This document shows, one piece after another, positions 1-64,000 of a stretch of DNA of 64,000 nt. The stretch comes from Clostridia bacterium (lineage in GTDB: Bacteria; Bacillota; Clostridia; Oscillospirales; CAG-272), in contig JAFSSP010000020.1 in assembly GCA_017450945.1 (NCBI GenBank), positions 32,954-96,953 of the forward strand. The letters are read 5' to 3'. The notes below the pieces were generated by a model, which worked only from the letters and a program-made list of their open reading frames with translations, was not told the origin of the DNA and did no database searches. The position numbers were made by a program, and so were the translations under genes. Position 1 is the first letter of the stretch; every line of letters begins with the position of its first letter.

Positions 1-690
1 ATCGCAAACCGCCTCGTAGGTGTGATTGTACGGAAGCACCGAGAGTCCCCTGCCGTGGATCTGCGAGCATTTGAGGCCGTAGTAAATACCCGAGACGATG
101 TTGTGCTCGGTCAGCATCACGCCCTTTGCCACACCGGTCGTCCCCGAGGTGTAAACGAGGTATTTGAGCTCGTTTTCGTCCGAGGCGAGCGCATCGTAGG
201 CAGAATGATCCAGCGCCTTCCCCTCCTCAATGAGCTTTTTCATCGAGAGAAACTCGCCGTCATGCTCTTCCCTGCCAAACGAGACAAAGCATTCGACTCC
301 CGGCAGTTTTTCCCTGTGCTCGCGCAGTTTTGCTTCAAAGGCAGAAGAGCAAAAAACCACTCTGCTTTCGCTGTCGTTGATCAAAAACAGGATGTTTTCG
401 ATCGGAAGCTCCTTATCGATTGGCACAAAGACACCGGCACTCATCAGGGTGGTCACAAATGCCTGGATCCATGGATAGGAGTTCTCTCCCACGCAGGCGA
501 TATGCGTGTTCCCATAACCTCTTTGTTCCAGACTTGCACCGAGGTTCTCAAGGCTCTCATAAAAGGCGCGGACGGTCACTTTTTGCGTCAGACCGCCCTC
601 GTCAAATTCGTATGCGATCGCGTCCGGTCTTGCCACAACTGCAAGCGTCATCATCTGACGGATCGAAAAAATTTTCGGAATGGTTTTCAT
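1..690 (-). CDS. AMP-dependent acyl-CoA synthetase/ligase (long-chain fatty-acid--CoA ligase-like). N-terminal ~230 codons only; the 3' end lies beyond the window start.
   Basis: Absent from the ORF track because it runs off the window. Minus-strand translation from the ATG at 688-690 gives MKTIPKIFSIRQMM...KYLVYTSGTTGVAKGVMLTEHN, which carries the AMP-binding signature. The 22..921 + ORF is its antisense shadow. Confidence 0.8.
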   Translation of the reverse strand, partial: MKTIPKIFSIRQMMTLAVVARPDAIAYEFDEGGLTQKVTVRAFYESLENLGASLEQRGYGNTHIACVGENSYPWIQAFVTTLMSAGVFVPIDKELPIENILFLINDSESRVVFCSSAFEAKLREHREKLPGVECFVSFGREEHDGEFLSMKKLIEEGKALDHSAYDALASDENELKYLVYTSGTTGVAKGVMLTEHNIVSGIYYGLKCSQIHGRGLSVLPYNHTYEAVCD

Positions 691-794
691 ATGGATTCGT
701 TCCCTTCGGAAATTTGCCGGACTTTTCCGACAAGGGTATTTTATCAACCAAAAAAAGCAAATGCAACCTACTCCTCTCGCCCTTCCCTCTCCGG

Positions 795-841
795 CAAAAA
801 GAAAAGGTCTCTACCGACGGTAGAAATGGCCGGTAGAGACC
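795..841 (-). terminator. Rho-independent terminator after the glycosyltransferase gene
   Basis: 11-bp stem GGTCTCTACCG (806-816) pairs with CGGTAGAGACC (831-841), followed on the minus strand by TTTTCTTTTT. Confidence 0.6.
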
Positions 842-862
842 GAAAACTGCAAGGATATTTGA

Positions 863-1984
863 TTATTTTGCAAGATCATCAAGAAGGATGCTGCAAAGAT
901 CGTCGGCAGAGTGCTTGTTGATATACTGGTTTTGCGCTTCCAGCATCCGCTCGCGGGCGGCCGTGTCGCCAAGGAGATAGGAGGCCATTTTTACCGCCTC
1001 CTCGGTATCCCGGGCGCCGAGCGACATTCCGTGATAGCCGAAGAAATGGAGGTTATCGGTCTCGCATCCGGGGATCGGCGTGGTGTGTACGAGCGGGATC
1101 CCGTGGGCGGCCGCCTCGGTGGAGGAAAGCCCGCCGGGTTTGGTGAGCAGCAGATCGCAAGCGTCCATATAGAGCGGGACTTCATCGGTAAAATCGACCA
1201 CCACAACCCGCTTGTTGCCGGGGTACTTTTCTCTCAGCTCGTTTTTCATGCGGCTGTTGTTTCCTCCAAGCACCACAACGCCGAAGTTTGCCGGCGCGGT
1301 TTTGAGAAAGAGAGAGACGAGATCGCGCGTGCTTCCGTATCCCATACTGCCGGTCATGATCAGCGCATACTGAATGGTTTTGTGCAACCCGAGTTTTGCT
1401 TTTGCCTCTTCCTGCGGGGTTTTTGTCAAGAACTTGTGCGAGATTGGGATGCCTACGGGCGAGAGCTTTTTCTTTTGGATCCCGTGTTTCAAGAAAGAAT
1501 CGATCAGATGTTCGTGCGGGATGAAATAGCGATCCACCTCGGTCTCGTCAAAGTGCGGGCAAAAATCGTAATCTGTAGATACCAGATAGGTCGGGATCTT
1601 GTACTTGTATTGTCTCTTGACGGCGGTCATTACCTCTCCCGCAAACAGGTGTGTCATGATCACGGCATCGGGCTTTGTTTTTTCGAGATATTTGTGAAGC
1701 GACGGCGCGCAAATGCTATTGACGGTATAAATAAAGGATTTGCGGCGCAGTCCGAGCCCGGTTTCGCGCTCGGCCATTTTGTAGGTCGCGCCCATGGCCT
1801 TTGGAATGTTCAATGTCATTTTGATATAGGCTTTGCAGATCTCTTTGGAAAAGCGCTCGGAAGCAAAGGCCAAAGAGTCCTTGATTTCGGACTCGATCCC
1901 CCTGCGCTCAAGTTCTTCGGCAATCGCCCTTGCCGCCGAGTTGTGTCCCTCGCCGGTATTGCAGGATAAAATCAAGATCTTCAA
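863..1984 (-). CDS. GT28-family diacylglycerol glycosyltransferase (MGDG synthase / UgtP-like)
   Basis: N-terminus KILILSCNTGEGHNSAARAIAEEL and overall GT-B layout. I place the start at TTG 1982-1984 (RBS AAGGATGG 7 nt upstream), because the track start at 2050 falls inside a TTGCGC-17-TAGAAT promoter. Confidence 0.8.
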   Translation of the reverse strand: MKILILSCNTGEGHNSAARAIAEELERRGIESEIKDSLAFASERFSKEICKAYIKMTLNIPKAMGATYKMAERETGLGLRRKSFIYTVNSICAPSLHKYLEKTKPDAVIMTHLFAGEVMTAVKRQYKYKIPTYLVSTDYDFCPHFDETEVDRYFIPHEHLIDSFLKHGIQKKKLSPVGIPISHKFLTKTPQEEAKAKLGLHKTIQYALIMTGSMGYGSTRDLVSLFLKTAPANFGVVVLGGNNSRMKNELREKYPGNKRVVVVDFTDEVPLYMDACDLLLTKPGGLSSTEAAAHGIPLVHTTPIPGCETDNLHFFGYHGMSLGARDTEEAVKMASYLLGDTAARERMLEAQNQYINKHSADDLCSILLDDLAK

Positions 1985-2021
1985 GAAAACGCACCATCCT
2001 TTTTTGATTTTCCTTTCCCAT

Positions 2022-2050
2022 ATTCTACCACTGTTTTTCCGTTTGCGCAA
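2022..2050 (-). promoter_or_regulatory. Putative sigma-A promoter of the glycosyltransferase gene
   Basis: Minus strand reads TTGCGC (2050-2045), a 17-nt spacer, then TAGAAT (2027-2022). Confidence 0.45.
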
Positions 2051-2130
2051 GTCAAAAGCAGAAAAATTTCAAGTCGTTTTTCTCTTTTTCAGAAAAAGCG
2101 CAAAATTTTCGGAATCTTTTTCGTTTTCAC

Positions 2131-2159
2131 TTGAAAAATCCCGCAAACTTGTGTAGAAT
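2131..2159 (+). promoter_or_regulatory. Putative sigma-A promoter of pckG
   Basis: TTGAAA (2131-2136), 17-nt spacer, TAGAAT (2154-2159), with TG immediately upstream of the -10. Confidence 0.55.
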
Positions 2160-2197
2160 ATACTATGTATGTACCCTATAAAAAGGAGCAAATGAAC

Positions 2198-3982
2198 ATG
2201 ACACAAAATAAAGCTGTACTCAGTTGGATTGACGAAATGAAAGCCCTTGTCGAACCCAAAGACATCCTTTGGATCGATGGGAGTGAAAAGCAGGCAGACG
2301 CGCTTCGCAAGATCGCCTGCGCCTCGGGGGAACTCGAAGCACTCAATCCCGAAAAATTCCCGAACTGCTATCTCCACAGGACTGCCGTCAACGACGTGGC
2401 TCGCGTCGAGGGCCGCACCTTTATCTGCACCCGCAAAAAAGAGGATGCCGGCAACATCAACAACTGGATGGATCCCGTCGAGTGTTATGAAAAGCTCTCG
2501 AAACTCTACAAAGGCTCCTATCGCGGCAAGACCATGTACGTCATTCCCTACTCGATGGGTGTCGTTGGATCAAGCTTTTCCAAGATCGGCATTGAACTCA
2601 CCGACTCGATCTATGTCGTGCTCAATATGCTCATTATGACCCGCGTCGGTCCCGAAGTGCTGGAAGCGCTCGGCGACAATCCGGATTTTGTCAAGGGCCT
2701 GCACGCAACGGCAAACTGCGACGCGGAAAATCGTTACATCTGCCACTTCCCGGAGGACAACACCATCTGGTCGGTCAACTCGGCTTACGGCGGCAACGTC
2801 CTTCTTGGCAAAAAATGCTTTGCGCTCCGCATTGCTTCCTACCTCGGCCGCAAAGAGGGCTGGATGGCCGAGCACATGCTCATTCTCGGCATCGAGTTCC
2901 CGAACGGCGAGATCAAATACGTTTCTGCCGCATTCCCCTCGGCCTGCGGAAAGACCAATCTTGCCATGATGATCCCGCCCGAAGTCTACAAAAAGAAGGG
3001 CTACAAGGTCTGGACGGTCGGCGACGACATTGCTTGGATCCGCGTGGGCGAGGACGGCCGCCTCTGGGCTATGAACCCCGAAAACGGATTTTTCGGCGTG
3101 GCTCCCGGCACCAACGAGCACTCGAACTACAATGCCCTCATGACCACGAAAAAGAACTGCATCTTTACCAACGTGGGACACGACCTCTCGGACAACACGG
3201 TCTGGTGGGAAGGGCTCAATGACAATCCCCCGAAGAACGCCATCAACTGGAAAGGCGAGGTCTGGGATTACAAAAAGTACGACAAGGCCGACAAAATCAA
3301 CACCTCCTGCGCGCATCCCAATTCGCGCTTTACGGCCATGGCTTCCAACTGCCCCTGCCTCTCAAGCGAATTTGCCTCCCCCAAAGGAGTGCCGCTCTCG
3401 GCGATCATCTTCGGCGGCAGACGTGCAAAAACCGCTCCGCTCGTGTATGAATCGCGTTCCTGGCAGCACGGCGCATTCGTTGGTTCGATCATGGCTTCCG
3501 AAACAACCGCGGCGGCCGCAGGCGCGCTCGGCGTGGTGCGCAGAGATCCGATGGCCATGCGCCCCTTCGTCGGCTACGACATGGGCGACTACTGGCAGCA
3601 TTGGCTGGATATGGGCAAAAAGATCCCGAATCCTCCGAAGATCTTCCACGTCAACTGGTTCCGCACCGACGACGAGGGCCACTTCATCTGGCCGGGATTC
3701 GGTGACAACATGCGCGTGGTCCTCTGGATCCTCGCCCGCTGCGCCGGCAAGGTGGATGCGGTAGAGTCCCCGATCGGGTATCTGCCGAAGCCGGAAGACA
3801 TCAACATCGAAGGTCTTGACGGCGTGACGGTCGATACCATCAAGGAGCTTGTGACCATCGACCGCAAGAGCTGGCTCGAGGATGTGGAGAACATCAAAGA
3901 GTTCTACAAACAGGTCGGCGCAAGAGTTCCGAAAGAATTCTACACCGAGCTTGAAACGCTTGAGACAAATCTCAAAGCATAA
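2198..3982 (+). CDS. pckG: Phosphoenolpyruvate carboxykinase (GTP)
   Basis: About 600 aa with GTP-PEPCK hallmarks (FPSACGKTNLAMM, WIRVGEDGRLWA, NPENGFFGVAPGT). ATG 2198 lies 9 nt after GGAG (2185-2188). ATG 2192 is the alternative start. Confidence 0.93.
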   Translation: MTQNKAVLSWIDEMKALVEPKDILWIDGSEKQADALRKIACASGELEALNPEKFPNCYLHRTAVNDVARVEGRTFICTRKKEDAGNINNWMDPVECYEKLSKLYKGSYRGKTMYVIPYSMGVVGSSFSKIGIELTDSIYVVLNMLIMTRVGPEVLEALGDNPDFVKGLHATANCDAENRYICHFPEDNTIWSVNSAYGGNVLLGKKCFALRIASYLGRKEGWMAEHMLILGIEFPNGEIKYVSAAFPSACGKTNLAMMIPPEVYKKKGYKVWTVGDDIAWIRVGEDGRLWAMNPENGFFGVAPGTNEHSNYNALMTTKKNCIFTNVGHDLSDNTVWWEGLNDNPPKNAINWKGEVWDYKKYDKADKINTSCAHPNSRFTAMASNCPCLSSEFASPKGVPLSAIIFGGRRAKTAPLVYESRSWQHGAFVGSIMASETTAAAAGALGVVRRDPMAMRPFVGYDMGDYWQHWLDMGKKIPNPPKIFHVNWFRTDDEGHFIWPGFGDNMRVVLWILARCAGKVDAVESPIGYLPKPEDINIEGLDGVTVDTIKELVTIDRKSWLEDVENIKEFYKQVGARVPKEFYTELETLETNLKA

Positions 3983-3994
3983 CAACTAAAAAAC

Positions 3995-4030
3995 ACGGGA
4001 AAGACCGTTTGGTCTTTCCCGTATTTTTTT
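3995..4030. terminator. Bidirectional rho-independent terminator (pckG and the convergent ABC gene)
   Basis: ACGGGAAAGACC-gttt-GGTCTTTCCCGT followed by T7 on the plus strand and preceded by an A-run that serves the minus strand. Confidence 0.75.
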
Positions 4031-7000
4031 ATTCGCTTCTGAGCGCCGCGACCGGATCGCTCTTTGCCGCGCTCCTCGAAGGAATAAGCCCTCCGATGAG
4101 CGTCAGAACGATGCTGAGCAGAATCAAAAGCAGTGCCGCCGGAACCGGAATGAATCCGTTGAGATCCGGCTGTCCGGACAAATGATGGATCAACATGTTC
4201 ACCGGGATCAACAAGAGCCCCGCAATGGTGATTCCAAGCACGCCGGAAAGTGCGCCGATGATAAAGGTTTCGGCATTGAAAACCGACGCCACATTGTGTT
4301 TGGAAGCGCCGATCGCACGCAAAATGCCGATCTCTTTTCTGCGTTCCAGCACGCTGATATAGGTAATGACGCCGATCATGATCGAGGAAACGACCAGAGA
4401 GACCGAAACAAATGCAATCAAAATATAGCTGACCGCGTTGATGATATCGGTGATCGAGTTCATCATGGTTCCGACCAGATCGGTATAGTGAATCACCTTT
4501 TCCTCATGGCGTTCTGCGCGCACGCTCGCGTTGTAGGAATCAATGATCGCAAGCAGTTCCGCTTTGGCGTCAAAGCTTTTCGGATAAATGATGATTTCGT
4601 CAGGCTGCGAAAGATCCGCATACCCGAGTTTTTCCAGAACGCTCTCATAGCTGGAGATCTCGCCCGACATGAGCGACGAGATGATGCTGCGCAATTCGGC
4701 ATCCTCCATATTGACCTGAATGGCGCTCGCAAAGGCTTCCGCATCGATCGAGAAGGCTGCCGGGATCTTCTCGCCAAGAGAGCCCATAGCGTCGGTCATC
4801 ATCCCGATGATCCGGTTCCGGATCTCGTCCATGACGATGCCCATCACCGAAGAAAGACTCTCTTCCAGCGATCCCGAATACTCTTGCAAAATCTCGGAGA
4901 CCCGATCCTCCAGACCGCTCGTATCGAGCATTTTGAGAATCCGGCTGTAAATCAGCCCTCTTCCCTTCTCGGACTCTAAGAAGGAGGAGAAGGATTTGGA
5001 AAGTCGGGACGGCCGCGGAAGGTTTTCTTTTTTTGCGTAGGACTCATATCCGTCCAGCATTTTGCCAAAGAGCTGCGAGATCTGGGCTTTGCTGATCATG
5101 CGGGGCGTAAGCTCCGCGCGAAGCGATTCGATCTCCTCTTTCAGCAGTTCCTGCGCCTCTTCGGTTGCAAGATACGGCGGGATAAATTTTATCAGATATT
5201 TTGCCACATCCGAAAGTCCCGCATCCCCTGCATGATATCGGTCGATCAACTCATCCAGATCCGGTGCGTCCGTGATGATAAGATACTCCGAAAACTGCGA
5301 CATAACGCGGTCGGTCACCTGCTCCATGCGCTCTTTTGTAATGAGCTTGGGGCTGTTCTCTTCAAGGATCTTCCGGACGTTTTCGGCAAACAGTTCCTTT
5401 GCCTCATCCGACCGGAAATAGGTTCGCATCGCCTCGGGAAGGCGCGCATAATCGGTGGCAGGATCATTGGAAATATACTCGTAATAAGCCGTCAGGACAT
5501 CCAAGAACAGCTGTTCCAGCTCCTCGGCCGAAAGGTTAATTTTGACAGCGCTCAGCAAATAAAGCAAATCGTCCGTTGAGAGCTCGGGGAGGGAAAAAGA
5601 AAGTTCGTTCGGGTCGATGAGTTCCGAGAGATCAAGCTCGGATTCTTCTGCCTCCGGGAATTCAAACTCGAGCACGCTCTCGTCAAAGCTGAATGCGTTT
5701 TTGATGGCGTCCTCGTCGATTGAAAAGAGAGACGCAAGGCGTGAGAAGACGCTGGCATCCTCTCCCTCGGCATCTTCAAAGGGGTTTCCGGTCAACACGT
5801 TGACCGTAGGATCCGCGATCTGCGCTTTTACCGGCTCGCTCTCGGCGGCCTCTGCAATGACGTGCGAAACCAAGGAAGGCAGATAGTTAATCCCTACATT
5901 GAGCATGGTTGCCGTCGCGTCCGCCTTGGGCCTGACGACGCCTACAATTTTCAATTCTTCCCCGTTTTCCGCAACCCGTTTGACAAAGGCTTCGTCTTCC
6001 GAGCGGTCGGTCCAAATGGTGTGCGCTTCGTCATAGGTAAAAAGATCGGCGCGATTGACAAGCCGGAATTTGATTTCGAGAAAATCCTCATAAGTAAACG
6101 AGGCCTTCGGTTCATTCAGTTCCACCTTGACTCCGGCAAGAAAATCTTCGATAATCTTCTCAAGATCGCCGTAATCTTTGAGTCCCATCGTGTAAAGGGT
6201 ATAATCGCCAACCCTTCCGTCCGGGTTCAGCACCAGAACCAGCTCGTTATACTCTTTTGGCCATCTGCCCGCTTTGAGGTCGTACTGTTCCTCGTACAGG
6301 GTAGGCTCGTTTGGCATCAGTGTGAACGCATCGAACGAGCTGTAAGAGTAGGAAAACAGGGACGTATCGAATCCAAGCGCCGAGAAAACCTTGCTCGGAT
6401 TCACCTGAACCGCCCTGCCGTGCTGCTCCAAAAAGATGAGCGGCGTCACGCTGTATTTGTATTCTACCGAACGGACAAATTTTCCAATTTCCTCGTTGTG
6501 TTCCTCAAGGTATTCCTTGAAAGAGCCGAGGTCGTTTGATTCGGCGGTGGAAAAAATTCCTTTGAGACGCTGCGCTTCGGTCACCAGCTCTTCCGTTTCT
6601 GCCGGATTCTCTTTCTGATTTTCGGAAGAGGAATCGGACGTATTCTGATTTTGCGTGAGAAGAAAGCTCAAATCAACCGTTCTTTTTTGAAGAGTGATCG
6701 GATACTCGCTGAGCGTTTCCACCTGTATTTTTTCGATATAGGCGTTGGTACCCGATGAGAGTGCAAGGATGAGCGCGATCCCGATGATGCCGATCGACCC
6801 CGCAAAGGAGACCAGGATCGTCCGGCTGAGCTTGGTTTTGAGGTTCATAAAGCTAAGGCCGAGCGCGGTAAAGAAGGACATAGATGCCTTGCCGAGCCTT
6901 TTTTTGTCGTTGACCGAAGTCTTTTTCGGGAAAAACGGACGGGAATCGTTTGTAATTTTGCCGTCGCGCAGTTCCACGATGCGGTTTGCATAAGCCCTTG

Positions 7001-7607
7001 CGAGCTCCGGGTTGTGCGTTACCATGACCACAAGGCGGTCTTTTGCCACTTCCTTGAGCAGTTCCATGACCTGAAGGCTTGTCTCGCTGTCAAGCGCGCC
7101 GGTCGGTTCGTCGGCAAGAAGAACGGTCGGCTCGTTGATCAGGGCGCGCGCAATGGCCACTCTCTGCATTTGTCCGCCCGAAAGCTGGCTCGGGAGCTTA
7201 TTGATATGATCGCCCAGCCCCACGCGTTCCAGCGCCTCTTTTGCGCGGCGCGTGCGTTCCTTTTTGGAGATTCCCGCAATGGTCAAAGCAAGCTCTACGT
7301 TGGCAAGGATCGACTGGTGCGGGATCAGGTTATAGCTTTGAAAAATAAAGCCAACCGAATGATTTCGATACGCGTCCCAATCTCTGTCATTGTATTCCTT
7401 TGTGGAAGTCCCGTTGATGACAAGATCTCCGGAGTCGTAACGGTCCAGTCCGCCGATCAGATTGAGCAAGGTCGTTTTGCCCGATCCGCTGGGGCCGAGA
7501 ATGGCAACAAATTCACTATCTCGAAGATTCAGATCGATATGATCCAAAGCCATCTGCGAATAGCTGCCTGTATGATATTCTTTGCAAATACCTTTGATTT
7601 GAAGCAT
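4029..7607 (-). CDS. Fused ABC ATPase / MacB-FtsX-type permease with a very large extracytoplasmic domain (1,192 aa)
   Basis: N-terminal Walker [18 protein letters not shown] and Walker [12 protein letters not shown]; C-terminal FtsX-type membrane domain ([16 protein letters not shown]...). Start is ATG 7605-7607 with RBS GGAGAAG. Confidence 0.85.
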
Positions 7608-7696
7608 TCTTCTTCTCCTTTCCATGCAAGATCGGGGCCATGGGTACATTGTAACGCAAATCCGATCAAAAAACAAGATTCAACTTGCCGCGTTTT

Positions 7697-7736
7697 TGAA
7701 AAAGCAAACAGGGACCGAAAAAAACAAGTCCCTGTT
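7697..7736 (-). terminator. Rho-independent terminator after the nucleotidyltransferase gene
   Basis: Stem AAACAGGGAC (7706-7715) pairs with GTCCCTGTT (7728-7736); the minus strand then reads TGCTTTTTC. Confidence 0.55.
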
Positions 7737-7790
7737 CGTTCTCAAATCGATTCTCGTTTTTCAAAAGGGATATGCGCGGTTTTCTGACGT

Positions 7791-8678
7791 TCAGAAGAGC
7801 ATTTCGGGATAAGTCCCGTTTTTGTGGAGCGCTTTCAGTTCCTCAATGACGATATCGCGGTCTTCCTTGTAGGTAAGTCCAAACCATTTGTCGTGCGAGG
7901 GCTCGGCTTTCACGGTAATCGTTTTGTTCGCAAGAAAATCGCCGACCATGACCGGAAGCAGGCATTCTTTTTTGATGTCTTCCGGATTCAGTGCACGAAG
8001 GAAATCTTCAAAATAGGTGTTCATGACCTGGAGCAGATCCGGGTGGAAGCCCCAGATGTTCATGGAAACCTGTTCTTTGTCGGAAAGTTCATTCTCTCCC
8101 GCAAAGACCTTGCGGCCCTCGCCAAAGTGGATATCGCTCGTCTCACAGATCGACTGAAGCTTTCCACCCTGCACCTTGCAGACGCCGCGGGTGACAGAGC
8201 CGTTTTCGCTCATCGTGTTGCCGAGGATGTAAGGCACCATGCCGGCGTCGCTCTTATCTTTGAAAGAGTTGAGCATTTTGTACATGATGGCAAAGGCTTC
8301 TCTGCCGTAGTAGTCGTCGGCGTTGATGGTTGCAAACGGGCCTTCGATGAGATCCTTTGCGGCAAGCACAGCATGAACGGTGCCAAAGGGTTTGACCCGG
8401 TCGACGGGAACTTTGTACCAAGCAGGCAGAGAATCATAGTCCTGCACGGCATAGGCGACCTTCACACGCTTTGCGATCCGGTCTCCGATGGTGGTTTTAA
8501 CTTCGTCAACCATCTCTTTTTTGAGGATGAAGACCACCTGCGTAAAGCCTTCGGCAAGCGCGTCGTAAATGGCGTATTCCATGAGAATTTCTCCATGAGG
8601 GCCGACGTGAGAAATTTGTTTATTGCCTCCAAAACGACTGCCGAGTCCGGCCGCCATGACAACGAGCGTTGTTTCCAT
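7791..8678 (-). CDS. Sugar-phosphate nucleotidyltransferase family protein
   Basis: N-terminal METTLVVMAAGLGSRFGGNKQ matches the nucleotidyltransferase G-x-G-x-R loop. The substrate cannot be inferred from sequence. Confidence 0.75.
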   Translation of the reverse strand: METTLVVMAAGLGSRFGGNKQISHVGPHGEILMEYAIYDALAEGFTQVVFILKKEMVDEVKTTIGDRIAKRVKVAYAVQDYDSLPAWYKVPVDRVKPFGTVHAVLAAKDLIEGPFATINADDYYGREAFAIMYKMLNSFKDKSDAGMVPYILGNTMSENGSVTRGVCKVQGGKLQSICETSDIHFGEGRKVFAGENELSDKEQVSMNIWGFHPDLLQVMNTYFEDFLRALNPEDIKKECLLPVMVGDFLANKTITVKAEPSHDKWFGLTYKEDRDIVIEELKALHKNGTYPEMLF

Positions 8679-8729
8679 AGTCCAAAAAACCTTCCTGAAT
8701 CATTTTTGGGAAAATCCCTTTATAAATCT

Positions 8730-8758
8730 ATTTTATCACACCGAAAGGAAAAAGTCAA
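8730..8758 (-). promoter_or_regulatory. Putative sigma-A promoter of the nucleotidyltransferase gene
   Basis: Minus strand reads TTGACT (8758-8753), 17-nt spacer, TAAAAT (8735-8730). Confidence 0.5.
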
Positions 8759-8765
8759 TATCACA

Positions 8766-8798
8766 AGAAAAAAGTACCCCCAAAATATGAGGGTACTT
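8766..8798 (-). terminator. Rho-independent terminator after rpsI
   Basis: Stem AGTACCCCC (8773-8781) pairs with GAGGGTACT (8789-8797); a T-run follows on the minus strand. Confidence 0.6.
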
Positions 8799-8810
8799 TT
8801 GATTTGCAAC

Positions 8811-9212
8811 TTATCTCTTGGAGAACTGAGGAGCACGACGAGCTGCTTTGAGTCCGTACTTTTTGCGTTCCTTCATACGAGGATCGCGGGTAAGGAGTCC
8901 TGCAGCCTTGAGGGCGGGCTTGAGTTCTGCGTCGGATGCGACAAGCGCACGAGCGAGGCCATGGCGGATAGCTCCAGCCTGGCCGGAGATGCCGCCGCCA
9001 TTGACGAGAGCGATGATGTCATATTTGCCTTCGGTTCCGGTCACCGAAAAAGGCTGGTTGACGATGAGCTTGAGGGTCTCAAGACCGAAGTAATCGTCAA
9101 CGTCGCGCTTGTTGATGGTAATTTTGCCGGTTCCGGGAACGATGCGAACGCGAGCCACCGACTTTTTACGTCTGCCGGTGCCGTAGAAATAAGGTTTTGC
9201 GCTGGTATACAT
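8811..9212 (-). CDS. rpsI: 30S ribosomal protein S9
   Basis: [16 protein letters not shown]...[19 protein letters not shown]...APQFSKR is the canonical S9 sequence. Confidence 0.97.
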
Positions 9213-9233
9213 GTTTTGTCTCCTCCCTTTCTA

Positions 9234-9662
9234 TCAGATCTCGTAAGCCTCGGGCTTTTGCGCCTCGTGCTTATGAGCCTCGCCTGCATAGACCTTCAGG
9301 CGGCGGAATGCGGCGTCCCCGAGCTGGTTCTTGGGAAGCATTCCTTTGACGGCGAGCTCCATCGCTCTCTCGGGTTTGGTTGCCATCATGGTCTTTGCCT
9401 GCACGGCTTTGAGACCGCCGATGTAGCCGGAGTGACGATAGTAGTACTTCTGCTCCATCTTCTTACCGGTCAGCACTGCCTTGTCGGCGTTGACGATGAT
9501 AACGAAGTTACCGCAATCAACGTGGGGAGTGAACTCGGGTTCGTTTTTGCCGCGAAGCAGATCGGCAGCCGCAACGGCGGTTTTGCCCATCGGCTTATTG
9601 GCGGCGTCCAGGACGTACCATTTGCGTACGACCGCTTCTTTTTTTTGCATAAAAGTGGACAT
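9234..9662 (-). CDS. rplM: 50S ribosomal protein L13
   Basis: KWYVLDAANKPMGK...YYRHSGYIGGLK is canonical L13. ATG 9660-9662 lies 8 nt after GGAGG. Confidence 0.97.
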   Translation of the reverse strand: MSTFMQKKEAVVRKWYVLDAANKPMGKTAVAAADLLRGKNEPEFTPHVDCGNFVIIVNADKAVLTGKKMEQKYYYRHSGYIGGLKAVQAKTMMATKPERAMELAVKGMLPKNQLGDAAFRRLKVYAGEAHKHEAQKPEAYEI

Positions 9663-9724
9663 TTTCATTTCCTCCAAAAATTTTGCGTACCGCAGACAGA
9701 GCGGCACAATTCTCATGCTCGCCT

Positions 9725-9753
9725 ATTATAGCATAGAGGAAAAGCCTTGTCAA
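9725..9753 (-). promoter_or_regulatory. Consensus sigma-A promoter of rplM-rpsI
   Basis: Minus strand reads TTGACA (9753-9748), 17-nt spacer, TATAAT (9730-9725). Both hexamers match the consensus perfectly. Confidence 0.7.
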
Positions 9754-9869
9754 GCCCTTTTTTGAAAAATTTTTGATTATTTTAGTTTAGAATATCACTA
9801 TCTCTCGTTTTCTCTCGTTTTTGCCACTTTTCCTCGTTTTTTCTAATCTGCAAAATCACTTTTTTGAAA

Positions 9870-9911
9870 GAAAAAATGCAGGCGACTTATAAAAGCAGTC
9901 GCGCCTGCATT
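9870..9911 (-). terminator. Rho-independent terminator after nrdR
   Basis: Stem ATGCAGGCG..AC pairs with GT.CGCGCCTGCAT (9876-9910); T6 follows on the minus strand. Confidence 0.6.
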
Positions 9912-9922
9912 TCTCTTCTTTT

Positions 9923-10372
9923 TTATTTTTCCTCTTTTTTGAGCTCGCGGAGCTCTTTTAAGAAGGTGTCGATATCCTTGAACTCCCGATAGACCGAAGC
10001 AAAGCGCACATAGGCGACCTGGTCGCGCTCGCGGAGCTTTTGCATCACGCGCTCGCCGATCTCGATCGACGAGACCTCCTGGCGCAGGCTGTTCTGCAGT
10101 TCGGCCTCGATCTCATTGACAAGCGCCACGGCGTCGACCGGGCGTTTTTCGGTCGCCTTGATCACGCCGGAAAGCAGTTTTTGTTTGTCGAACAATTCCT
10201 TTTCACCGCTCTTTTTGACCACGATGATCTGGAGCGTCTCGATGGTCTCAAAGGTGGTAAAGCGTTTCTGGCAGGCAAGGCACTCCCGGCGGCGGCGGAT
10301 GCTGCTCCCCTCCCCCATGGGACGGGAATCGATCACTTTGCTTTCAGGATACCCGCAAACAGGACATTTCAT
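9923..10372 (-). CDS. nrdR: Transcriptional repressor NrdR
   Basis: MKCPVCGYPESKVIDSRP...RRRECLACQKRFTTFE zinc ribbon followed by an ATP-cone. Start is ATG 10370-10372 after GGGAGGG. Confidence 0.95.
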   Translation of the reverse strand: MKCPVCGYPESKVIDSRPMGEGSSIRRRRECLACQKRFTTFETIETLQIIVVKKSGEKELFDKQKLLSGVIKATEKRPVDAVALVNEIEAELQNSLRQEVSSIEIGERVMQKLRERDQVAYVRFASVYREFKDIDTFLKELRELKKEEK

Positions 10373-10439
10373 AGGCGTCACCCTCCCGGTTCATTTTCCT
10401 TATTTTACCACAAAAAATGAAAAATGTAAAGGGTTTTTT

Positions 10440-10703
10440 CTATATTTTCCAGCTCTCAAAGAGATCCGACACAACATCTTGAAAGCTACAGGGCGTCACA
10501 AGCCCCTCCACGATCTTGGAAAAGAAGGCGACCGCCTCAAACAAATTGGAAAAATACGCCCGCTTCTCCTCTTCACCGAGCCGCACCGAAACACGGTATC
10601 CGCCAACCCGCTCCCCCGCAAGCATTGCGGTCAGGCGATAGGTCAGGTTCAGCTCCTCCGCACTTCTCTTGCGCTCCATCAAAACAAATTCTTTTTCTTC
10701 CAT
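10440..10703 (-). CDS. Hypothetical 87-aa protein, apparently co-transcribed with nrdR
   Basis: Strong RBS AAGGGGGA before the ATG. Only 67 nt separate it from nrdR, with no terminator between. I recognise no family. Confidence 0.6.
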   Translation of the reverse strand: MEEKEFVLMERKRSAEELNLTYRLTAMLAGERVGGYRVSVRLGEEEKRAYFSNLFEAVAFFSKIVEGLVTPCSFQDVVSDLFESWKI

Positions 10704-11064
10704 ATTCTTTTTTCCCCCTTGGTTTGATTGGATTCGACAAACCCATCATACACGATCCTGTTCCCTGCGTTTTTGAAGGCTTTTTCCCGGTTTTTGTCAA
10801 GATTGCACAATTCTTTCACTTGTTTTTGCTGTCCGGATCATTGGATTGTATTTTCTTTCATTTTTCTGCTTGAAAAGATGTATAAAAATTCCATAAAAAG
10901 CAACTTTTTCAAAAAAATATTTTTTAATTCAAAAAAAGCAAAAGTTTACAAGAACGGAAAATTCTTTGCATTGCAAGGCGCTTTGCTTTATGATAGAATA
11001 GGATCATCGACCGGTATTCATTTTTGTCAAAAAGAATTTTCATCCAACCAAAGCGAGAATTGCC

Positions 11065-11310
11065 ATGAAAAAGCTCACCTTTCAAACGCCGACCAAAACC
11101 GCCCTCTCTGTCTTTCTCTTTGACCTTTTTGTCACCACGCTCTTTGCCGTGGCCCTGCTTGTCTCCTGCTTCATCGAAAAAGAGACCGGCGATCCTCCCG
11201 ACTATCTACAGTATATGGATGCTCTGGAATACATATTCGCCGGGATCCTTCTAAGCCTTGTCAGCCTTGTCGCCGTTGACGCTGTGGTAAGGGACGCGGA
11301 AAAAGAATGA
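11065..11310 (+). CDS. Hypothetical small membrane protein (81 aa, two hydrophobic segments)
   Basis: LSVFLFDLFVTTLFAVALLVSCF and IFAGILLSLVSLVAV look like transmembrane segments. The RBS is weak. A palindromic element follows. Confidence 0.45.
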   Translation: MKKLTFQTPTKTALSVFLFDLFVTTLFAVALLVSCFIEKETGDPPDYLQYMDALEYIFAGILLSLVSLVAVDAVVRDAEKE

Positions 11311-11315
11311 GAATA

Positions 11316-11378
11316 GAAAAATGCGGGGAAACCTTTTTTGGAAAAAAACGGTTTCCCCGCACCCTTTCTAAAAAACAA
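11316..11378. repeat. Palindromic terminator-like repeat element, copy 1 (copy 2 at 58898-58958)
   Basis: GAAAAATGCGGGGAAACC-T/A-rich loop-GGTTTCCCCGCACCC..TTC.AAAAAAC is shared almost base for base with 58898-58958, in the same orientation. Confidence 0.7.
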
Positions 11379-11397
11379 ACGATCAAAAATTTTCACC

Positions 11398-11426
11398 TTG
11401 CTTTTTGGAAGGATTTGTGATAAAAT
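11398..11426 (+). promoter_or_regulatory. Putative sigma-A promoter of mutY
   Basis: TTGCTT (11398-11403), 17-nt spacer, TAAAAT (11421-11426). RBS AAAGGAG precedes the ATG at 11461. Confidence 0.45.
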
Positions 11427-11460
11427 AGTAAAATAGAGATTTTCCGGAAAGGAGCGGCGT

Positions 11461-12513
11461 ATGAAGAAGATCCCAAGCGAGATCGTCCCCCTCCTTTTGG
11501 ACTGGTATAAAAAAAGCAAACGCGATCTCCCCTGGCGCAAGACCTCGGATCCATACTGCATCTGGCTTTCCGAGATCATGCTTCAGCAGACCCGCGTGGA
11601 AGCCGTCAAGCCATACTACAAAAGATTCCTTGAGGCCTGCCCGAACGTCGATGCGCTCGCCAAGATCCCAGAAGAAGGACTCTTCAAGCTCTGGGAAGGA
11701 CTTGGATACTACAGTCGGGCACGCAACCTGCAAAAGGCGGCAAAGATCATCCAAAGTGAATACGGCGGCGTTTTCCCAAACGAATATGAAACGTTGCGCC
11801 GTCTGCCCGGGATCGGCGACTACACGGCGGGAGCGGTCTCGTCGATCGCCTTTGGAGAGAGGGTACCGGCTGTGGACGGCAACGTCTTGCGCGTTGTGGC
11901 AAGGCTGACCGGAACCGATGCGGACATTGCCCTGCCCGAAACCAAAAAAGCCTTCCGTAAGGAGCTTCTTCCGCTCATTCCAAAGGAAGCCGGAGACTTC
12001 AATCAAAGCCTGATTGAATTGGGTGCTACCGTTTGTCTGCCAAACGGAGAGCCGAATTGCAACGCTTGTCCGCTCGCCCCGCTCTGCCGCGCATATCAAG
12101 AAGAAAAGACCGGAGAGATCCCGAAAAGAAGCAAAAAGAAGCCGCGAAGGATCGAAGAGCGCACGGTGCTCATCATTGAGGACGGAGAAAGGACAGCGCT
12201 CGGAAAGCGCCCCGACAAGGGCCTTTTGGCAGGACTCTTTGAGTTGCCGAACGCCGAAGGACATCTGAACGAAAACGAACTGCTTGCCTTTGTCCGCTCG
12301 CTCGGGTTTGAGCCTTTGCAATGGAAACGGCTGGACGACGCAAAGCACATTTTTACGCACGTCGAGTGGCGCATGATCGCCTACTCGGTCCGCGTCTCTC
12401 CCGAATTTGACGAGGCGCATGGCGACGGGCGATACTTTCTTGTGGATAATGAGATCTTGCATCGTGACTACGCCATTCCGTCTGCATTTTCCGCCTATAC
12501 CAAATATCTATAA
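11461..12513 (+). CDS. mutY: A/G-specific adenine DNA glycosylase MutY
   Basis: LPWRKTSDPYCIWLSEIMLQQTRV, the HhH-GPD motif LPGIGDYTAGAV, a C-x6-C-x2-C-x5-C iron-sulfur cluster loop, and a NUDIX-like C-terminus. Confidence 0.92.
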   Translation: MKKIPSEIVPLLLDWYKKSKRDLPWRKTSDPYCIWLSEIMLQQTRVEAVKPYYKRFLEACPNVDALAKIPEEGLFKLWEGLGYYSRARNLQKAAKIIQSEYGGVFPNEYETLRRLPGIGDYTAGAVSSIAFGERVPAVDGNVLRVVARLTGTDADIALPETKKAFRKELLPLIPKEAGDFNQSLIELGATVCLPNGEPNCNACPLAPLCRAYQEEKTGEIPKRSKKKPRRIEERTVLIIEDGERTALGKRPDKGLLAGLFELPNAEGHLNENELLAFVRSLGFEPLQWKRLDDAKHIFTHVEWRMIAYSVRVSPEFDEAHGDGRYFLVDNEILHRDYAIPSAFSAYTKYL

Positions 12514-12527
12514 ATGAGGACAGTTTT

Positions 12528-13484
12528 ATGAAACATTTATTTGTCGTGAATCCGGCCGCCGGAAAAGAAAACGTCATAAACCGCCTAAAAGAAAAGGTCG
12601 CGTCGCTCTTTCCGCAACTGGATGCGGAATTCTATGAGACCAAGGCCGAAAAGGACGCTACCGCCTTTGTGAAAAACTATTGCGAAACGCACAAAGAAGA
12701 AGTTCGCTTTTACGCCTGCGGCGGCGACGGAACGCTCAACGAGGTCGTCAGCGGTGCGGTCGGTTTTCCGCAGGTGAGCGTGACCTCCTACCCCTGCGGC
12801 TCGGGCAACGATTTTGTCAAATACTACGGCGGCAAAGATGCTTTTCTCGATCTCGAAGATCTCATTCTCGGCGACGAGGAAGAGATCGACGTCATGAAGA
12901 TCGGCGACCGCTATGCGATCAATGCAACGCACTTCGGGTTTGATTCGGCTGTGGCAAAGACCATGGCAAACGTCCGCCGCAAAAAGATCATCGGCGGCAA
13001 AAACGCCTACACCACCGGCGTCATCAAGGCTCTGTTCACCGCCATGAAAAACGCCTGCAAGGTGTTCGCGGACGGAGAACTGCTCAACCCCGCCGGCTCG
13101 ATCCTACTTTGCACCATTGCAAACGGCCAGTATGTGGGCGGCTCCTATCGCTGTGCGCCTCGCTCGCTCGACAACGACGGCCTTTTGGAGGTTTGTCTTG
13201 TGCGCCCGATCTCGATCTTTACCTTCCTCAAGCTTATGAACGATTACAAGGTCGGAACGCATCTTGACAACCCAGCATTCCAAAAGTTTACGGTCTATCG
13301 CAGAGCAAAAGAGGTGAAGATCTCGGCGCCCGAAGGCTTTGTCTATTCGCTCGACGGCGAGCTTGTGACCGGCTCCAACTTCACCGTGGAGGTTCTGCCG
13401 CGCGCGCTCCGCTTCCTTGTTCCGCGCAAAGCAAAGCCGATCGCAAAAGATCACATTGTCCCAAAGGCTCAGCCTGCGCTGTGA
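12528..13484 (+). CDS. Diacylglycerol/lipid kinase family protein (DAGK catalytic domain, YegS/DgkB-like)
   Basis: MKHLFVVNPAAGK...FYACGGDGTLNEVVSG is the lipid-kinase signature. Confidence 0.85.
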   Translation: MKHLFVVNPAAGKENVINRLKEKVASLFPQLDAEFYETKAEKDATAFVKNYCETHKEEVRFYACGGDGTLNEVVSGAVGFPQVSVTSYPCGSGNDFVKYYGGKDAFLDLEDLILGDEEEIDVMKIGDRYAINATHFGFDSAVAKTMANVRRKKIIGGKNAYTTGVIKALFTAMKNACKVFADGELLNPAGSILLCTIANGQYVGGSYRCAPRSLDNDGLLEVCLVRPISIFTFLKLMNDYKVGTHLDNPAFQKFTVYRRAKEVKISAPEGFVYSLDGELVTGSNFTVEVLPRALRFLVPRKAKPIAKDHIVPKAQPAL

Positions 13485-14170
13485 TGGACGTCAATCCCGA
13501 ATATCTCTCGGACGGCAGGCTTTACGAGAGCGCAAAATTCCAAAAGCAGGCGCTTGCGGCTGACCCGGACGGAAACCTAAAAGACTTTGCCAACCGAAGA
13601 GACGCACTCGAAGACGGCCTTGCAGGGCTTGATATTTCCGGGCTTTATAACCGGATCGACGCTCTGATCGGATCCTGCAAAAAGGCCTTAACCGAACTTT
13701 TGGAAAATCTCCCAAAGGACGGCGCGCTTTTCCCGGATGCCTCCGAGCGCTCACTCGTCGCCTCCCCGGTCGCCGCTTTTTGCTCTGCGCTGGAGCCCTT
13801 GCAAAAAACCGAATGGGAGCTTTTGTCAGGCCTGTCGGACAAGGAGCACGAGCTTCTTTCTTCGCACCATACGGCAGAGCTTTTGTTTGCTTCTTTATCC
13901 CCTGCGATTTCGGCCGCAAAAGGGTTACCGATCGAAGAGGCGCTCCGAGCCGAATACGCCAAAGTAGAAGCCGTAAAAGCCGACCTCGAAGATCGCTCGG
14001 CAAAGCTCAACGAAGCAAAAGAACGGTTGACAACGCTTCACAAAATCTTCTTTGGCAGTTTTTTAGCAGAGCTTTCATTGGCGGCGGATTTGGAGCATGA
14101 CGGCAAAGCCGCCTCCCCCGCCGCAGTCCTGCGCCTCTTGGGCGAGGCCCGACACTTTCTTTTCTCTTAA
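13481..14170 (+). CDS. Hypothetical Ala/Leu/Glu-rich protein
   Basis: Overlaps the kinase stop codon (GTG 13481, or ATG 13484 in a TGATG arrangement), suggesting translational coupling. I recognise no family. Confidence 0.6.
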   Translation: MMDVNPEYLSDGRLYESAKFQKQALAADPDGNLKDFANRRDALEDGLAGLDISGLYNRIDALIGSCKKALTELLENLPKDGALFPDASERSLVASPVAAFCSALEPLQKTEWELLSGLSDKEHELLSSHHTAELLFASLSPAISAAKGLPIEEALRAEYAKVEAVKADLEDRSAKLNEAKERLTTLHKIFFGSFLAELSLAADLEHDGKAASPAAVLRLLGEARHFLFS

Positions 14171-15471
14171 AAGACCCGCAGAGTTTCTTCTTTGACCTCC
14201 CGGCGAAGCAAAAAGAGTACAGTCAGATTGAGGAGCGTCAGCCCCGCGATCGCAAAATCCGAAACTTCCCAGATATACCGCGGCAAAAAAGCCGCACCGC
14301 ATAGGATGGAAAGCGCAAACAGCGCAAGGTAGAGCGCTTTCCATCCTTTTTTTGTTGTCAAAAACCGAACGCTCTCAAGCCCGTAGCCCGCCCAGCAAAG
14401 CAGCGTTGCGTATCCAAAGACAAACACCGCAACAGCGAGAAAGATCGATGCTCCCTGCCCGAGTACCGAGGAGTAGGCCAAAAGCGTCAGCGCCATGCCG
14501 TCGGAATTGGAAAGATCCACGCCGGATGTTATGATCACAAGCGCCGAAAGACTGCAAAGAAGAATCGTATCCACGAACACTTCAAAGATCCCCCAGACGC
14601 CCTGTTTTGCGGGAAAGATGGCAGAGGAGGTCGCGTGCGCGGTGGGAGACGTCCCGCATCCGGCCTCGTTGGAAAGGAGTCCCCGCATGGTGCCGACGCG
14701 CAGGGCGCGACTTGTCAAGAATCCAAGCAGGCCTCCCGCAAAGCTCTCTTTTGAGAAAGCGGATAAGAAAATCGAGCGGATTGCATCTCCAAGATACTCC
14801 TTCCTCAAGATCAACAAAAAAACAGATAATACCACCAATCCGAGCGACATGATCGGAACAAGATAAGAGGTCAGTGCCGAGATCTCTTTCGTTCCTTTCG
14901 CCGCAAGCGGGATCACAAGAAGGACAAGGAGGAGCGCGCAGACAAGCGGCGGCAGATGAAAGGCCGATTTTGCCGATGTTGCAATCGCGTCCACCTGGAT
15001 CATAGAACCCATCGAAAAAGAATTGAGCAAAAGGAAACAGGAAAAGATCGCAGGATAAAGTCTTGCAAGACATCCATGCCCTCGTCTTTCAAAGCAGTCT
15101 TTCATATAGTAAGCCGCGCCGCCGAAAAAGCCGCACTCCCATTCTCTTCTGTGCCTGACCGAGAGCAGAATCTCGGCATATTTTAAGATCATGGCAAAGA
15201 ATGCAGAGACCCACATCCAAAAGATCGCTCCCGGCCCGCCTACGGCGATCGCGTTTGCCACACCCACAAGATTCCCCACGCCAAGCGTTCCTGCAAGGGC
15301 AAGAAAGGTCGCCTTTGCGGGAGAGGTACCATCCTCCTGTTTTTCGGTAAGGATCTTCAAAAGCCTGCCCGGGCGGCGCAAAGGAAGCCCCTTTAGATAA
15401 AACAGAAAGAAAATGCCAACAAGAAGCAAGAAAAACAGAACGCCGCCCCCGGTAAGCATCCAGGAAAGCAT
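14167..15471 (-). CDS. Alanine/glycine:cation symporter (AGCS family)
   Basis: FLALAGTLGVGNLVGVANAIAVGGPGAIFWMW is typical of AGCS. Start is ATG 15469-15471 after GAGGGGAGGGG. Confidence 0.88.
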   Translation of the reverse strand: MLSWMLTGGGVLFFLLLVGIFFLFYLKGLPLRRPGRLLKILTEKQEDGTSPAKATFLALAGTLGVGNLVGVANAIAVGGPGAIFWMWVSAFFAMILKYAEILLSVRHRREWECGFFGGAAYYMKDCFERRGHGCLARLYPAIFSCFLLLNSFSMGSMIQVDAIATSAKSAFHLPPLVCALLLVLLVIPLAAKGTKEISALTSYLVPIMSLGLVVLSVFLLILRKEYLGDAIRSIFLSAFSKESFAGGLLGFLTSRALRVGTMRGLLSNEAGCGTSPTAHATSSAIFPAKQGVWGIFEVFVDTILLCSLSALVIITSGVDLSNSDGMALTLLAYSSVLGQGASIFLAVAVFVFGYATLLCWAGYGLESVRFLTTKKGWKALYLALFALSILCGAAFLPRYIWEVSDFAIAGLTLLNLTVLFLLRREVKEETLRVF

Positions 15472-15619
15472 GAAATTGCCCCTCCCCTCATAGAATAAAC
15501 AGTCCATTCTATGCGTCAAAAAAACGAAGCATGCAGGCGGCCTATATTTGAAAATTTGCAGAGGGCCTTTGCAAGAGAAAAAATATTGTGAACAATCTGT
15601 GAATTCTGCAAAAAAGCCC

Positions 15620-15647
15620 TTGAAATTTCCATGATATGGTATAGAAT
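15620..15647 (+). promoter_or_regulatory. Putative sigma-A promoter of groES-groEL
   Basis: TTGAAA (15620-15625), 16-nt spacer, TAGAAT (15642-15647), directly upstream of CIRCE. Confidence 0.55.
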
Positions 15648-15658
15648 AAGAGTATCGG

Positions 15659-15685
15659 TTAGCACTCAAATAGCCAGAGTGCTAA
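15659..15685 (+). promoter_or_regulatory. CIRCE operator (HrcA binding site)
   Basis: TTAGCACTC-N9-GAGTGCTAA is a perfect match to the CIRCE consensus inverted repeat. Confidence 0.92.
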
Positions 15686-15709
15686 CTTTACCAAATAGGA
15701 GGTCTTATT

Positions 15710-15997
15710 ATGAACATCAAACCGCTTGCCGACAGAGTTGTGATCCAGCTCCTTGAGGCAGAAGAAAAAACAAAAGGCGGGATTCTGCTTACCCCGTCTG
15801 CTCAGGAAAAACCGCAGGTGGCAAAAGTCGTCGCCGTCGGCCCGGGCGCCCGGAACGACAAGGGCGAACTCATCCCCATGGAAGTGAAGGTCGGGGATAA
15901 GGTCATCACCAGCAAATATTCCGGAACCGAAGTCAAAATGGACGGTGAAGAATACAACATCGTCAAGCAAAGCGACATTCTCGCAATCGTAGAATAA
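15710..15997 (+). CDS. groES: Co-chaperonin GroES
   Basis: [27 protein letters not shown] is canonical GroES. Confidence 0.97.
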
Positions 15998-16010
15998 GAA
16001 AGGTAGATAG

Positions 16011-17648
<1,638 letters not shown>

Positions 17649-17674
17649 TCGCTCACACCTAAAAGATGATAAAA

Positions 17675-17707
17675 AAGGATTTGGACTCTTCCAAATCCTT
17701 TTTTTTC
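17675..17707 (+). terminator. Rho-independent terminator after groEL
   Basis: AAGGATTTGGA-ctct-TCCAAATCCTT followed by a T-run. Confidence 0.8.
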
Positions 17708-17782
17708 TAAACTTTCTTCCATTCTCCAACAATTTATGTTATACTAAAACAGAACTGACAGAAAGCACAGCGGAGGTATGGC

Positions 17783-18670
17783 ATGAAACAAAAGAAGAAA
17801 TACCTGATCGCACTGGAGGAAACGCGAAGCATCATTGCACTGGCCGCCGGCATCCTCGTGTGCTGCTGCGCATTCGTTTCGATCTTCCTTATGGCAAAGA
17901 AGTACAATGGAACCGGGATGCACCCCTTGCAATACTTTACGGTGTGGTCGAACCTTTTGTCTGCCGTTGCCGCGTCTTTCATGATCCCCTATGCGGTCGA
18001 AGGAATCCGAAAAAAGCGCTTTGCCCTGCCGAACTGGATCGTTTTATTGCAGTATTCCGGCGCGATCTGCGTTGCGACCACAATGGTTGCGGCGCTCGCC
18101 CTGATCTGGCCGACGCAAGGAATCCGTGCGATGACAGGAACCAACTTTTGGTTGCATATCGTTTCTCCCGCGCTGACCATCGTTCTCTTCCAATGCGTGG
18201 AAACGGGAGTCTCCTTTTCTCGCAAGTCCGCCCCACTCGCCTTGATTCCCTATTGGGTTTACATGATTGTCTATTTTGTCATGGTCTATCTTGTCGGAAC
18301 CGAACGTGGCGGCTGGTCTGATTTTTACAAAACAAGAGCCTTCTTGCCCCCGTGGGTCTCTGCGCTTTTGATGCTTGCGATCGGCTTTGCGATCTCGTTC
18401 TCCCTGCGTTTTTTACACAACAAACTCGCAACGCGGTATTGGAAGCGCATCGCCAAAATCTGGAGCCGGGATCTGGAGCCGACGCAACTGCTCATTGAAG
18501 CGTTCGGGCTTGGCCGCTCTATCGGCAGTCGAACCTATGGCACCGAGCTCGTGATTCCGCTTGACATTTTAAAGATCATGTCCGAGCGATACGACATTTC
18601 GATGGATCGACTGACAAAAGCCTACCTCAAAGGGGCTTTGGACGCCATCGAAGAAAGGACTACAAAATGA
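17783..18670 (+). CDS. Hypothetical polytopic membrane protein with a ~90-aa soluble C-terminal tail
   Basis: RBS GGAGG. Several hydrophobic segments and a YFTVWSNLLSA motif. Family is uncertain. Confidence 0.7.
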   Translation: MKQKKKYLIALEETRSIIALAAGILVCCCAFVSIFLMAKKYNGTGMHPLQYFTVWSNLLSAVAASFMIPYAVEGIRKKRFALPNWIVLLQYSGAICVATTMVAALALIWPTQGIRAMTGTNFWLHIVSPALTIVLFQCVETGVSFSRKSAPLALIPYWVYMIVYFVMVYLVGTERGGWSDFYKTRAFLPPWVSALLMLAIGFAISFSLRFLHNKLATRYWKRIAKIWSRDLEPTQLLIEAFGLGRSIGSRTYGTELVIPLDILKIMSERYDISMDRLTKAYLKGALDAIEERTTK

Positions 18671-19437
18671 CGCTGAACGGTTTTTGGGAATATATCGACG
18701 GCTCCGCCGAAGCCGGAAAAGGCTTTACCTGTTTCTCGCTTCCGCATTTGCTTTGGTTGGCAGTTCTCGCTGCAGGGATTTTCTTCTTTTCGTTCGCCTA
18801 CAAAAGGAGCAACGAAAAAGGACGAGACAATCTGCGAAAAGGCATGGCGCTCTTTCTCATTCTCTTTGAATTCGGGAAGCAGTGCGTCGTGGGGCTGACC
18901 GGCGCCCCTGCCGCCGTACATCTTCCGCTCCATATTTGCAGTTTTGCCGAATTTGCGATCCTCATCGACGCATTCTGGCCGAACAACCGTTTGTTCAAAC
19001 CGGTTCTTTGCTATGCCTTTCTTCCCGCCGCCTCCATGGCGCTCCTGTTCCCTACCGTCACCGCCTATCCGCCGATCAGCTTTTATGCGATCCATCAGTT
19101 TGTCCTGCACGCAGCCATCATCGCCTACATCATTGCGCGATATGCCGGGGGAGACATGCGCATGAACTATGCGGGCGTATGGATATCGCTTGGCATGATC
19201 CTTGCGATTGCCCTGCCGGTTTATTTCATCGATAAAGCGTTCGACAGAAACTATATGTTCCTTCTGCGCCACTCAAATAATCCCGCGCTCAAATTCATTT
19301 GGAACCTGTCGGGTGGAGGCGGCGGATTTGCCTATATTCTCGGACTTGCGCTGCTCGTCCTTCTCATGTTCCATTTTGTTTTTGGCCTCTTTACCCTCAT
19401 TCAAAAACTCCGGGATCGTCAAAAAGCCGCAAAATGA
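18667..19437 (+). CDS. YwaF/TMEM164-like integral membrane protein
   Basis: Start overlaps the upstream stop (ATGA). Polytopic, with LPLHICSF and FYAIHQFVLH motifs that I recall from the YwaF (TIGR02206-type) family. This is from memory and was not searched. Confidence 0.6.
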   Translation: MTLNGFWEYIDGSAEAGKGFTCFSLPHLLWLAVLAAGIFFFSFAYKRSNEKGRDNLRKGMALFLILFEFGKQCVVGLTGAPAAVHLPLHICSFAEFAILIDAFWPNNRLFKPVLCYAFLPAASMALLFPTVTAYPPISFYAIHQFVLHAAIIAYIIARYAGGDMRMNYAGVWISLGMILAIALPVYFIDKAFDRNYMFLLRHSNNPALKFIWNLSGGGGGFAYILGLALLVLLMFHFVFGLFTLIQKLRDRQKAAK

Positions 19438-19475
19438 TGATTCCTGCCTCGCATATCGCTTTGTAGAAACGCAAA

Positions 19476-19512
19476 ACAAAAAAAAGAGAGTCTGTATGGA
19501 CTCTCTTTTTTT
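19476..19512. terminator. Bidirectional terminator between the YwaF-like gene and glmS
   Basis: A-run, AAGAGAGTC-tgtatg-GACTCTCTT, then a T-run. Confidence 0.75.
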
Positions 19513-19518
19513 AATGGA

Positions 19519-21351
19519 TTATTCCACCGTCACCGATTTTGCAAGGTTGCGGGGACGGTCGATGTCACATCCGCAAAGGTAGGCGGTCTCGTAGGCGATC
19601 GTCTGCACAGCAGTCATAGCGGCAAAAAGGGTTGCGGCAAGCGAGTTGATCGGCAGGTAGATCACACTGTCAGCCGAGCGTTCGGGATTCTCGGCGTCGG
19701 CGCGGCAGATCAGGATGAGTTTGGCGCCACGGCTACGAACTTCTCTGACGTTGCTCTCGGTCTTGTCGTAGAGCGCCTTCTCGGTGGAAATGGCGATCAC
19801 AGGCGTTCCCTCTTCGATCAGCGAGATGGTTCCGTGCTTGAGTTCGCCTGCGGCGTAAGCTTCGCAGTGGATGTAGGAGATCTCCTTAAGCTTGAGCGCG
19901 GCTTCCATCGAAAGCGCGTAGTCAAGTCCGCGGCCGATATAGAAGATATGCTCTTTTCCGGCAAGGCCACGGGCAAGCTCGCGCAGATAGTCGCGTTTTT
20001 CGAGCATGGAAAGAACGGCGGCGGGAGCGTCTTTGACCACAGACTGCACAAGCGCCTTCGCCTCGTCGTCCGAGATGCGGCCGCAAGCGTGTGCGGCAGC
20101 GGCGGCCATCATAAAGAGGACCGAGACCTGCGTGCAGTAGCCTTTCGTCGTTGCAACGGCGATCTCCGGGCCTGCATAGGTGTAAACCCTGTGATCGGCC
20201 TCGCGCGCGATGGTCGTCTCGACCGCATTGACGATGGCGACCGTGGGAAGGCCTTTGGATTTGGCATAGTTCATGGCTGCGAGCGTGTCGGCCGTCTCGC
20301 CCGACTGCGAGATCGGGATGACGATGGTGCCTTCCACGGCGAGCGGCGGATGATAGCGGTACTCGGATGCAATGTAAACAGATGCCGGGATCTTTGCAAC
20401 CTCTTCAAAGAGCTTGGCGCCGACAATTCCCGCGTGCATGGCAGAACCGCAAGCAACGATCTGGATATTCTTGACCGGCTTCCAGAAATCCGGAAGGATT
20501 CCGTCCACCGAGAAATCCGGCAGTCCGTCTTTGGTAATTCTTGTGGAAGCCGACTTGACGATGGCTTCGGGCTGTTCGTAGATCTCTTTGAGCATAAAGT
20601 GCTCGTAGCCGCCCTTTTGCGCCGATTCGGGGGTCATTTCGGTCTTTTTCCACTGCGGTTCAAAGACGCGGCCGTCGCCTGCGACCAGCGTGCCACTGTC
20701 GGGCGTGAGATGCGCGATCTGTCCCTCTTTGAGGGGATAATAGGTTTTGGTAAAGGGCAAAAGCGCGGTCATATCCGAAGCGAGATAGTAGCCGTCCTCG
20801 CCTTTTGCAAGGATCAGGGGGCTACCCTGACGGATCGCGTAGATCTCGCCGGGCAGATCGACGAAGAGAATACCGAAAGCATAGGAACCTTTCATCTTTG
20901 CGGTCGCCTCGCGGATGGCCTTGACCGGATCGCTTCCGGGACGGTAGCAGGCGTTGAGTGTTGCCGCCGCAACCTCGGTATCGGTCTCGGAAAGGAAGGG
21001 CGTTCCGGTCTTGGAAAGCTCATCCTTGAGTTCCTTATAGTTTTCGATGATGCCGTTGTGGACAAGCACCACATTGCCGGCCTTGTGCGGGTGAGCGTTG
21101 ACGTCCGAGGGGCCGCCGTGCGTTGCCCAGCGGGTGTGTCCGATCGCGCAGTGCGCGCCTTCGATCGGGTGTTTCTCGAGCTTTTCCTCGAGCGAAGTGA
21201 TACGCCCTTTGCATTTGACCACTTCGATCGCGTCTTCGGTCTCGGCGGCAATACCAACCGAGTCATATCCGCGATATTCGAGCACCGTAAGGCCTTTGGT
21301 CATTTTCGGGACGGCATTGCCCTCCCCGGTGTAACCGATAATTCCACACAT
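19519..21351 (-). CDS. glmS: Glutamine--fructose-6-phosphate aminotransferase
   Basis: MCGIIGYTG N-terminal nucleophile, two SIS domains, and the C-terminal ...KSVTVE. Confidence 0.97.
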   Translation of the reverse strand: MCGIIGYTGEGNAVPKMTKGLTVLEYRGYDSVGIAAETEDAIEVVKCKGRITSLEEKLEKHPIEGAHCAIGHTRWATHGGPSDVNAHPHKAGNVVLVHNGIIENYKELKDELSKTGTPFLSETDTEVAAATLNACYRPGSDPVKAIREATAKMKGSYAFGILFVDLPGEIYAIRQGSPLILAKGEDGYYLASDMTALLPFTKTYYPLKEGQIAHLTPDSGTLVAGDGRVFEPQWKKTEMTPESAQKGGYEHFMLKEIYEQPEAIVKSASTRITKDGLPDFSVDGILPDFWKPVKNIQIVACGSAMHAGIVGAKLFEEVAKIPASVYIASEYRYHPPLAVEGTIVIPISQSGETADTLAAMNYAKSKGLPTVAIVNAVETTIAREADHRVYTYAGPEIAVATTKGYCTQVSVLFMMAAAAAHACGRISDDEAKALVQSVVKDAPAAVLSMLEKRDYLRELARGLAGKEHIFYIGRGLDYALSMEAALKLKEISYIHCEAYAAGELKHGTISLIEEGTPVIAISTEKALYDKTESNVREVRSRGAKLILICRADAENPERSADSVIYLPINSLAATLFAAMTAVQTIAYETAYLCGCDIDRPRNLAKSVTVE

Positions 21352-21399
21352 AGAAAAAATCCTCTTTTGAGCATAGTAAACCCACTATGCTCCCTTTCT

Positions 21400-21570
21400 G
21401 AAAAATTTTTGGAAAGCGAGCCTGCGGCTCATAAAGAGGAATTTGTTTTGCGGTTGCCCGCATATTTGTTCCACTGTAACGACAAGAAAAAATCTTGCCG
21501 GAGAGGCATCCGCCGAAAGTTTCGATCACCTCTCGCCTCGTTAACCGCCATAGGCGGTCTGGCGCTATCA
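21400..21570 (-). ncRNA. glmS ribozyme: glmS ribozyme (GlcN6P-dependent self-cleaving riboswitch)
   Basis: Minus strand reads A|GCGCCAGACCGCC...GGCGGUUAACGAGGCGAGAGGUGAUCGAAACUUUCGGCGGAUGCCUCUCCGGC, matching the conserved core as I remember it (AGCGCC cleavage site, GACGAGG, AUCGA..UUCGGCGGAUGCCUC.CGG). The 3' boundary is approximate. Confidence 0.88.
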
Positions 21571-21620
21571 CTGACCCGGATTTGCGGGGACGGAATTCCC
21601 TTCTGTCAGGGGCTTTTATT

Positions 21621-22298
21621 TTATCTTTCTTCTTTTTTTACCACCTTTCCACCGGTTTTAACAATGCTATTTGCCGGGATAAAACCGCGGACAAAGGACA
21701 AAGGATAAACATTGGTATGAGCACCTACGATGCTTCCGGGATTGAGCACGCTGTTGCAGCCGATATCGGCATAATCGCCGAGCATCGCGCCCACTTTTCT
21801 GCGCCCGGTCTCGATCGACTCGTCGCCGACGCGGATCACGATGTTCTTTCTGTCAGCCTTGATGTTCGAGGTCACGGCTCCGGCGCCCATGTGCGCGTGG
21901 AACCCGAGGATCGAGTCGCCGACATAGTTATAGTGCGGCACCTGCACGTTGTCAAACAGAATGCAGTTTTTCAGTTCGGTCGAGTTGCCAACAACACAAG
22001 TATCCCCCACGAGCGCGCTTCCGCGAATGAAAGCGCCCGGACGAACCTGGCTGTTCTCTCCGATGATGGTCGGCCCCGTGATGGTTGCAAGAGGAGAGAC
22101 CGTCGCGCTTTTGGCGATCCAGATATTCTCGCCGACCTCTTCAAAAAGATCCTTCGGGAGCGTCGGGCCAAGCGTAAGGATAAAATCCGAGATCTCGGGC
22201 AGGACTTCCCAGGGGTATTCGACCTTTTCAAGAAGCGTGCGGGCGCGCGTGTGCTCGAGTTCCTTGTAAAGTGCTTTTATCGTGAGTTGCTCTTTCAT
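21621..22298 (-). CDS. Left-handed beta-helix (hexapeptide-repeat) acyltransferase resembling the GlmU C-terminal acetyltransferase domain
   Basis: Hexapeptide repeats throughout, and PHYNYVGDSILGFHAHMGAGAVTSNIKADRKNIVI parallels the GlmU ...YLGD..IG..VNIGAGTITCNYDG.NK segment. It has no nucleotidyltransferase domain. Confidence 0.8.
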   Translation of the reverse strand: MKEQLTIKALYKELEHTRARTLLEKVEYPWEVLPEISDFILTLGPTLPKDLFEEVGENIWIAKSATVSPLATITGPTIIGENSQVRPGAFIRGSALVGDTCVVGNSTELKNCILFDNVQVPHYNYVGDSILGFHAHMGAGAVTSNIKADRKNIVIRVGDESIETGRRKVGAMLGDYADIGCNSVLNPGSIVGAHTNVYPLSFVRGFIPANSIVKTGGKVVKKEER

Positions 22299-22307
22299 AA
22301 AACCTTT

Positions 22308-23675
22308 TTACCCCAATTTGCGCTCGTGGATCACTTCGATGATCTCGTTCACGCAATATTCGCATTCGTCAAGACTCTTTGCCTCGGCCATGACGCGGAT
22401 GACAGGCTCGGTTCCGCTCTCGCGAAGAAGAACTCTGCCGTCCTTGCCGAGGTGCTCGCCCATCTCTTTGGTCTTTGCCAGCACCGCTTTGTCGTTCATG
22501 ACGGCGGCCTTGTCGCGGACTTTGACGTTCTTTAAGACCTGCGGGAACATTTTGACCGGCTCGGCCAGCTTGGAGAGCGGCTGTTTGCTCTCAATGACAG
22601 CCTCCATGATCTGGATGGCGGTCAGAATTCCGTCGCCGGTCGTGGCGTATTTGGAAAGAATGACATGCCCCGATTGCTCGCCGCCGAGGCAGTTTCCGGT
22701 CTGCACCATGTTTTCGTAAACGAACCGATCGCCCACAGTAGTCACGTCGTAATCGATCCCTGCGGCGTCGAGCGCACGGAAAAGCCCGATGTTCGACATA
22801 ATGGTGGCCACCACCTTGTTGTGGGACAATTCACCGCGCTTTTTGAGCATAGTACCGAGAATGTAAATGATATGGTCGCCGTTGACCACGTTGCCGTTTT
22901 CATCGACGGCAATGCAACGGTCGGCGTCGCCGTCAAAGGCAAAGCCAATGTCAAGCTGGTTCTCTTTCACATACTTTGCAAGCACGTCGATATGCGTCGA
23001 GCCGGCATTGTTGTTGATGTTGAGTCCGTCGGGAGACGCGTTGATGGTATGCGTTTTTGCGCCGAGCGCGTCAAACACGTTCTTTGCGATCATCCAGGCA
23101 GAGCCGTTTGCGCAGTCAAGGCCGACGTGGAAATGCTTGAAGGAGGACTTGGAGAGCGAAATGAGGTAACCGATATAGCGGTTGCGGCCTGCGGCGTAGT
23201 CGATGATCTGACCGATCCGTTCGCCCGAAGCCATGGGAAGATCCGCGCCCTTCACTCCAAGCTCGTCCAGCTTGCCGTCAAGATACAGTTCGATGGCGGC
23301 AATGGCGTTGTCGTCAAATTTTTCGCCCTTCGAATTGATGAGCTTGATGCCGTTGTCATAAAAGGGATTGTGGCTGGCCGAGATCATGATTCCGAAATCA
23401 AAATCGTCGTGCGCCGCAACATAGGAAACACTGGGGGTTGTGGTGACGTGGAGCATATAGGCGTCGGCGCCCGAAGCCGTCAGCCCGGCCACAATGGCAT
23501 ACTCGAACATATAGCTCGAACGTCTGGTATCCTTACCTACAATTGCAGAAACCTTATGGTTGCCGCCTTCCGAAAAATACCAGCCGAGAAAACGGCCGAT
23601 CTTATAAGCGTGTTCTGCGGTAAGAGTTGTTCCCGCTTCGCCGCGGAATCCATCGGTGCCAAAGTACTTTCCCAT
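22308..23675 (-). CDS. glmM: Phosphoglucosamine mutase
   Basis: MGKYFGTDGFRG and the active-site SASHNPFYDNGIK. Confidence 0.95.
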   Translation of the reverse strand: MGKYFGTDGFRGEAGTTLTAEHAYKIGRFLGWYFSEGGNHKVSAIVGKDTRRSSYMFEYAIVAGLTASGADAYMLHVTTTPSVSYVAAHDDFDFGIMISASHNPFYDNGIKLINSKGEKFDDNAIAAIELYLDGKLDELGVKGADLPMASGERIGQIIDYAAGRNRYIGYLISLSKSSFKHFHVGLDCANGSAWMIAKNVFDALGAKTHTINASPDGLNINNNAGSTHIDVLAKYVKENQLDIGFAFDGDADRCIAVDENGNVVNGDHIIYILGTMLKKRGELSHNKVVATIMSNIGLFRALDAAGIDYDVTTVGDRFVYENMVQTGNCLGGEQSGHVILSKYATTGDGILTAIQIMEAVIESKQPLSKLAEPVKMFPQVLKNVKVRDKAAVMNDKAVLAKTKEMGEHLGKDGRVLLRESGTEPVIRVMAEAKSLDECEYCVNEIIEVIHERKLG

Positions 23676-23715
23676 ATCTTCCTCCTAAATGGGCAAATAA
23701 ACCCATCTAAAGGGT

Positions 23716-23744
23716 ATTGTATCAAATCCGTTCGATTTTGTCAA
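23716..23744 (-). promoter_or_regulatory. Putative sigma-A promoter of glmM
   Basis: Minus strand reads TTGACA (23744-23739), 17-nt spacer, TACAAT (23721-23716). Confidence 0.6.
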
Positions 23745-23764
23745 TACTTTTTTACAAACCGTTA

Positions 23765-23797
23765 CAAAAAAGGGGCGACAAAACGCCCCTTTTTTTG
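23765..23797 (-). terminator. Rho-independent terminator after ftsZ
   Basis: AGGGGCG-acaaaa-CGCCCCT flanked by A and T runs. Confidence 0.7.
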
Positions 23798-23816
23798 ACA
23801 AAAATCATAAATTCGA

Positions 23817-24983
23817 TTATTTCTTTTTGAAGCTGTCGACCCAGTCGAGCAGGTTGTCGTCGTCCGAAGCTTCGCCGACAGGCTCTACCTTGGGAGCCTT
23901 TTTCTCGTGAACCGGCTCCTTTTTGGGTTCGGGAGCGGGCTGCACCGGCTTTTTGGTTTCCTTGTTGCGGTAAGGAGAGTTGCCGTTGGGGATCACGTTG
24001 GTGACCACGCGGTTTGCATCCTCGGGCTTTTTCTCAAAGCCGGTTGCAATGATGGTGATGCGCATCTCATCCTCGAGATCGTTGTCAAAGGAAACGCCCC
24101 AGATGATGTTTGCAGAAGGATCGGCTTCCTGAGCCACCAGAGTGGAAGCGAGTTCCACGTCTTCGAGTCCAACGTCGGGAGAGACCGAAATGCTGATCAG
24201 GATGCCCTTAGCGCCCTTGATCGAGGTCTCAAGCAGCGGGCTGGAGATCGCCTCTTTGGCGGCCTCTTCTGCCTTGTCCTTGCCGGTAGCAGAGCCAACG
24301 CCCATGTGTGCGTAGCCTGCATTTGCCATGACGCTGGTTACGTCGGCAAAGTCGAGGTTGATAAAGCCGGGAACGCTGATGAGGTCGGAAATACTCTGAA
24401 CGCCGCGGCGCAGAACGTCGTCTGCAATGCCGAATGCGTTGGCAAGCGTGATTTTTGCATTGGTGACCTGCTTGAGTCTTTCGTTCGGAATGACCACGAG
24501 CGAGTCAACATACTGAGCCAGCTCGGCAATACCGATCTCGGCCTGATCCATTCTCTTCTGCCCTTCAAAAGCAAAGGGTTTGGTCACGATGCCGATGGTA
24601 AGGATATCCAGCTCTCTTGCCACACGCGCCACAACGGGAGCCGCACCGGTTCCGGTGCCGCCGCCCATACCTGCGGTGATGAAGACCATATCGGTCCCTT
24701 CGAGCATGGAGCGAATATCGTCGATCGATTCCTCGGCGGCACGCGCACCGATCTGCGGGTTTGCGCCGGCGCCAAAGCCTTTGGTGATCTTTTCGCCGAT
24801 GACGAGTTGATTGGGAGCCTCGGATTTTCTCAGCGCCTGACGGTCAGTGTTCACCGCCACAAAATCGACTCCGCAGATGCTCGTAACGATCATTCTGTTG
24901 ACCGCGTTGTTTCCGCCGCCGCCAACGCCGATTACTTTAATATTGACGCCGCTTTCCAAGGTATCGTCATGTTCAAATGTCAT
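23817..24983 (-). CDS. ftsZ: Cell division GTPase FtsZ
   Basis: IKVIGVGGGGNNAVNRM and GMGGGTGTGAAPV tubulin signature. ATG 24981-24983 follows GGGAGGA. Confidence 0.97.
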   Translation of the reverse strand: MTFEHDDTLESGVNIKVIGVGGGGNNAVNRMIVTSICGVDFVAVNTDRQALRKSEAPNQLVIGEKITKGFGAGANPQIGARAAEESIDDIRSMLEGTDMVFITAGMGGGTGTGAAPVVARVARELDILTIGIVTKPFAFEGQKRMDQAEIGIAELAQYVDSLVVIPNERLKQVTNAKITLANAFGIADDVLRRGVQSISDLISVPGFINLDFADVTSVMANAGYAHMGVGSATGKDKAEEAAKEAISSPLLETSIKGAKGILISISVSPDVGLEDVELASTLVAQEADPSANIIWGVSFDNDLEDEMRITIIATGFEKKPEDANRVVTNVIPNGNSPYRNKETKKPVQPAPEPKKEPVHEKKAPKVEPVGEASDDDNLLDWVDSFKKK

Positions 24984-25060
24984 GATGGTTATCCTCCCGA
25001 TTTCTGATAATTCCTTCATTTTTGCCGCATTTTGCAACAAATCAAATGATCTCAGTTATT

Positions 25061-25089
25061 ATCATACTATCTTTTCGGATTTTTTGCAA
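25061..25089 (-). promoter_or_regulatory. Putative proximal ftsZ promoter
   Basis: Minus strand reads TTGCAA (25089-25084), 17-nt spacer, TATGAT (25066-25061). A second TTGCAAAAAATCC 13-mer lies 54 bp upstream. Confidence 0.5.
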
Positions 25090-25166
25090 GATGTTTTTTG
25101 AATTATTTTCAGAAATTTTCAATTATTTCAGGATTTTTTGCAAACTTCTCTTTCTTGTCTCGGAAT

Positions 25167-25955
25167 TTAAGAGGATTTGATGGGGTTTTTCCCGCTCAGA
25201 TCAATGGTACAGGGAGACTGCGGGATGCCGTCGGCAAGAATTTCTTTCAGCCATTTTTCCTTTTTGTCCAGCTCGCGATACTCACCGAGGATCACTTTGC
25301 ATTTTCCGTCCAGCTCAAAAGAGATTTTACGCTCTTTCTCAAGCGAGACTGCCGTCAGGTGCTCTGCAAAAGCCCCGTTTTCCAGCCAGTTGACAAGCGG
25401 AATCAGAATGGATTTTGCAAACACGGCGCTATCCCGGAACTGAATGGCGCGGCCGGTTTGCAAGGTGACATCGTGCGGCAGTTCCACAAACAAAAAATCC
25501 GCAAAAGGCTCGTCCGCCTCTTCAATGATTTTGAGCGAATCCGAAAAACTGTAGTAGCGCCCATCCCGCTCGGTGTACAAAAGGCAAGTCTCCTCTTCCA
25601 GGCTGATCACCACGCGGCCGGAAAGGTGAACAGAGATCGAAACCGACTTGATATACCTGCATTTTGCAAGGATATTTTGGATGCTTCTGTCAATATCGAC
25701 CTCCAGCACCGGGTCTTCGGCGCGAATGCCGGAGGCGCTGATGATCTCGTCAGGCCGGTAGAAGGAAGCGCCCTCCACCGCCACCTCCCGAACCCGGAAG
25801 CGCGGCAGTGCCAATGCCAAAAAGGAGAGCAGCACAAGAACGATCGCCAGCACAAGAATGCCGATCCGCAAAATCTTTGCGACTCTTCCCCTCTTTGCCA
25901 GATGAACCGGCGTGGCGTCGTTCAGGTATTTGGTTTCACGCTCTGTTGTCTTCAT
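25167..25955 (-). CDS. ftsQ: Cell division protein FtsQ/DivIB (POTRA domain)
   Basis: N-terminal transmembrane anchor followed by FRVREVAVEGASFYRPDEIISASGI (POTRA-like). Position in the dcw cluster also supports the call. Confidence 0.8.
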   Translation of the reverse strand: MKTTERETKYLNDATPVHLAKRGRVAKILRIGILVLAIVLVLLSFLALALPRFRVREVAVEGASFYRPDEIISASGIRAEDPVLEVDIDRSIQNILAKCRYIKSVSISVHLSGRVVISLEEETCLLYTERDGRYYSFSDSLKIIEEADEPFADFLFVELPHDVTLQTGRAIQFRDSAVFAKSILIPLVNWLENGAFAEHLTAVSLEKERKISFELDGKCKVILGEYRELDKKEKWLKEILADGIPQSPCTIDLSGKNPIKSS

Positions 25956-25961
25956 TCTTTT

Positions 25962-27080
25962 TCAATGGGTCAATGCGACCACGCGCTCCCAGATTTTTTT
26001 GTTTGCCTCTTCATCGGCAAAAGCCGAAACGGCCTGTTCCATCTCTTGCCGCATGGCTTTGTTTTCGAGCAATTCGGTCACCTTCCTCAAAAGCAGATCG
26101 GAGGCAAGGCCGGATTCCTCCACCAGAGCCGCGGCCCTCGCGCTTGCCAGAAGGTCGGCGTTTTTGAACTGATGGTTGTCGACGACGTTGGGCGACGGAA
26201 TGAGGATCGACGCTTTTCTCTGCAGGGCCAGCTCCGAGAGCGTCATGGCCCCCGCGCGAGAGATCACAAGGTCTGCCGCCGCCATGCGCAGCGGCATATC
26301 GTAAAGATAATCCACAAGAATGCAGTTGTCGTGTTCGGCAAGACCGTATTCGTAAAACTTTTTTTGGCAGGACTCAAACTCCCGCTTGCCGGTGGCGTGG
26401 ATATGAAGAACCTCCGGGTGCTTTGCGGTGTAGTCACGCATCAGCAAAAGCACCGCTTCATTGACCTTCTCCGCCCCGAGGCTTCCACCAAACGAAAGGA
26501 GAAACAGGCGGTCGTCACCGATGGCAAGCTGCTCTCTCGCATCCTTTTTATCGATGCTTCCAAAGGCCTGTCTCGTTGGGTTTCCGACGCAAAAGACACG
26601 GCTTTTGATCCCGGTTTTCAATGCGTTCTCGGTAGAAGAAAAATTCACCCAGATCTCGTCCACATGCCGTCCGAGTCTTTTGACGGCAAGGCCGGGGATC
26701 GCGTTGGATTCATGCACCGCCGTCGGGATCTTCCGCTTTGCGGCGGCAACCAAGATCGGCCAGGAGGCATACCCGCCGGTGCCGACCACAAGATCCGGAC
26801 GGAACTCATCTAAGATCGCGTTTGTCTTTTTGGAGTAGGGCGAGGTCAGCGCCAGATAGAGCGCGCGCAGATTGGAGGGGGAAAGCGAGCGCCGGATCCC
26901 GGCTGACTCGACAAAATGAAGCTTGTATCCCTCTCTGGGAACAAGATCCTCCTCCTTCCCTCCCGCAACTCCGACAAATTCAACAACAGAGCCGGGAGCA
27001 TTGCGCCGGATGATCTCTGCGATCGCAAGCGCCGGGTTGATATGCCCCGCGGTTCCTCCGCCGGTGAGTAAAACCCGCAT
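25962..27080 (-). CDS. murG: UDP-GlcNAc:lipid I N-acetylglucosaminyltransferase MurG
   Basis: MRVLLTGGGTAGHINPALAIAE. ATG 27078-27080 overlaps the upstream stop (TGATG). Confidence 0.93.
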   Translation of the reverse strand: MRVLLTGGGTAGHINPALAIAEIIRRNAPGSVVEFVGVAGGKEEDLVPREGYKLHFVESAGIRRSLSPSNLRALYLALTSPYSKKTNAILDEFRPDLVVGTGGYASWPILVAAAKRKIPTAVHESNAIPGLAVKRLGRHVDEIWVNFSSTENALKTGIKSRVFCVGNPTRQAFGSIDKKDAREQLAIGDDRLFLLSFGGSLGAEKVNEAVLLLMRDYTAKHPEVLHIHATGKREFESCQKKFYEYGLAEHDNCILVDYLYDMPLRMAAADLVISRAGAMTLSELALQRKASILIPSPNVVDNHQFKNADLLASARAAALVEESGLASDLLLRKVTELLENKAMRQEMEQAVSAFADEEANKKIWERVVALTH

Positions 27081-27376
27081 CAGATCCCTCCGACCGGGAC
27101 TCTCCAAAGAATGGAGGCTCCGCAGAAAAAGACGAAGGTCATCACGCTCGGGATTGCATACCAGCGGCGATCGCCTCTGAAAAACGGCACACACAGGAAA
27201 AGAAGCAGGCTGAGCGCCGAGAGCGCAAGGAGCGAAAAGGTCAGCGCCGCCATGCCGTTAAAGTGATTCTTTGCAATCTCTTTGCCGGCGGTCAGAAGAA
27301 AGAGCAGAAAGCCTGCGCCGAACGCGCAGACGATCTTGATCGATTTATGGAAATAACGGGTTCTTTTGCGTTTCAT
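27080..27376 (-). CDS. Hypothetical small membrane protein (98 aa) between ftsW and murG
   Basis: MKRKRTRYFHKSIKIVCAFGAGFLLFLL..., with three hydrophobic segments. RBS GGAGAGG lies 7 nt before the ATG. Its stop overlaps the murG start. Confidence 0.5.
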   Translation of the reverse strand: MKRKRTRYFHKSIKIVCAFGAGFLLFLLTAGKEIAKNHFNGMAALTFSLLALSALSLLLFLCVPFFRGDRRWYAIPSVMTFVFFCGASILWRVPVGGI

Positions 27377-27392
27377 GTTGAAACCTCTCCGG

Positions 27393-28634
27393 TTAAATTT
27401 TTTGATGCGAACAATAGCGGGAGATCGAAAGGATGATCCCCACTTCAAAGATCTGGAGCAACAACGAGGTGCCGCCGTAGCTGAAAAACGGCAGTGAAAT
27501 TCCAGTGTTGGGCATGGAATTGGTGACCACGGCAAGGTTCAGGATCACCTGGAGCGCCACCTTAAAGGAGAGTCCGTAGACGACCAGCGCCGTGAATTTA
27601 TCCGGCGCATGTTTTGCGATGTAAAAACCTCTCCAGACAAACAGGACGAAAAGAGCGACCACGAGAAAGGCGCCCACAAAACCGAGCTCTTCGCAAACGA
27701 TGGTAAAGATAAAATCGTTTTGCGGCTGCGAGACGTAACCGAATTTTTGGCGGCTGTTGCCAAGGCCGGTACCGAAGAATCCGCCCGAGCCGATGGCCAT
27801 GAGTCCCTGGAGCGTCTGCCAGGCGGAACCGAGCGGGTCGGCCTGTTCGATGAAAAGCCAGGTCTCCACTCTTGCCCGCGCGTATCCCGATACCAGCACA
27901 AGGAGGCAACCGGCAACAAGCACCACGCCTCCGATGGCGGCGATCCACTTGACCTTGGTCCCTCCGAGATACATCATGGAAATGCCGAGCATGCCGATGA
28001 TCATAAGTCCCGAGATGTGATGCTCGATGGCAATCAGCCCGGCTAAGACGGCGATAAACATGCCCGGAAACAGGACGCCGTATTTGAAACTGCCCCCGAA
28101 TTTGGCATCGGAGAGCACCTTTTTTTCATACTTGGAAAAGAAATTTGCCAGCACCAGAACGAGCGCGAGTTTTGCGATCTCCGAGGGTTGGATGGTGGTG
28201 ACCTTAAAATCGATCCAACGCTTGGCTCCGCTCCCGAGGTCGGTCCCGATCACAGGAACAAGAAGGAGCAAAAGCACCGCCAGAGCAAAGATGGGATAAC
28301 TGAAATCCTTCCAGAAATGCGGCGTGCAGAATTTGGCCGCAACAAAGGTCACACCGATCGCAAGCACCAAGAAGACCAGGTGCCGCGTGATGAAATAGCT
28401 GTTGTCGCCGTGGTACTGTTCGGCATAGACCGAGGAAGCGCTGAAGATCATCACACATCCGAACATCACAAGGAGTGAGGTGATCAACAACATGGGAAGA
28501 TCCACTCTTCCCTTTTTCGGAAGCGGAAGTTCCACTTCTTCAACTTCGTGGACCGGCTCGGTAAAGGCAGGATCAAGCGCCGTCCTGTCCTGTTTGCCGA
28601 ACTTCTTTTTCAAAAACTCTTTGATGCGATTCAT
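27393..28634 (-). CDS. ftsW: SEDS-family peptidoglycan polymerase FtsW/SpoVE
   Basis: Polytopic FtsW/RodA family protein (...GLGNSRQKFGYVSQPQNDFIF...). Position in the dcw cluster supports the call. Confidence 0.9.
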   Translation of the reverse strand: MNRIKEFLKKKFGKQDRTALDPAFTEPVHEVEEVELPLPKKGRVDLPMLLITSLLVMFGCVMIFSASSVYAEQYHGDNSYFITRHLVFLVLAIGVTFVAAKFCTPHFWKDFSYPIFALAVLLLLLVPVIGTDLGSGAKRWIDFKVTTIQPSEIAKLALVLVLANFFSKYEKKVLSDAKFGGSFKYGVLFPGMFIAVLAGLIAIEHHISGLMIIGMLGISMMYLGGTKVKWIAAIGGVVLVAGCLLVLVSGYARARVETWLFIEQADPLGSAWQTLQGLMAIGSGGFFGTGLGNSRQKFGYVSQPQNDFIFTIVCEELGFVGAFLVVALFVLFVWRGFYIAKHAPDKFTALVVYGLSFKVALQVILNLAVVTNSMPNTGISLPFFSYGGTSLLLQIFEVGIILSISRYCSHQKI

Positions 28635-28643
28635 GGCCGTTCC

Positions 28644-29633
28644 TCAACGAGAGATCCATGCAAGCACACAGAACAGGATGCTGAGAAGATCAAACAAAGC
28701 AACGATCTGGTACTCGTTCCAGCCGTGCGTCTCCTGCAGAGCGTGGTGAAATGGCGCGATGCTGAAGAGTCTCTTTTTGGTCAGCTTGAAAAATAAAATC
28801 TGCAAAAGGCTCGTAAGCATCTCAAAGATCACCGGCAGCATCACAAGAAGGCCGCCGATCGGGTCGCCTGCCTGAAAAGCAAGGGCGATGAGCACGCCTC
28901 CGAAAAAGAGCGAACCGGTATCCCCCATAAAGACCTTGGCAGGATGAAAATTGAAAAGCAGAAAGCCCGCCGCGGCACCGATGAGCATGGCCGAGGGGAG
29001 AAGCAACTGCTCGCTTGACAAAACGAAGGCAAGCACTGCATAGTAGACGGCGTCGATGAGAACGACCGAAGAGAACAGGCCGTCGATCCCATCGTTGATA
29101 TTTCCGGCGTTGACCACGCCGACCAAAAGGATCGCCCCGAGCGGATAAGCAGCCCAGCCGAGATGCCAAACGCTATCCGTGAACGGGAGCTTCCAGTCGG
29201 TCGGATAGAATCCGGTGTATCCCATAACCGCAAGATAGGCCGCGGCAAGAACAAACTGCAAAACCAGTTTTTGCGTGCGAGTAAGACCTTCGCCCTGCTT
29301 TTTGACGAGCTTATTGTAGTCGTCCACAAAGCCGACGATGCCGTTTGCAACGCCGTATGCGATCGTCAGAACAAGCGGAATATCCTCGGGAGCCCTCTTT
29401 TCCACCGCCATCACGATGATGCGGACAAGAAGGACGACAAGGATCGCAAGAATAAAACCGATCCCTCCCATCATGGGAGTACCCTCTTTATCCTTGTGTT
29501 TCCGTGGGCCGAGATCAAATATATACTGGCCGATCTTGTGCGCTCTCAGGATCGGAATGAGGATCCGTTCGGCGATCGCGGTCAGTGCAAAGGTTGCGCC
29601 CAACGTAAGCAAAAAGAGATAGATCGGTTTCAT
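28644..29633 (-). CDS. mraY: Phospho-N-acetylmuramoyl-pentapeptide transferase MraY
   Basis: GTPMMGGI, NAGNINDGIDGL, and PAKVFMGDTGSLFFGG motifs. Confidence 0.95.
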   Translation of the reverse strand: MKPIYLFLLTLGATFALTAIAERILIPILRAHKIGQYIFDLGPRKHKDKEGTPMMGGIGFILAILVVLLVRIIVMAVEKRAPEDIPLVLTIAYGVANGIVGFVDDYNKLVKKQGEGLTRTQKLVLQFVLAAAYLAVMGYTGFYPTDWKLPFTDSVWHLGWAAYPLGAILLVGVVNAGNINDGIDGLFSSVVLIDAVYYAVLAFVLSSEQLLLPSAMLIGAAAGFLLFNFHPAKVFMGDTGSLFFGGVLIALAFQAGDPIGGLLVMLPVIFEMLTSLLQILFFKLTKKRLFSIAPFHHALQETHGWNEYQIVALFDLLSILFCVLAWISR

Positions 29634-29680
29634 TGGGCGCCTCCTTGTTTGAATTCAGAATTTGTTGTTAGAAAGAAGGA

Positions 29681-31108
29681 TCAAAGCTGTTTTTTGAGTT
29701 CTTCAATGATGCGTTCGGCTCCGACCGCGCGGCTGGCCTTGAAAAGTACCACGTCGCCGGGTTTGAGGTCTTTGAGAAGCGCCTTGGCGGTGGCCTTCAG
29801 GTTTTCGCGGTCGCGGTTGTCCGAGATGTTTTCGGGCGCCATCCCCTTTTGCCGTGCACCGACGCCGATCTGGTAACCGCCGTGGCCTACGGTGTAGAGC
29901 TTGTCGATCTGCATGCCAACCAGGCTCTCGCCCACCAGGCGGTGGAGCGCCGGACTGTCGTCGCCGAGCTCAAGCATATCGCCGAGCACCGCAATGCTGC
30001 GGCCGACCCGTCCTTCGGAGCAGATCTCAAGCACGTCAAGAGCCGCAATCATCGATTCGGGAGACGCGTTGTAGCAGTCCTCGATGATGGTGATCCCTTT
30101 GTAATCATAAACATTCTGCCGCATGCCTTCGGTGCGGTATTTGGAAAGGCCGTAGCGGATCTCCTCTTCGTCAAGGCCGGCAAGCATACCGACCGCAAAG
30201 GCGTAAAGTCCCGCGTAAACGTTGTGACGGCCGAGCAGATGGATAAACAGTCCTTTGGTCAGTTTTCCGTCGTGAAGCACGTCAAAGTGCATGCCGAGCT
30301 CCTTGAGATCGACGGTAATATTCTTTGCGCAAAAGTCGGCGTCCTCTCGCTCGATCGAAGCATAGAGCGTTTGGTAACTTTTTCCACGCACGTTGGCAAG
30401 AAGAGGCTCGTCGCCGGAAAGGATCAACGTGCCGCCGGATTTGAGCCCGGAAAGGATCTCGAGCTTCGCTCTGCGGATGTTTTCGCGCGAACCGAGAAAT
30501 TCCAGATGCGCGGTCCCGATATTGGTGATGACGGCGATCTCGGGCTCGGCGGTGATCGAAAGACGCTCAATCTCGCCGAAATTGCTCATTCCCATTTCCA
30601 GAACCGCCCACTGACTGTCGCTCGGGATCTCCACCATGGACATTGGCATTCCGATGAGACTGTTGTGGTTGCCGGGGGTGCGGAACACCTGTTCCTTGAC
30701 CGAAAGGACCGAATAGATCAAATCCTTGGTGGTGGTTTTGCCGACGCTTCCGGTCACGGCGACCATGCGGGAAGAAAGATACGTACGGTAGGTATTTGCC
30801 ATGCGGCAAAGAGCCAAAGAGACATCGGTGACCACAACGGCGGTCACGCCGCTTTTGACAATGGCCTCACAGCTGTGCTCGCAAAGAATACAGCGGCAAC
30901 CCTTTTCAATGGCAGAGGCAATAAAATCATGGCCGTCCTGGTGCTCCCCGCGAATCGCGGCAAACACGACATCCCCGTCCGCCTCTCTCGAGTCGGTGCA
31001 GATGCCGCGGATCGCCTGTGCGCCATGAATGCCGTCCCGCAATTCTCCCCCACATAAGCGGGCAAACGTGACGGCGCTGATCGGTTCTACACTGAAAATG
31101 GTTTTCAT
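29681..31108 (-). CDS. murF: UDP-MurNAc-tripeptide--D-Ala-D-Ala ligase MurF
   Basis: VAVTGSVGKTTTK P-loop of the Mur ligase family. ATG 31106-31108 overlaps the murE stop (ATGA). Confidence 0.92.
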   Translation of the reverse strand: MKTIFSVEPISAVTFARLCGGELRDGIHGAQAIRGICTDSREADGDVVFAAIRGEHQDGHDFIASAIEKGCRCILCEHSCEAIVKSGVTAVVVTDVSLALCRMANTYRTYLSSRMVAVTGSVGKTTTKDLIYSVLSVKEQVFRTPGNHNSLIGMPMSMVEIPSDSQWAVLEMGMSNFGEIERLSITAEPEIAVITNIGTAHLEFLGSRENIRRAKLEILSGLKSGGTLILSGDEPLLANVRGKSYQTLYASIEREDADFCAKNITVDLKELGMHFDVLHDGKLTKGLFIHLLGRHNVYAGLYAFAVGMLAGLDEEEIRYGLSKYRTEGMRQNVYDYKGITIIEDCYNASPESMIAALDVLEICSEGRVGRSIAVLGDMLELGDDSPALHRLVGESLVGMQIDKLYTVGHGGYQIGVGARQKGMAPENISDNRDRENLKATAKALLKDLKPGDVVLFKASRAVGAERIIEELKKQL

Positions 31109-32625
31109 CTCTTTTTCCCCGTACTGTCCTCTTGATTTTGATTGCAACGTTTTGTATAGGCTTCTTTGACGATTTGTCTCTCGGAAAAGGGAATGCGCTC
31201 ATTCCCGATGATTTCGTACTCTTCGTGCCCCTTCCCTGCCAGAACAAGGTAATCGCCTTCCCCGGCGTCAAGCACGGCTCTTTCAATGGCTTCTTTGCGG
31301 TCGGGACTCTCGTAAAGGGGCGTGTTTTCGTCGATCCCCGCGCGAATTTCGGAAAGGATCTCCTTTGTACTTTCGCTTCTGCTGTTGTCGGCAGTCAGAT
31401 AGATCACGTCGGCAAGATCCGAGGCGATCTTTCCCATGACCGGGCGCTTGGTCCTGTCGCGGTCCCCGCCGCACCCGAAAAGAAGAAGCAGACGACCGCC
31501 AGCCCCTTTCATCTGCCGCACGGTGCGAAGAAGGTTTTCCAACGCGTCCGGCGTGTGCGCATAGTCGATGAGCACGGTAAATTTTGCGCCGGTGCCAAGC
31601 CTGACCCGCTCCATTCGCCCTTTGACTCCGGAGAGTCCCGCGAGCGCGTCTTTGACGACACCGGGCGAAATCCCCAACTCCAGCGCGCAGACAGCCGCTT
31701 CCATCGAGTTCATGAGGGTAAAGCTTCCGGGAATCGGGCATTGAATATGCAGTCTCGTTCGCCCGGAGGAAAGATCGTATTCGAGGCCCCGGTTTCCGCG
31801 AAAGCTCACACCGTCCGCGCAATAATCGACAGGCCGGCAGGTCCCGCAGAACACGCTCCTCCCTGCCGCGTGCTTTGCCATGAAAGCCGCGTATCCGGAG
31901 TCGGCGTTAAAGACCGAAAGGTCGCATTTTTCAAACAGTTTTGCCTTGCAGTCGGCATAGGACTGCATGGTCTTGTGAAAGTCGAGATGCTCGGGCGTCA
32001 GGTTGGTAAAAATCCCTGCCGCAAAATGAAGCGGTGCGAGCTTTTCGAGCGCCAGCGCGTGAGAGGTGACCTCCATGATCACGTATTCCACGCCGTCGTC
32101 GGCCATCTCACGGAGCATCCGGTAGAGGTCTTGCGGGTCGGGCGTCGTCATGTTTGCAAGATGGTTGGCGTTGTGATTTTCGAGGCTTCGCCCGGCCGAA
32201 TCGCACCCGACCGTTCCGATGAGTCCGCAACGGTACATGGCCGACTCCAAGATCCTTCTGAGCATCCCGCTCGTACTGGTTTTGCCGTTGGTTCCGGTCA
32301 CGCCGATGAGCTTCATCTTTTCTGACGGCAAGCCGTAAAAGGCATGACAAAGAAAGGGAAACGCCCGCCGCGCGTTGTCGGTTTGCAAAAGGATCGCGGA
32401 AGGATCATCGACCCGCGCGTCCTTTTCGGCAAGGATCGCAACAGCGCCTTTTGCAAGCGCTTTTGGGATCAGCCCGGACGCGTCGGTGTGAAATCCTTTG
32501 ATTGCAACAAACAGACTGCCCGGGATCACCTTTTCGGTGTGATCGGTCACAAGCGCAATTTCGGTGTCGCCGACGCCGTCCGGGCAAACCAGATCGGCGT
32601 GTCGGCAAAGTTCTTTCAGTTTCAT
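31105..32625 (-). CDS. murE: UDP-MurNAc-L-Ala-D-Glu--2,6-diaminopimelate (or L-Lys) ligase MurE
   Basis: IGVTGTNGKTSTS P-loop and the MurE layout. The specificity motif reads DNSR, close to the meso-DAP DNPR, so the substrate assignment is tentative. Confidence 0.92.
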   Translation of the reverse strand: MKLKELCRHADLVCPDGVGDTEIALVTDHTEKVIPGSLFVAIKGFHTDASGLIPKALAKGAVAILAEKDARVDDPSAILLQTDNARRAFPFLCHAFYGLPSEKMKLIGVTGTNGKTSTSGMLRRILESAMYRCGLIGTVGCDSAGRSLENHNANHLANMTTPDPQDLYRMLREMADDGVEYVIMEVTSHALALEKLAPLHFAAGIFTNLTPEHLDFHKTMQSYADCKAKLFEKCDLSVFNADSGYAAFMAKHAAGRSVFCGTCRPVDYCADGVSFRGNRGLEYDLSSGRTRLHIQCPIPGSFTLMNSMEAAVCALELGISPGVVKDALAGLSGVKGRMERVRLGTGAKFTVLIDYAHTPDALENLLRTVRQMKGAGGRLLLLFGCGGDRDRTKRPVMGKIASDLADVIYLTADNSRSESTKEILSEIRAGIDENTPLYESPDRKEAIERAVLDAGEGDYLVLAGKGHEEYEIIGNERIPFSERQIVKEAYTKRCNQNQEDSTGKKR

Positions 32626-32694
32626 GGGTTCCTCCTTGGGACAGAAGCGTTCAAAAAGTTTTTTGACGTCCCGGGAGGATGCTCCCTTTTTGGT

Positions 32695-34986
32695 TTAGTC
32701 CACGGCTTCGAGATAGCGGAAGGTCACTTCGACCACGCTTCCCTTTGCCACAACACTTCCGGGTTCCACCGACTGGGAAACGACGACGCAGCCGGTTCCG
32801 GAAAGGTAATTCTTGGTTCCTTTGATGCGGATGTTGAGCCCCGCGTTGATCAGCGTTTGATTGGCCGCCTGCGCGCTCATACCGGTCACGTTCGGCACGC
32901 TCACAGTCTCGACCTCGGCACTCTTGTCGGTGTAAAGAATAACGGTGGCACTGCTCTTTTCCACCATGGTGCCGGCCTCGGGATACTGACGGCGAACCAC
33001 GCCGTCACGGTCTCCGACGACCTTGACGCTGACTCCGTAGGAAGAGCCGCCGAGCATTTTGCTTGCGGCGGAAACCGTCCAGCCGACGCAACTCGGAATG
33101 GTGACGGCAAGATTTTGCAGTTCTTTTTCGGAATAGACCGCTTCCACGCCGAGGTAAGGCAGGATGTTGGCCATAACGTTGCCTACATAGGGTGCCGCCA
33201 CGGTGCTTCCGTAAAGCACGCCTGCCGTGGGTTCATCCACAATGATGATCACCGCGTACTGCGGATCGTCCGCGGGTGCAAAGGCAACCGTCGAGCAGAC
33301 GTATCTGCCCTCGCTCCCGGCATTCTTTTTTTCGGAGGTGCCGGTTTTTGCGGCAATGCGGTAACCGGCAACATAGGCGTTTTTGGCGCCGCCGCATCCG
33401 GAAACGCCCTCCTCCAGGATTTTTGCCACGCGCTGACAGGTCGAAGCGCTGACCACCTGGCGTTTGACGTTGGTATCAAAGGATTTGACCAGATTCCCGT
33501 CCCGGTCGGTGATCGACGAAACGAGGTGCGGCGTAACGAGATAGCCGCCGTTGGCCACGGCCGAGATCGCGGTGATCTGCTGAATGAGCGTCACGTTGAA
33601 GTTCTGACCGAAGGAATAGATGGCAAGATCGAGATCGGTAAAGCTCTTTTCGGAAATGAAAATGCCGTTCCCTTCGCCGGGCAGATCGATCCCGGTTTTC
33701 TCCCGGTACCCGAAGGCCTTGAGATAGCTGTAAAATTTGGAAGTTCCGAGCCTCAGTCCCACCTGCATGAGCACCGGGTTGCAGGACTGCTGGATGCCGC
33801 CTTCAAAGGTCAGAGATCCGTGTCCGGAAGTTTTGTGGCAGTGGATCCGTTGGCCCAATACCGTATAGGAACCGCTGCAATAAAAGCTGTCGCTCTCGGT
33901 CACCACGGCCTCCTCGAGCGCCATGGAAGCGGTCAAGACCTTGAAGGTGGATCCGGGAATATAGGATTCGGTCACAGCTTTGTTCGACCACATGCTCTGA
34001 AGCAGTGCCTGCTCGAGAGCCGTGTACTCGTCGGTGTCCTGTCTGTAGCCGCTGTTTTGCAGTTTTTCTTGGGACTGCGCGTCGAGCGTCCAGGGGTCGT
34101 TGGCGTCAAAGGTCGGATAAACGCCCATGCCAAGGATCGCCCCGGTGTTCACGTTCATCACGATACCCGCCGCACGGTTTTGACCGTTTGCTTCGAGGTA
34201 GGCGCTTTTCAGTTCCTCTTCGAGCGCCGACTGCACGAAAATATCGAGGGTGGTATGCAGATTGTAGCCGTTTTCTTCGCTGATATATTCCTTATATTCA
34301 TAGGGCATCTCATTGCCCCGCGCATCTCTTGCGGTAATGTATTTGCCGCTTTTGCCCGAAAGATACTCGTTGTAGGAGTACTCCAGTCCGTAAAGTCCGA
34401 TGCCGTCGCTCCCGGTAAATCCGAGCACATGGCAGGCAAGCGTCGAGTAAGGGTAAAACCGGGTGCTGGTCGTTTGCAGATAAACCACCTGCTGCAGGCT
34501 GTAGTCGGCAATGAATTTGCGGACCCGGTCCGCATCCTCCTCGGAAACTTCTTTTTTGATCGTCCGATCGAGGTATTTTGTGTAGGTGGTCTGCCGAAGA
34601 ACAAAATCGCGAGAAACGCCCAAAATGGAGGAAAGCCGATCGGCGATCAGATCGTCCAGCTTGAGATTGCTTCCGTTTGCCCTAAGCTCGGCCTGCTGTG
34701 CCACCAGCGAGGAGGGAGACAGGAACACGCGGTAGGTCGTTACGTTGGTGGCAAGGAGCGTTCCGTTGCGGTCATAGATGCCGCCGCGCGAGGCTGAGAC
34801 CTCGGTCTCGGTGGTCATCTGGTCGATCACCTTTTGCTGGTAGTATTCATATCGGAAGGTTTGCAGATAAAGAATGCGAAGGAGCAGAAAGGAAAAAAGG
34901 GCGACGGCGATGGAAAACAGCCAAACCGAACGTTTGGTCAGCTTCGGATGCGGCACTTCCGGGTTTTGCATCCGATTCTTTTCCAT
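32695..34986 (-). CDS. Class B penicillin-binding protein (FtsI/PBP2B/SpoVD-like) with two C-terminal PASTA domains
   Basis: Transpeptidase motifs STFK, SCN and KTGT are all present, followed by two PASTA-like repeats. ATG 34984-34986 follows GGGGGA. Confidence 0.92.
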   Translation of the reverse strand: MEKNRMQNPEVPHPKLTKRSVWLFSIAVALFSFLLLRILYLQTFRYEYYQQKVIDQMTTETEVSASRGGIYDRNGTLLATNVTTYRVFLSPSSLVAQQAELRANGSNLKLDDLIADRLSSILGVSRDFVLRQTTYTKYLDRTIKKEVSEEDADRVRKFIADYSLQQVVYLQTTSTRFYPYSTLACHVLGFTGSDGIGLYGLEYSYNEYLSGKSGKYITARDARGNEMPYEYKEYISEENGYNLHTTLDIFVQSALEEELKSAYLEANGQNRAAGIVMNVNTGAILGMGVYPTFDANDPWTLDAQSQEKLQNSGYRQDTDEYTALEQALLQSMWSNKAVTESYIPGSTFKVLTASMALEEAVVTESDSFYCSGSYTVLGQRIHCHKTSGHGSLTFEGGIQQSCNPVLMQVGLRLGTSKFYSYLKAFGYREKTGIDLPGEGNGIFISEKSFTDLDLAIYSFGQNFNVTLIQQITAISAVANGGYLVTPHLVSSITDRDGNLVKSFDTNVKRQVVSASTCQRVAKILEEGVSGCGGAKNAYVAGYRIAAKTGTSEKKNAGSEGRYVCSTVAFAPADDPQYAVIIIVDEPTAGVLYGSTVAAPYVGNVMANILPYLGVEAVYSEKELQNLAVTIPSCVGWTVSAASKMLGGSSYGVSVKVVGDRDGVVRRQYPEAGTMVEKSSATVILYTDKSAEVETVSVPNVTGMSAQAANQTLINAGLNIRIKGTKNYLSGTGCVVVSQSVEPGSVVAKGSVVEVTFRYLEAVD

Positions 34987-35077
34987 GTCGCATCCCCCTT
35001 TTCGGCTTCCGGGATCCATCCCGGCAAGCATACGATAATTCAGTCTATGGGTAAGTGCAGCATCTTATGACGAAAAG

Positions 35078-35914
35078 TCATTTTTTGATCCCGATGGCGC
35101 TGAGCAGTGTGGAAAGGCCGACTCCCGTAGGCTTTCCGTCCGGGTAGGTTTCCACGCTCTCTCCGTCTCCGATCGAGAGCGTCTCGGTCCGGACGTATTC
35201 TTCTCCGATCATGCCGCACTCGTTCTGTGCAAGTTCACGAATGAGAAGCACATCGTTTGTCAGGTGAAGATCCGATTGCAGCTCCTCGATTTGCAGATTG
35301 ATCTGTGACAGCTCTTTTTTGAGCTTATTGTTGACCGTCTCTCCGTGGTTGACAAGGATCGAGCCGCCGACGATCAGCGTCAGGCAAAGCGCCAGAACGC
35401 CAATGGCGGCAAAGGCCGAGACCGGAAAACGCTTTCCGCTGTTCTCCGTTGGCTTTGTACCGTCAAACCAACGGTAGGATCCGGAAAAGAACCTTTTGGC
35501 CTCCCGCTTTGCAAAAGCGACAAGTCCGGTCTTTTCTTCGGTTTGCTCTTTGCGTTTGACAGGCAGTCTTTCTTCTTTTTTTTCAAGCGCAAGCTCCTGC
35601 GCCTCTTCCTTTTCGGGAAGTCCGGGAAGGATGACCTCGGAGAGATCCACGCCCTCGAGCCGCTTTTTGCGAACGGCTGATACGTGAGCGATCAGCTCGT
35701 CCAGCGTCAGCGTGGGACGATCGGTACACTCGCCCTGCGAGAGACTGTAGGCGTCGGGCGCCTGCATTCTGGTATAGGCCTCACGCACTTCCTGCGCGCC
35801 GACCTCCTTTTGAACCAAAAGAAGGGCTTCCATCTCGGAGAGCTTCTCTTCCCCATCGCAAAAAGACCCTTTTGAAGGGTCATTTTGCAGATCAAAGAAG
35901 GTCAGCTGTTCCAT
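35078..35914 (-). CDS. FtsL-position bitopic protein (278 aa): long cytoplasmic N-terminus, one transmembrane segment, extracytoplasmic coiled coil
   Basis: Sits between rsmH and the PBP gene. Transmembrane segment FPVSAFAAIGVLALCLTLIVGGSILV is followed by NNKLKKELSQINLQIEELQSDLHL. RBS AAAGGAG. Confidence 0.6.
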   Translation of the reverse strand: MEQLTFFDLQNDPSKGSFCDGEEKLSEMEALLLVQKEVGAQEVREAYTRMQAPDAYSLSQGECTDRPTLTLDELIAHVSAVRKKRLEGVDLSEVILPGLPEKEEAQELALEKKEERLPVKRKEQTEEKTGLVAFAKREAKRFFSGSYRWFDGTKPTENSGKRFPVSAFAAIGVLALCLTLIVGGSILVNHGETVNNKLKKELSQINLQIEELQSDLHLTNDVLLIRELAQNECGMIGEEYVRTETLSIGDGESVETYPDGKPTGVGLSTLLSAIGIKK

Positions 35915-35936
35915 ATCGGACTCCTTTGGGTCTATG

Positions 35937-36899
35937 TCAAAGTTTTTCCGCCACGCGCAATTTTGCGCTGCGCGAGCGGGGATTTTCCTCCAGTTCCTCT
36001 TGCGAGGGGAGGATCGGTTTTTTATGGACGAGTTTTATCTTTGGGCGGTTGCCGCAAACGCAGACCGGAAAGCTCTTGGGGCAAATACAGCCCTGTGCAA
36101 GCTCGGCGAAGGTCTGCTTGACAATGCGATCCTCCAGCGAGTGGAAGGTAATGATTGCAATCCTGCCTCCGGGCTTCATCAAGCGGACAGCTGAACGGAT
36201 CGCAGGCGCGATCACGTCCAGCTCCCCATTCACCGCAATGCGAAGCGCCTGAAAGGTGCGCTTGGCCGGGTGATGTCCGCCATCCCGGTTGGATGCCGGG
36301 ATCGACTTTTTGACGATTTCAACGAGTTCCCCTGTCGTTTCGATCGAAGCCGATTCCCGGGCATGGATGATATTCGATGCTATGCGAGAGGCAAATCGTT
36401 CCTCTCCGTATTCCCAAAGGATGCGCCGAAGCTCCTCCTCGGGATAAGTGTTGACAATGATTTTTGCATTCAGCGGATTTCTTTGATCCATCCGCATATC
36501 GAGCGGCGCGTCGTTTTGGTAAGAGAATCCCCGCTCGGGCGTATCCAACTGATAGGAGGAAACGCCAAGATCGAGAAGCAGTCCGTCGATCGCCTCGATC
36601 CCTTCTTCTTTGCAAACCTGTTCCAGTTCGCAAAAATTGCTTCGCACAACCTTTGCATGACCGCCGAAGGTAGAGAGCCGTTCGGTTGCAGCACGCACGG
36701 CGCTCTCATCCTGGTCAAGCGCGAGAAGAAGCCCGCCCTCTTCGGTCAGGTGAGAAGCAATGACCGAGCTGTGCCCCGCTCCGCCGGCGGTTCCATCCAC
36801 ATAGACGCCGTCCGGACGAAGATTCAGATTGTCGATACACTCTTGCAGGAGTACCGGTTTGTGCGAAAAATCAAGTTGATCCACTGCCGCGTCTCCCAA
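35937..36899 (-). CDS. rsmH: 16S rRNA (cytosine1402-N4)-methyltransferase RsmH
   Basis: HKPVLLQE...YVDGTAGGAGHS...DLGVSSYQLD are RsmH hallmarks. The track start is TTG 36897-36899. Confidence 0.93.
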   Translation of the reverse strand: MGDAAVDQLDFSHKPVLLQECIDNLNLRPDGVYVDGTAGGAGHSSVIASHLTEEGGLLLALDQDESAVRAATERLSTFGGHAKVVRSNFCELEQVCKEEGIEAIDGLLLDLGVSSYQLDTPERGFSYQNDAPLDMRMDQRNPLNAKIIVNTYPEEELRRILWEYGEERFASRIASNIIHARESASIETTGELVEIVKKSIPASNRDGGHHPAKRTFQALRIAVNGELDVIAPAIRSAVRLMKPGGRIAIITFHSLEDRIVKQTFAELAQGCICPKSFPVCVCGNRPKIKLVHKKPILPSQEELEENPRSRSAKLRVAEKL

Positions 36900-36900
36900 A

Positions 36901-37326
36901 TCAGAGTCCGAGCGTTTCGAGTTCGCGGATCATCTCATCCACGTCTTCTTTGTTCTTGTAATTCTCGTAAGCCTCGGCGTCCCAGATCTCCGCGTAATTG
37001 AAGCAACCCACGATCACCACGTCCTTTTTGAGGCCGGCAAGATCGACAAGCTGTTTCGGCAAGAGAACCCGCCCGTGCGAATCGGGCGAGACCTGCGTCA
37101 TGGACGCGTGCAGGAAGCGCAGAACGCGCTCCTGGAGAGAACGGTTGTTCTTTTCGAGCATGAGCTGTACGTAGGAATTCCATTCTTCGGAGGAATAAAC
37201 TTTGAGACAATTCTCGCGCAGACTGCGGGCGATGATAAAGGTCTCGCCGAGTTCCTCGCGGAACTTTGCCGGAATGAACAAACGGTTTTTTGCATCCAGG
37301 CCATGTTGATATTCGCCGCCGAGCAT
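36901..37326 (-). CDS. mraZ: Transcriptional regulator MraZ
   Basis: GEYQHGLDAKNRLFIPAKFREEL plus a second DSHGRVLLPKQL SpoVT/AbrB-like repeat. ATG 37324-37326 follows GGAGGAAAGG. Confidence 0.93.
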   Translation of the reverse strand: MLGGEYQHGLDAKNRLFIPAKFREELGETFIIARSLRENCLKVYSSEEWNSYVQLMLEKNNRSLQERVLRFLHASMTQVSPDSHGRVLLPKQLVDLAGLKKDVVIVGCFNYAEIWDAEAYENYKNKEDVDEMIRELETLGL

Positions 37327-37366
37327 TCTGCCTTTCCTCCTGTCTTTTGGTGTTGGTGCCCTGTAT

Positions 37367-37408
37367 TGCCCCACTTTGGTGATTTTATGCCCCACTTTGC
37401 ACCACATC
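37367..37408 (-). promoter_or_regulatory. Putative MraZ operator: three phased GTGG boxes
   Basis: Minus strand reads ATGTGGTGcAAAGTGGGGcataaaatcaccAAAGTGGGGca. The GTGG cores are spaced 10 and 21 nt apart, immediately downstream of the -10. Confidence 0.5.
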
Positions 37409-37411
37409 TGT

Positions 37412-37440
37412 ATTATATCTTAACTTTTTCCAGAAAACAA
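37412..37440 (-). promoter_or_regulatory. Putative sigma-A promoter of the dcw operon (Pmra)
   Basis: Minus strand reads TTGTTT (37440-37435), 17-nt spacer, TATAAT (37417-37412). Confidence 0.5.
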
Positions 37441-37542
37441 GGGGTTTTTGAAAAAAAGTTTCAAAAAAATGCAACTTTTTTTCGTTTTTTTGATCTTTTT
37501 TGCCATCCTTCGCCTCCGCGCAGGGATCCGGTGCTTCCAAAA

Positions 37543-37589
37543 CGCAAAAAAAGGAGGCGCTCGACTGCGTTTAGCAGTGAGCGTCTCCT
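37543..37589 (-). terminator. Rho-independent terminator after the DHHW gene
   Basis: AGGAGACGCTC...GAGCGCCTCCT stem followed by T7 on the minus strand. Confidence 0.7.
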
Positions 37590-37590
37590 G

Positions 37591-38748
37591 TTATCGCAAA
37601 GTGAGGATCCGGTCAGAGGTCAAAAGATTTTCCACCGAATAGACAAGGAGCAATCGTTCCGGCCTGTACTCATCAAGCAGAGCCGAGAGATCGGTAAACT
37701 CCCTTCTTGTCGAAGAAAGGTTGACAAGGATCAGATCAAAATGCAGTGCCAGAAAAGGCGCCATGCTGTTGGCAAAGCTGTCCTTTGCCACAAGCAGAAG
37801 CGGGCGCGATTCCCCATTCTTTTTGCGGATGGTGACAATATCGTGCGTGCCGTCAAGGAAGATCGCGTAATGATCCTTTTTTGCAAGCGCGTCAAAGGCG
37901 TACAGCCCGGAGAGCTCTTTGCCGTCGGCGGTCACTTCGTATTCCTCTTCCCTGCCGGAAAGAAAAATCTCCACCTTGTCGGGGCTTAAAAATTTCATGC
38001 CGGACGCCGAGGCAAGCGTGCCGAAAAAGGATGTGGAAACGACCCGCCTCTCAAAGGAATCGACAGGCAGGATCTCCTCTTCCATGCCAAAGGAGCGCAT
38101 CACTTCTGTATAAGCATAGTAGGCACCGAGGCTTGTCCAGTGGTGATCGGTCTTGTACCAGACCGCCTCGCCGCTTTCATAGGCGCTTTGCAGTTTTTCG
38201 CAGAGATCTCTGTATCCGACCTCTGAGAGTTCCTCCCGAAGTTGTGAAATGACCGCGCGGCTCGTTTGATCGGGGTAAGAAAAAGCGGAGGAGGCTACAT
38301 CGATCGCGCGCGGCGGGAGCAAAACGGTTACAGGGAGTTCGGCTTTTTGGCAAAATTCTTTCAGAATCCCGGTTTTCTTTGAAAGGTCATCCCTGTCGTA
38401 GGCGTCGGTCGGGCTGATAAAGCCGGGCAGGCGGAAGAGCCTTCGCGCAAGCTGACCGCTTTCCCCGAGCAAAATGCCGTTATTCTCCCCCTTTCCGAGA
38501 GAGAGCTCCAAGACGGCTTTGGCACCTACAAAAGCGTCGCGCAAAGGAAACTGATCGGCATAATAGGTCGAAAGCTCCCCCGAAAAATCGCCGGACAGAA
38601 GACTTGAAAACCGAAGCTCCGGGAAACCCTGCAAGGGGCGGTTCTCTTCTGCCGAAACCGCCCGGTCGGGTAAGATCCAGAACCAAAGTCCAAAGCAAAA
38701 GAGCGCCGCGCAGAACAGGACGGCGGTAAGGTACCAAGTTTTTTTCAT
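37591..38748 (-). CDS. DHHW-family protein (extracytoplasmic partner of MBOAT O-acyltransferases)
   Basis: N-terminal signal anchor and the eponymous motif in WYKTDHHWTSLGAYYAY. Lies 9 nt downstream of the MBOAT gene. Confidence 0.8.
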   Translation of the reverse strand: MKKTWYLTAVLFCAALFCFGLWFWILPDRAVSAEENRPLQGFPELRFSSLLSGDFSGELSTYYADQFPLRDAFVGAKAVLELSLGKGENNGILLGESGQLARRLFRLPGFISPTDAYDRDDLSKKTGILKEFCQKAELPVTVLLPPRAIDVASSAFSYPDQTSRAVISQLREELSEVGYRDLCEKLQSAYESGEAVWYKTDHHWTSLGAYYAYTEVMRSFGMEEEILPVDSFERRVVSTSFFGTLASASGMKFLSPDKVEIFLSGREEEYEVTADGKELSGLYAFDALAKKDHYAIFLDGTHDIVTIRKKNGESRPLLLVAKDSFANSMAPFLALHFDLILVNLSSTRREFTDLSALLDEYRPERLLLVYSVENLLTSDRILTLR

Positions 38749-38757
38749 GCGGCCTCC

Positions 38758-40167
38758 TCAAAAATTGAAATAGGCGAAGGGACTGTAGCTGGAATCCACC
38801 AGATACGCGGAAGAAAGAAAGAGCGCTATCAGGCAGACGGCCGGCGCGAGAAAAGAGAGCTTTGGATGAGCGGCAAACAGCCGCGTGGTAACCCGCCTCG
38901 GCAGCGGCGTTGCTCCCAGGCAGGCGATCGCCAAAAGCGGAAGCATGTGCAAAAATTGATAGCTTGAGAGCGTTGATGAGAGTCCGACCGTCCCGATCCC
39001 GAAGAGTGCGGAAAACCAATTCCCCGCCTCGATAAATCCGCTCGAAGAGAAGAGCAAAAAGCCGAAGAGCGTCAACAGAATCGTATAAAGATGCCTGAAT
39101 AACCTCGGTAATTTTTCTAAAAGCCTTGATAAAAAGAGCTTTTCGAGAATCAACAAAACGCCGTAATAGAGTCCCCATAGGATAAAATTCCAACCCGCGC
39201 CATGCCAGAATCCGGTCAAAAGCCAGACGATCAAAAGGTTTCGCAACGTCGTGAGCTTTCCTTTTTTGTTGCCGCCAAGCGGAATATAAACGTACTCTTT
39301 GAACCAGGAGGAAAGCGAGATGTGCCAGCGCCGCCAGAAGTCGGTGATGCTCGTCGCGCAGTACGGGTAGTGAAAGTTCTCGGGAAAGTCAAAGCCGAAC
39401 ATCTTACCAAGCCCCAGCGCCATATCGGTGTATCCCGAAAAATCAAAATAGAGGTGCAAAGAAAACAGAATGGCCGCAAGCCATGCGGCATCCACGGTGG
39501 GATGCAGGGCAAGAAGCGTTTGATAGTACTCGTACCCGGAAGCAAGCAGGTCGCCGAGAAGCATCTTTTTTGCAAGTCCCGCACAAAAGCGGATGGCGCC
39601 GGCGGCAAAGCCTTCTACGGTTTCCTTTCTTTCGGTCAGTTGCCGATCGATCTCACGGTAGCGCACGATCGGGCCTGCAATGAGCTGTGGAAAGAGCGTC
39701 ACATAGGTGCCGAACAAAAGATAGTTTCTCTGCACCGCGCATTCACCACGCCAAAGATCAACCGTATAAGAGAGAATCTGAAAGGTGTAGAAGGAGATCC
39801 CGATGGGAAGCATCAGCCCCGCGATCGGAGAAAGCGTGATGCCTGGCAACGCCGAGATCATCCCGGCAAAGAAATTGTAATACTTGAAAAAGAACAAAAA
39901 GGAGAGCGTCACAAGGATCGATGCGATCGCAGTTCGCTTCGCTTTTTTTGGATTTACAAGGAGGTATTTTTCGATCCGGAGCCCAAAGCAAAACGCGGTT
40001 GTGATCGAGAGGAGCATGAGAAAGAGATAGACCGGCTCTCCGTAGGCATAAAACAAAAGGCTTGCAAAAAACAGCACCGGATTGCGCGCCCGCCTCGGCA
40101 AAAGATAATAGGCCGCAAGCGTCAAAGGCAAAAAGCCGAACAAAAAAAGAAGTGAAGAAAAGACCAT
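38758..40167 (-). CDS. MBOAT-family membrane O-acyltransferase (AlgI/DltB-like)
   Basis: Polytopic protein. The conserved His region is FWRRWHISLSSWFKEYVYIPLGGN. I place the start at ATG 40165-40167 (MVFSSLLFLFGFLPL) after GGGAG. Confidence 0.9.
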   Translation of the reverse strand: MVFSSLLFLFGFLPLTLAAYYLLPRRARNPVLFFASLLFYAYGEPVYLFLMLLSITTAFCFGLRIEKYLLVNPKKAKRTAIASILVTLSFLFFFKYYNFFAGMISALPGITLSPIAGLMLPIGISFYTFQILSYTVDLWRGECAVQRNYLLFGTYVTLFPQLIAGPIVRYREIDRQLTERKETVEGFAAGAIRFCAGLAKKMLLGDLLASGYEYYQTLLALHPTVDAAWLAAILFSLHLYFDFSGYTDMALGLGKMFGFDFPENFHYPYCATSITDFWRRWHISLSSWFKEYVYIPLGGNKKGKLTTLRNLLIVWLLTGFWHGAGWNFILWGLYYGVLLILEKLFLSRLLEKLPRLFRHLYTILLTLFGFLLFSSSGFIEAGNWFSALFGIGTVGLSSTLSSYQFLHMLPLLAIACLGATPLPRRVTTRLFAAHPKLSFLAPAVCLIALFLSSAYLVDSSYSPFAYFNF

Positions 40168-40346
40168 ACGCGCTCCCAAAACAGCAGGCCAAAGCATCCT
40201 GCCGTTTTTTGCTTTTTTGACAGTATTCCCCGCTTTTGCAAGGAAAAAACAAGGATTTTTCTCCCAGAATTTGGGTTGCATGAGGATTTGTGATCGCGGT
40301 CAATACTTCCTTTGAAAAACAAAAAATTCTTTTTTGGGAGGCGCCG

Positions 40347-41120
40347 ATGCACTATAACAAAGTGGAGATTTGCGGGGTCAATACCGCCCAGCTGAAGACC
40401 CTTTCGGACGAAGAAAAAAAGGCCCTTCTTTTGCGGGCACACGCCGGAGACGCGGCGGCAAGAGAAGAACTCATTGAGGGAAATCTTCGCCTCGTGCTCT
40501 CAATCATCCAGCGTTTTTCCAACCGCCGCGAGAATCTCGACGATCTCTTTCAGGTGGGCTGCATCGGCCTTGTCAAAGCGGTCGACCACTTCAACACCGA
40601 GCTTGACGTCAAGTTTTCCACCTATGCCGTGCCGATGATCGTGGGAGAGATCCGCAGGCATTTGCGCGACAACGGCTCGATCCGCGTCAGCCGCTCTACA
40701 AGAGATTTGGCCTACCGGGCTCTCCAGGCGCGCGAGGAACTGCTTGTCAAAAAAGAGAGCGAGCCGAACGCCGAGGAGATCTCGGAGCATCTCGGCGAAA
40801 GAAAGCGCGACGTTCTGCGCGCCATGGAAGCGATCGCCGAGCCGATCTCGCTTTACGAGCCGGTCTACAACGAGGGCGGCGACGCGCTCTATCTCATGGA
40901 CCAGCTTTCGGATTCCTCGGACGGCGACGAGCTTTGGCTGGAAAACATCGTCCTGAAAGAAGCGCTTGCAAAGCTCGGTGAGCGTGAAAGAAAGATCATT
41001 CAACTGCGCTTTTACGAAGACAAGACGCAAATGGAGATCGCAGAGGAGATCGGGATCTCGCAGGCGCAGGTCTCGCGTCTGGAAAAAGCGGCGCTCGGAA
41101 AAATGAAAAAAGAGTTCTGA
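40347..41120 (+). CDS. sigG: Sporulation sigma factor SigG (sigma-70 family, SigF/SigG subgroup)
   Basis: MHYNKVEICGVNTAQLKTLSDEE parallels the B. subtilis SigG N-terminus as I recall it (MSRNKVEICGVDTSKLPVL). Also GNLRLVLSIIQRF, FSTYAVPMIVGEIRRHLRDN, and ISQAQVSRLEKAAL. Confidence 0.88.
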   Translation: MHYNKVEICGVNTAQLKTLSDEEKKALLLRAHAGDAAAREELIEGNLRLVLSIIQRFSNRRENLDDLFQVGCIGLVKAVDHFNTELDVKFSTYAVPMIVGEIRRHLRDNGSIRVSRSTRDLAYRALQAREELLVKKESEPNAEEISEHLGERKRDVLRAMEAIAEPISLYEPVYNEGGDALYLMDQLSDSSDGDELWLENIVLKEALAKLGERERKIIQLRFYEDKTQMEIAEEIGISQAQVSRLEKAALGKMKKEF

Positions 41121-41124
41121 CAAC

Positions 41125-41154
41125 AAAAAAGCCGTTGCAAGCAACGGCTTTTTT
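41125..41154. terminator. Bidirectional terminator between sigG and the ABC-2 operon
   Basis: AAAAAAGCCGTTGC-aa-GCAACGGCTTTTTT. Confidence 0.8.
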
Positions 41155-41172
41155 GTTTGGAAAGATTGGTTT

Positions 41173-42651
41173 TTACACTTCCCTGCGCACAAAGGCATCC
41201 CAGGCGGTCCAGATGAGAACCACCAGGTGAAGCGCTACGATAACGATGGCAAGCGGAAGCGAATGATGGACAAAGCCGGTCGACTTGTTGACGATGGCGG
41301 CAAAATCCCAGTTTGCAAAAATGAAGTAGCGGGCAAAATCCAGGCCTGCAAGCTGCATGATCATCACAACAATGCTTGCATTGAAGGAGATTGCAAGGCT
41401 GATTCCGATCGAAAGCGCGGAGCTGCGCGAAAGGGCGGACAGTGCAAAGGCAAAGGTCGTCATAACCAGCACCTTGACGCTCGCCGAAAGATAGCGAACG
41501 AACAACAGCCAGTAAGGAGAAGTTGTTACCACCTCGCCGCCCTTGACCGACAGCGCGGGACGGAAAGCGTCGACTGTTCCGTTGAAGGCAAGCGACATCA
41601 AAAAGCTCAAAAGGAAAACGCCGGTCGTCGCCAGCACTCCGAAAAGGAGCGTGGTGGCATACTTGGACATCAAAATCTTCCAGCGTCTTGCCGGATTGAT
41701 GAGCAAAAATTTTATGGTTCCTGCGGAAAACTCGCTGGAAACAATGCTACCGCCAATGACAATGCAGAGCACCGCAACATATTCGAGGAAGGTGACCGAA
41801 TAGAGCATCGAGTTCCAGAACGGGCTTTCTCCGTCTCCGCCTTCAAACAACGTGAAGATGGCTCTGAAGGCTTCCGGAATATCGCTGGAAACCGGTTCAA
41901 AAGAGTCGGCCGGATTGCGCTCCTGGTTGTGATCCAGGCGATAAACGCCAAGCGTGATCTGGTCTTTTGCCCTGTTGTACTGAACCTCCGAATACCCGGC
42001 AAGACCTTCCTTTTGCAGGCGCTCCTGATCGAGCTTGGTGAACTTTGCGCCAACCACTTCATTCAGAGTGCCGTAGCGCCAATCCGAAGAGGTCGGCTCA
42101 ATACTATGGTCGATCAGATAGCGGTAAGCCCATTCATAAATCTCTCGACGCTCGGGATCGGAGTCCTTCAGCACGTCTTCAAAAGTCCAGGCGTAGTAAG
42201 CGGCAAGATCCTTGTTTTCTACCATTGCAGAAAGCTTTGCAGCCCGCTCTTCTTCAAACACGGTCGCATAGATCATTTCATGAATGATATTTCCGGATCG
42301 TTCGCCATCGGGAAGGTTGGAGGACCATCTTGTTTCATATCTCCAGTCATCGCTCGAGATCGCATGGTCGATCAGGTAGCTGTAGTAATCCACTTCCACT
42401 TTTGCCGTTTTGACCCACACCTCATCCGGGCCGTACTGGCTTTTGAGTTCCTCATAGTTCTGCTTTGCGCGCTGAAGGTCGTCCTGCCAGTAATTCTCCG
42501 GGGTGTAAAAAGATTCCAGCACCTGATTGGCGTTGCCGATCAACGAAGAAAAGAGGGTTACGGCAGTCAAAAAAATGAGCATGATCCAGGTGGCAACCTT
42601 GGAAAACTGCTTTTTCCATTCGTTGCCGATCAAACGACAGAATTTAGCCAA
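41173..42651 (-). CDS. ABC-2-type transporter permease with a ~250-aa extracytoplasmic insertion after the first transmembrane segment
   Basis: First segment WIMLIFLTAVTLFSSLI, then a long soluble region, then about five C-terminal hydrophobic segments. Start is TTG 42649-42651 after GGAGGGA, overlapping the ATPase stop by 8 nt. Confidence 0.75.
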   Translation of the reverse strand: MAKFCRLIGNEWKKQFSKVATWIMLIFLTAVTLFSSLIGNANQVLESFYTPENYWQDDLQRAKQNYEELKSQYGPDEVWVKTAKVEVDYYSYLIDHAISSDDWRYETRWSSNLPDGERSGNIIHEMIYATVFEEERAAKLSAMVENKDLAAYYAWTFEDVLKDSDPERREIYEWAYRYLIDHSIEPTSSDWRYGTLNEVVGAKFTKLDQERLQKEGLAGYSEVQYNRAKDQITLGVYRLDHNQERNPADSFEPVSSDIPEAFRAIFTLFEGGDGESPFWNSMLYSVTFLEYVAVLCIVIGGSIVSSEFSAGTIKFLLINPARRWKILMSKYATTLLFGVLATTGVFLLSFLMSLAFNGTVDAFRPALSVKGGEVVTTSPYWLLFVRYLSASVKVLVMTTFAFALSALSRSSALSIGISLAISFNASIVVMIMQLAGLDFARYFIFANWDFAAIVNKSTGFVHHSLPLAIVIVALHLVVLIWTAWDAFVRREV

Positions 42652-43591
42652 TTTGCTGTCCCTCCCCTCCGGTAAGCTCAATGAACACGTCCTCAAGACG
42701 CTTGTTCTCCTTTTTGGATACGGTGTAAAGCGAAAGCCCGGCTCTCACCAGAGTCTCGTTGGCTTTTGCAATGGATGCAAGCGCCTCCTCTTTTGGGAAG
42801 ACCAGATCGATCGCGCCATCTTCGGTGGGAAGGATCTCGATCCCGAAAGCCTCGGAAAGCACTTCGGCGCCCTTTTTGGCATCGTCCAAGGTAATAACAA
42901 ACTCTTCTCTGCCGATCCCGGCGGCCGAAACCAACTCGGCGATTGGATGGACGCTGATCAGCGTTCCGTTTGCAATCACGCCGACGCGATCGCACATCAT
43001 CTCCATCTCGCTCATCAAATGACTGGAGACCATCACGGCAACGCCCTCTTTGTGAGCAAGGTCTTTGAGCACGTCGCGCAGATCCTTGATGCCGGCAGGA
43101 TCGAGTCCGTTGGTCGGCTCATCGAGGACAAGAAGCCTCGGATGGTGCAGAATCGCCTGCGCCACGCCAAGCCGCTGGCGCATACCGAGCGAATAGCGGC
43201 CGACCTTCTCCTTGATGCGGTTTTCGAGCCCCACCATGCGCACCACTTCGTCGATCCGCTCTTTCGGGATGCCGCCGCGCATATTGGCATACTGAACGAG
43301 GTTGTCGTAGCCCGAAAGATAGCGATAGAATTCCGGATTTTCCACGATGGCGCCGAGGTTCGAGAGCGCGCCTTCAAACTGCTTTGCAAGATCGTTGCCT
43401 GCAATCGTAATTCTTCCGTGATCGAGCGTGAGCAGCCCTACCACCACCTTGATGAGCGTGGTTTTTCCGGCACCGTTCGGGCCGAGAAAGCCAAAGACTT
43501 CCCCGCTGTAGGTCTCAAAGGAGATATCATGTAAAATCTCTTTTGCACCGAGGGATTTGGTCAAATGTTCGATTTTTAAGATCTCTTCCAT
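42644..43591 (-). CDS. ABC transporter ATP-binding protein (ABC-2/DrrA-like subfamily)
   Basis: GFLGPNGAGKTT, YSLGMRQRLGVA and LVLDEPTNGLD motifs. ATG 43589-43591 follows GGGGGGA. Confidence 0.92.
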   Translation of the reverse strand: MEEILKIEHLTKSLGAKEILHDISFETYSGEVFGFLGPNGAGKTTLIKVVVGLLTLDHGRITIAGNDLAKQFEGALSNLGAIVENPEFYRYLSGYDNLVQYANMRGGIPKERIDEVVRMVGLENRIKEKVGRYSLGMRQRLGVAQAILHHPRLLVLDEPTNGLDPAGIKDLRDVLKDLAHKEGVAVMVSSHLMSEMEMMCDRVGVIANGTLISVHPIAELVSAAGIGREEFVITLDDAKKGAEVLSEAFGIEILPTEDGAIDLVFPKEEALASIAKANETLVRAGLSLYTVSKKENKRLEDVFIELTGGEGQQIG

Positions 43592-43605
43592 TTTGATCCC
43601 CCCGA

Positions 43606-44265
43606 TCACCAGTAATAATTGCCGGGCGTAAACGAAACGATTTTCCACTCGCCCTTGACCCGATACAATTCAAACACCATATTGAAAAAAACGGTATCAT
43701 CGGTGTAAGACGGCTCCTCGGCCTGCGCGTTGCTTTGCGAGCCATTATCGAATTCATTATCGGCCGCGTAATCCATAAAGTATCCGTAGAAAAAGTCCCC
43801 GCTCTTCCCCGCGTACCGGATCTTGACGTCAACGCTCAGCTTCACCGTGGCGCGGTTCGGGCCGTCTTTTTTGATGCTGACCCGATCTCCTTTCAGCTGA
43901 ACCTCTGCAGAAGAAAGTAGTATTGATACCTTTTGCTCGAGATACTTGTTGTAAAACAGGCGCACATCGTTCACACCGTACCCGGAATATTCGTCCTGCG
44001 GCAGTTCCCCATACCAGTAGGCTTTGAGCACCCGATTCATTTTGTCCTTTTGCGCGGCTACGGTAGCCGCAGGAAGCACTTGACCAACCTCTCCCTGCAG
44101 ATTGCATTGAAGATCGAGAAGGTCGGTCAGATAAGACTCGCACTGATCTTCAATCACCGGTTTTTCCCGATCGAACTGAACTTCTTGTACCACGATGTAT
44201 CCGATCAAAAAGATGAGCAGCGCGGCGCCGAGAAGCAGTCCCCGGTTGACTTTTTTCCAGAACAT
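43606..44265 (-). CDS. Hypothetical membrane-anchored extracytoplasmic protein, first gene of the ABC-2 operon
   Basis: N-terminal anchor LLLGAALLIFLIGYIVV. RBS AAAGGAG. Its stop is 14 nt before the ATPase start. Confidence 0.65.
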   Translation of the reverse strand: MFWKKVNRGLLLGAALLIFLIGYIVVQEVQFDREKPVIEDQCESYLTDLLDLQCNLQGEVGQVLPAATVAAQKDKMNRVLKAYWYGELPQDEYSGYGVNDVRLFYNKYLEQKVSILLSSAEVQLKGDRVSIKKDGPNRATVKLSVDVKIRYAGKSGDFFYGYFMDYAADNEFDNGSQSNAQAEEPSYTDDTVFFNMVFELYRVKGEWKIVSFTPGNYYW

Positions 44266-44311
44266 AAACGGCTCCTTTCAAGAAAAAAAGCTTTCTTCGT
44301 TTCCACTTGTA

Positions 44312-44340
44312 ATCATAACATGCAAAAATCAAAAAGTCAA
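44312..44340 (-). promoter_or_regulatory. Putative sigma-A promoter of the ABC-2 operon
   Basis: Minus strand reads TTGACT (44340-44335), 17-nt spacer, TATGAT (44317-44312). Confidence 0.6.
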
Positions 44341-44343
44341 TAG

Positions 44344-44372
44344 AAAAAAGGCGACAAACTTGTCGCCTTTTG
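44344..44372 (-). terminator. Rho-independent terminator after the CAT/E2-like gene
   Basis: AAGGCGACAA-gt-TTGTCGCCTT followed by T6 on the minus strand. Confidence 0.7.
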
Positions 44373-44380
44373 AAAGCCGT

Positions 44381-45298
44381 TCAGTCCACGTCCTCGAGGA
44401 TTTCGGTCGGTTTTTCGTTCAGCACCTCGGGGTTTTCCACGTAGCGTTTGAAGAGTTTGAAGGCCGAGGCGTAGTAAAATCCGTCGCAGATGCGCTCGTC
44501 GGTCACGGCCTTGAGTTCGATAAATTTTTTGGTATAGACCCCGCCCTCGCCGTCATAGCAGATCACCGATTTGCGCCCGCCGTAGGAAAGGAAGACCGGC
44601 AGGTTGCCAAAATTGTAGATGTGGTGATAGATCGGCCGGATACCGAGAGAACCCATGCTGGTGATGATCATGCTCCCGTGGAAGGGGCTGACCTTAAGTA
44701 ACGATTTGGGAAGGATGCCAATGTAGTCGAGAAACCGGAGCAGTCTCATCGTCCAGCGACAAAGGAAGCCCGGAATGCGCGTGAGGATCTTATTGACCTT
44801 ATCAAAATCGCTGGTTTTTTCGGCGGATGCGTGCACTTCTTCAACCACGGCGTTGAATTTCTCATAGATCTCGTCGACCGTGTCGCAGGGATCGAATTCC
44901 ACCTTGATGCAAGTCTCCTCGGCAGAGCGCTCCATCGACTTTTTGATGGTCATGACCACCTCGATGTTGTTGCGGTGGTAGAGCTTTTGCCCGCTGATGA
45001 AGCGGTTGATCGCCGGGCGAGTTGCAAGCATCCGCACATAGGCGGCGAGCATCACATGCAAAACGCTGAAGTTGGTCATGCCGCTCTTGACCTTCTCGCG
45101 GCAGAACACATCGGTCTTTGTGACGTCAAAGCGATCCGAATAGGTGTTGCAGGCGTCGCAGCGCATGGGCATGATATAGGGTGTAAACTTGAGCACCGCG
45201 TCAATGTTGCGAACCCGATAGCCGTCTGAACGGTCGCCGAGTTTGCGGCGGCGCTTTTTTGCTCTCTGCTCTTTCTTTTCCTTTTTTTCTTTTGCCAT
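44381..45298 (-). CDS. Stand-alone homolog of the 2-oxoacid dehydrogenase E2 / chloramphenicol acetyltransferase-type catalytic domain, with a poly-basic N-terminal tail
   Basis: C-terminal [16 protein letters not shown] aligns with the DHRxxDG (E2) and HHAVCDG (CAT) active-site segments. N-terminus is [19 protein letters not shown]. Family assignment is from motif recognition only. Confidence 0.6.
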
Positions 45299-45333
45299 AG
45301 AAATCCCTTCCGTGCATTTTGGAATTTATCCTT

Positions 45334-45362
45334 ATTATATCTGTTTTTTTGCGATTCTGCAA
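45334..45362 (-). promoter_or_regulatory. Putative sigma-A promoter of the CAT/E2-like gene
   Basis: Minus strand reads TTGCAG (45362-45357), 17-nt spacer, TATAAT (45339-45334). Confidence 0.55.
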
Positions 45363-45389
45363 GCCTTTTGAAAAATTTGATCCATTTTC

Positions 45390-45418
45390 TTGCATTTCTG
45401 CAACGAATCGTGTATAAT
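45390..45418 (+). promoter_or_regulatory. Putative sigma-A promoter of rnhA
   Basis: TTGCAT (45390-45395), 17-nt spacer ending in TG, TATAAT (45413-45418). Confidence 0.65.
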
Positions 45419-45448
45419 TCAAATAGTATTTTGATGGAGGAGACCTCT

Positions 45449-45883
45449 GTGAAACACGTGGAAATTTACACCGACGGCGCCTGCCGGGGCAATCCGGGCA
45501 AAGGCGGCTGGGGCGCGATTCTGGTTTACGGAAACAAGGAAAAAGAATTGTCCGGCGGCGAAGCCTTGACCACCAACAACCGCATGGAGCTGACCTCGGT
45601 GATCGAAGCGCTCTCGGCCTTAAAGGAGCCCTGTCGCGTCACTCTGACGTCCGACTCCAAATACGTCGTAGACGCCATCGAAAAAGGCTGGGCGCGTTCC
45701 TGGCAATCGAACGGCTGGAAAAAGGCCGACCGAAAGCCTGCGCTCAACCCCGATCTTTGGGAAAAACTTCTTGCCTTGCTCGACAAGCACGAGGTCACCT
45801 TCGTTTGGGTCAAAGGGCACGACGGACATCCCTACAACGAGCGCTGTGATCAGCTTGCAACAACCTTTGCGGACAGTCTTTGA
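45449..45883 (+). CDS. rnhA: Ribonuclease HI
   Basis: [22 protein letters not shown]...TNNRMEL...[15 protein letters not shown]. The GTG at 45449 lies 6 nt after GGAGGAG. ATG 45434 is too close to the predicted transcription start and has no RBS. Confidence 0.9.
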
Positions 45884-45908
45884 TATTTCCTTTTCACCAT
45901 AGAAAAAG

Positions 45909-46177
45909 GCTGAAACGCCTCATCCGACTTCGCTGCGCTCAGCCACCTTCCCCCACCGGGGAAGGCTCAAAAAGCGAATGCCGAAATTAGAATCGTCATA
46001 CGATTGAAAGCAAAAAATATTACTCACCATAATAGAACTTGAGCTACACAAAAAGTTTTAAGCATTCTATAAAATTTTGAAATTCGCCCCAATTGCCCAC
46101 GATGAATGGCAACCACCCAAAGGCCTTCCCCAGTAGGGGAAGGTGGCACGGCGAAGCCGTGACGGATGAGGTGCCCA
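45909..46177. mobile_element. MITE-like element: inverted pair of two-hairpin modules around a 156-bp AT-rich core, flanked by a 10-bp direct repeat
   Basis: The left module (45918-45966) and the reverse complement of the right module (46123-46171) are identical at 39 of 49 positions in an ungapped hand alignment. ATAGAAAAAG occurs at 45899-45908 and 46178-46187. No coding capacity. Confidence 0.45.
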
Positions 46178-46181
46178 ATAG

Positions 46182-46214
46182 AAAAAGCCGAAAGCAATTT
46201 GCTTTCGGCTTTTT
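46182..46214. terminator. Bidirectional terminator (livF and rnhA side)
   Basis: AAAAA-GCCGAAAGC-aattt-GCTTTCGGC-TTTTT. Confidence 0.8.
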
Positions 46215-46218
46215 GGTT

Positions 46219-46929
46219 TTAACCGCCAAGGTAGGCTTTGCGGATGCTGTCGTCCTCGAGCAGTTCCTTACCGGTTCCGGTCTTGACCATCTTACCGATC
46301 TCCAAGACGTAAGCACGATTTGCGATCGAGAGCGCCTTCTTTGCGTTCTGCTCGACGAGCAGAACGGTGGTTCCCTCTTCGTTGACCTTTTTGATCATAT
46401 CGAAAATGATGTTGACGAAAAGCGGAGAGAGTCCCATGCTGGGTTCATCCATCAGCAGTAGCTTCGGACGAGACATGAGCGCTCTTGTGGTGGCAAGCAT
46501 TTGCTGTTCGCCGCCCGAAAGGGTTCCTGCAATCTGCTTGGAGCGCTCTTTGAGGATCGGGAAACGCTCGTACATCTCTTCCATCGAGGCGTTGATCTCG
46601 GCCTTGCTCTTGCGCGTGTATGCGCCGAGGCGAAGGTTTTCCGCAACCGTCAGCTCCTGGAAAATGCGGCGGCCTTCCGGCACCTGAGCCACGCCCATGT
46701 AGGTCAGCTTGTGCGCCGGGGTGTTCGTGATATCCTTATCCATAAAGGTAACTTTGCCGCCCGCCTTCGGGATCAGGTTGCAGATCGAGTGCATGATGGT
46801 GGTTTTTCCTGCGCCGTTGGCGCCGATGAGGGCCACCACTTCTCCCTCGTTGACTTCAAAGGAGACGCCGCGAATGGCTTGAATGAGCCCGTAACGGACC
46901 TGCAGATCTTCCACTGTTAAAAGTGCCAT
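46219..46929 (-). CDS. livF: Branched-chain amino acid ABC transporter ATP-binding protein LivF
   Basis: GANGAGKTT, LSGGEQQML and LLMDEPSMGLSP motifs. Last gene of the liv-type operon. Confidence 0.92.
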   Translation of the reverse strand: MALLTVEDLQVRYGLIQAIRGVSFEVNEGEVVALIGANGAGKTTIMHSICNLIPKAGGKVTFMDKDITNTPAHKLTYMGVAQVPEGRRIFQELTVAENLRLGAYTRKSKAEINASMEEMYERFPILKERSKQIAGTLSGGEQQMLATTRALMSRPKLLLMDEPSMGLSPLFVNIIFDMIKKVNEEGTTVLLVEQNAKKALSIANRAYVLEIGKMVKTGTGKELLEDDSIRKAYLGG

Positions 46930-46944
46930 AATGCTTCTCCTTTC

Positions 46945-47718
46945 TCAGTCGTCGCCAAGGTAAGCGCGGATGACTTCGGAATTGTGAAGCACTTCCTCCA
47001 CGCTGCCGTGCGCAAGCGTTTGTCCGAAGTTGAGCACGGTGATCTCTTCGCAGATCCCGGCGACAAGACTCATATCGTGCTCGATGAGGAGAATGGTCAT
47101 GTCAAAATGCTCTCTGACAAAGCGGATGGTGTCCATCAGCTCGGCAGTCTCCTGCGGGTTCATGCCCGCGGCAGGCTCGTCGAGAAGCAACAGCTTTGGA
47201 TTGGTGGCAAGCGCACGGGCAATCTCGAGCTTTCTCTGCTTGCCGTAAGGCAGATTGCAAGCGAGATTGTTGCGCTCTTCGAGCAGTCCGAAGATGTCAA
47301 GCAGTTCCTTTGCACGATCTCGCATCGCCTTTTCCACCTTGAAGTGGCGAGGCAGGCGGAACATACTGGTAAAGAGTCCGCACTTGTATTCGGGTTGATT
47401 GGAAAGACCGACGAGCACGTTCCGGATCACGCTCATGTTGTTAAAGAGGCGAATGTTCTGGAAGGTGCGGGCAATGCCCTTGTGGTTGATCTCTTCCTGC
47501 CCGTGACCGTCGATGCGTTCGCCGCAAAGATAAATCTCGCCGGTGGTGGGCTTGTAGACGCCTGTGAGCATGTTGAAGACGGTGGTCTTCCCTGCTCCGT
47601 TCGGGCCGATCAGCCCATAGATCTGGTTCTTTTTGATTTTGAGATTGACGTCCTGAGCGGCTTTCAGACCTCCGAAGGAGATGCCCAGGTTCTTAGTCTC
47701 TAACACGTATTCAGCCAT
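46945..47718 (-). CDS. livG: Branched-chain amino acid ABC transporter ATP-binding protein LivG
   Basis: GPNGAGKTT, LPYGKQRKLEIARAL and LLLDEPAAGMNP motifs. Confidence 0.92.
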   Translation of the reverse strand: MAEYVLETKNLGISFGGLKAAQDVNLKIKKNQIYGLIGPNGAGKTTVFNMLTGVYKPTTGEIYLCGERIDGHGQEEINHKGIARTFQNIRLFNNMSVIRNVLVGLSNQPEYKCGLFTSMFRLPRHFKVEKAMRDRAKELLDIFGLLEERNNLACNLPYGKQRKLEIARALATNPKLLLLDEPAAGMNPQETAELMDTIRFVREHFDMTILLIEHDMSLVAGICEEITVLNFGQTLAHGSVEEVLHNSEVIRAYLGDD

Positions 47719-47720
47719 GG

Positions 47721-48848
47721 TTACTTCTCCCCCTTATCCGGATCCTGAACGCTCTCGTTCGATTTGACGTCGACCGTGAGCAGTTCGTCCATTTTGATCT
47801 TGGTGGGGATGCGATCCCAGGAGCCCGCATCGTTGCGTTCTGCCGCAGGATTGGGCTTTTTCTTAAAGAATTTTGCAAACAGAACCTTGGGATTGTACTT
47901 CTCGCGGAAGCTGCGAAGCGCCGGAGCGTTACCGAAGATGACGACGATCATCAGAATCAGCGCGTACACCAAGTACTTGAGTGCCGCCATATCGCCGGAC
48001 AGATGCGTCTTCAGGTAGAAGTTGACGCAGGTCAAGAAGGATGCGGCCAGAATGGATCCCGTGATACTGCCCATGCTTCCCAACACGACCATGACGAGAA
48101 TCTCGATCGAATAGTTGTAGGAGAAGAAGGAGTAAAGGATCGGCGTTGTGTAATTGGCATAGATCACGCCCGCCACGCCCGCAAAGAAAGCAGCAATGAC
48201 GAACACGATGAGTTTGTAATAGGTCACGTTGATACCGGTAGCGCGGGCCGCGATCTCGTTGTCACGAATGGCGGTAATGGCGCGACCGTGCTTGGAACGC
48301 ACCAGATTTTGCACTGCAAACAGCATCACCAGAATGGCGACAAAAGCGATGATAAAGAGTGTGCTTCCATACCCTTTTGAGGTATATCCCATCGCACCGC
48401 CGAACCAGGGCAGATTCTTAAACAGGTTTCGTACGATCTCACCGAAAGCAAGCGTCACAATGGCAAGATAGTCGCCCTTGAGCCGCAGTGCCGGAAGACC
48501 GACGATAAACCCGAAGAAGGCCGCGCAAAGGCCGCCGAGGATCATGCTGATGATGAGGCAAACCAACTGCGAGGGAATGAATCCCGAGAACACTTTCATA
48601 AACAGCGTGCCGAGGTATGCGCCGATGCACATAAATCCGGCATGCCCCAGACTGAGTTCCCCGAGGAAACCGACAACAAGATTGAGAGAAACGGCCAAAA
48701 TCACGCTGTAGCCGATCTCGGCCAAGAGGTTTGCCGTGGAGCGTTTGAGTCCGCCCGTCAACTGAAGAACCGTGAACAAAATCAAAGCAACCGCTACGAT
48801 CAGATAACTGACGTAGTATTTGAACTTGATGTTTTTACGAGAAGCCAT
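47721..48848 (-). CDS. livM: Branched-chain amino acid ABC transporter permease LivM
   Basis: Polytopic LivM-type permease with GELSLGHAGFMCIGAY, plus a ~60-aa hydrophilic C-terminal tail. Confidence 0.88.
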   Translation of the reverse strand: MASRKNIKFKYYVSYLIVAVALILFTVLQLTGGLKRSTANLLAEIGYSVILAVSLNLVVGFLGELSLGHAGFMCIGAYLGTLFMKVFSGFIPSQLVCLIISMILGGLCAAFFGFIVGLPALRLKGDYLAIVTLAFGEIVRNLFKNLPWFGGAMGYTSKGYGSTLFIIAFVAILVMLFAVQNLVRSKHGRAITAIRDNEIAARATGINVTYYKLIVFVIAAFFAGVAGVIYANYTTPILYSFFSYNYSIEILVMVVLGSMGSITGSILAASFLTCVNFYLKTHLSGDMAALKYLVYALILMIVVIFGNAPALRSFREKYNPKVLFAKFFKKKPNPAAERNDAGSWDRIPTKIKMDELLTVDVKSNESVQDPDKGEK

Positions 48849-48849
48849 A

Positions 48850-49713
48850 TCACACCTTCTCTCTGCGCTTCTTGCCCAAAAGCCCTGTCGGCTTCACAAG
48901 AAGGATCACGATCAACAGACTGAATTCAATTGCCGTCGTATAGGGGTTCAGAGCCGGAATACTCATGCAAACCTTTTCGATCACGCCGAGAAGGATCCCG
49001 CCGATCATAGCGCCGGGGATCGATCCGATGCCGCCGATGACCGCCGCCGTAAAGGCTTTGATACCGGGAAGCGAGCCGACTGTGGGAGAGGTTGCCGGAA
49101 TCTGCAAAAGATAAAATACGCTTGCGGCAGCAGCCAAAGCAGACCCGATTCCAAAGGTCAGGGTGATCACTTTGTTGACCGGAATTCCCATCAGCTCGGC
49201 AGCTCCTCTGTCTTCCGACACGGCAAGCATGGCACGACCTGTTTTGGTTTTTTTAATGAAGACGGTGAGTCCCGCCATGATCACGGCCGCGACGCCAAGG
49301 GTTACAAGCGTAGAAATATTGAGCGTTGTAGAACCAAACGTGACGTGTCCGAAATTGATCAGCGTGACAGGCTGCGGTTTTGCACCGTAAATCAGCTGTG
49401 CGATACTTTGCAAGAGGTAGCTGACGCCGATCGCCGTGATCAGAACGGCCAACGGAGAGGCTCCCCGCAAAGGTTTGTAGGCCACTTTTTCCACTACAAT
49501 GCCCAAGATTGTGCATACGATAACCGCCATCACGATTGCAACGGCCGGGAAGCCGCAGAGTGCCATCGTAGTCAGGATGGCATAGGTTCCCACCATAATG
49601 ATATCGCCATGGGCAAAATTCAGCATTTTTGCAATGCCGTAAACCATCGTATAGCCGAGTGCAATCAGAGCGTAGATGCTCCCCAGACTCAGCCCGTCAA
49701 TCAATGTGCTCAT
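48850..49713 (-). CDS. livH: Branched-chain amino acid ABC transporter permease LivH
   Basis: MSTLIDGLSLGSIYALIALGYTMVYGIAKMLNFAHGD is typical of LivH. Confidence 0.9.
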   Translation of the reverse strand: MSTLIDGLSLGSIYALIALGYTMVYGIAKMLNFAHGDIIMVGTYAILTTMALCGFPAVAIVMAVIVCTILGIVVEKVAYKPLRGASPLAVLITAIGVSYLLQSIAQLIYGAKPQPVTLINFGHVTFGSTTLNISTLVTLGVAAVIMAGLTVFIKKTKTGRAMLAVSEDRGAAELMGIPVNKVITLTFGIGSALAAAASVFYLLQIPATSPTVGSLPGIKAFTAAVIGGIGSIPGAMIGGILLGVIEKVCMSIPALNPYTTAIEFSLLIVILLVKPTGLLGKKRREKV

Positions 49714-49743
49714 TGTCTATATCCTTTCAAAATGCTCTTGAGC

Positions 49744-49783
49744 CCAACCGACCCCCCTGCGGCTTTCGCCGCAGAGGGGTTGG
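49744..49783 (-). other. Intercistronic GC-rich stem-loop between the binding-protein gene and livH
   Basis: Minus strand reads CCAACCCCTCTGCGGC-gaaa-GCCGCAGGGGGGTCGGTTGG. No U-tract follows. Confidence 0.6.
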
Positions 49784-49809
49784 CGTGAAATATCGTGAAA
49801 TGAGATCGA

Positions 49810-50949
49810 TTAGTCCAATTCAACGATCTGGGCAGACTTCGTGCAAGCACCGCTTGCATCCCACTTCATGGAGCCGGTTGCACCGGTGTAGGAGAAGGAA
49901 GAAGAAGTGATGGTTGCTTTGGCCTTGTTGCAGAGGTCGGAAGCCGAAATGGTCACGTCGCTAACGCCGGCAGTCTTCATAGCCTGATAGATGGCCATGA
50001 CTGCATCGTAACCGTCAGCTGCAAACTGGTCGGGCTCTTCACCGTATTTTGCCTTGAAAGCGGTAACGAAAGCCGAAACCTTTGCGTCGGTGCTGTTCAC
50101 GTCGAAGGGGGTGATATATTTGATGGTGTTTGCGGGCTTATCGGTAGCGGTGAACTGACCGGCAATGCCGTCAAAACCGTCGCAGCCGAAGAAGACAGCG
50201 GTGGAACCCTTTGCAGCGGAAGCCTTGATGAAGAGAGCGGCTTCGGTGTAGTAGAAGGGCATAAAGACGATGTCGCAATCCTTCAGAGCGCCAGCCTGAG
50301 TGGAGAAGTCCACTTTGTTCTCAGCGTCGAATTTTTGCTCGGTAAAGGTCAGACCGATCTCGTTGGCCTTTTGCTTGAAGGCTTCGTAGACACCGGTGGA
50401 GTAGGAATCGCTGGAGTCATAGATCACACCGACGTTGGTAAAGCCGTCGTCTTTGATCTGCTGAGCGGCAAGGGTACCCTGGTCGGGGTCGCCGAAGCAA
50501 ACGCGGAATGCGTTGTCGCCGATCTCAATGACAGCCTGCTCGGAAGCGGAAGGAGTCATGAAGAATACGTTGTCCTCTTTTGCCTTGGCGCCAAAGGACT
50601 TGCATGCGCCAGAGGTGACAGAGCCAAGAGAAATCTGCATGCCTGCTTCGTACAGGGTATCGTAACCGGTACCAGCTTCAGCAGCTTCCGCTTTGTCATC
50701 ACGCATCTCGAACTTGAAGTTCACGCCGTTCAGACCACCGGCTTTGTTGATCTCTTCAACAGCCAGGGTAGCACCCTTCTGTACCGAGATGCCGTAGGAA
50801 GCAGCACCACCGGTCAGCGGGCCGGTTGCACCGATGAAGTACTCGGTGTTGTTTGCGGTGTAGCTCTTCTTATTTCCGCAGGCTGCGAACACAGCGGCGC
50901 AAAGAACAACACAAAGGACGACGGACATGATTCTTACGAACTTTTTCAT
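49810..50949 (-). CDS. livJ: Branched-chain amino acid ABC transporter substrate-binding lipoprotein (LivJ/K-like)
   Basis: Signal peptide with lipobox VFAAC|GN. Type-I periplasmic-binding-protein fold features. First gene of the operon. Confidence 0.85.
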   Translation of the reverse strand: MKKFVRIMSVVLCVVLCAAVFAACGNKKSYTANNTEYFIGATGPLTGGAASYGISVQKGATLAVEEINKAGGLNGVNFKFEMRDDKAEAAEAGTGYDTLYEAGMQISLGSVTSGACKSFGAKAKEDNVFFMTPSASEQAVIEIGDNAFRVCFGDPDQGTLAAQQIKDDGFTNVGVIYDSSDSYSTGVYEAFKQKANEIGLTFTEQKFDAENKVDFSTQAGALKDCDIVFMPFYYTEAALFIKASAAKGSTAVFFGCDGFDGIAGQFTATDKPANTIKYITPFDVNSTDAKVSAFVTAFKAKYGEEPDQFAADGYDAVMAIYQAMKTAGVSDVTISASDLCNKAKATITSSSFSYTGATGSMKWDASGACTKSAQIVELD

Positions 50950-51015
50950 TGTTTTTTACCTCTTTTCAAAAGATTGTATTGTATTTTCAGCCCGACAGGG
51001 CAAAAAACCGATCTA

Positions 51016-51054
51016 TGAAAAAATGCGGTTCTACCGGAAAAGTAAAACCGCATG
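51016..51054 (-). terminator. Rho-independent terminator after the 81-aa ORF
   Basis: Stem ATGCGGTT (51023-51030) pairs with AACCGCAT (51046-51053); T6 follows on the minus strand. Confidence 0.65.
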
Positions 51055-51067
51055 CAGTTTTTTTGTT

Positions 51068-51313
51068 TTAACCGTTCAGCTTTACTTTTCTATGAAATTT
51101 CAAAAGTACAATAAGGGAAATCAGAATCGGCAGTACCAATACCGATCTCAGAAGAATGGCTACGAGTACCGACACGACGAAAAAAGACACTGCCAGAGCA
51201 GTGTCAAAAAGTCGGTTGGTGGCGGCGGTATTGCCGGCAAAAAAAGACTGGCAGGCAGAAAAAGCCGCGCAGGTGGACGGTCTCATCGAATTGCGAGAAG
51301 CCTTCATCATCAT
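51068..51313 (-). CDS. Hypothetical 81-aa membrane protein, a stand-alone mini-gene
   Basis: Has its own TTGACA-17-TAAAAT promoter, RBS AAAGGAGA 8 nt before ATGATGATG, a C-terminal hydrophobic stretch LAVSFFVVSVLVAILLRSVLVLPILISLIVLL, and its own terminator. Confidence 0.45.
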   Translation of the reverse strand: MMMKASRNSMRPSTCAAFSACQSFFAGNTAATNRLFDTALAVSFFVVSVLVAILLRSVLVLPILISLIVLLKFHRKVKLNG

Positions 51314-51344
51314 GACTTTTTCTCCTTTGCCTTGATTTTTTATC

Positions 51345-51373
51345 ATTTTACACCGAAACTGCCCGGTTGTCAA
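51345..51373 (-). promoter_or_regulatory. Putative sigma-A promoter of the 81-aa ORF
   Basis: Minus strand reads TTGACA (51373-51368), 17-nt spacer ending in TG, TAAAAT (51350-51345). Confidence 0.6.
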
Positions 51374-51480
51374 TGGTACGATTTCACAGAATTTTCGTTG
51401 AAAACAAAACAGTTCTGGTATTTTTGCATAAAAATGCATAGAAAAAAGGCAATATGCAGAAGAAACGGGTTGTATTGAAA

Positions 51481-51534
51481 GCCTTCCTCAGAGAGGAAGG
51501 TGGCATTTTCCCCCGGAAAATGACGAAAGGAGCC
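51481..51534 (-). repeat. Third copy of the two-hairpin repeat module
   Basis: Minus strand reads CTCCTTTCGTCA-TTTTCC-ggg-GGAAAA-TGCCACCTTCCTC-tct-GAGGAAGGC. Same architecture as 45918-45966 and 46123-46171, with compensatory stem changes. Confidence 0.6.
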
Positions 51535-51736
51535 TGCGCGACTTTGAAATTTGCACAAACGCCATTGCCTCGCGGGCTCCTTCAGTCGCCTGTCGGCGAC
51601 AGCTATCCTGTTGCGGTGCCCGAAATTTTTCAGTCGCGCTTCGCGCTCCCAAAATTTCGACCGCGGCCACTCCTCTCGCTCCCTGTTTCCCGCGCTGCGG
51701 GCGGTCGCGCTCGTCCCCTCCCGGAGGGAGCCTTCT

Positions 51737-53158
51737 TTAGTTTTTTGTGCGATTTGCCAGATCGGCGTCCATCGACGCGGCGGCAGTCTTCCCTGCTCCC
51801 ATGGCAAGGATCACGGTGGCGGCACCGGTCACGGCGTCGCCGCCCGCATAGACAAACGGGAGCGAGGTCCTGCCATTCTCGTCGGCGGCAATGCCGCCGC
51901 GGCGGGTCACTTCAAGGCCCTCGGTGGTCGATTTGATGAGCGGATTGGGCGAGGTGCCGATTGCCATAATGACCGCGTCGCAGGGCAAAAAGAACTCCGA
52001 GCCGGGGATCTCGACCGGGCGGCGGCGACCTGATGCGTCAGGCTCGCCGAGCTCCATGCGAATGCAGGTGATGCCCTTGACAAAGCCGTTCTTGGGATCG
52101 CGCCGGTCGTCGGGGTTGTAGTATCCTTCTATTTTGATCGGGTTGCACAGGAGCGAGAACTCGATCCCCTCCTCCATCGCGTGCTCGACTTCTTCCTTTC
52201 GTGCCGGAAGCTCGGCGAGTGAGCGACGATAAACGATGGTCACCTTTTCGGCGCCAAGTCTGAGTGCCGAACGCGCGGCGTCCATGGCGACGTTACCGCC
52301 GCCGACGACCACGACTTTTCCCGCGTGAAAAACAGGAGTGGCGCTTCCCTCTTGATAGGCTTTCATCAGGTTGATACGAGTCAAAAACTCGTTTGCCGAC
52401 GAGACGCCGCAAAGGTTTTCGCCTTCAATGCCCATAAAGTTGGGCAGTCCCGCGCCCGAACCGATGAAAACGGCTTCATATCCCTCGGATTTGAGATCCT
52501 CGATCGAGAGCGTTTTGCCGATGACGGTATTCAGGCGAATCTCAACGCCAAGTTTTTTCAGACCGTCGATCTCCTTTTGCACAATGGCCTTGGGCAAACG
52601 GAACTCGGGAATGCCGTAAACCAGCACGCCGCCGGCCGCGTGAAGCGCTTCAAAAATGGTAACCGCATATCCCCGCTTGGCAAGGTCTCCCGCGCAGGTC
52701 AGGCCCGCAGGCCCCGAACCGATCACGGCGACCTTGCGACCGTTGGATACCGGTTTTTGTGGTTTTTCTTTGGAAGTTTCATTGTGAAAATCGGCGACAA
52801 AGCGTTCGAGCCGGCCGATGGCGACAGGCTCGCCTTTGATCCCGCGGACGCATTTGCCCTCACACTGGCTCTCCTGCGGGCAGACTCTGCCGCAGACGGC
52901 CGGGAGCGAGGAGGCAACGGTTATGATCCGGTAGGCTTCTTCAAACTCGCCCACTTTGACCTTTTGTATAAAGGAAGGAATGGAAATTCCGACCGGGCAA
53001 CCCTCAACGCAGAGCGGCTTTTTGCAACCGAGGCAACGGTCGGCCTCGTCGATCGCGGCTTCTTTCGTGTATCCGAGCGTCACTTCGAGGAAGCTCTTGC
53101 CGCGCTCGATCGGGTCGCGCGTGGGCATGGGGTTCTTTTTGAGAGAGAGATTCGGCAT
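51737..53158 (-). CDS. nfnB: NADPH-dependent glutamate synthase small-subunit homolog; probable NfnB (NADH-dependent ferredoxin:NADP+ oxidoreductase large subunit)
   Basis: N-terminal [4Fe-4S] Cys clusters (CLGCKKPLCVEGCP, CGRVCPQESQCEGKC) and VAVIGSGPAGLTCAGDLA. Paired with an NfnA-like gene 1 nt upstream. Confidence 0.75.
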   Translation of the reverse strand: MPNLSLKKNPMPTRDPIERGKSFLEVTLGYTKEAAIDEADRCLGCKKPLCVEGCPVGISIPSFIQKVKVGEFEEAYRIITVASSLPAVCGRVCPQESQCEGKCVRGIKGEPVAIGRLERFVADFHNETSKEKPQKPVSNGRKVAVIGSGPAGLTCAGDLAKRGYAVTIFEALHAAGGVLVYGIPEFRLPKAIVQKEIDGLKKLGVEIRLNTVIGKTLSIEDLKSEGYEAVFIGSGAGLPNFMGIEGENLCGVSSANEFLTRINLMKAYQEGSATPVFHAGKVVVVGGGNVAMDAARSALRLGAEKVTIVYRRSLAELPARKEEVEHAMEEGIEFSLLCNPIKIEGYYNPDDRRDPKNGFVKGITCIRMELGEPDASGRRRPVEIPGSEFFLPCDAVIMAIGTSPNPLIKSTTEGLEVTRRGGIAADENGRTSLPFVYAGGDAVTGAATVILAMGAGKTAAASMDADLANRTKN

Positions 53159-53159
53159 A

Positions 53160-53999
53160 TCACTTCACCTCCCGGTACAAATTGCAAACCGCTTCGTGCG
53201 CGGCGCGCTCAAAGGGACGGTACATCGCTCCCCGCGCCATCGCTTCGTCAAAATCAACCAGATGCCCGTCAAACTCGGGACCGTCCACGCAGGCAAAAAG
53301 CGTTTTTCCGCCGACCGTCAGGCGACACCCGCCGCACATGCCGGTGCCGTCAATCATGATCGGGTTCATCGAGACCACGGTGGGAATGTTGTATTCTTTC
53401 GTTAGAAGCGAGACGAATTTCATCATGGGAAGAGGTCCTATGGCAAGGACTCTGTCATACTGTTCGCCCGAATCGATCAAAGCCCGCAAAGCGTCGGTCA
53501 CAAGACCTTTTTCGCCCCAGGAACCGTCGTCCGACATCTTGACGAACTTTTGCGACACGGCCGAAAACTCCTCTTCGAGGATCACGAGATCACGATTCCG
53601 GAATCCCGCGATCACATGGACGGTCGCACCTTCATGGAAAAATTTTTTGGCCGCAGGATAAGCGATGGCGCACCCGACGCCGCCGCCTACGACCGCAACC
53701 TTGCGGACGCCCTCGGTTTCGGTCGCCCGGCCAAGAGGCCCCACAAAGTCCGAAAGGCACTCGCCCACCTCCATGTGCGAGAGTCGCTCGGTCGTCGCTC
53801 CCACCACCTGAAAGATGATGGTCACGCTGCCGGCACTTCTGTCGTAATCGGCAATGGTGAGCGGGATCCGCTCGCCGTTCTCATCGGTTCTGAGAATGAC
53901 GAACTGCCCCGGCTGCGCCTTTTTTGCCACGGCGGGAGCTGCGATCTTCATGCGCAGGACGGTGGGATTTAAGATCTGTTTTTCGAGAATTTCATACAT
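53160..53999 (-). CDS. nfnA: Ferredoxin-NADP+ reductase-like subunit; probable NfnA
   Basis: FNR-like fold (PGQFVILR, VAVVGGGVGCA) with the C-terminal [2Fe-2S] motif DGTGMCGGCR...ACVDGPEF. Confidence 0.75.
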   Translation of the reverse strand: MYEILEKQILNPTVLRMKIAAPAVAKKAQPGQFVILRTDENGERIPLTIADYDRSAGSVTIIFQVVGATTERLSHMEVGECLSDFVGPLGRATETEGVRKVAVVGGGVGCAIAYPAAKKFFHEGATVHVIAGFRNRDLVILEEEFSAVSQKFVKMSDDGSWGEKGLVTDALRALIDSGEQYDRVLAIGPLPMMKFVSLLTKEYNIPTVVSMNPIMIDGTGMCGGCRLTVGGKTLFACVDGPEFDGHLVDFDEAMARGAMYRPFERAAHEAVCNLYREVK

Positions 54000-54041
54000 G
54001 GTAAAATGCCTCGCTCAAAAAAGATGGAAAAGCAATATTGT

Positions 54042-54074
54042 AAAAACTTCCGCCCGTCGGGCGGAAGTTTTTTT
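54042..54074. terminator. Terminator after the CapD-like gene
   Basis: AAAAACTTCCGCCC-gtc-GGGCGGAAGTTTTTTT. Confidence 0.75.
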
Positions 54075-54078
54075 GAAA

Positions 54079-56073
54079 TCAAACGGGAATCGGATCCTTC
54101 TTTTGATCGGCTTCTTTCATTTCTTCGGCTTTGGCCGCTTCGGCGTTGATCTCCTCGGGGCGCTTGAAGGTCGGCACCACGCGGTGCATGACCTCGCGCA
54201 TGAGGTCGTCGTCTCCCTTGCCGATCGCGGCTCTGAGCACCTCGAGCTTTTTCTCGATCTCGCCGAGCGTCAGCGCCCGGTCGCGCTCCACAAAGATCTG
54301 GCTGTACTTGGTCTTATCGAGCCGTTCGTCCTTGACGAGGAGCTCCTCATAGAGTTTCTCTCCCGGACGAAGTCCGGTTTCGATGATGTCGATATCCACG
54401 TAGGGTTCGTATCCAGATAGGCGAATGATGTTTTCGGCCATTTCCAGGATCTTGACCGGCTTGCCCATATCGAGCACGAAGAGTTCGCCGTTCTGCGCCA
54501 TGGCTCCCGACTGGAGCACGAGCTGGCTGGCTTCCGGGATGGTCATGAAATAGCGGATGATGCGCTTGTCGGTCACCGTGATGGGGCCGCCGTTTGCGAT
54601 CTGCCGCTTGAAGAGCGGAATGACCGAGCCCGCACTGCCAAGCACATTTCCGAAGCGCGTTGCGCTGAAGGTCGAATAGGCCGAGGTGGCGCTGTGCGCC
54701 TGCACGATCATCTCGCAAAGGCGTTTGGTGGCTCCCATGACGTTGGTGGGGTTGACCGCCTTGTCGGTCGAAACCATCATGAAGCGATCCACGCGATACT
54801 GCTCGGAAAGCTCCACGCAGTTGAGCGTGCCAAAGACATTGTTTGCAACCGCTTCGCAACAGTTGTGCTCCATGAGCGGCACGTGCTTGTGCGCGGCGGC
54901 GTGAAGCACCACCTGCGGATGATAGGCCGCAAACACGCGCTCAAGCGCCGGTCTGTCACAGACCGAAAGGATCTCGACCTGCAAGTCCAGCTTGTTGCCG
55001 TAAGCGATCTTCAGCTCCTGCTGAATATCATATGCGCCATTCTCGCAAACGTCGAGCACAATCAGCTTTTTCGGCTTCATCGAAGCGACCTGACGGCAAA
55101 GCTCGGAACCGATCGATCCGCCGCCGCCGGTGATGAGGATCACCTTGTTGCGATAGTATTCTCTTGTATCGTCGTCGATCACGTCAACTTCCTTGCGGAA
55201 GAGCAACTCTTCAATATCAAACTCGCGCAGGGTGCGCTTGCCTTCCCCGGTCGTGTAGGCAGTCGGATAGTCGTAAACCTTGATCTTGCACCCGGTGCTC
55301 TTATACTGATCGTATAGCGCCTTCTTTTCTTCGGCGGTTTTGGTCGGAATGGCAATGATGATCTCCTGAATGCCAAAGCGGACGACCGCCTCTTCCTTCC
55401 GGCTTTCGTTCAAAACCGGGATCCCGATCAATTCGCGGCCGATCTTCGAGGGGTTTGCTTCAAAGAACACGCAGGGCAGATAGGTTGCGTTGGGGTTACT
55501 GATGAGTTCCTCGGCAAGCGTGGAACCGGTGCGGCCGGCGCCCACGATGGCGACCTTGATCTTGCGTTTTTCGGCGTCCAGTTCCTCTTTGGTGGCCGGC
55601 TGGATCTCGGTACCGGTGAAAATTTTCATAACACGGCGCAAAATCGCATGGAACTTGCCAGGATTGGAACCGTAGCGGTAGATGTAGAGGTAGGCCATAC
55701 GCATAAAAGTACAGCCCACGAGGTTCAGGCAGATCACTGAGAGAAAATCAACAAAAGCAATGATGATTTCATCCGGGAACATCCTTTGAATGATGTAATA
55801 GAGCGCGCCGCCCGAAAGATCGGCGACAAACAGTCTTGCATAGGCCTGCATACTGCCATAACGCCAGATCTGCTGGTAAACCTTGAGGACCAGCCTTGCC
55901 GCGAATAAACAGAGAAGACAAATTCCGAACTGGATCCAGAACTTGGCCGTGCCCGGATAGATTCCGCGAATCAAGAATATGGTAAGGAGAGAACCTACAT
56001 ATACCACAAAATCAAACAGACAAAGGCGCCATTTGATGCCTTGCGCGCTTTGGCGCATGGTTCCGTTTTTCAC
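54079..56073 (-). CDS. Membrane-anchored polysaccharide biosynthesis NDP-sugar 4,6-dehydratase/epimerase (CapD/PglF/WbpM-like)
   Basis: Four N-terminal transmembrane segments, then two Rossmann regions (VAIVGAGRTGS; ILITGGGGSIGSEL) and PLFKRQI. The start is uncertain: GTG 56073 has RBS GGAAAGGA, and ATG 56058 is the alternative. Confidence 0.85.
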   Translation of the reverse strand: MKNGTMRQSAQGIKWRLCLFDFVVYVGSLLTIFLIRGIYPGTAKFWIQFGICLLCLFAARLVLKVYQQIWRYGSMQAYARLFVADLSGGALYYIIQRMFPDEIIIAFVDFLSVICLNLVGCTFMRMAYLYIYRYGSNPGKFHAILRRVMKIFTGTEIQPATKEELDAEKRKIKVAIVGAGRTGSTLAEELISNPNATYLPCVFFEANPSKIGRELIGIPVLNESRKEEAVVRFGIQEIIIAIPTKTAEEKKALYDQYKSTGCKIKVYDYPTAYTTGEGKRTLREFDIEELLFRKEVDVIDDDTREYYRNKVILITGGGGSIGSELCRQVASMKPKKLIVLDVCENGAYDIQQELKIAYGNKLDLQVEILSVCDRPALERVFAAYHPQVVLHAAAHKHVPLMEHNCCEAVANNVFGTLNCVELSEQYRVDRFMMVSTDKAVNPTNVMGATKRLCEMIVQAHSATSAYSTFSATRFGNVLGSAGSVIPLFKRQIANGGPITVTDKRIIRYFMTIPEASQLVLQSGAMAQNGELFVLDMGKPVKILEMAENIIRLSGYEPYVDIDIIETGLRPGEKLYEELLVKDERLDKTKYSQIFVERDRALTLGEIEKKLEVLRAAIGKGDDDLMREVMHRVVPTFKRPEEINAEAAKAEEMKEADQKKDPIPV

Positions 56074-56235
56074 GATCGTTTCCTTTCCTAAAAAGACATA
56101 CCTGTCTATAGTTGAGTTCAGTATATCATAAAATCTTTCAATTGTCAATCGAAAAAGACTTCCATTTTTTCCTCTTTTCATAAAAAAGCGAAAAAAACCA
56201 TATAGTGGGGCAAATCAATCCGGCGGGAGGTCACA

Positions 56236-58896
56236 ATGGTAAGGAGCAAACAAACCCCGGCTTTGCGGGGACTCACCGAAGAAGAAGTCCTGCAATCAAG
56301 GCGCAAAAATGGCGAAAACCGGCTGACAAAACAAAAGAAAAAACCTTTTATTTTGCAATTTTTTTCCAATCTCAACGACCCTGTTATCCGGATCCTCATC
56401 GGCGCCATGGCAGTCAACCTTTTGCTTCTTTTCCGCTCGGCCGACTGGATGGAGACCGCCGGGATTGGAGGCGCGGTACTGCTTGCCACGCTCGTTTCGA
56501 CCCTGTCCGAATACGGCTCGCAAAAAGCCTTTGAACGGCTTTCGATGGAAAGTGCAAACCGCCTGTCCCGCGTTTACAGGAATGGGAAACTGACCGAGCT
56601 TCCAAGTGCGGAGCTTGTGGCGGGCGATCTTGTCCCGCTTTCGGCAGGCGACGCGGTACCGGCCGACGGAAGGATCATAGAAGGATCTGTCACAGTCGAT
56701 CAATCGGCCCTGACCGGAGAGGCAAAAGAGGTCGAAAAGCGTCCCGGAAAAGAGACAGCCGCCCTCCCCTCTTCGCCCGCTTTTCTCTTTCGCGGGAGCA
56801 ATCTGCTCTCGGGCGCAGGAGTCATGGAGATCACTGCCGTAGGTGACCACACCTTTCTTGGCGGCATCTCCAAAGAGATCCAATCCGAGCAAAGAGAAAG
56901 CCCTCTTAGGCGCAGGCTCTCAAAGCTCGCGCGTCAGATCAGCCGGGTCGGGTACGTGGCGTCGGTCCTGGTTGCGCTCGCCTATCTGTTTCAGGTTTTC
57001 GTGTTGCAAAGCGGGAAAAACCCCGAAGTGATCCTTTTCAAGCTGACCAATCTTCCCTATCTCTTTACCCAGCTTCTCCACGCCTTTACGCTGGCGCTGA
57101 CCGTGCTCGTCGTCGCCGTCCCGGAGGGACTGCCGATGATGGTGGCGGTCGTGCTCTCCTCGAACGTCCGCAGGATGATCCGCGATAAGGTGCTGGTCAG
57201 AAAAGCGGTCGGGATCGAGGCGGCCGGCAGTATGAGCCTCTTGTTTACCGACAAGACCGGGACGCTGACCGAGGGCAAAATGAAGGTAGACGGATTTTGG
57301 CTTCCGGACGGAAGTTATAAAAAAAGGCTTCCCGAGGATGCCTGCGGCCGCCTTCTTTCGATCGTGTTTGCACATATCACAGAGGCAAAACGAGGAATCG
57401 GCACCGATGGAAAGCCCGCCATCCTCGGCGGAAACGGAACTGAACGCGCACTTCTCGAAAGCCTTGAAAACAAAGCCACTCCCGCCTGCCGTGTTCTCTC
57501 TTATCTTCCGTTTGACAGCACCCGAAAATACGCGGCGGCAACGCTTGCCTGTCCCGAGCGCACGACTCTGCTTCTCGGCGCGCCCGAGTTTCTGCTTCCG
57601 CAGGTCAAAAGCGAGCTTTTCCCGGACGGATCCATCCAAAAAAGCAGCCGCGCAAAGTATGAACAGGCACTCGCCCGATTGACCGAAGAGGGCTGTCGTG
57701 TGATCGCGCTTGCGATCTCCTCCGACGGACTTGACGCAACTCGCCACGCCGTCTCGCCCGCAGGCGACCTGACGCTTGTGGGACTTGCCGCATTGCGCGA
57801 CCCGCTCCGAAGCGACGCAAAGGATTCGGTGAGAATTCTGCAATCGGCCGGGATACAGGTGGTGATGATCACCGGTGACAATCCGAAAACCGCCGAAAGC
57901 ATTGCAAAAAGCAGTGGCATTCTGACAAAAGAGCGACCACGGGTCGTGACCGGTGAAGAACTTTCCCGCCTCTCGGACAGAGAGGTCAAAGAGCTTTTGC
58001 CTCGTCTTGCGGCGGTCGCCCGTGCGCTCCCGGGCGACAAAAGCCGCCTCGTGCGGCTTGCCGAAGAGGCGGGAGAGGTGGTCGGCATGACCGGAGACGG
58101 CATCAACGACGCGCCGGCGCTGAGGCTCTCCGACGTCGGTTTTGCCATGGGAAGCGGCACGCAGGTGGCCAAGGACGCGGGGGATATCGTCATTCTCGAC
58201 AACCGGCTTTCCTCGCTTGCAAAAGCCGTTCTTTACGGTCGGACGATCTTCAAGAGCATCCGCAAATTCATTACCTTGCAGCTCACCATGAATTTCTGCG
58301 CCGTGGCCATCACGATGATCTGCCCTTTTCTCGGAATTGAGACACCGATCACGGTGGTGCAGATGCTTTGGATCAACCTGATCATGGATACGCTCGGCGG
58401 GCTTGCCTTTGCCGGAGAAGCGCCGCTCCCGGATACCATGGAAGAGCCTCCCAAGCGTCGCGACGAGCCGATCCTCAACCGCTACATGGTCAACGAGATC
58501 CTGCTCCTCGGCTCTTTTACGGTGGGGCTTTTGCTTTGGTTCCTAAAATCCTCTGCCATCTCTGCGATCTTTCGTTCTTCGTCTGATCAGATCTACCATT
58601 TGACCGCCTTTTTCGTGCTCTTTATCTTCTCCTCGGTCTTCAACTGCTTCAACGCCAGAACCGATCGACTCAAAATGACCGCGGGGCTTGGCAAAAACCC
58701 GGTTTTCCTTTGCATCATGGCGGCGATCCTTGTCATCCAGATCGGCTTTGTCTACCTCGGCGGCCCAGTTCTGCGCACTTCTCCCCTGACTCTGCGAGAA
58801 CTGCTCCCCACGCTCGCCCTCTCGCTCTCGGTCTTCCCGGCCGAACTCTGCCGCAAAGCCCTTTGGCGCTTGCGTGGGAAAAGGAGCGGGTATTAA
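56236..58896 (+). CDS. Cation-transporting P-type ATPase (P2-type, Ca2+-ATPase-like)
   Basis: Phosphorylation motif DKTGTLT, MITGDN, and the hinge GDGINDAPAL. Ten predicted transmembrane segments is the family norm; I did not count them. RBS GGGAGG. Confidence 0.9.
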   Translation: MVRSKQTPALRGLTEEEVLQSRRKNGENRLTKQKKKPFILQFFSNLNDPVIRILIGAMAVNLLLLFRSADWMETAGIGGAVLLATLVSTLSEYGSQKAFERLSMESANRLSRVYRNGKLTELPSAELVAGDLVPLSAGDAVPADGRIIEGSVTVDQSALTGEAKEVEKRPGKETAALPSSPAFLFRGSNLLSGAGVMEITAVGDHTFLGGISKEIQSEQRESPLRRRLSKLARQISRVGYVASVLVALAYLFQVFVLQSGKNPEVILFKLTNLPYLFTQLLHAFTLALTVLVVAVPEGLPMMVAVVLSSNVRRMIRDKVLVRKAVGIEAAGSMSLLFTDKTGTLTEGKMKVDGFWLPDGSYKKRLPEDACGRLLSIVFAHITEAKRGIGTDGKPAILGGNGTERALLESLENKATPACRVLSYLPFDSTRKYAAATLACPERTTLLLGAPEFLLPQVKSELFPDGSIQKSSRAKYEQALARLTEEGCRVIALAISSDGLDATRHAVSPAGDLTLVGLAALRDPLRSDAKDSVRILQSAGIQVVMITGDNPKTAESIAKSSGILTKERPRVVTGEELSRLSDREVKELLPRLAAVARALPGDKSRLVRLAEEAGEVVGMTGDGINDAPALRLSDVGFAMGSGTQVAKDAGDIVILDNRLSSLAKAVLYGRTIFKSIRKFITLQLTMNFCAVAITMICPFLGIETPITVVQMLWINLIMDTLGGLAFAGEAPLPDTMEEPPKRRDEPILNRYMVNEILLLGSFTVGLLLWFLKSSAISAIFRSSSDQIYHLTAFFVLFIFSSVFNCFNARTDRLKMTAGLGKNPVFLCIMAAILVIQIGFVYLGGPVLRTSPLTLRELLPTLALSLSVFPAELCRKALWRLRGKRSGY

Positions 58897-58897
58897 G

Positions 58898-58958
58898 GAA
58901 AAATGCGGGGAAACCTTTTTGCGAAAAAAAGGTTTCCCCGCACCCCTTCGAAAAAACG
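58898..58958. repeat. Palindromic terminator-like repeat element, copy 2. On the minus strand it is the likely terminator of whiA-dnaE-HAD.
   Basis: GAAAAATGCGGGGAAACC...GGTTTCCCCGCACCCCTTCGAAAAAAC is nearly identical to 11316-11378. The minus-strand reading ends in ATTTTT. Confidence 0.7.
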
Positions 58959-58973
58959 ACCAAACGAAAGGTT

Positions 58974-59657
58974 TTAACAGCCTTTCAAAAGCATTGGCAG
59001 TTCGGATAATTTTTGGATGGTATAATCCGGCTTGATCCTGCCGGGGTCTTGGCCCTTTGGCGAAAACCAGCAGGTTTTGATCCCTGCGTTTTTGCCGCCG
59101 AGGATATCCGAGGACAGGCTGTCGCCGACAAGCAGGGCCTCGTCCTTGGAAAAGCCGGGGATGCGAGCAAAGCAGTAGTCGAAAAACTCCTTTTGCGGCT
59201 TGACAAAACCGATTTCTTCCGAGAGGAAAATTCCTTCAAAATAATGCTCGATCCCGGCACTTGCCAGCCGTCCTCGCTGGACGGCGGTGGTTCCGTTGGA
59301 GACGAGAAACAGGCGATAGTCCGGGACAAGCCTTTCCAGGAGTTCTTGCGCGCCCTCGACGAAAAAGTGGCCTTTTGCAAGATTCTCTTCGTAGGTTGTG
59401 CGCAGGATTGCCGGATCGGTTTTGATCCCAAATTCCTTGCAAAAGCGCACAAAACGGCCGAGCTTGACCTCTTCTCGGGTACATTTCCCGCGCTCCAGGC
59501 GCTTCCACTCCTCGGCGTTGATTTCGTGGTATCTTTCAATCTGTTTTTCGGTAAAGGAAACGCCAAAGTCGGTCAAAGTTCTCGTCAGCGACGCGCGCTC
59601 GGACAGGCCGAAATCGAGAATGGTATCATCAAGATCAAACAACAGAAAACGGATCAT
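58974..59657 (-). CDS. HAD-IA family hydrolase (YjjG-like nucleotidase/phosphatase)
   Basis: Motif I FDLDDTILDF, with motif II and motif III regions (SNG; GDSLSSDILGG). Confidence 0.85.
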   Translation of the reverse strand: MIRFLLFDLDDTILDFGLSERASLTRTLTDFGVSFTEKQIERYHEINAEEWKRLERGKCTREEVKLGRFVRFCKEFGIKTDPAILRTTYEENLAKGHFFVEGAQELLERLVPDYRLFLVSNGTTAVQRGRLASAGIEHYFEGIFLSEEIGFVKPQKEFFDYCFARIPGFSKDEALLVGDSLSSDILGGKNAGIKTCWFSPKGQDPGRIKPDYTIQKLSELPMLLKGC

Positions 59658-59664
59658 GCTGTCC

Positions 59665-62600
59665 TCACTGTAAAATGACGTTTTCTTTGCCGAGCAGGTT
59701 GTAAAACTCGGTCAGGACGTAGTTGTCAAGCGCGATCCCAATTGGGGTGGGACGGTACTTTTTTTCGTCGGCAAAGTAGAAATAGGCCGGGAAAGAACCT
59801 TCAAAGAGTTCGGCCAGATTGAGCGCTTTGAGATAGAGCTCTCCCCTCTCGTCCGGGACGCGCAAAAAGAGGCGGCGCGGGTTTTTCGGCGGCTCGTTTG
59901 CAGGCGTCTTTTCTTCTGCTTTTTCCTGCCTTGGTTCGAGCTTTTTTGCTTTTTCTTCGTGAAAATCGCGGTTTTCGACAAGCGGCTCGATCCTGTTTAC
60001 AAGGAGTTTCGGCGCTTCGTCCTCGCGAATAGAGAGTGTCCCCTCGACGTACACGCCTCGGTCGGCGCCAATCAGGTGCGCGTACTCGGAAAACTGTTTG
60101 GAAAAGGCGACGCACTCGATCTCGGACATGCGATCCTCGAGCGTAAAGAAGGCCATGCGGCGGCTGTTCTTGGTGGTTTTGAGCGTGACCGAAGTGATCA
60201 TACCGGCAAGACGCAAGGTCGCTTTATCCGGAATATCGTTGTCCTCGTCGAGCACAAAAGAGATCGGGTCGGGTTTCAGAAAATCGAGGTGTTTGGAATA
60301 GCCGTCGAGCAGATTCCCAGAGAAATAAAGCCCTGTCGCTTCCTTTTCCATGAGGAGCTTTTCGCGGACGCCGAACTCGGGAATTTCCGGGTATTCGACC
60401 TCGGGAGCAAGATCAGGAGACGCGACCGAGAACATATCGAGCTGGCCCGAGAGGTTGTTGCGACTGCGGTCGGCGGCGCGGTCGATCATGCGCTCGTAGA
60501 TGGCGATCATCCGGCTGCGATAAGTGCCGAGCCGGTCAAAGGCCCCGGCCTTGAGGAGCGACTCGACCATGCGTTTGTTGAGTTCTCCGGCCGGCATGCG
60601 GTTGATAAAATCGGCAAACGAGGCAAATTTCCCGTGCTTGCGCTCGGCAAGCAGTTCTTCAAGGAATTGTTTGCCCACGTTCTTGACGGCGAGAAGGCCA
60701 AAGCGGATATCCTTTCCGCTGACCGAGAAATAGGGGCGGCTCTCGTTGATATCGGGAGGTAGCACCGAGATTCCGCGCGCGGTCGCCTCCGAAATATACT
60801 CGGCGATCTTTGCCTGGTTGCCGAGTACGCTGGTCAGCAGAGCGGCAAAATACTCTTTCGGGTAGTGGCATTTGAGATAGGCCGTGCGGTAGGAGATGAG
60901 CGCGTAGGCCGCCGCGTGCGATTTGTTGAAAGCGTAGTTGGCAAAGCTCTCCATATCCGAGAAGAGCTTTTCCGCAATTCCCTTTTCCACGCCGCGCTCG
61001 ACAGCGCCCGCAACAAAGGCTTCCCGCTCTGCAAGCAGGACGTCGGCCTTCTTTTTGGACATGGCTCTGCGCACCACGTCGGCGTGTCCGAAGGTGTATC
61101 CCGCAACCTCGCGGAAGATCTGCATAACCTGCTCCTGGTAGATCACGCAACCGTAGGTTGAGGAAAGGATCGGTTCGAGCAAGGGCGTTGCGTATTGGAC
61201 TTTTTCGGGGTGATGACGGCACTCGATGAAGGTTGGGATCGAATCCATCGGCCCCGGACGGTAGAGGGCGATCGCGGCGATCACGTCACAGATCTCCTCG
61301 GGTTGCAGGTTCTGAAGCATTTGCTTCATGCCGCCCGACTCAAGCTGGAAAACACCGCTCGTTTTGCCCGAAGAGATGAGTTTGTAGGTTTCTTGATCGT
61401 CGAGAGACAGTTTCTCGAGCGAAAAATCGGGCTGACTCTCGCGGATCTGCATCTCGGCGTCGTGGAGAATGGTCAAATATCTGAGCGCGAGAAAATCGAA
61501 CTTGAGCAGTCCGAGCTTGGCGATCGTATCCATATCGTATTGCGTCACGACCGTCCCGTTGCTGACGGCAAGCGGTACGTAGTCGTAGACCGGGCGGTCT
61601 GTGATGACCACTCCGGCCGCGTGGATCGACATGTTGCGGGGCATTCCCTCAAGCGCCATCGCCCGGTTGACCAGCTCCTGCACCTTGGGCGAGTTGTCAT
61701 ACTGCGCTTTTAGGTCTTGCCCCTTCAGCGCGTCGGCGATCGTGATGCCAAGCTCCTGCGGGATCGCCTTTGCCACCACATCCACGTCGGCATAGGACAT
61801 GCCGAGCGCGCGGCCCACGTCGCGGATCGCGGCGCGTGCGGCCATGGTGCCGAAGGTGATGATCTGCGAGACGTGATCTTCTCCATAGCGTCTGCCGACG
61901 TAGGCAAACACCTCGTCCCTACGGTTGTAGCAGAAGTCCACGTCGATATCCGGCATGCTGACTCGCTCGGGGTTGAGAAAACGCTCAAAGAGCAGATCGA
62001 ATTTGATCGAATCCACGTCGGTGATCCCAAGCGCAAAAGCCACAAGGCTCCCCGCGCCCGATCCACGTCCGGGGCCGACCGGGATATCCTTGCTCTTGGC
62101 AAAATTGACATAGTCCTGCACGATGAGAAAATAGTCGGCGTATCCCATTTTTTCAATGACCGTAAGCTCGTACTCGATGCGCGACTCATATTCCTCTCTT
62201 GTATGATCCGAGAAGACAATCTCGCCTTTTGCGATCCTTGATTCAAAGCCCTCGTAGGTCAAGCGGCGCAGATACTCCGGCGCGCTCTTTCCTCCGGGAC
62301 ATTGAAACCGCGGCAGGTAGGTCGTGGAAAAATCGAAATCCACCGAGCAGCGCTCGGCGATTCTTGCGGTGTTCGCGATCGCCTCGGGATAGGCCGCAAA
62401 CAGGTTCTCCATCTCCTCGGTGCTCTTGAGATAAAACTCGTCGGTCGCAAAGGCGGCAGGGCGGCCCGACTCCACGGTCGTATTGGTCTGAATGCACATG
62501 AGGATTGCCTGAGTCGCCGCGTCCTCGCGTCTGAGATAATGGCAGTCGTTGGTCGCCACGAGCGGAAGCCCGCAGACCTCGGCAAAATGAACGAGCCTTG

Positions 62601-63162
62601 GGAGAACCACCCGCTGTTCGGGCAGGCCGTGGTTCTGAATTTCGATATAAAAATGATCTTTCCCGAAAATGCTGGAATAAAGCCGCGCGCTTTCCACGGC
62701 ACGGTCATATTCGCCTTTTGCAAGCAGTTTCGGGATCTTTCCGCCAAGGCAGGCCGAGAGCGCGATGAGGCCCTCGGAATGGTTGCGAAGTAGTTCTTCA
62801 TCGACGCGCGGCTTGTTGTAAAATCCCTCGGTGAAGGATTTTGATACCATGGCAATGAGGTTTTTGTAGCCGGTCATATTCTCGCAGAGGAGTACCAGAT
62901 GATCGGCATATCCGTCCGGGCGATAGGTCTTGTCAAAGCGCGATTCGGGCGCGACGTAGACCTCGCAGCCGATGATCGGTTTTACCCCTTCGGCGCGGCA
63001 GGCGTTATAAAAGGCAACCGCTCCGTAAAGCACGCCGTGATCGGTGATGGCAACGGCATCCTGCCCGCATTCCTTGACCCGCTTCGGGATCTCCTTGACC
63101 CGGCAGGCGCCGTCGAGCAGACTGTATTCGCTGTGCAGATGCAGATGGACAAATCCACTCAT
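59665..63162 (-). CDS. dnaE: DNA polymerase III alpha subunit (DnaE type)
   Basis: N-terminal PHP domain FVHLHLHSEYSLLDG, polymerase core (PDIDVDF), and a C-terminal OB fold. 1,165 aa. Confidence 0.96.
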   Translation of the reverse strand: MSGFVHLHLHSEYSLLDGACRVKEIPKRVKECGQDAVAITDHGVLYGAVAFYNACRAEGVKPIIGCEVYVAPESRFDKTYRPDGYADHLVLLCENMTGYKNLIAMVSKSFTEGFYNKPRVDEELLRNHSEGLIALSACLGGKIPKLLAKGEYDRAVESARLYSSIFGKDHFYIEIQNHGLPEQRVVLPRLVHFAEVCGLPLVATNDCHYLRREDAATQAILMCIQTNTTVESGRPAAFATDEFYLKSTEEMENLFAAYPEAIANTARIAERCSVDFDFSTTYLPRFQCPGGKSAPEYLRRLTYEGFESRIAKGEIVFSDHTREEYESRIEYELTVIEKMGYADYFLIVQDYVNFAKSKDIPVGPGRGSGAGSLVAFALGITDVDSIKFDLLFERFLNPERVSMPDIDVDFCYNRRDEVFAYVGRRYGEDHVSQIITFGTMAARAAIRDVGRALGMSYADVDVVAKAIPQELGITIADALKGQDLKAQYDNSPKVQELVNRAMALEGMPRNMSIHAAGVVITDRPVYDYVPLAVSNGTVVTQYDMDTIAKLGLLKFDFLALRYLTILHDAEMQIRESQPDFSLEKLSLDDQETYKLISSGKTSGVFQLESGGMKQMLQNLQPEEICDVIAAIALYRPGPMDSIPTFIECRHHPEKVQYATPLLEPILSSTYGCVIYQEQVMQIFREVAGYTFGHADVVRRAMSKKKADVLLAEREAFVAGAVERGVEKGIAEKLFSDMESFANYAFNKSHAAAYALISYRTAYLKCHYPKEYFAALLTSVLGNQAKIAEYISEATARGISVLPPDINESRPYFSVSGKDIRFGLLAVKNVGKQFLEELLAERKHGKFASFADFINRMPAGELNKRMVESLLKAGAFDRLGTYRSRMIAIYERMIDRAADRSRNNLSGQLDMFSVASPDLAPEVEYPEIPEFGVREKLLMEKEATGLYFSGNLLDGYSKHLDFLKPDPISFVLDEDNDIPDKATLRLAGMITSVTLKTTKNSRRMAFFTLEDRMSEIECVAFSKQFSEYAHLIGADRGVYVEGTLSIREDEAPKLLVNRIEPLVENRDFHEEKAKKLEPRQEKAEEKTPANEPPKNPRRLFLRVPDERGELYLKALNLAELFEGSFPAYFYFADEKKYRPTPIGIALDNYVLTEFYNLLGKENVILQ

Positions 63163-64000
63163 ACGCGGCCTCCTCCGTTCTTTTCGGCTTCTTCTATGAT
63201 TTTTTGCAGACGGTGATTGACCCCCGAGCGCGAGACGGCCGGGGTGTGCATGGAAGCGAGCTCCGAGAGCGTTGCGTCGGGGTTCTCGTACCTGAGCTTC
63301 GCCGTGATCTGCAGGGGCGTGTCCAGCCGGTCAAACAGGCCTTGCGAAAGAAGAAATGCAATGGCCTCGACCTGCTTTTGCGAGGCCGAAACGTATTTTT
63401 CGATGTTACTTGTCACGCAGTTGGTCGCCCGGTTCTCGTTGTTGCGGATATCCCGCTCGATCCGGGTGTTCATCAGTTCATAGACGACGTGATGCGAACC
63501 TGCCTGCAAAATCAGGTCTTCGATCGAAGCGCCGTCCTTGTAATAAATTCCGACGCCGCCCGGCTTTTTGCGGCACTTGGGAGGATAGCCGAGATCCGTC
63601 AGAAAAGCGGCAAGGATCTTTGCGCGCTCCTCTCCCAAGGTAAACTCGAGGTGGAGCGATTTTTTGGGATCATTGACCGTTCCGCTCGTCAGAAAAACGC
63701 TTCTCAGAAAGGCACCCTTGCAGGATTCGCAGGAAGATTTCAAAGGCTCGTCCGAAAGAAGGCTCTGGAGCTTTTTTGCGCAGGCGGGAGAAGCGACGGT
63801 CAGGTCAAAATAGCGGTGCCCGCACTTTCCGCTCTCTGCAACAGTGATGTTTTTTCCGTACTGACTCGAAAGGAGGGCGATCGCATAGTCCGCGACCGAT
63901 CGGTTGCCGGTGCGAAGTAAAATCTCGCGCTTGCCAAAGAGGTTGGCAGACAGCAAAAGGCCCATGGTTGCAAAGGCGCGGCAACAGGGCTTTTTGATTG
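63159..64000 (-). CDS. whiA: DNA-binding protein WhiA. The 5' end lies beyond the window end.
   Basis: The frame stays open upstream of the track ATG (IKKPCCRAFATMGLL..., matching the N-terminal K.CC motif of WhiA). LAGLIDADG-like middle region and a C-terminal HTH (SRSGVNHRLQKI). Confidence 0.88.
   Translation of the reverse strand, partial: IKKPCCRAFATMGLLLSANLFGKREILLRTGNRSVADYAIALLSSQYGKNITVAESGKCGHRYFDLTVASPACAKKLQSLLSDEPLKSSCESCKGAFLRSVFLTSGTVNDPKKSLHLEFTLGEERAKILAAFLTDLGYPPKCRKKPGGVGIYYKDGASIEDLILQAGSHHVVYELMNTRIERDIRNNENRATNCVTSNIEKYVSASQKQVEAIAFLLSQGLFDRLDTPLQITAKLRYENPDATLSELASMHTPAVSRSGVNHRLQKIIEEAEKNGGGRV

Follow-up and report, generated by a model that had tools for sequence, protein, structure and literature searches.

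REP and BIME sequences of enterobacteria act as stabilizers or attenuators of mRNA 3' ends and are associated with the binding of IHF, gyrase and Pol I. In bacterial MITEs, such as the Correia elements of Neisseria and RUP of pneumococcus, copies share their interior, and a target-site duplication of fixed length abuts the terminal repeats. REPINs are REP doublets that form hairpins, into which the insertion of DNA has been described, and they are defined together with a cognate single-copy RAYT transposase (Bertels & Rainey 2011, PMC3116915). The superfamily of CGTC-tagged REPs is characterized by a CGTC (or TGTC/CCTC) tag, a stem of 8-9 bp whose first two positions are A/T, a loop of 4-5 nt and a CCA tail; its members form dimers and have no dedicated transposase, and the paper describing it lists none from Firmicutes (Di Nocera et al. 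2013, PMC3733652).

Here, we analyze an element in a 64-kb stretch of DNA (the window, meaning the whole of that stretch at its full length), where it lies in the interval that separates rnhA from livF, two genes converging on it. We propose that the element is probably a tail-to-tail doublet, REPIN- or BIME-like, of a widespread non-autonomous two-hairpin repeat, gained between rnhA and livF, directly beside the terminator common to both, and carrying an orphan centre. For the locus itself this would be mostly a correction, in which an apparent new transposon becomes one more copy of a repeat with a one-off filling. The repeat family, extremely common in MAGs of gut and rumen Firmicutes and in phage contigs, merits a proper description, which would improve the annotation and assembly of gut MAGs.

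The rnhA-livF interval and its counterparts in relatives

The inverted structure described in the original prediction was reproduced in full (Table 1). Two 49-nt arms (45918-45966 and 46123-46171) are complementary at 39 of 49 positions (80%) and enclose 156 bp, across which GC content was measured at 0.31-0.42, the genes on either side having about 0.5-0.6, and for which the list of open reading frames holds no credible ORF. Each arm contains one perfect CCTTCCCC-N4-GGGGAAGG hairpin along with another that is imperfect, a pattern with 0.00 occurrences expected in shuffles, and chance can be excluded as the origin of the inverted arms. The whole element folds as a single long hairpin in silico, at -127 kcal/mol on the plus strand (z about -11) and -143 kcal/mol on the minus strand (z about -10). 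In the whole 64-kb window the 10-mer ATAGAAAAAG is found at two places only (from 45899 and from 46178), once outside each arm. Its right copy, foreseen as the A-tract of the terminator, does run into the perfect 16+16-nt hairpin and then T5, and this terminator forms a 15-bp hairpin when either strand is folded; its left copy, read on the minus strand, is a T-tract behind a weak 5-bp hairpin.

Table 1. Positions of features in and around the rnhA-livF interval of the window
Feature	Coordinates	Strand	Remarks
rnhA (RNase HI)	45434-45883	+	convergent with livF
Left copy of direct repeat ATAGAAAAAG	45899-45908	+	separated from the left arm by 9 nt
Left arm, a single REP-like unit of the ACYTCGCTGCGCTCRG subtype	45916-45967	+	covariance model R1: 56.5 bits, E = 2.7e-13
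Left arm, head CCTCATCCG	45918-45926		
Left arm, imperfect hairpin 1	45928-45942		followed by tail GCCA
Left arm, hairpin 2	45946-45965		
AT-rich orphan core	45967-46122	.	GC about 0.36; folds with z = -3.4
Inner inverted repeat GCGAATGCCGAAATT / AATTTTGAAATTCGC	45974-46087 (45974-45988, 46073-46087)	.	12/15; bounds a 114-bp segment
Promoter-like hexamers TTGAAA-18-CATAAT	46004-46033	+	10/12 matches, no TG motif
Right arm, one REP-like unit, CGTC-ACGGC (CGTC-ACGGC-TTC-GCCGT) subtype	46122-46173	-	R1: 65.9 bits, E = 9e-16
Right arm, hairpin 2	46124-46143		plus-strand reading
Right arm, hairpin 1	46147-46161		plus-strand reading
Right arm, head CGGATGAGG	46163-46171		plus-strand reading
Right copy of direct repeat ATAGAAAAAG	46178-46187	+	A-tract and 5' flank of terminator; 6 nt outside the right arm
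Bidirectional intrinsic terminator common to rnhA and livF	46182-46214	.	perfect 16+16-nt palindrome, A-tract and T-tract (T5)
livF, ABC ATPase, the final ATPase gene in an operon for a liv-type ABC transporter of branched-chain amino acids	46219-46929	-	
Third, diverged single unit, outside the element	51480-51532	-	R1: 22.8 bits, E = 2e-4

Gene order around the interval is kept in relatives whose RnhA is 88-94% identical, namely 93-94% (L126, L130, L131, L256 and L257), 90% (L255) or 89% (L127 and L128), and in all of these the rnhA-livF spacer is 49-88 bp long and holds a single bidirectional terminator, no repeat unit and no AT-rich DNA. Because these spacers are short and free of units, the element is taken as a gain in the lineage of the window, which agrees with the earlier view of the region as inserted DNA. 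The terminators of the relatives are not homologous to that of the window, which leaves no exact empty site to be recognized, and the proposed search for an empty site with a single ATAGAAAAAG gave none among the available RnhA/LivF relatives. One 89% relative (L127) carries ATAGAA directly in front of its terminator and TTTTTGGTT behind it, and this ATAGAA at the matching place suggests that the right-hand copy of ATAGAAAAAG is ancestral. Contigs of the same species are 99.99-100% identical to the window, all copies being clonal, and since every one of them is identical no intermediate states were seen. The same-species short-read contigs in Logan end at 45953 and start at 46144, that is, in hairpin 2 of each arm, as expected of a multi-copy or palindromic repeat; the repeat thus breaks short-read assemblies, whose contigs stop inside the arms.

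The arms as units of a two-hairpin repeat family

The repeat unit, about 50 nt long, runs from a head, (A/C)CCTCATCCG, through a variable hairpin 1 and the tail GCCA to a second hairpin, CCTTCCCC-loop-GGGGAAGG, and its 3' part can be written as the pattern GCCACCTTCCCC-N3-5-GGGGAAGGC, or as CCTTCCCC, a 3-5-nt loop and GGGGAAGGC. Hairpin 1 varies in sequence between copies and keeps its self-complementarity through compensatory changes. Across 93 distinct units, 90.5% of cells pair, compared with 76.8% in shuffles and at most 60.5% in slid controls, and the covariation score is 0.298 as against 0.108 in shuffles, a value reached by 0 of 500 of them. Changes on both sides were found in five of the six pairs of hairpin 1 in these units, and the outer pair of hairpin 2 is swapped from C-G to G-C in 15 units. 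The covariance model R1, built from the alignment of the 93 units and used to score the window, recognizes both arms as well as a third, diverged unit elsewhere in the window (CTCCTTTCG-TCATTTTCCGGGGGAAAATG-CCACCTTCCTC-TCTG-AGGAAGGC; Table 1). Judged by sequence and covariation, both arms represent a very abundant unit of about 50 nt, each being a copy of a different subtype, and they are not private terminal inverted repeats.

The terminal-hairpin pattern of the arms matched at least 120 stretches of viral contigs, and the left-arm subtype, CCTCATCCGAC.TCGCTGCGCTC.GCCACCTTCCCC, at least 119 stretches of species-representative genomes. Among the left-subtype matches listed, all lie in uncultured MAGs from ruminants or animal guts, some MAGs having dozens, and the taxa are Clostridia, Eubacteriales, Oscillospiraceae, Acutalibacteraceae and Aristaeellaceae, and also Selenomonadaceae/Schwartzia. 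A genome-wide BLASTN with the whole unit and with the arm had been suggested as a check; the arm proved to be present in very many loci, and the core was without a relative in the collections searched. A regular-expression census counted 488 units in 1.95 Mb of retrieved loci, a density biased upward by the choice of loci for containing a unit; the 64-kb window holds 3. Single units are the commonest arrangement, and the census also counted 24 tail-to-tail pairs, 35 head-to-head pairs and 69 tandem neighbours, with spacers in tandem arrays mostly of 11-22 nt or about 50 nt.

In viral contigs, a Shine-Dalgarno sequence, ATG and ORF start lie within 60 nt downstream of the unit tail in 51 of 250 units, as against 6 in the opposite direction, whereas the MAG loci have no such bias (4 vs 6); these counts come from the combined SD, ATG and ORF test, naive ORF calling having been set aside as too noisy in GC-rich DNA. 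The bias in viral contigs argues that the units may be transcribed in one orientation.

No description of the family sequence was found in the literature by exact strings and keywords, and an Rfam 15 scan of the region at E <= 10 returned only sub-threshold matches (MIR7533 at 22.5 bits with a gathering score of 230, Lambda_thermo at 17.8 with one of 50). The family of two-hairpin repeats appears to be undescribed. Strings of the type GGGGAAGGTGGC...GGATGAGG are known from spurious small ORFs of Oscillospiraceae, and the repeat generates many such ORFs. A hammerhead-like reading of the head variant CTGATGAGG was discarded on inspection, the order of elements not fitting.

The pairing of left and right subtypes, tail to tail, recurs in a viral contig with a 9-nt centre (L089) and in the MAG RUG103 with a 27-29-nt centre (L154). 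In a three-way alignment with the window both arms are about 90-100% identical, the right arm at 46140-46172 is identical to the right arms of both other doublets, and the extra DNA of the window is confined to the centre. The recurrent doublet thus measures about 107-125 bp with a centre of 9-29 nt, and the window centre holds about 130-147 bp of additional AT-rich DNA foreign to the family. This recurrence bears on an alternative in which two single units inserted independently on either side of AT-rich DNA, either already there or separately arrived, and the palindromic look is incidental. Such a course would suit both the predominance of single units and the different subtypes of the two arms, and intergenic sequence at this site does evolve fast, given the non-homologous terminators of the relatives. 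However, an identical subtype pair in identical orientation forms a compact doublet in L089 and L154, and AT-rich DNA is absent from the site in the relatives; we regard independent insertion as improbable.

Other tail-to-tail pairs (n = 23) have spacers of 6-50 nt in 22 cases and of 187 nt in one. The gapped pattern of an arm, 142-173 nt and an arm had no match in viral contigs. It was found in two metagenome loci (L253 and L254), where the centres consist of tandem hairpin 2 copies with AT-rich spacers of about 27 nt and have no homology to the window core. Because these two loci show other expansions of the centre, the doublet centre appears to be unstable.

The absence of a transposase noted in the original prediction, which made the element non-autonomous, was borne out, as none was found. 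A tblastn search of about 2 Mb of loci for RAYT or IS200-like genes beside the units gave none, the IS200/IS608 TnpA queries being approximate and the search a weak test for divergent RAYTs. What often lies beside or between units is a low-GC DUF559 gene and not one for a Y1 transposase; in L166 and L168, for example, the DUF559 gene is flanked by units. In one locus (L152) the exact left-arm subtype of the window precedes AAAAAGCGA and a DUF559 gene rich in AT, from which came the idea that the window core is a decayed DUF559 cassette; tblastn and Smith-Waterman scores were not above those of shuffles, and the idea was dropped. An unrelated, partial IS200-like match lies at the edge of the same locus.

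A broader reading, which we consider rather unlikely, would make the arms members of a superfamily of two-hairpin REP-like elements not yet described, near-identical in Clostridia, Negativicutes and phages, transcribed in a fixed orientation and spread with DUF559 genes (of the Vsr/restriction-endonuclease fold) and not with RAYT. DUF559 genes bracketed by outward-facing units would then be REPtron-like, and the window would hold a doublet with a foreign centre, possibly a promoter or small-RNA module. If this were true, the window copy would show how doublets capture and move cargo. DUF559 endonucleases are a candidate for what copies the unit, and its identification would carry the REP/REPIN picture beyond Proteobacteria.

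The AT-rich centre and the flanking 10-mer

About 10 nt at the end of the core (CCACCCAAAG) belong to the right unit, as its usual 3' extension. Within the core, the two arms of the inner inverted repeat pair in the minimum-free-energy structure, and taking out the 114-bp segment that they bound leaves a 42-nt centre ending in CCAAAG, which is within the range of the family and like that of ordinary doublets. It is plausible, from this arrangement of repeats, that the 114-bp segment is a nested insertion. Blastn searches of the 64-kb window and of about 2 Mb of family-containing loci gave no further copy of the core; in 50,697 phage records the arms alone matched, matches in PLSDB plasmids were at chance level (E >= 0.04), and exact words of the core were absent from metagenome contigs (a 22-mer) and from viral contigs (a 24-mer).

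The promoter-like pair TTGAAA-18-CATAAT is present on the plus strand, as the original prediction had it, and might be taken for the start of a small-RNA or promoter cassette, in which a sigma-70-type promoter (46004-46033) would drive a transcript of about 175 nt that crosses the right arm and stops at the terminator, both arms serving as structured insulators. A site with 10 of 12 matches, a core that folds beyond shuffles (z = -3.4) and a same-strand terminator downstream are compatible with such a cassette. However, promoter-like sites number 2 in the region where 0.7 +/- 0.9 are expected from shuffles, which is no enrichment, and AT-rich DNA gives such matches readily; the TTGAAA-18-CATAAT site is not evidence of function. 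ARAGORN found no tRNA or tmRNA in the region, the Rfam scan at E <= 10 gave no match beyond the sub-threshold ones above, and no homologue of the core was found, so that there is neither conservation nor covariation to draw on, the available copies all being clonal. The small-RNA gene offered as an alternative in the original prediction is thus left with one hexamer pair in AT-rich DNA, and we consider a cassette of this kind very unlikely.

The 10-mer on both sides of the element had been interpreted as a target-site duplication. An exact shared substring of at least 10 nt between both flanks arises in 0.1% of composition-preserving shuffles (p about 0.001) and, among window pairs at equal spacing, in about 0.35%. 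The repeat, unlikely by chance, is not predicted by the reading of the element as a REP doublet, and counts against that reading. It is in keeping with a genuine MITE, namely a whole 269-bp unit (45909-46177) with the arms as terminal inverted repeats and the core between them, which would have inserted in ATAGAAAAAG before the terminator and duplicated it; the ancestral look of the right-hand copy (ATAGAA in L127) and the relatives without the element accord with this. However, 9 and 6 non-palindromic nt part the repeat from the arms, whereas a MITE should have a duplication of fixed length abutting its inverted repeats at independent copies. The word itself is common, with 20 matches at <=1 mismatch in this genome where 4.9 are expected (4-fold); a 15/16 match to CCATCGAAAAAGGCTG lies within rnhA (about 45675-45690), and a near copy of ATAGAAAAAG lies beside the third unit. 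Flanking direct repeats of the 23 other tail-to-tail pairs are at most 8 nt long, mostly 3-5 nt, and none of the 23 has a comparable one. The arms, moreover, are two subtypes of a generic repeat, and copies sharing both termini and interior were found neither in the window nor in about 2 Mb of loci nor in the viral, metagenome, phage and plasmid collections. We therefore judge insertion as a MITE to be unlikely.

Since the word is common, the repeat is offset from the arms and other doublets are without one, the ATAGAAAAAG pair counts as real evidence, though weak, that a duplication took place here, and it is not a property of the element. What stands of the original claim is an exact repeat beyond chance expectation; by its offset, the frequency of the word and the 0 of 23 other pairs, the 10-mer is not a target-site duplication typical of the family. 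Most likely it is either a word of the terminator flank that was duplicated in the rearrangement or a coincidence involving a common A-rich word.

Returning to the tail-to-tail doublet as the preferred reading, we propose the following course. The doublet may have come as one piece, either by a mechanism acting in trans or through recombination with DNA from phages or other sources, and its centre may later have gained or expanded orphan DNA, possibly the 114-bp segment with a 15-nt inverted repeat of its own at the ends. By analogy with REP/BIME and REPINs, the hairpins would form in RNA or in single-stranded DNA and be copied by a trans-acting enzyme. At its present site, transcription of rnhA would now have to cross about 290 nt before the terminator, and each of the convergent transcripts, of rnhA and of livF, would enter a unit in the sense orientation that prevails in viral contigs. 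The GC-rich hairpins, or the composite hairpin of 250 nt (-127 kcal/mol), could then act as an exonuclease barrier or insulator at the RNA 3' end, as enterobacterial REP/BIME sequences would suggest.

Comparison with known repeat systems

The original prediction of a new MITE/BIME-like element holds in its second half, two units of an abundant repeat being BIME-like, and is not supported in its first, the arms not being private and the core having no second copy in the DNA searched. With classical MITEs the element shares its small size, non-coding nature, inverted ends, intergenic position and promoter-like sequences and, in this one copy, a flanking direct repeat; it differs from them in an interior that is unique in the DNA searched and in a repeat that is offset and absent from other pairs.

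The likeness to CGTC-tagged REPs lies in hairpin 1 of the right arm, which reads CGTC-stem-loop-stem-(G)CCA. The tag, however, is not general here: the tetranucleotide is CGTC in the right arm but CGAC in the left, and across the family CGTC occurs in 107 of 486 units (22%; 18-25%), whereas CGGC, CGAC and CGCC occur more often. Units do have the CCA tail (GCCACC), but stems in this family are 4-8 bp long and GC-rich, with at most one basal A-T pair, and loops are 3-4 nt, unlike the longer stems with A/T in the first two positions of the CGTC superfamily. A conserved head and a second hairpin come in addition.

Like a REPIN, the element is an inverted palindromic doublet with a spacer that folds as one long predicted hairpin (-127 kcal/mol, z = -11), it is extragenic and belongs to a multi-copy family, and singlets, doublets and clusters coexist. 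It differs in a unit made of two hairpins and a conserved 9-nt head, and in a family common to bacterial classes and phages and not vertically inherited; the spacer in the window, 156 nt long, AT-rich and orphan, is moreover far outside the norm of the family itself. The element works like a REP doublet; no link to a RAYT was found, however, and it therefore does not qualify as a REPIN in the strict sense.

From the enterobacterial REP/BIME sequences the family is set apart by the lack of any sequence relation and of a GTAG tag, by its unit of about 50 nt with two hairpins, and by its abundance in phage genomes too, where units lie in sense orientation just upstream of genes. In construction and placement, however, the two are alike. 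The unit is a short imperfect palindrome, inside the 20-60 nt typical of such repeats and rich in GC, with many extragenic copies (several per contig in some MAGs), and covariation indicates that its stem-loop is kept across copies. Copies occupy 3' untranslated or intergenic positions, often between convergent genes, and distinct subtypes combine as heterodimers and as arrays of alternating orientation, as REP sequences do in BIMEs.

Units in the window and their relatives

Besides the two inverted arms between rnhA and livF, the window carries a third, diverged copy of the two-hairpin unit, which is intergenic, lies near the liv operon and scores 22.8 bits with R1, the covariance model built from the unit alignment. 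Another ATAGAAAAAA word adjoins this copy. For this organism, Logan short-read contigs end at hairpin 2 of each arm; the repeat family breaks up metagenome assemblies. In the closest sister species, TTCATT(T/C)C octamers form a short tandem array, absent from the window, between the rnhA stop codon and the terminator. Elsewhere, the centres of two tail-to-tail doublets hold four to five tandem copies of hairpin 2 and an AT-rich spacer of ~27 nt, suggesting that doublets expand internally by a slippage-type process.

Coordinates of units and associated features
Feature	Locus	Position	Remark
Third unit copy	window	51480-51532	(-) strand
ATAGAAAAAA word	window	51438-51447	
Logan contig ends	L004/L005	window 46144	
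Logan contig ends	L132/L133	window 45953	
Octamer array	L126	2936-3000	
Octamer array	L130, L131, L256, L257	equivalent positions	
Expanded doublet	L253	1745-2000	
Expanded doublet	L254	2995-3245	
Second repeat	L089	6535-6570	
Second repeat	L099	downstream of unit	
Second repeat	L050	about 3450-3490	
Negativicutes units	L160, L166, L167, L171-L174		Selenomonadaceae MAG S28M_St_metabat_123
Negativicutes units	L173, L200		Schwartzia
DUF559 gene	L166	3647-4308	PF04480
DUF559 gene	L168	4703-5256	PF04480
DUF559 gene	L204	626-1401	PF04480
DUF559 gene	L219	6446-6989	PF04480
DUF559 gene	L145	946-1578	PF04480
DUF559 gene	L152	2798-3319	PF04480
DUF559 gene	L224	8-423	PF04480

Units in viral contigs and Negativicutes

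In viral contigs (L006-L125), units lie in the sense orientation with a ribosome-binding site and start codon immediately downstream in 51 cases, against 6 in the opposite arrangement. Their head, (C)ACCTCATCC, looks similar to the 16S rRNA 3' end with its anti-Shine-Dalgarno sequence. A second GC-rich repeat (…GTCATCCTGAGCGAAGTCGAAGGATC…; variant GTCATTCTGAGCGGAGCGAAGCGGAGTCGAAGAATCC), unrelated to the units, is found alongside them in these contigs. Negativicutes MAGs also possess the unit, in a distinct flavour with tail GGTC or GGTT and, within tandem arrays, AT-rich spacers of ~20 nt. Up to 36 nt of these copies match those of Clostridia exactly, which implies that the unit has spread across classes, unless the bins are contaminated.

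DUF559 genes bracketed by units

Small DUF559 genes (~120 aa; PF04480, E about 1e-30) lie directly between or beside units in seven of the nine MAG loci having such a gene, with a lower G+C content (0.32-0.54) than the host contigs (0.48-0.62). At four loci, a (-) unit stands to the left and (+) units to the right of the gene, regardless of its strand. This bracketing is a REPtron-like layout, but differs in that a gene of endonuclease fold replaces the RAYT, the transposase linked to REPINs.

Follow-up and report, generated by a model that had tools for sequence, protein, structure and literature searches.

Di Nocera et al. 2013 (PMC3733652) describe REP families that several phyla have in common, that are dimeric, that lie in convergent or unidirectional spacers and that have no dedicated transposase. 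Two other described systems come close to the repeats reported here. One is the motif Whalefall-1, recorded solely from whale-fall metagenomes and regarded as an independent non-coding RNA instead of a dispersed repeat (PMC2864571); the other is the group of GCGNAGC-type DNA mini-hairpins, which are extraordinarily stable (PMC13037366; PMC3201870). We analysed a 64 000-nt stretch of DNA from a Clostridia bacterium (hereafter the window), in which a module of two hairpins occurs three times. We conclude that these units are probably REP/REPIN-like DNA repeats, non-coding and non-autonomous.

The three copies had been proposed in a sequence-only reading of the window; all are present, with sequences that match that reading. 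Copies A (45915-45968, - strand) and B (46121-46174, + strand) are type-i units that score 52.4 and 60.8 bits, respectively, against our covariance model R1; their module sequences were read at 45917-45967 and 46123-46171. Copy C (51479-51533, + strand), also a type-i unit and recognizable from its sequence and fold, scores 29.8 bits (E=5e-8). R1 (alignment A2) has 38 seed rows, two of which are constructed chimeras that tolerate hairpin-2 variants. Copies A and B are among the seed rows and copy C is not, but its score may be slightly inflated, as one chimeric row used its hairpin-2 arms (with a 4-nt loop, versus the 3-nt loop of copy C). We used R1 as a search tool only, and all hairpin-1 covariation counts come from real copies only. 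Exactly three covariance-model sites were recovered in the 64 kb with a model from copies elsewhere, namely A, B and C, and nothing else. The three copies belong to one family. Copies A and B are mutually inverted, hairpin-2 to hairpin-2, around an AT-rich spacer of 152 nt, and the pair can also be read as a single long inverted repeat. Gene ends precede all three copies: copy A, for example, is 32 nt past the end of the RNase H gene, and copy B is just past the livF terminator hairpin (~46186-46208).

Copy C is part of a longer tract in the 3' flank of a gene encoding a NfnB/GltD-like protein (51737..53158, - strand; Pfam Fer4_20 and Pyr_redox_2). On the liv-operon side the tract is bounded by a promoter-like TTGACA-17-TAAAAT (51345..51373, - strand), called by consensus match only, at 11 of 12 positions. 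On the + strand, positions 51481-51534 of copy C read GCCTTCCTC-aga-GAGGAAGG-T-GGCATTTTCC-ccc-GGAAAATGAC-GAAAGGAG: hairpin 2 pairs 51482-51489 with 51493-51500, the linker T is at 51501, hairpin 1 pairs 51502-51511 with 51515-51524 around a CCC loop (with one G.A), and the tail GAAAGGAG (51525-51532) is degenerate. Past a 45-nt spacer (51534..51578) there is a degenerate unit of the sister family (type-ii; 51579..51608, - strand), inverted relative to copy C. It was assigned by the sister consensus, CCYC-TCAGTCGC..GCGACAGCT-CCCC-loop-GGGGAGCC, and by its similarity to L241; on the + strand it reads CCTTCAGTCGCC-tgtc-GGCGACAGCTATCC, with the hairpin-2 purine arm missing. A second and more degenerate sister unit (51627..51650, - strand, where its loop is GAA) was recognized from its sequence, TTTTCAGTCGCGC-ttc-GCGCTCCC on the + strand; the Rfam family Clostridiales-1 gives a weak partial match here that is not significant (13.9 bits, E=2.5). 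A further putative degenerate unit (51668..51733, - strand) begins 4 nt past the nfnB stop codon and was picked out by eye from its sequence and fold hairpins (GGCTCCCTC-cgg-GAGGGGAC ... CCCGC-agc-GCGGG ... GAGAGGAG); it is not detected by R1 at E<=10.

Copy C and, across the 45-nt spacer, the degenerate sister unit in inverted orientation have the usual make-up of a tail-to-tail dimer, as dimers of this kind elsewhere consist of a type-i unit and an inverted type-ii unit with a spacer of 27-47 nt. This explains the long imperfect hairpin GGAGCCTGCG...CGCGGGCTCC noted earlier at 51529-51580, for which folds pair 51529-51542 with 51567-51580. The other hairpins listed for the tract were confirmed (GTCGCC-tgtc-GGCGAC at 51585-51600, GCGC-ttc-GCGC at 51636-51646 and CTCCC-gga-GGGAG at 51718-51730), and so was the 9-mer TTCAGTCGC, repeated at 51581 and 51629. 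The tract folds better than shuffled sequences, with z-scores of -2.5 (- strand) and -3.1 (+ strand); for each strand, one out of 100 shuffles was as good. On balance we read the tract as a mosaic of repeat units, that is, a BIME-like cluster that follows nfnB and precedes the liv promoter. Large unit mosaics are also found in other Clostridia MAGs.

Across the family the unit is ~50 nt long and has the form GCCTTCCCC-loop-GGGGAAGG-T-GGC[variable hairpin]G(A/C)C-GGATGAGG, i.e. hairpin 2, a one-base linker, hairpin 1 (free in sequence and length) and a conserved purine tail. Hairpin 2 consists of a near-invariant pyrimidine arm and purine arm with a few compensatory variants: it is 99.8% paired, CCTTCCCC/GGGGAAGG is invariant in 110 out of 124 viral copies, and the counts for the neighbouring pair are 130 for CG and 11 for UA. 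The C-to-T change compensated by G-to-A that had been pointed out in hairpin 2 is real in copy C, but exceptional at the family level. Hairpin 1 behaves differently. Among 79 real copies it is paired in 85.6% of cells (versus 62% in shuffles), and 246 of 272 hairpin-1 segments close into a perfect or almost perfect stem. The proposal that hairpin 1 is swapped freely while its pairing is retained is thus strongly confirmed in this wider set of copies, and for this hairpin the covariation supports maintenance of the structure rather than the sequence.

The stems of hairpin 1 are 4-12 bp long, GC-rich and start with G-C, G.A/G-C, C-G, and the loops are mostly of 3 nt. Read on the purine-rich strand, the 161 distinct hairpin-1 sequences contain 70 C(GNA)G triloops and five of the mirror TNC form; GNA triloops outnumber GNRA tetraloops (71 versus 7), and GCGAAGC is the commonest core. 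On this strand G.U and G.A, not A.C, make up most of the non-canonical pairs. The common orientation in which the copies were previously aligned is not that of the strand with the optimized-looking loops. Loop and stem lengths vary, so that no reading frame is kept and the unit is not a gene; a coding repeat was rejected for this reason. The suggestion that such repeats are often mis-translated as short hypothetical proteins found no confirmation: the 57-aa ORF running across copy B had no match in a protein search.

The sequence-only reading had suggested that GGTGGC...GACGGATGAGG repeats are widespread in gut Clostridia. Our DNA scans bear this out, with a range far beyond Clostridia. Two collection scans gave at least 120 matches each, and the matches listed are from many Clostridia and also from Planctomycetes, Proteobacteria, Chloroflexi and two alphaproteobacterial plasmids, with full-length modules in many phyla; R1 finds ~200 full-length units in 707 kb of loci with matches. 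In the genome loci ~94% of the units are intergenic, with 22 units between convergent genes, nine between divergent genes and 57 between unidirectional genes (these counts, and those of orientation, rest on a home-made codon-usage gene caller, which replaced crude ORF-based counts). The excess of convergent over divergent spacers is in line with the position of all three window copies after gene ends. Neighbouring units that are at most 300 nt apart are inverted in 31 cases and direct in four, with preferred spacings, and 29 hairpin-1 variants recur in at least two different flanking contexts. The occurrence of the unit is patchy between genomes: there is one unit in 489 kb of loci of NfnB relatives (none of which is closer than 73% identity) versus three in the 64-kb window. 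In bacterial loci the orientation relative to genes is random (28 versus 29). Viral contigs carry several copies each, and there the orientation is 89% fixed (68 versus 8; 36 versus 8 for the sister family).

We found no transposase or other mobilizing gene adjoining the units among the flanking proteins or between unit pairs, and no RAYT among the genes between unit pairs or the flanking-protein clusters (RAYTs are single-copy, and these are selected loci only). In a single case, the Methylosinus copy, an IS4 transposase adjoins the unit. Joining the flanks of units to search for a clean empty site returned only within-locus repeats, all loci having been chosen for carrying a unit.

The intergenic and convergent placement, the inverted pairs and the dimer anatomy favour the REP/BIME-like array that had been offered as one alternative; the patchy occurrence also speaks for it, as does the recurrence of hairpin-1 variants, taken as a sign of copying. 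As REP-like repeats, the units would collect at gene ends within intergenic DNA, for the most part as inverted dimers. The C(GNA)G loops of hairpin 1 are of the very stable DNA mini-hairpin type, and on this basis copying may involve an intermediate of single-stranded DNA, with the purine-rich strand folded; by analogy with RAYT and REP, it would be carried out by an enzyme acting in trans. The units of the tract would then have no dedicated host function, except perhaps as stable hairpins in any read-through nfnAB transcript. Two features fit less easily. Hairpin 2, the linker and the tail are near-identical across phyla next to a hypervariable stem, which is unusual for REPs and suggests purifying selection by a conserved binding partner, and the fixed viral orientation is not predicted for a neutral selfish repeat unless an orientation-dependent cost is assumed.

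A possibility that we consider rather unlikely is that the unit is a functional structured RNA of the Whalefall-1 type (a small non-coding RNA, or else an mRNA element acting in cis), read from the purine-rich strand and bound by a conserved RNA-binding factor; the repeats in the genomes would in that case be numerous copies of one useful RNA module. The order of its parts (Y/R hairpin, variable hairpin, GGGUGAGGAC tail) is that of Rfam RF01762 Whalefall-1, and one sister unit reaches 24.1 bits (E=0.04) with the model of this motif, which was rated 'Y' as an RNA (PMC2864571). The rating of Whalefall-1 as a certain RNA counts against a REP-like reading of similar units. The strong covariation, the fixed viral orientation and the predominance of G.U and G.A among the non-canonical pairs also agree with an RNA; the conserved single-stranded linker and tail suggest sequence-specific recognition, and copy B has a promoter-like site before it and a terminator after it. 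However, covariation, which had been taken as a sign of RNA, is strand-neutral in a palindrome and can arise in DNA, so it cannot tell the two apart. Relative to its neighbouring genes the purine-rich strand is the antisense one, both in viral contigs and at each of the three window copies; the random orientation in bacteria and the mostly inverted dimers are typical of DNA repeats, the preference for G-N-A triloops over GNRA tetraloops is a signature of DNA stability, and the window copies have no match to Whalefall-1 even at E<=10.

A broader alternative, which seems improbable to us, is that the unit is more than selfish DNA, namely a structured single-strand element (DNA or RNA) of bacteria and phages in general, in which CCTTCCCC/GGGGAAGG, the T-GGC junction and GGATGAGG would be held constant by a widely shared machine and the phage polarity would be fixed through a role in replication, transcription or host takeover. 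The 3' end of 16S rRNA reads ...GGAAGGUGCGGCUGGAUCACCUCC..., the purine strand of the unit repeats GGAAGGUG...GGAU, and the other strand has CACCUYCC beside a hairpin; judged by this rRNA end, the unit could mimic or pair with the 16S rRNA 3' minor domain.

It is quite improbable that the tract is a 3' element of nfnAB selected by the host, whose hairpins would act as a transcription terminator or as a barrier to 3'-to-5' exonucleases, thereby insulating the liv promoter. As noted before, nfnB has no canonical terminator: none is found on the - strand from the nfnB stop codon to the liv promoter, nor is there a terminator-like site on this strand within the tract. The tract is unusually structured relative to shuffles, E. 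coli REPs are established to stabilize upstream mRNA (summarized in PMC3733652), and in one NfnB relative (L289) a unit lies downstream of nfnB in the same orientation, in a region that is otherwise unalignable with the tract. But the units lack U-tracts (at least five T in the 7 nt after hairpin 2 in only 16 out of 241 units, and no T enrichment after the unit tail), and a canonical terminator already lies ahead of the unit in L289 and of copy B, so that neither of these is the terminator at its site; the terminator role suggested for the modules is not supported. The same units adjoin unrelated genes everywhere, and 79 of the 80 loci of NfnB relatives have no unit; the unit is thus not conserved as a component of nfnAB expression.

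Very unlikely is a signal on single-stranded DNA of a phage, plasmid or host (for priming, complementary-strand initiation, or as a replication or packaging cue) carried by the purine-rich strand. C(GNA)G mini-hairpins are a hallmark of the phage G4 complementary-strand origin, RSF1010 ssiA and the promoters of the N4 virion RNA polymerase (PMC13037366), and the unit has a strict single-strand polarity and multiple copies in viral contigs and is also present on plasmids. However, its orientation relative to GC skew in bacterial loci is unbiased (67 versus 70), inverted dimers place the signal on both strands, no link with replication genes was seen, and the viral polarity may merely follow gene direction. 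Chance resemblance among GC-rich hairpins, for which nothing speaks except that hairpins are generally abundant in GC-rich intergenic DNA, deserves virtually no credence for the three window copies, as GGTGGC-N8-30-TGACGRAWGAGG is expected 0.00 times in shuffled sequence, the covariance-model E-values range from 5e-8 to 1e-18 and there are hundreds of full-length relatives elsewhere.

Several known elements were considered and rejected: a hammerhead core (CUGAUGAG is found in type-ii tails, but with no stem II/GAAA arrangement and no Rfam match), a T-box antiterminator bulge (the likeness to GGUGGN hinges on one hairpin-1 variant), a sigma-54 promoter (TGGCAC is present only in the long variant), a CsrA site, Chi and KOPS/SRS (no GC-skew orientation bias), and a CRISPR repeat, which was dropped on inspection.

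If the REP-like reading is true, the units make up a large repeat super-family in gut and rumen Clostridia and several other phyla, for which we found no description and which is absent from Rfam 15. Such a family would pollute gene calls, break assemblies and inflate predictions of hairpins and structured RNAs, so that a model of it is of practical use, and the orphan motif Whalefall-1 would become a branch of a dispersed repeat family. Near-identity across phyla, a hypervariable inner hairpin capped by G-N-A and an almost fixed viral polarity are unusual for REPs, and make it testable what mobilizes REPs without a transposase and what a unit costs or contributes in transcripts.

We compared the unit with known systems. 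With Rfam 15, at gathering and permissive thresholds, no family matches the unit in the window or in 23 other loci (at gathering thresholds the only matches are glmS at 21423-21577 in the window and one tRNA in 18 loci from diverse phyla), and no account of the family turned up in the full-text literature, whether searched by its sequence strings or for clostridial REP-like repeats; the resemblance to Whalefall-1 and to CGTC-tagged REPs is architectural only. The d(GCGNAGC) mini-hairpins (Hirao and colleagues; PMC13037366) are similar in that most units have a C(GNA)G triloop hairpin as their hairpin 1; however, they are a structural motif, and natural examples are single sites in replication origins or phage promoters, not dispersed repeats. 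Whalefall-1 (RF01762; Weinberg et al. 2010, PMC2864571) has its parts in the order found in the unit: first the hairpin of pyrimidine and purine arms (4-nt loop), next a short linker, then the variable hairpin and last the purine tail, GGGUGAGGAC, comparable with the GGAUGAGGUG of the unit. The best relative elsewhere, the sister unit L144:1523-1577, stays below the Whalefall-1 gathering score of 37 bits and scores 44.1 bits against R1; copies A, B and C are all without a match.

The CGTC-tagged REPs (PMC3733652) also resemble the family: they occur mostly as dimers in several phyla, especially Alphaproteobacteria, with no dedicated transposase known, and on the pyrimidine-rich strand the long variant of our unit reads CGTC-A-[palindrome]-TG-CCA, with the CGTC head and CCA after the stem. 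They have, however, 8-9 bp stems that start from two A-T pairs and 4-5 nt loops, which the units do not; GACG/CGTC is found in only ~39% of the units, where it overlaps the outer stem pairs (the remainder have GCCG or GTCG); no Firmicutes are listed for them (PMC3733652); and they have no counterpart of hairpin 2 or of the CCTCATCC tail. With REP, BIME and REPIN sequences the family has several traits in common. Its units are short, palindromic and largely intergenic, are multi-copy in the loci covered, and are distributed unevenly among genomes. They are found preferentially behind genes and in convergent spacers, they form inverted dimers and mosaics with units of both orientations, and one strand apparently folds. 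The family differs from these sequences in having two hairpins per unit and no GTAG tag. A further difference lies in one stem that is hypervariable within a genome, next to near-identity across phyla of the other stem, of the linker and of the tail.

The hairpin-rich tract 3' of nfnB is an intergenic repeat cluster, ordinary in kind, whose unit is a two-hairpin palindromic repeat. On its purine-rich strand, taken as forward, the unit reads (A)GCCTTCCCC-loop-GGGGAAGG-T-GGC[hairpin 1]G(A/C)C-GGATGAGG(K)G, hairpin 2 being the pyrimidine-arm/purine-arm stem. The window holds copy A (45915-45968, forward on -), copy B (46121-46174, forward on +) and copy C (51479-51533, forward on +); in copy C, the arms of hairpin 2 are CCTTCCTC/GAGGAAGG, hairpin 1 has 11 pairs and is rich in A and T, and the tail is degenerate (GAAAGGAG). 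The sequence-only reading had described this three-copy module with sequences that are found in the window exactly as written, and the module is confirmed. R1, a covariance model built from unit copies with A and B in its seed, finds three sites alone in the 64 kb, namely A, B and C (copy C: 29.8 bits, E=5e-8), the unit pattern is expected 0.00 times in shuffles, and the fold of the tract is 2.5-3.1 sd better than that of shuffles; chance is therefore put aside.

The tract lies among genes of the - strand: nfnA (53160-53999) comes first, followed by the NfnB/GltD-like gene (51737-53158; no other contig on record encodes an identical NfnB protein), the tract, a strong promoter-like site (TTGACA-17-TAAAAT, 51373->51345), the liv leader and the livK-H-M-G-F transporter operon (50949->46219). 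A bidirectional terminator hairpin (~46186-46208) lies 3' of the operon, and the RNase H gene (+, end at 45883) is convergent to it. The ~400-nt liv leader (50950-51373, -) has two terminator-like hairpins with T-runs (51205->51186 and 51053->51023) and an ORF of 81-123 aa (51068-51313/51439) for which a Pfam search gave no match; it matches no Rfam family and could be an attenuator or a leader of unrecognised type. The sole gathering-level Rfam match within the window is a glmS ribozyme/riboswitch (21423-21577, -; 66.2 bits, E=5e-13). A 90-nt direct repeat (11315-11404 and 58896-58985, 72% identity), holding a hairpin GCGGGGAAACC...GGTTTCCCCGC with A/T runs on its flanks, appears to represent another family of repeated, terminator-like elements, unrelated to the first.

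Within the tract, copy C is joined across 45 nt of spacer to an inverted and degenerate type-ii/sister unit (51579-51608), giving a standard tail-to-tail dimer. The additional hairpins and the repeated TTCAGTCGC reported earlier are present at their positions; the proposed hairpin GGAGCCTGCG...CGCGGGCTCC stands as sequence, and we reread it as two unit tails plus the spacer. A more degenerate sister unit occupies 51627-51650, and a putative further decayed unit, recognised by eye only and not detected by the R1 search, runs 51733->51668 from 4 nt past the nfnB stop. Since it holds the dimer and these two units, the tract is a mosaic of about four units that lie in both orientations; in E. coli, a BIME is such a mosaic of repeat units. 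Copies A and B are inverted relative to each other across a 152-nt AT-rich spacer and lie just outside the two converging genes, with copy B beyond the livF terminator. That spacer (45969-46120) contains a promoter-like TTGAAA-18-CATAAT (46004-46033, +) pointing through copy B to the bidirectional terminator. It could give a small ~170-nt transcript; the promoter match is a single consensus one, of a quality that chance alone would yield in this region.

As identities of the unit, a hammerhead, a T-box, a sigma-54 promoter and Chi and KOPS sites were each rejected. A coding repeat was rejected because unit lengths vary freely. Membership of an Rfam family was also rejected: no family of Rfam 15 matches, and none covers any unit of the window or of the examined carriers.

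Aligned in the ordinary way with MAFFT, 79 real copies have standard pairs in 85.6% of hairpin-1 cells, compared with 62.3% in column shuffles (0/500 reached the observed value) and 25-34% in slid controls. We count 124 double-sided changes; one pair alone occurs as AU 23, CG 23, GC 20 and UA 11. Among 272 instances hairpin 1 has 161 different sequences, and it zips cleanly in 246. Hairpin 2, unlike hairpin 1, is CCTTCCCC/GGGGAAGG in 110 of 124 viral copies, with rare compensatory variants (CCTTCTCC/GGAGAAGG; GGCTTC../..GAAGCT; CCCACCCC/GGGGTGGG; in the window, that of copy C); on the model-fitted alignment one of its pairs is CG 130 / UA 11 and the outer pair CG 130 / GC 14. The earlier claim that structure is maintained is thus right, owing to the hairpin-1 covariation and the compensatory hairpin-2 variants. 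Covariation in a palindrome, however, is identical for both strands and for DNA or RNA, and in quasi-palindromes, as established work shows, template switching during replication can copy a change between arms without selection on an RNA. As for a canonical terminator, a T-run follows hairpin 2 in only 16/241 units, T is not enriched past the tail, and the - strand of the tract has no terminator-like site. The RNA and terminator interpretation is therefore unsupported as it was stated. Six related viral contigs (L015, L041, L045, L078, L100 and L107 in our scans) carry copies with near-identical flanks, apparently at the same site; they keep hairpin 1 (CCCGCAGGG) and vary in the hairpin-2 loop (CTCG, TGTG, CGAG). 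CTCG and CGAG are reverse complements, an inversion that would be the expected product of palindrome-mediated template switching in DNA.

Viral contigs scanned with hairpin 2 as the only anchor gave at least 120 matches; about 100 of the matches listed have the whole unit, although the pattern asked neither for hairpin 1, whose sequence is arbitrary, nor for the GGATGAGG tail. One genome per species, scanned with GGGGAAGGTGGC...GGATGAGG, also gave at least 120 matches, and nearly all of those listed have the pyrimidine arm, again not demanded. Clostridia make up the majority of the genome matches listed, which include Oscillospiraceae, Ruminococcaceae and Acutalibacteraceae and the genera Pseudoflavonifractor, Lawsonibacter, Gemmiger, Sporobacter and Butyrivibrio. 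The unit is also present in Selenomonadaceae (Negativicutes), and full units occur beyond Firmicutes in Planctomycetes (Paludisphaera, Phycisphaerae), Alphaproteobacteria (Roseiarcus, Bradyrhizobium), Xanthomonas, Rhodanobacter, Oxalobacter, Chloroflexi and one myxobacterial MAG, and on Methylosinus and Sphingomonas plasmids. On plasmid pOB3b1 of Methylosinus trichosporium OB3b, ~85 nt separate a unit (L242:2501-2549) from the 3' end of a gene annotated as an IS4-family transposase, a single case that is probably coincidental. Occurrence is patchy, as 80 loci of NfnB relatives (489 kb) hold one unit only. It lies downstream of the nfnB homologue of a relative with 69% identity (L289:2600-2900), where a canonical terminator is followed by the unit, in the polarity of copy C, and then by the TTGACA/TATAAT promoter of an unrelated next gene.

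By a purpose-written codon-usage gene caller, which reproduced the window's genes, about 94% of units in bacterial loci are intergenic, with 22 in convergent-gene spacers and 9 in divergent ones. Their orientation is random among unidirectional neighbours (28 vs 29) and relative to GC skew (67 vs 70). R1 finds ~200 full-length units in 707 kb of bacterial unit-carrying loci, and neighbours at most 300 nt apart are inverted in 31 cases and direct in 4, with preferred gaps of 36-47 nt for tail-to-tail and 2-28 nt for hairpin-2-to-hairpin-2 pairs. The usual tail-to-tail dimer joins a type-i unit (the form described so far) to an inverted type-ii unit, GGCTTCYCC-loop-GGRGAAGC-T-GTC[hairpin]GAC-TGATGAGG. 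Type ii grades into a sister family (pyrimidine strand CCYC-TCAGTCGC(C)-loop-(G)GCGACAGCT-CCCC-loop-GGGGAGCC), abundant too with at least 120 matches. The recurrence of 29 hairpin-1 variants in unrelated flanking contexts and genomes implies that particular variants were copied. At L184:160-2160 and 6460-7920, 10 or more units are densely arrayed on alternating strands, many with hairpin 2 split by a ~35-nt insert (…CCTTCCCACATAGAAGCGGATAGATAGAGGAGGATACTTAAAATCGGGGGAAGG…), which suggests that a variant unit was amplified locally. Tandemly duplicated stretches of 400-456 nt (L144:1300-2010 and L177:4250-5110) consist wholly of small hairpin repeats of several kinds, including this unit and others such as CAATCCCCAAAAGGGGTAAGGTAAGG.

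Two asymmetries between the strands we cannot fully explain. On the purine strand, 70 of the 161 distinct hairpin-1 sequences have a C-G-closed G-N-A triloop, compared with only 5 for the mirror T-N-C triloop and only 7 for GNRA tetraloops. DNA mini-hairpins of extraordinary stability have C(GNA)G as their signature (PMC13037366; PMC3201870), and the excess of such loops points to the purine strand as the one that folds, more likely as DNA than as RNA. The second asymmetry is one of orientation. In 68/76 unidirectional cases from viral contigs (36/44 for the sister family), the pyrimidine-rich strand reads in the sense of the genes on either side, the units typically lying 2-36 nt past a stop codon and ~15-26 nt ahead of the next start codon. 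All three window copies have this polarity relative to the preceding gene; bacterial units at most 40 nt from a stop codon more often present the purine strand first (15 vs 1). We favour a reconciliation in which the units would be orientation-neutral as DNA, while the purine-rich reading would be costly inside an operon transcript because of strong Shine-Dalgarno-like strings such as GAAGGUGG and GAGGUG, so that tightly packed phage operons may have retained just one orientation.

The family is remarkably widespread, and we did not find a description of it in the literature searched. In architecture the nearest known element is the Whalefall-1 motif (RF01762; PMC2864571), which window copies A, B and C do not match and to which a bridging sister unit scores 24.1 bits (44.1 bits with R1). 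In sequence detail the nearest are the CGTC-tagged REPs of Di Nocera et al. (PMC3733652), which the long variant of our unit resembles on the pyrimidine strand (CGTC-A-[palindrome]-TG-CCA); those REPs likewise form dimers, occur in several phyla and are without a transposase (PMC3733652), but their defining stem and loop features are absent from our units. In behaviour the nearest are the REP/BIME/REPIN elements, and the REP/BIME-like array offered as an alternative by the sequence-only reading is supported by the intergenic placement, the inverted dimers and the mosaic tract.
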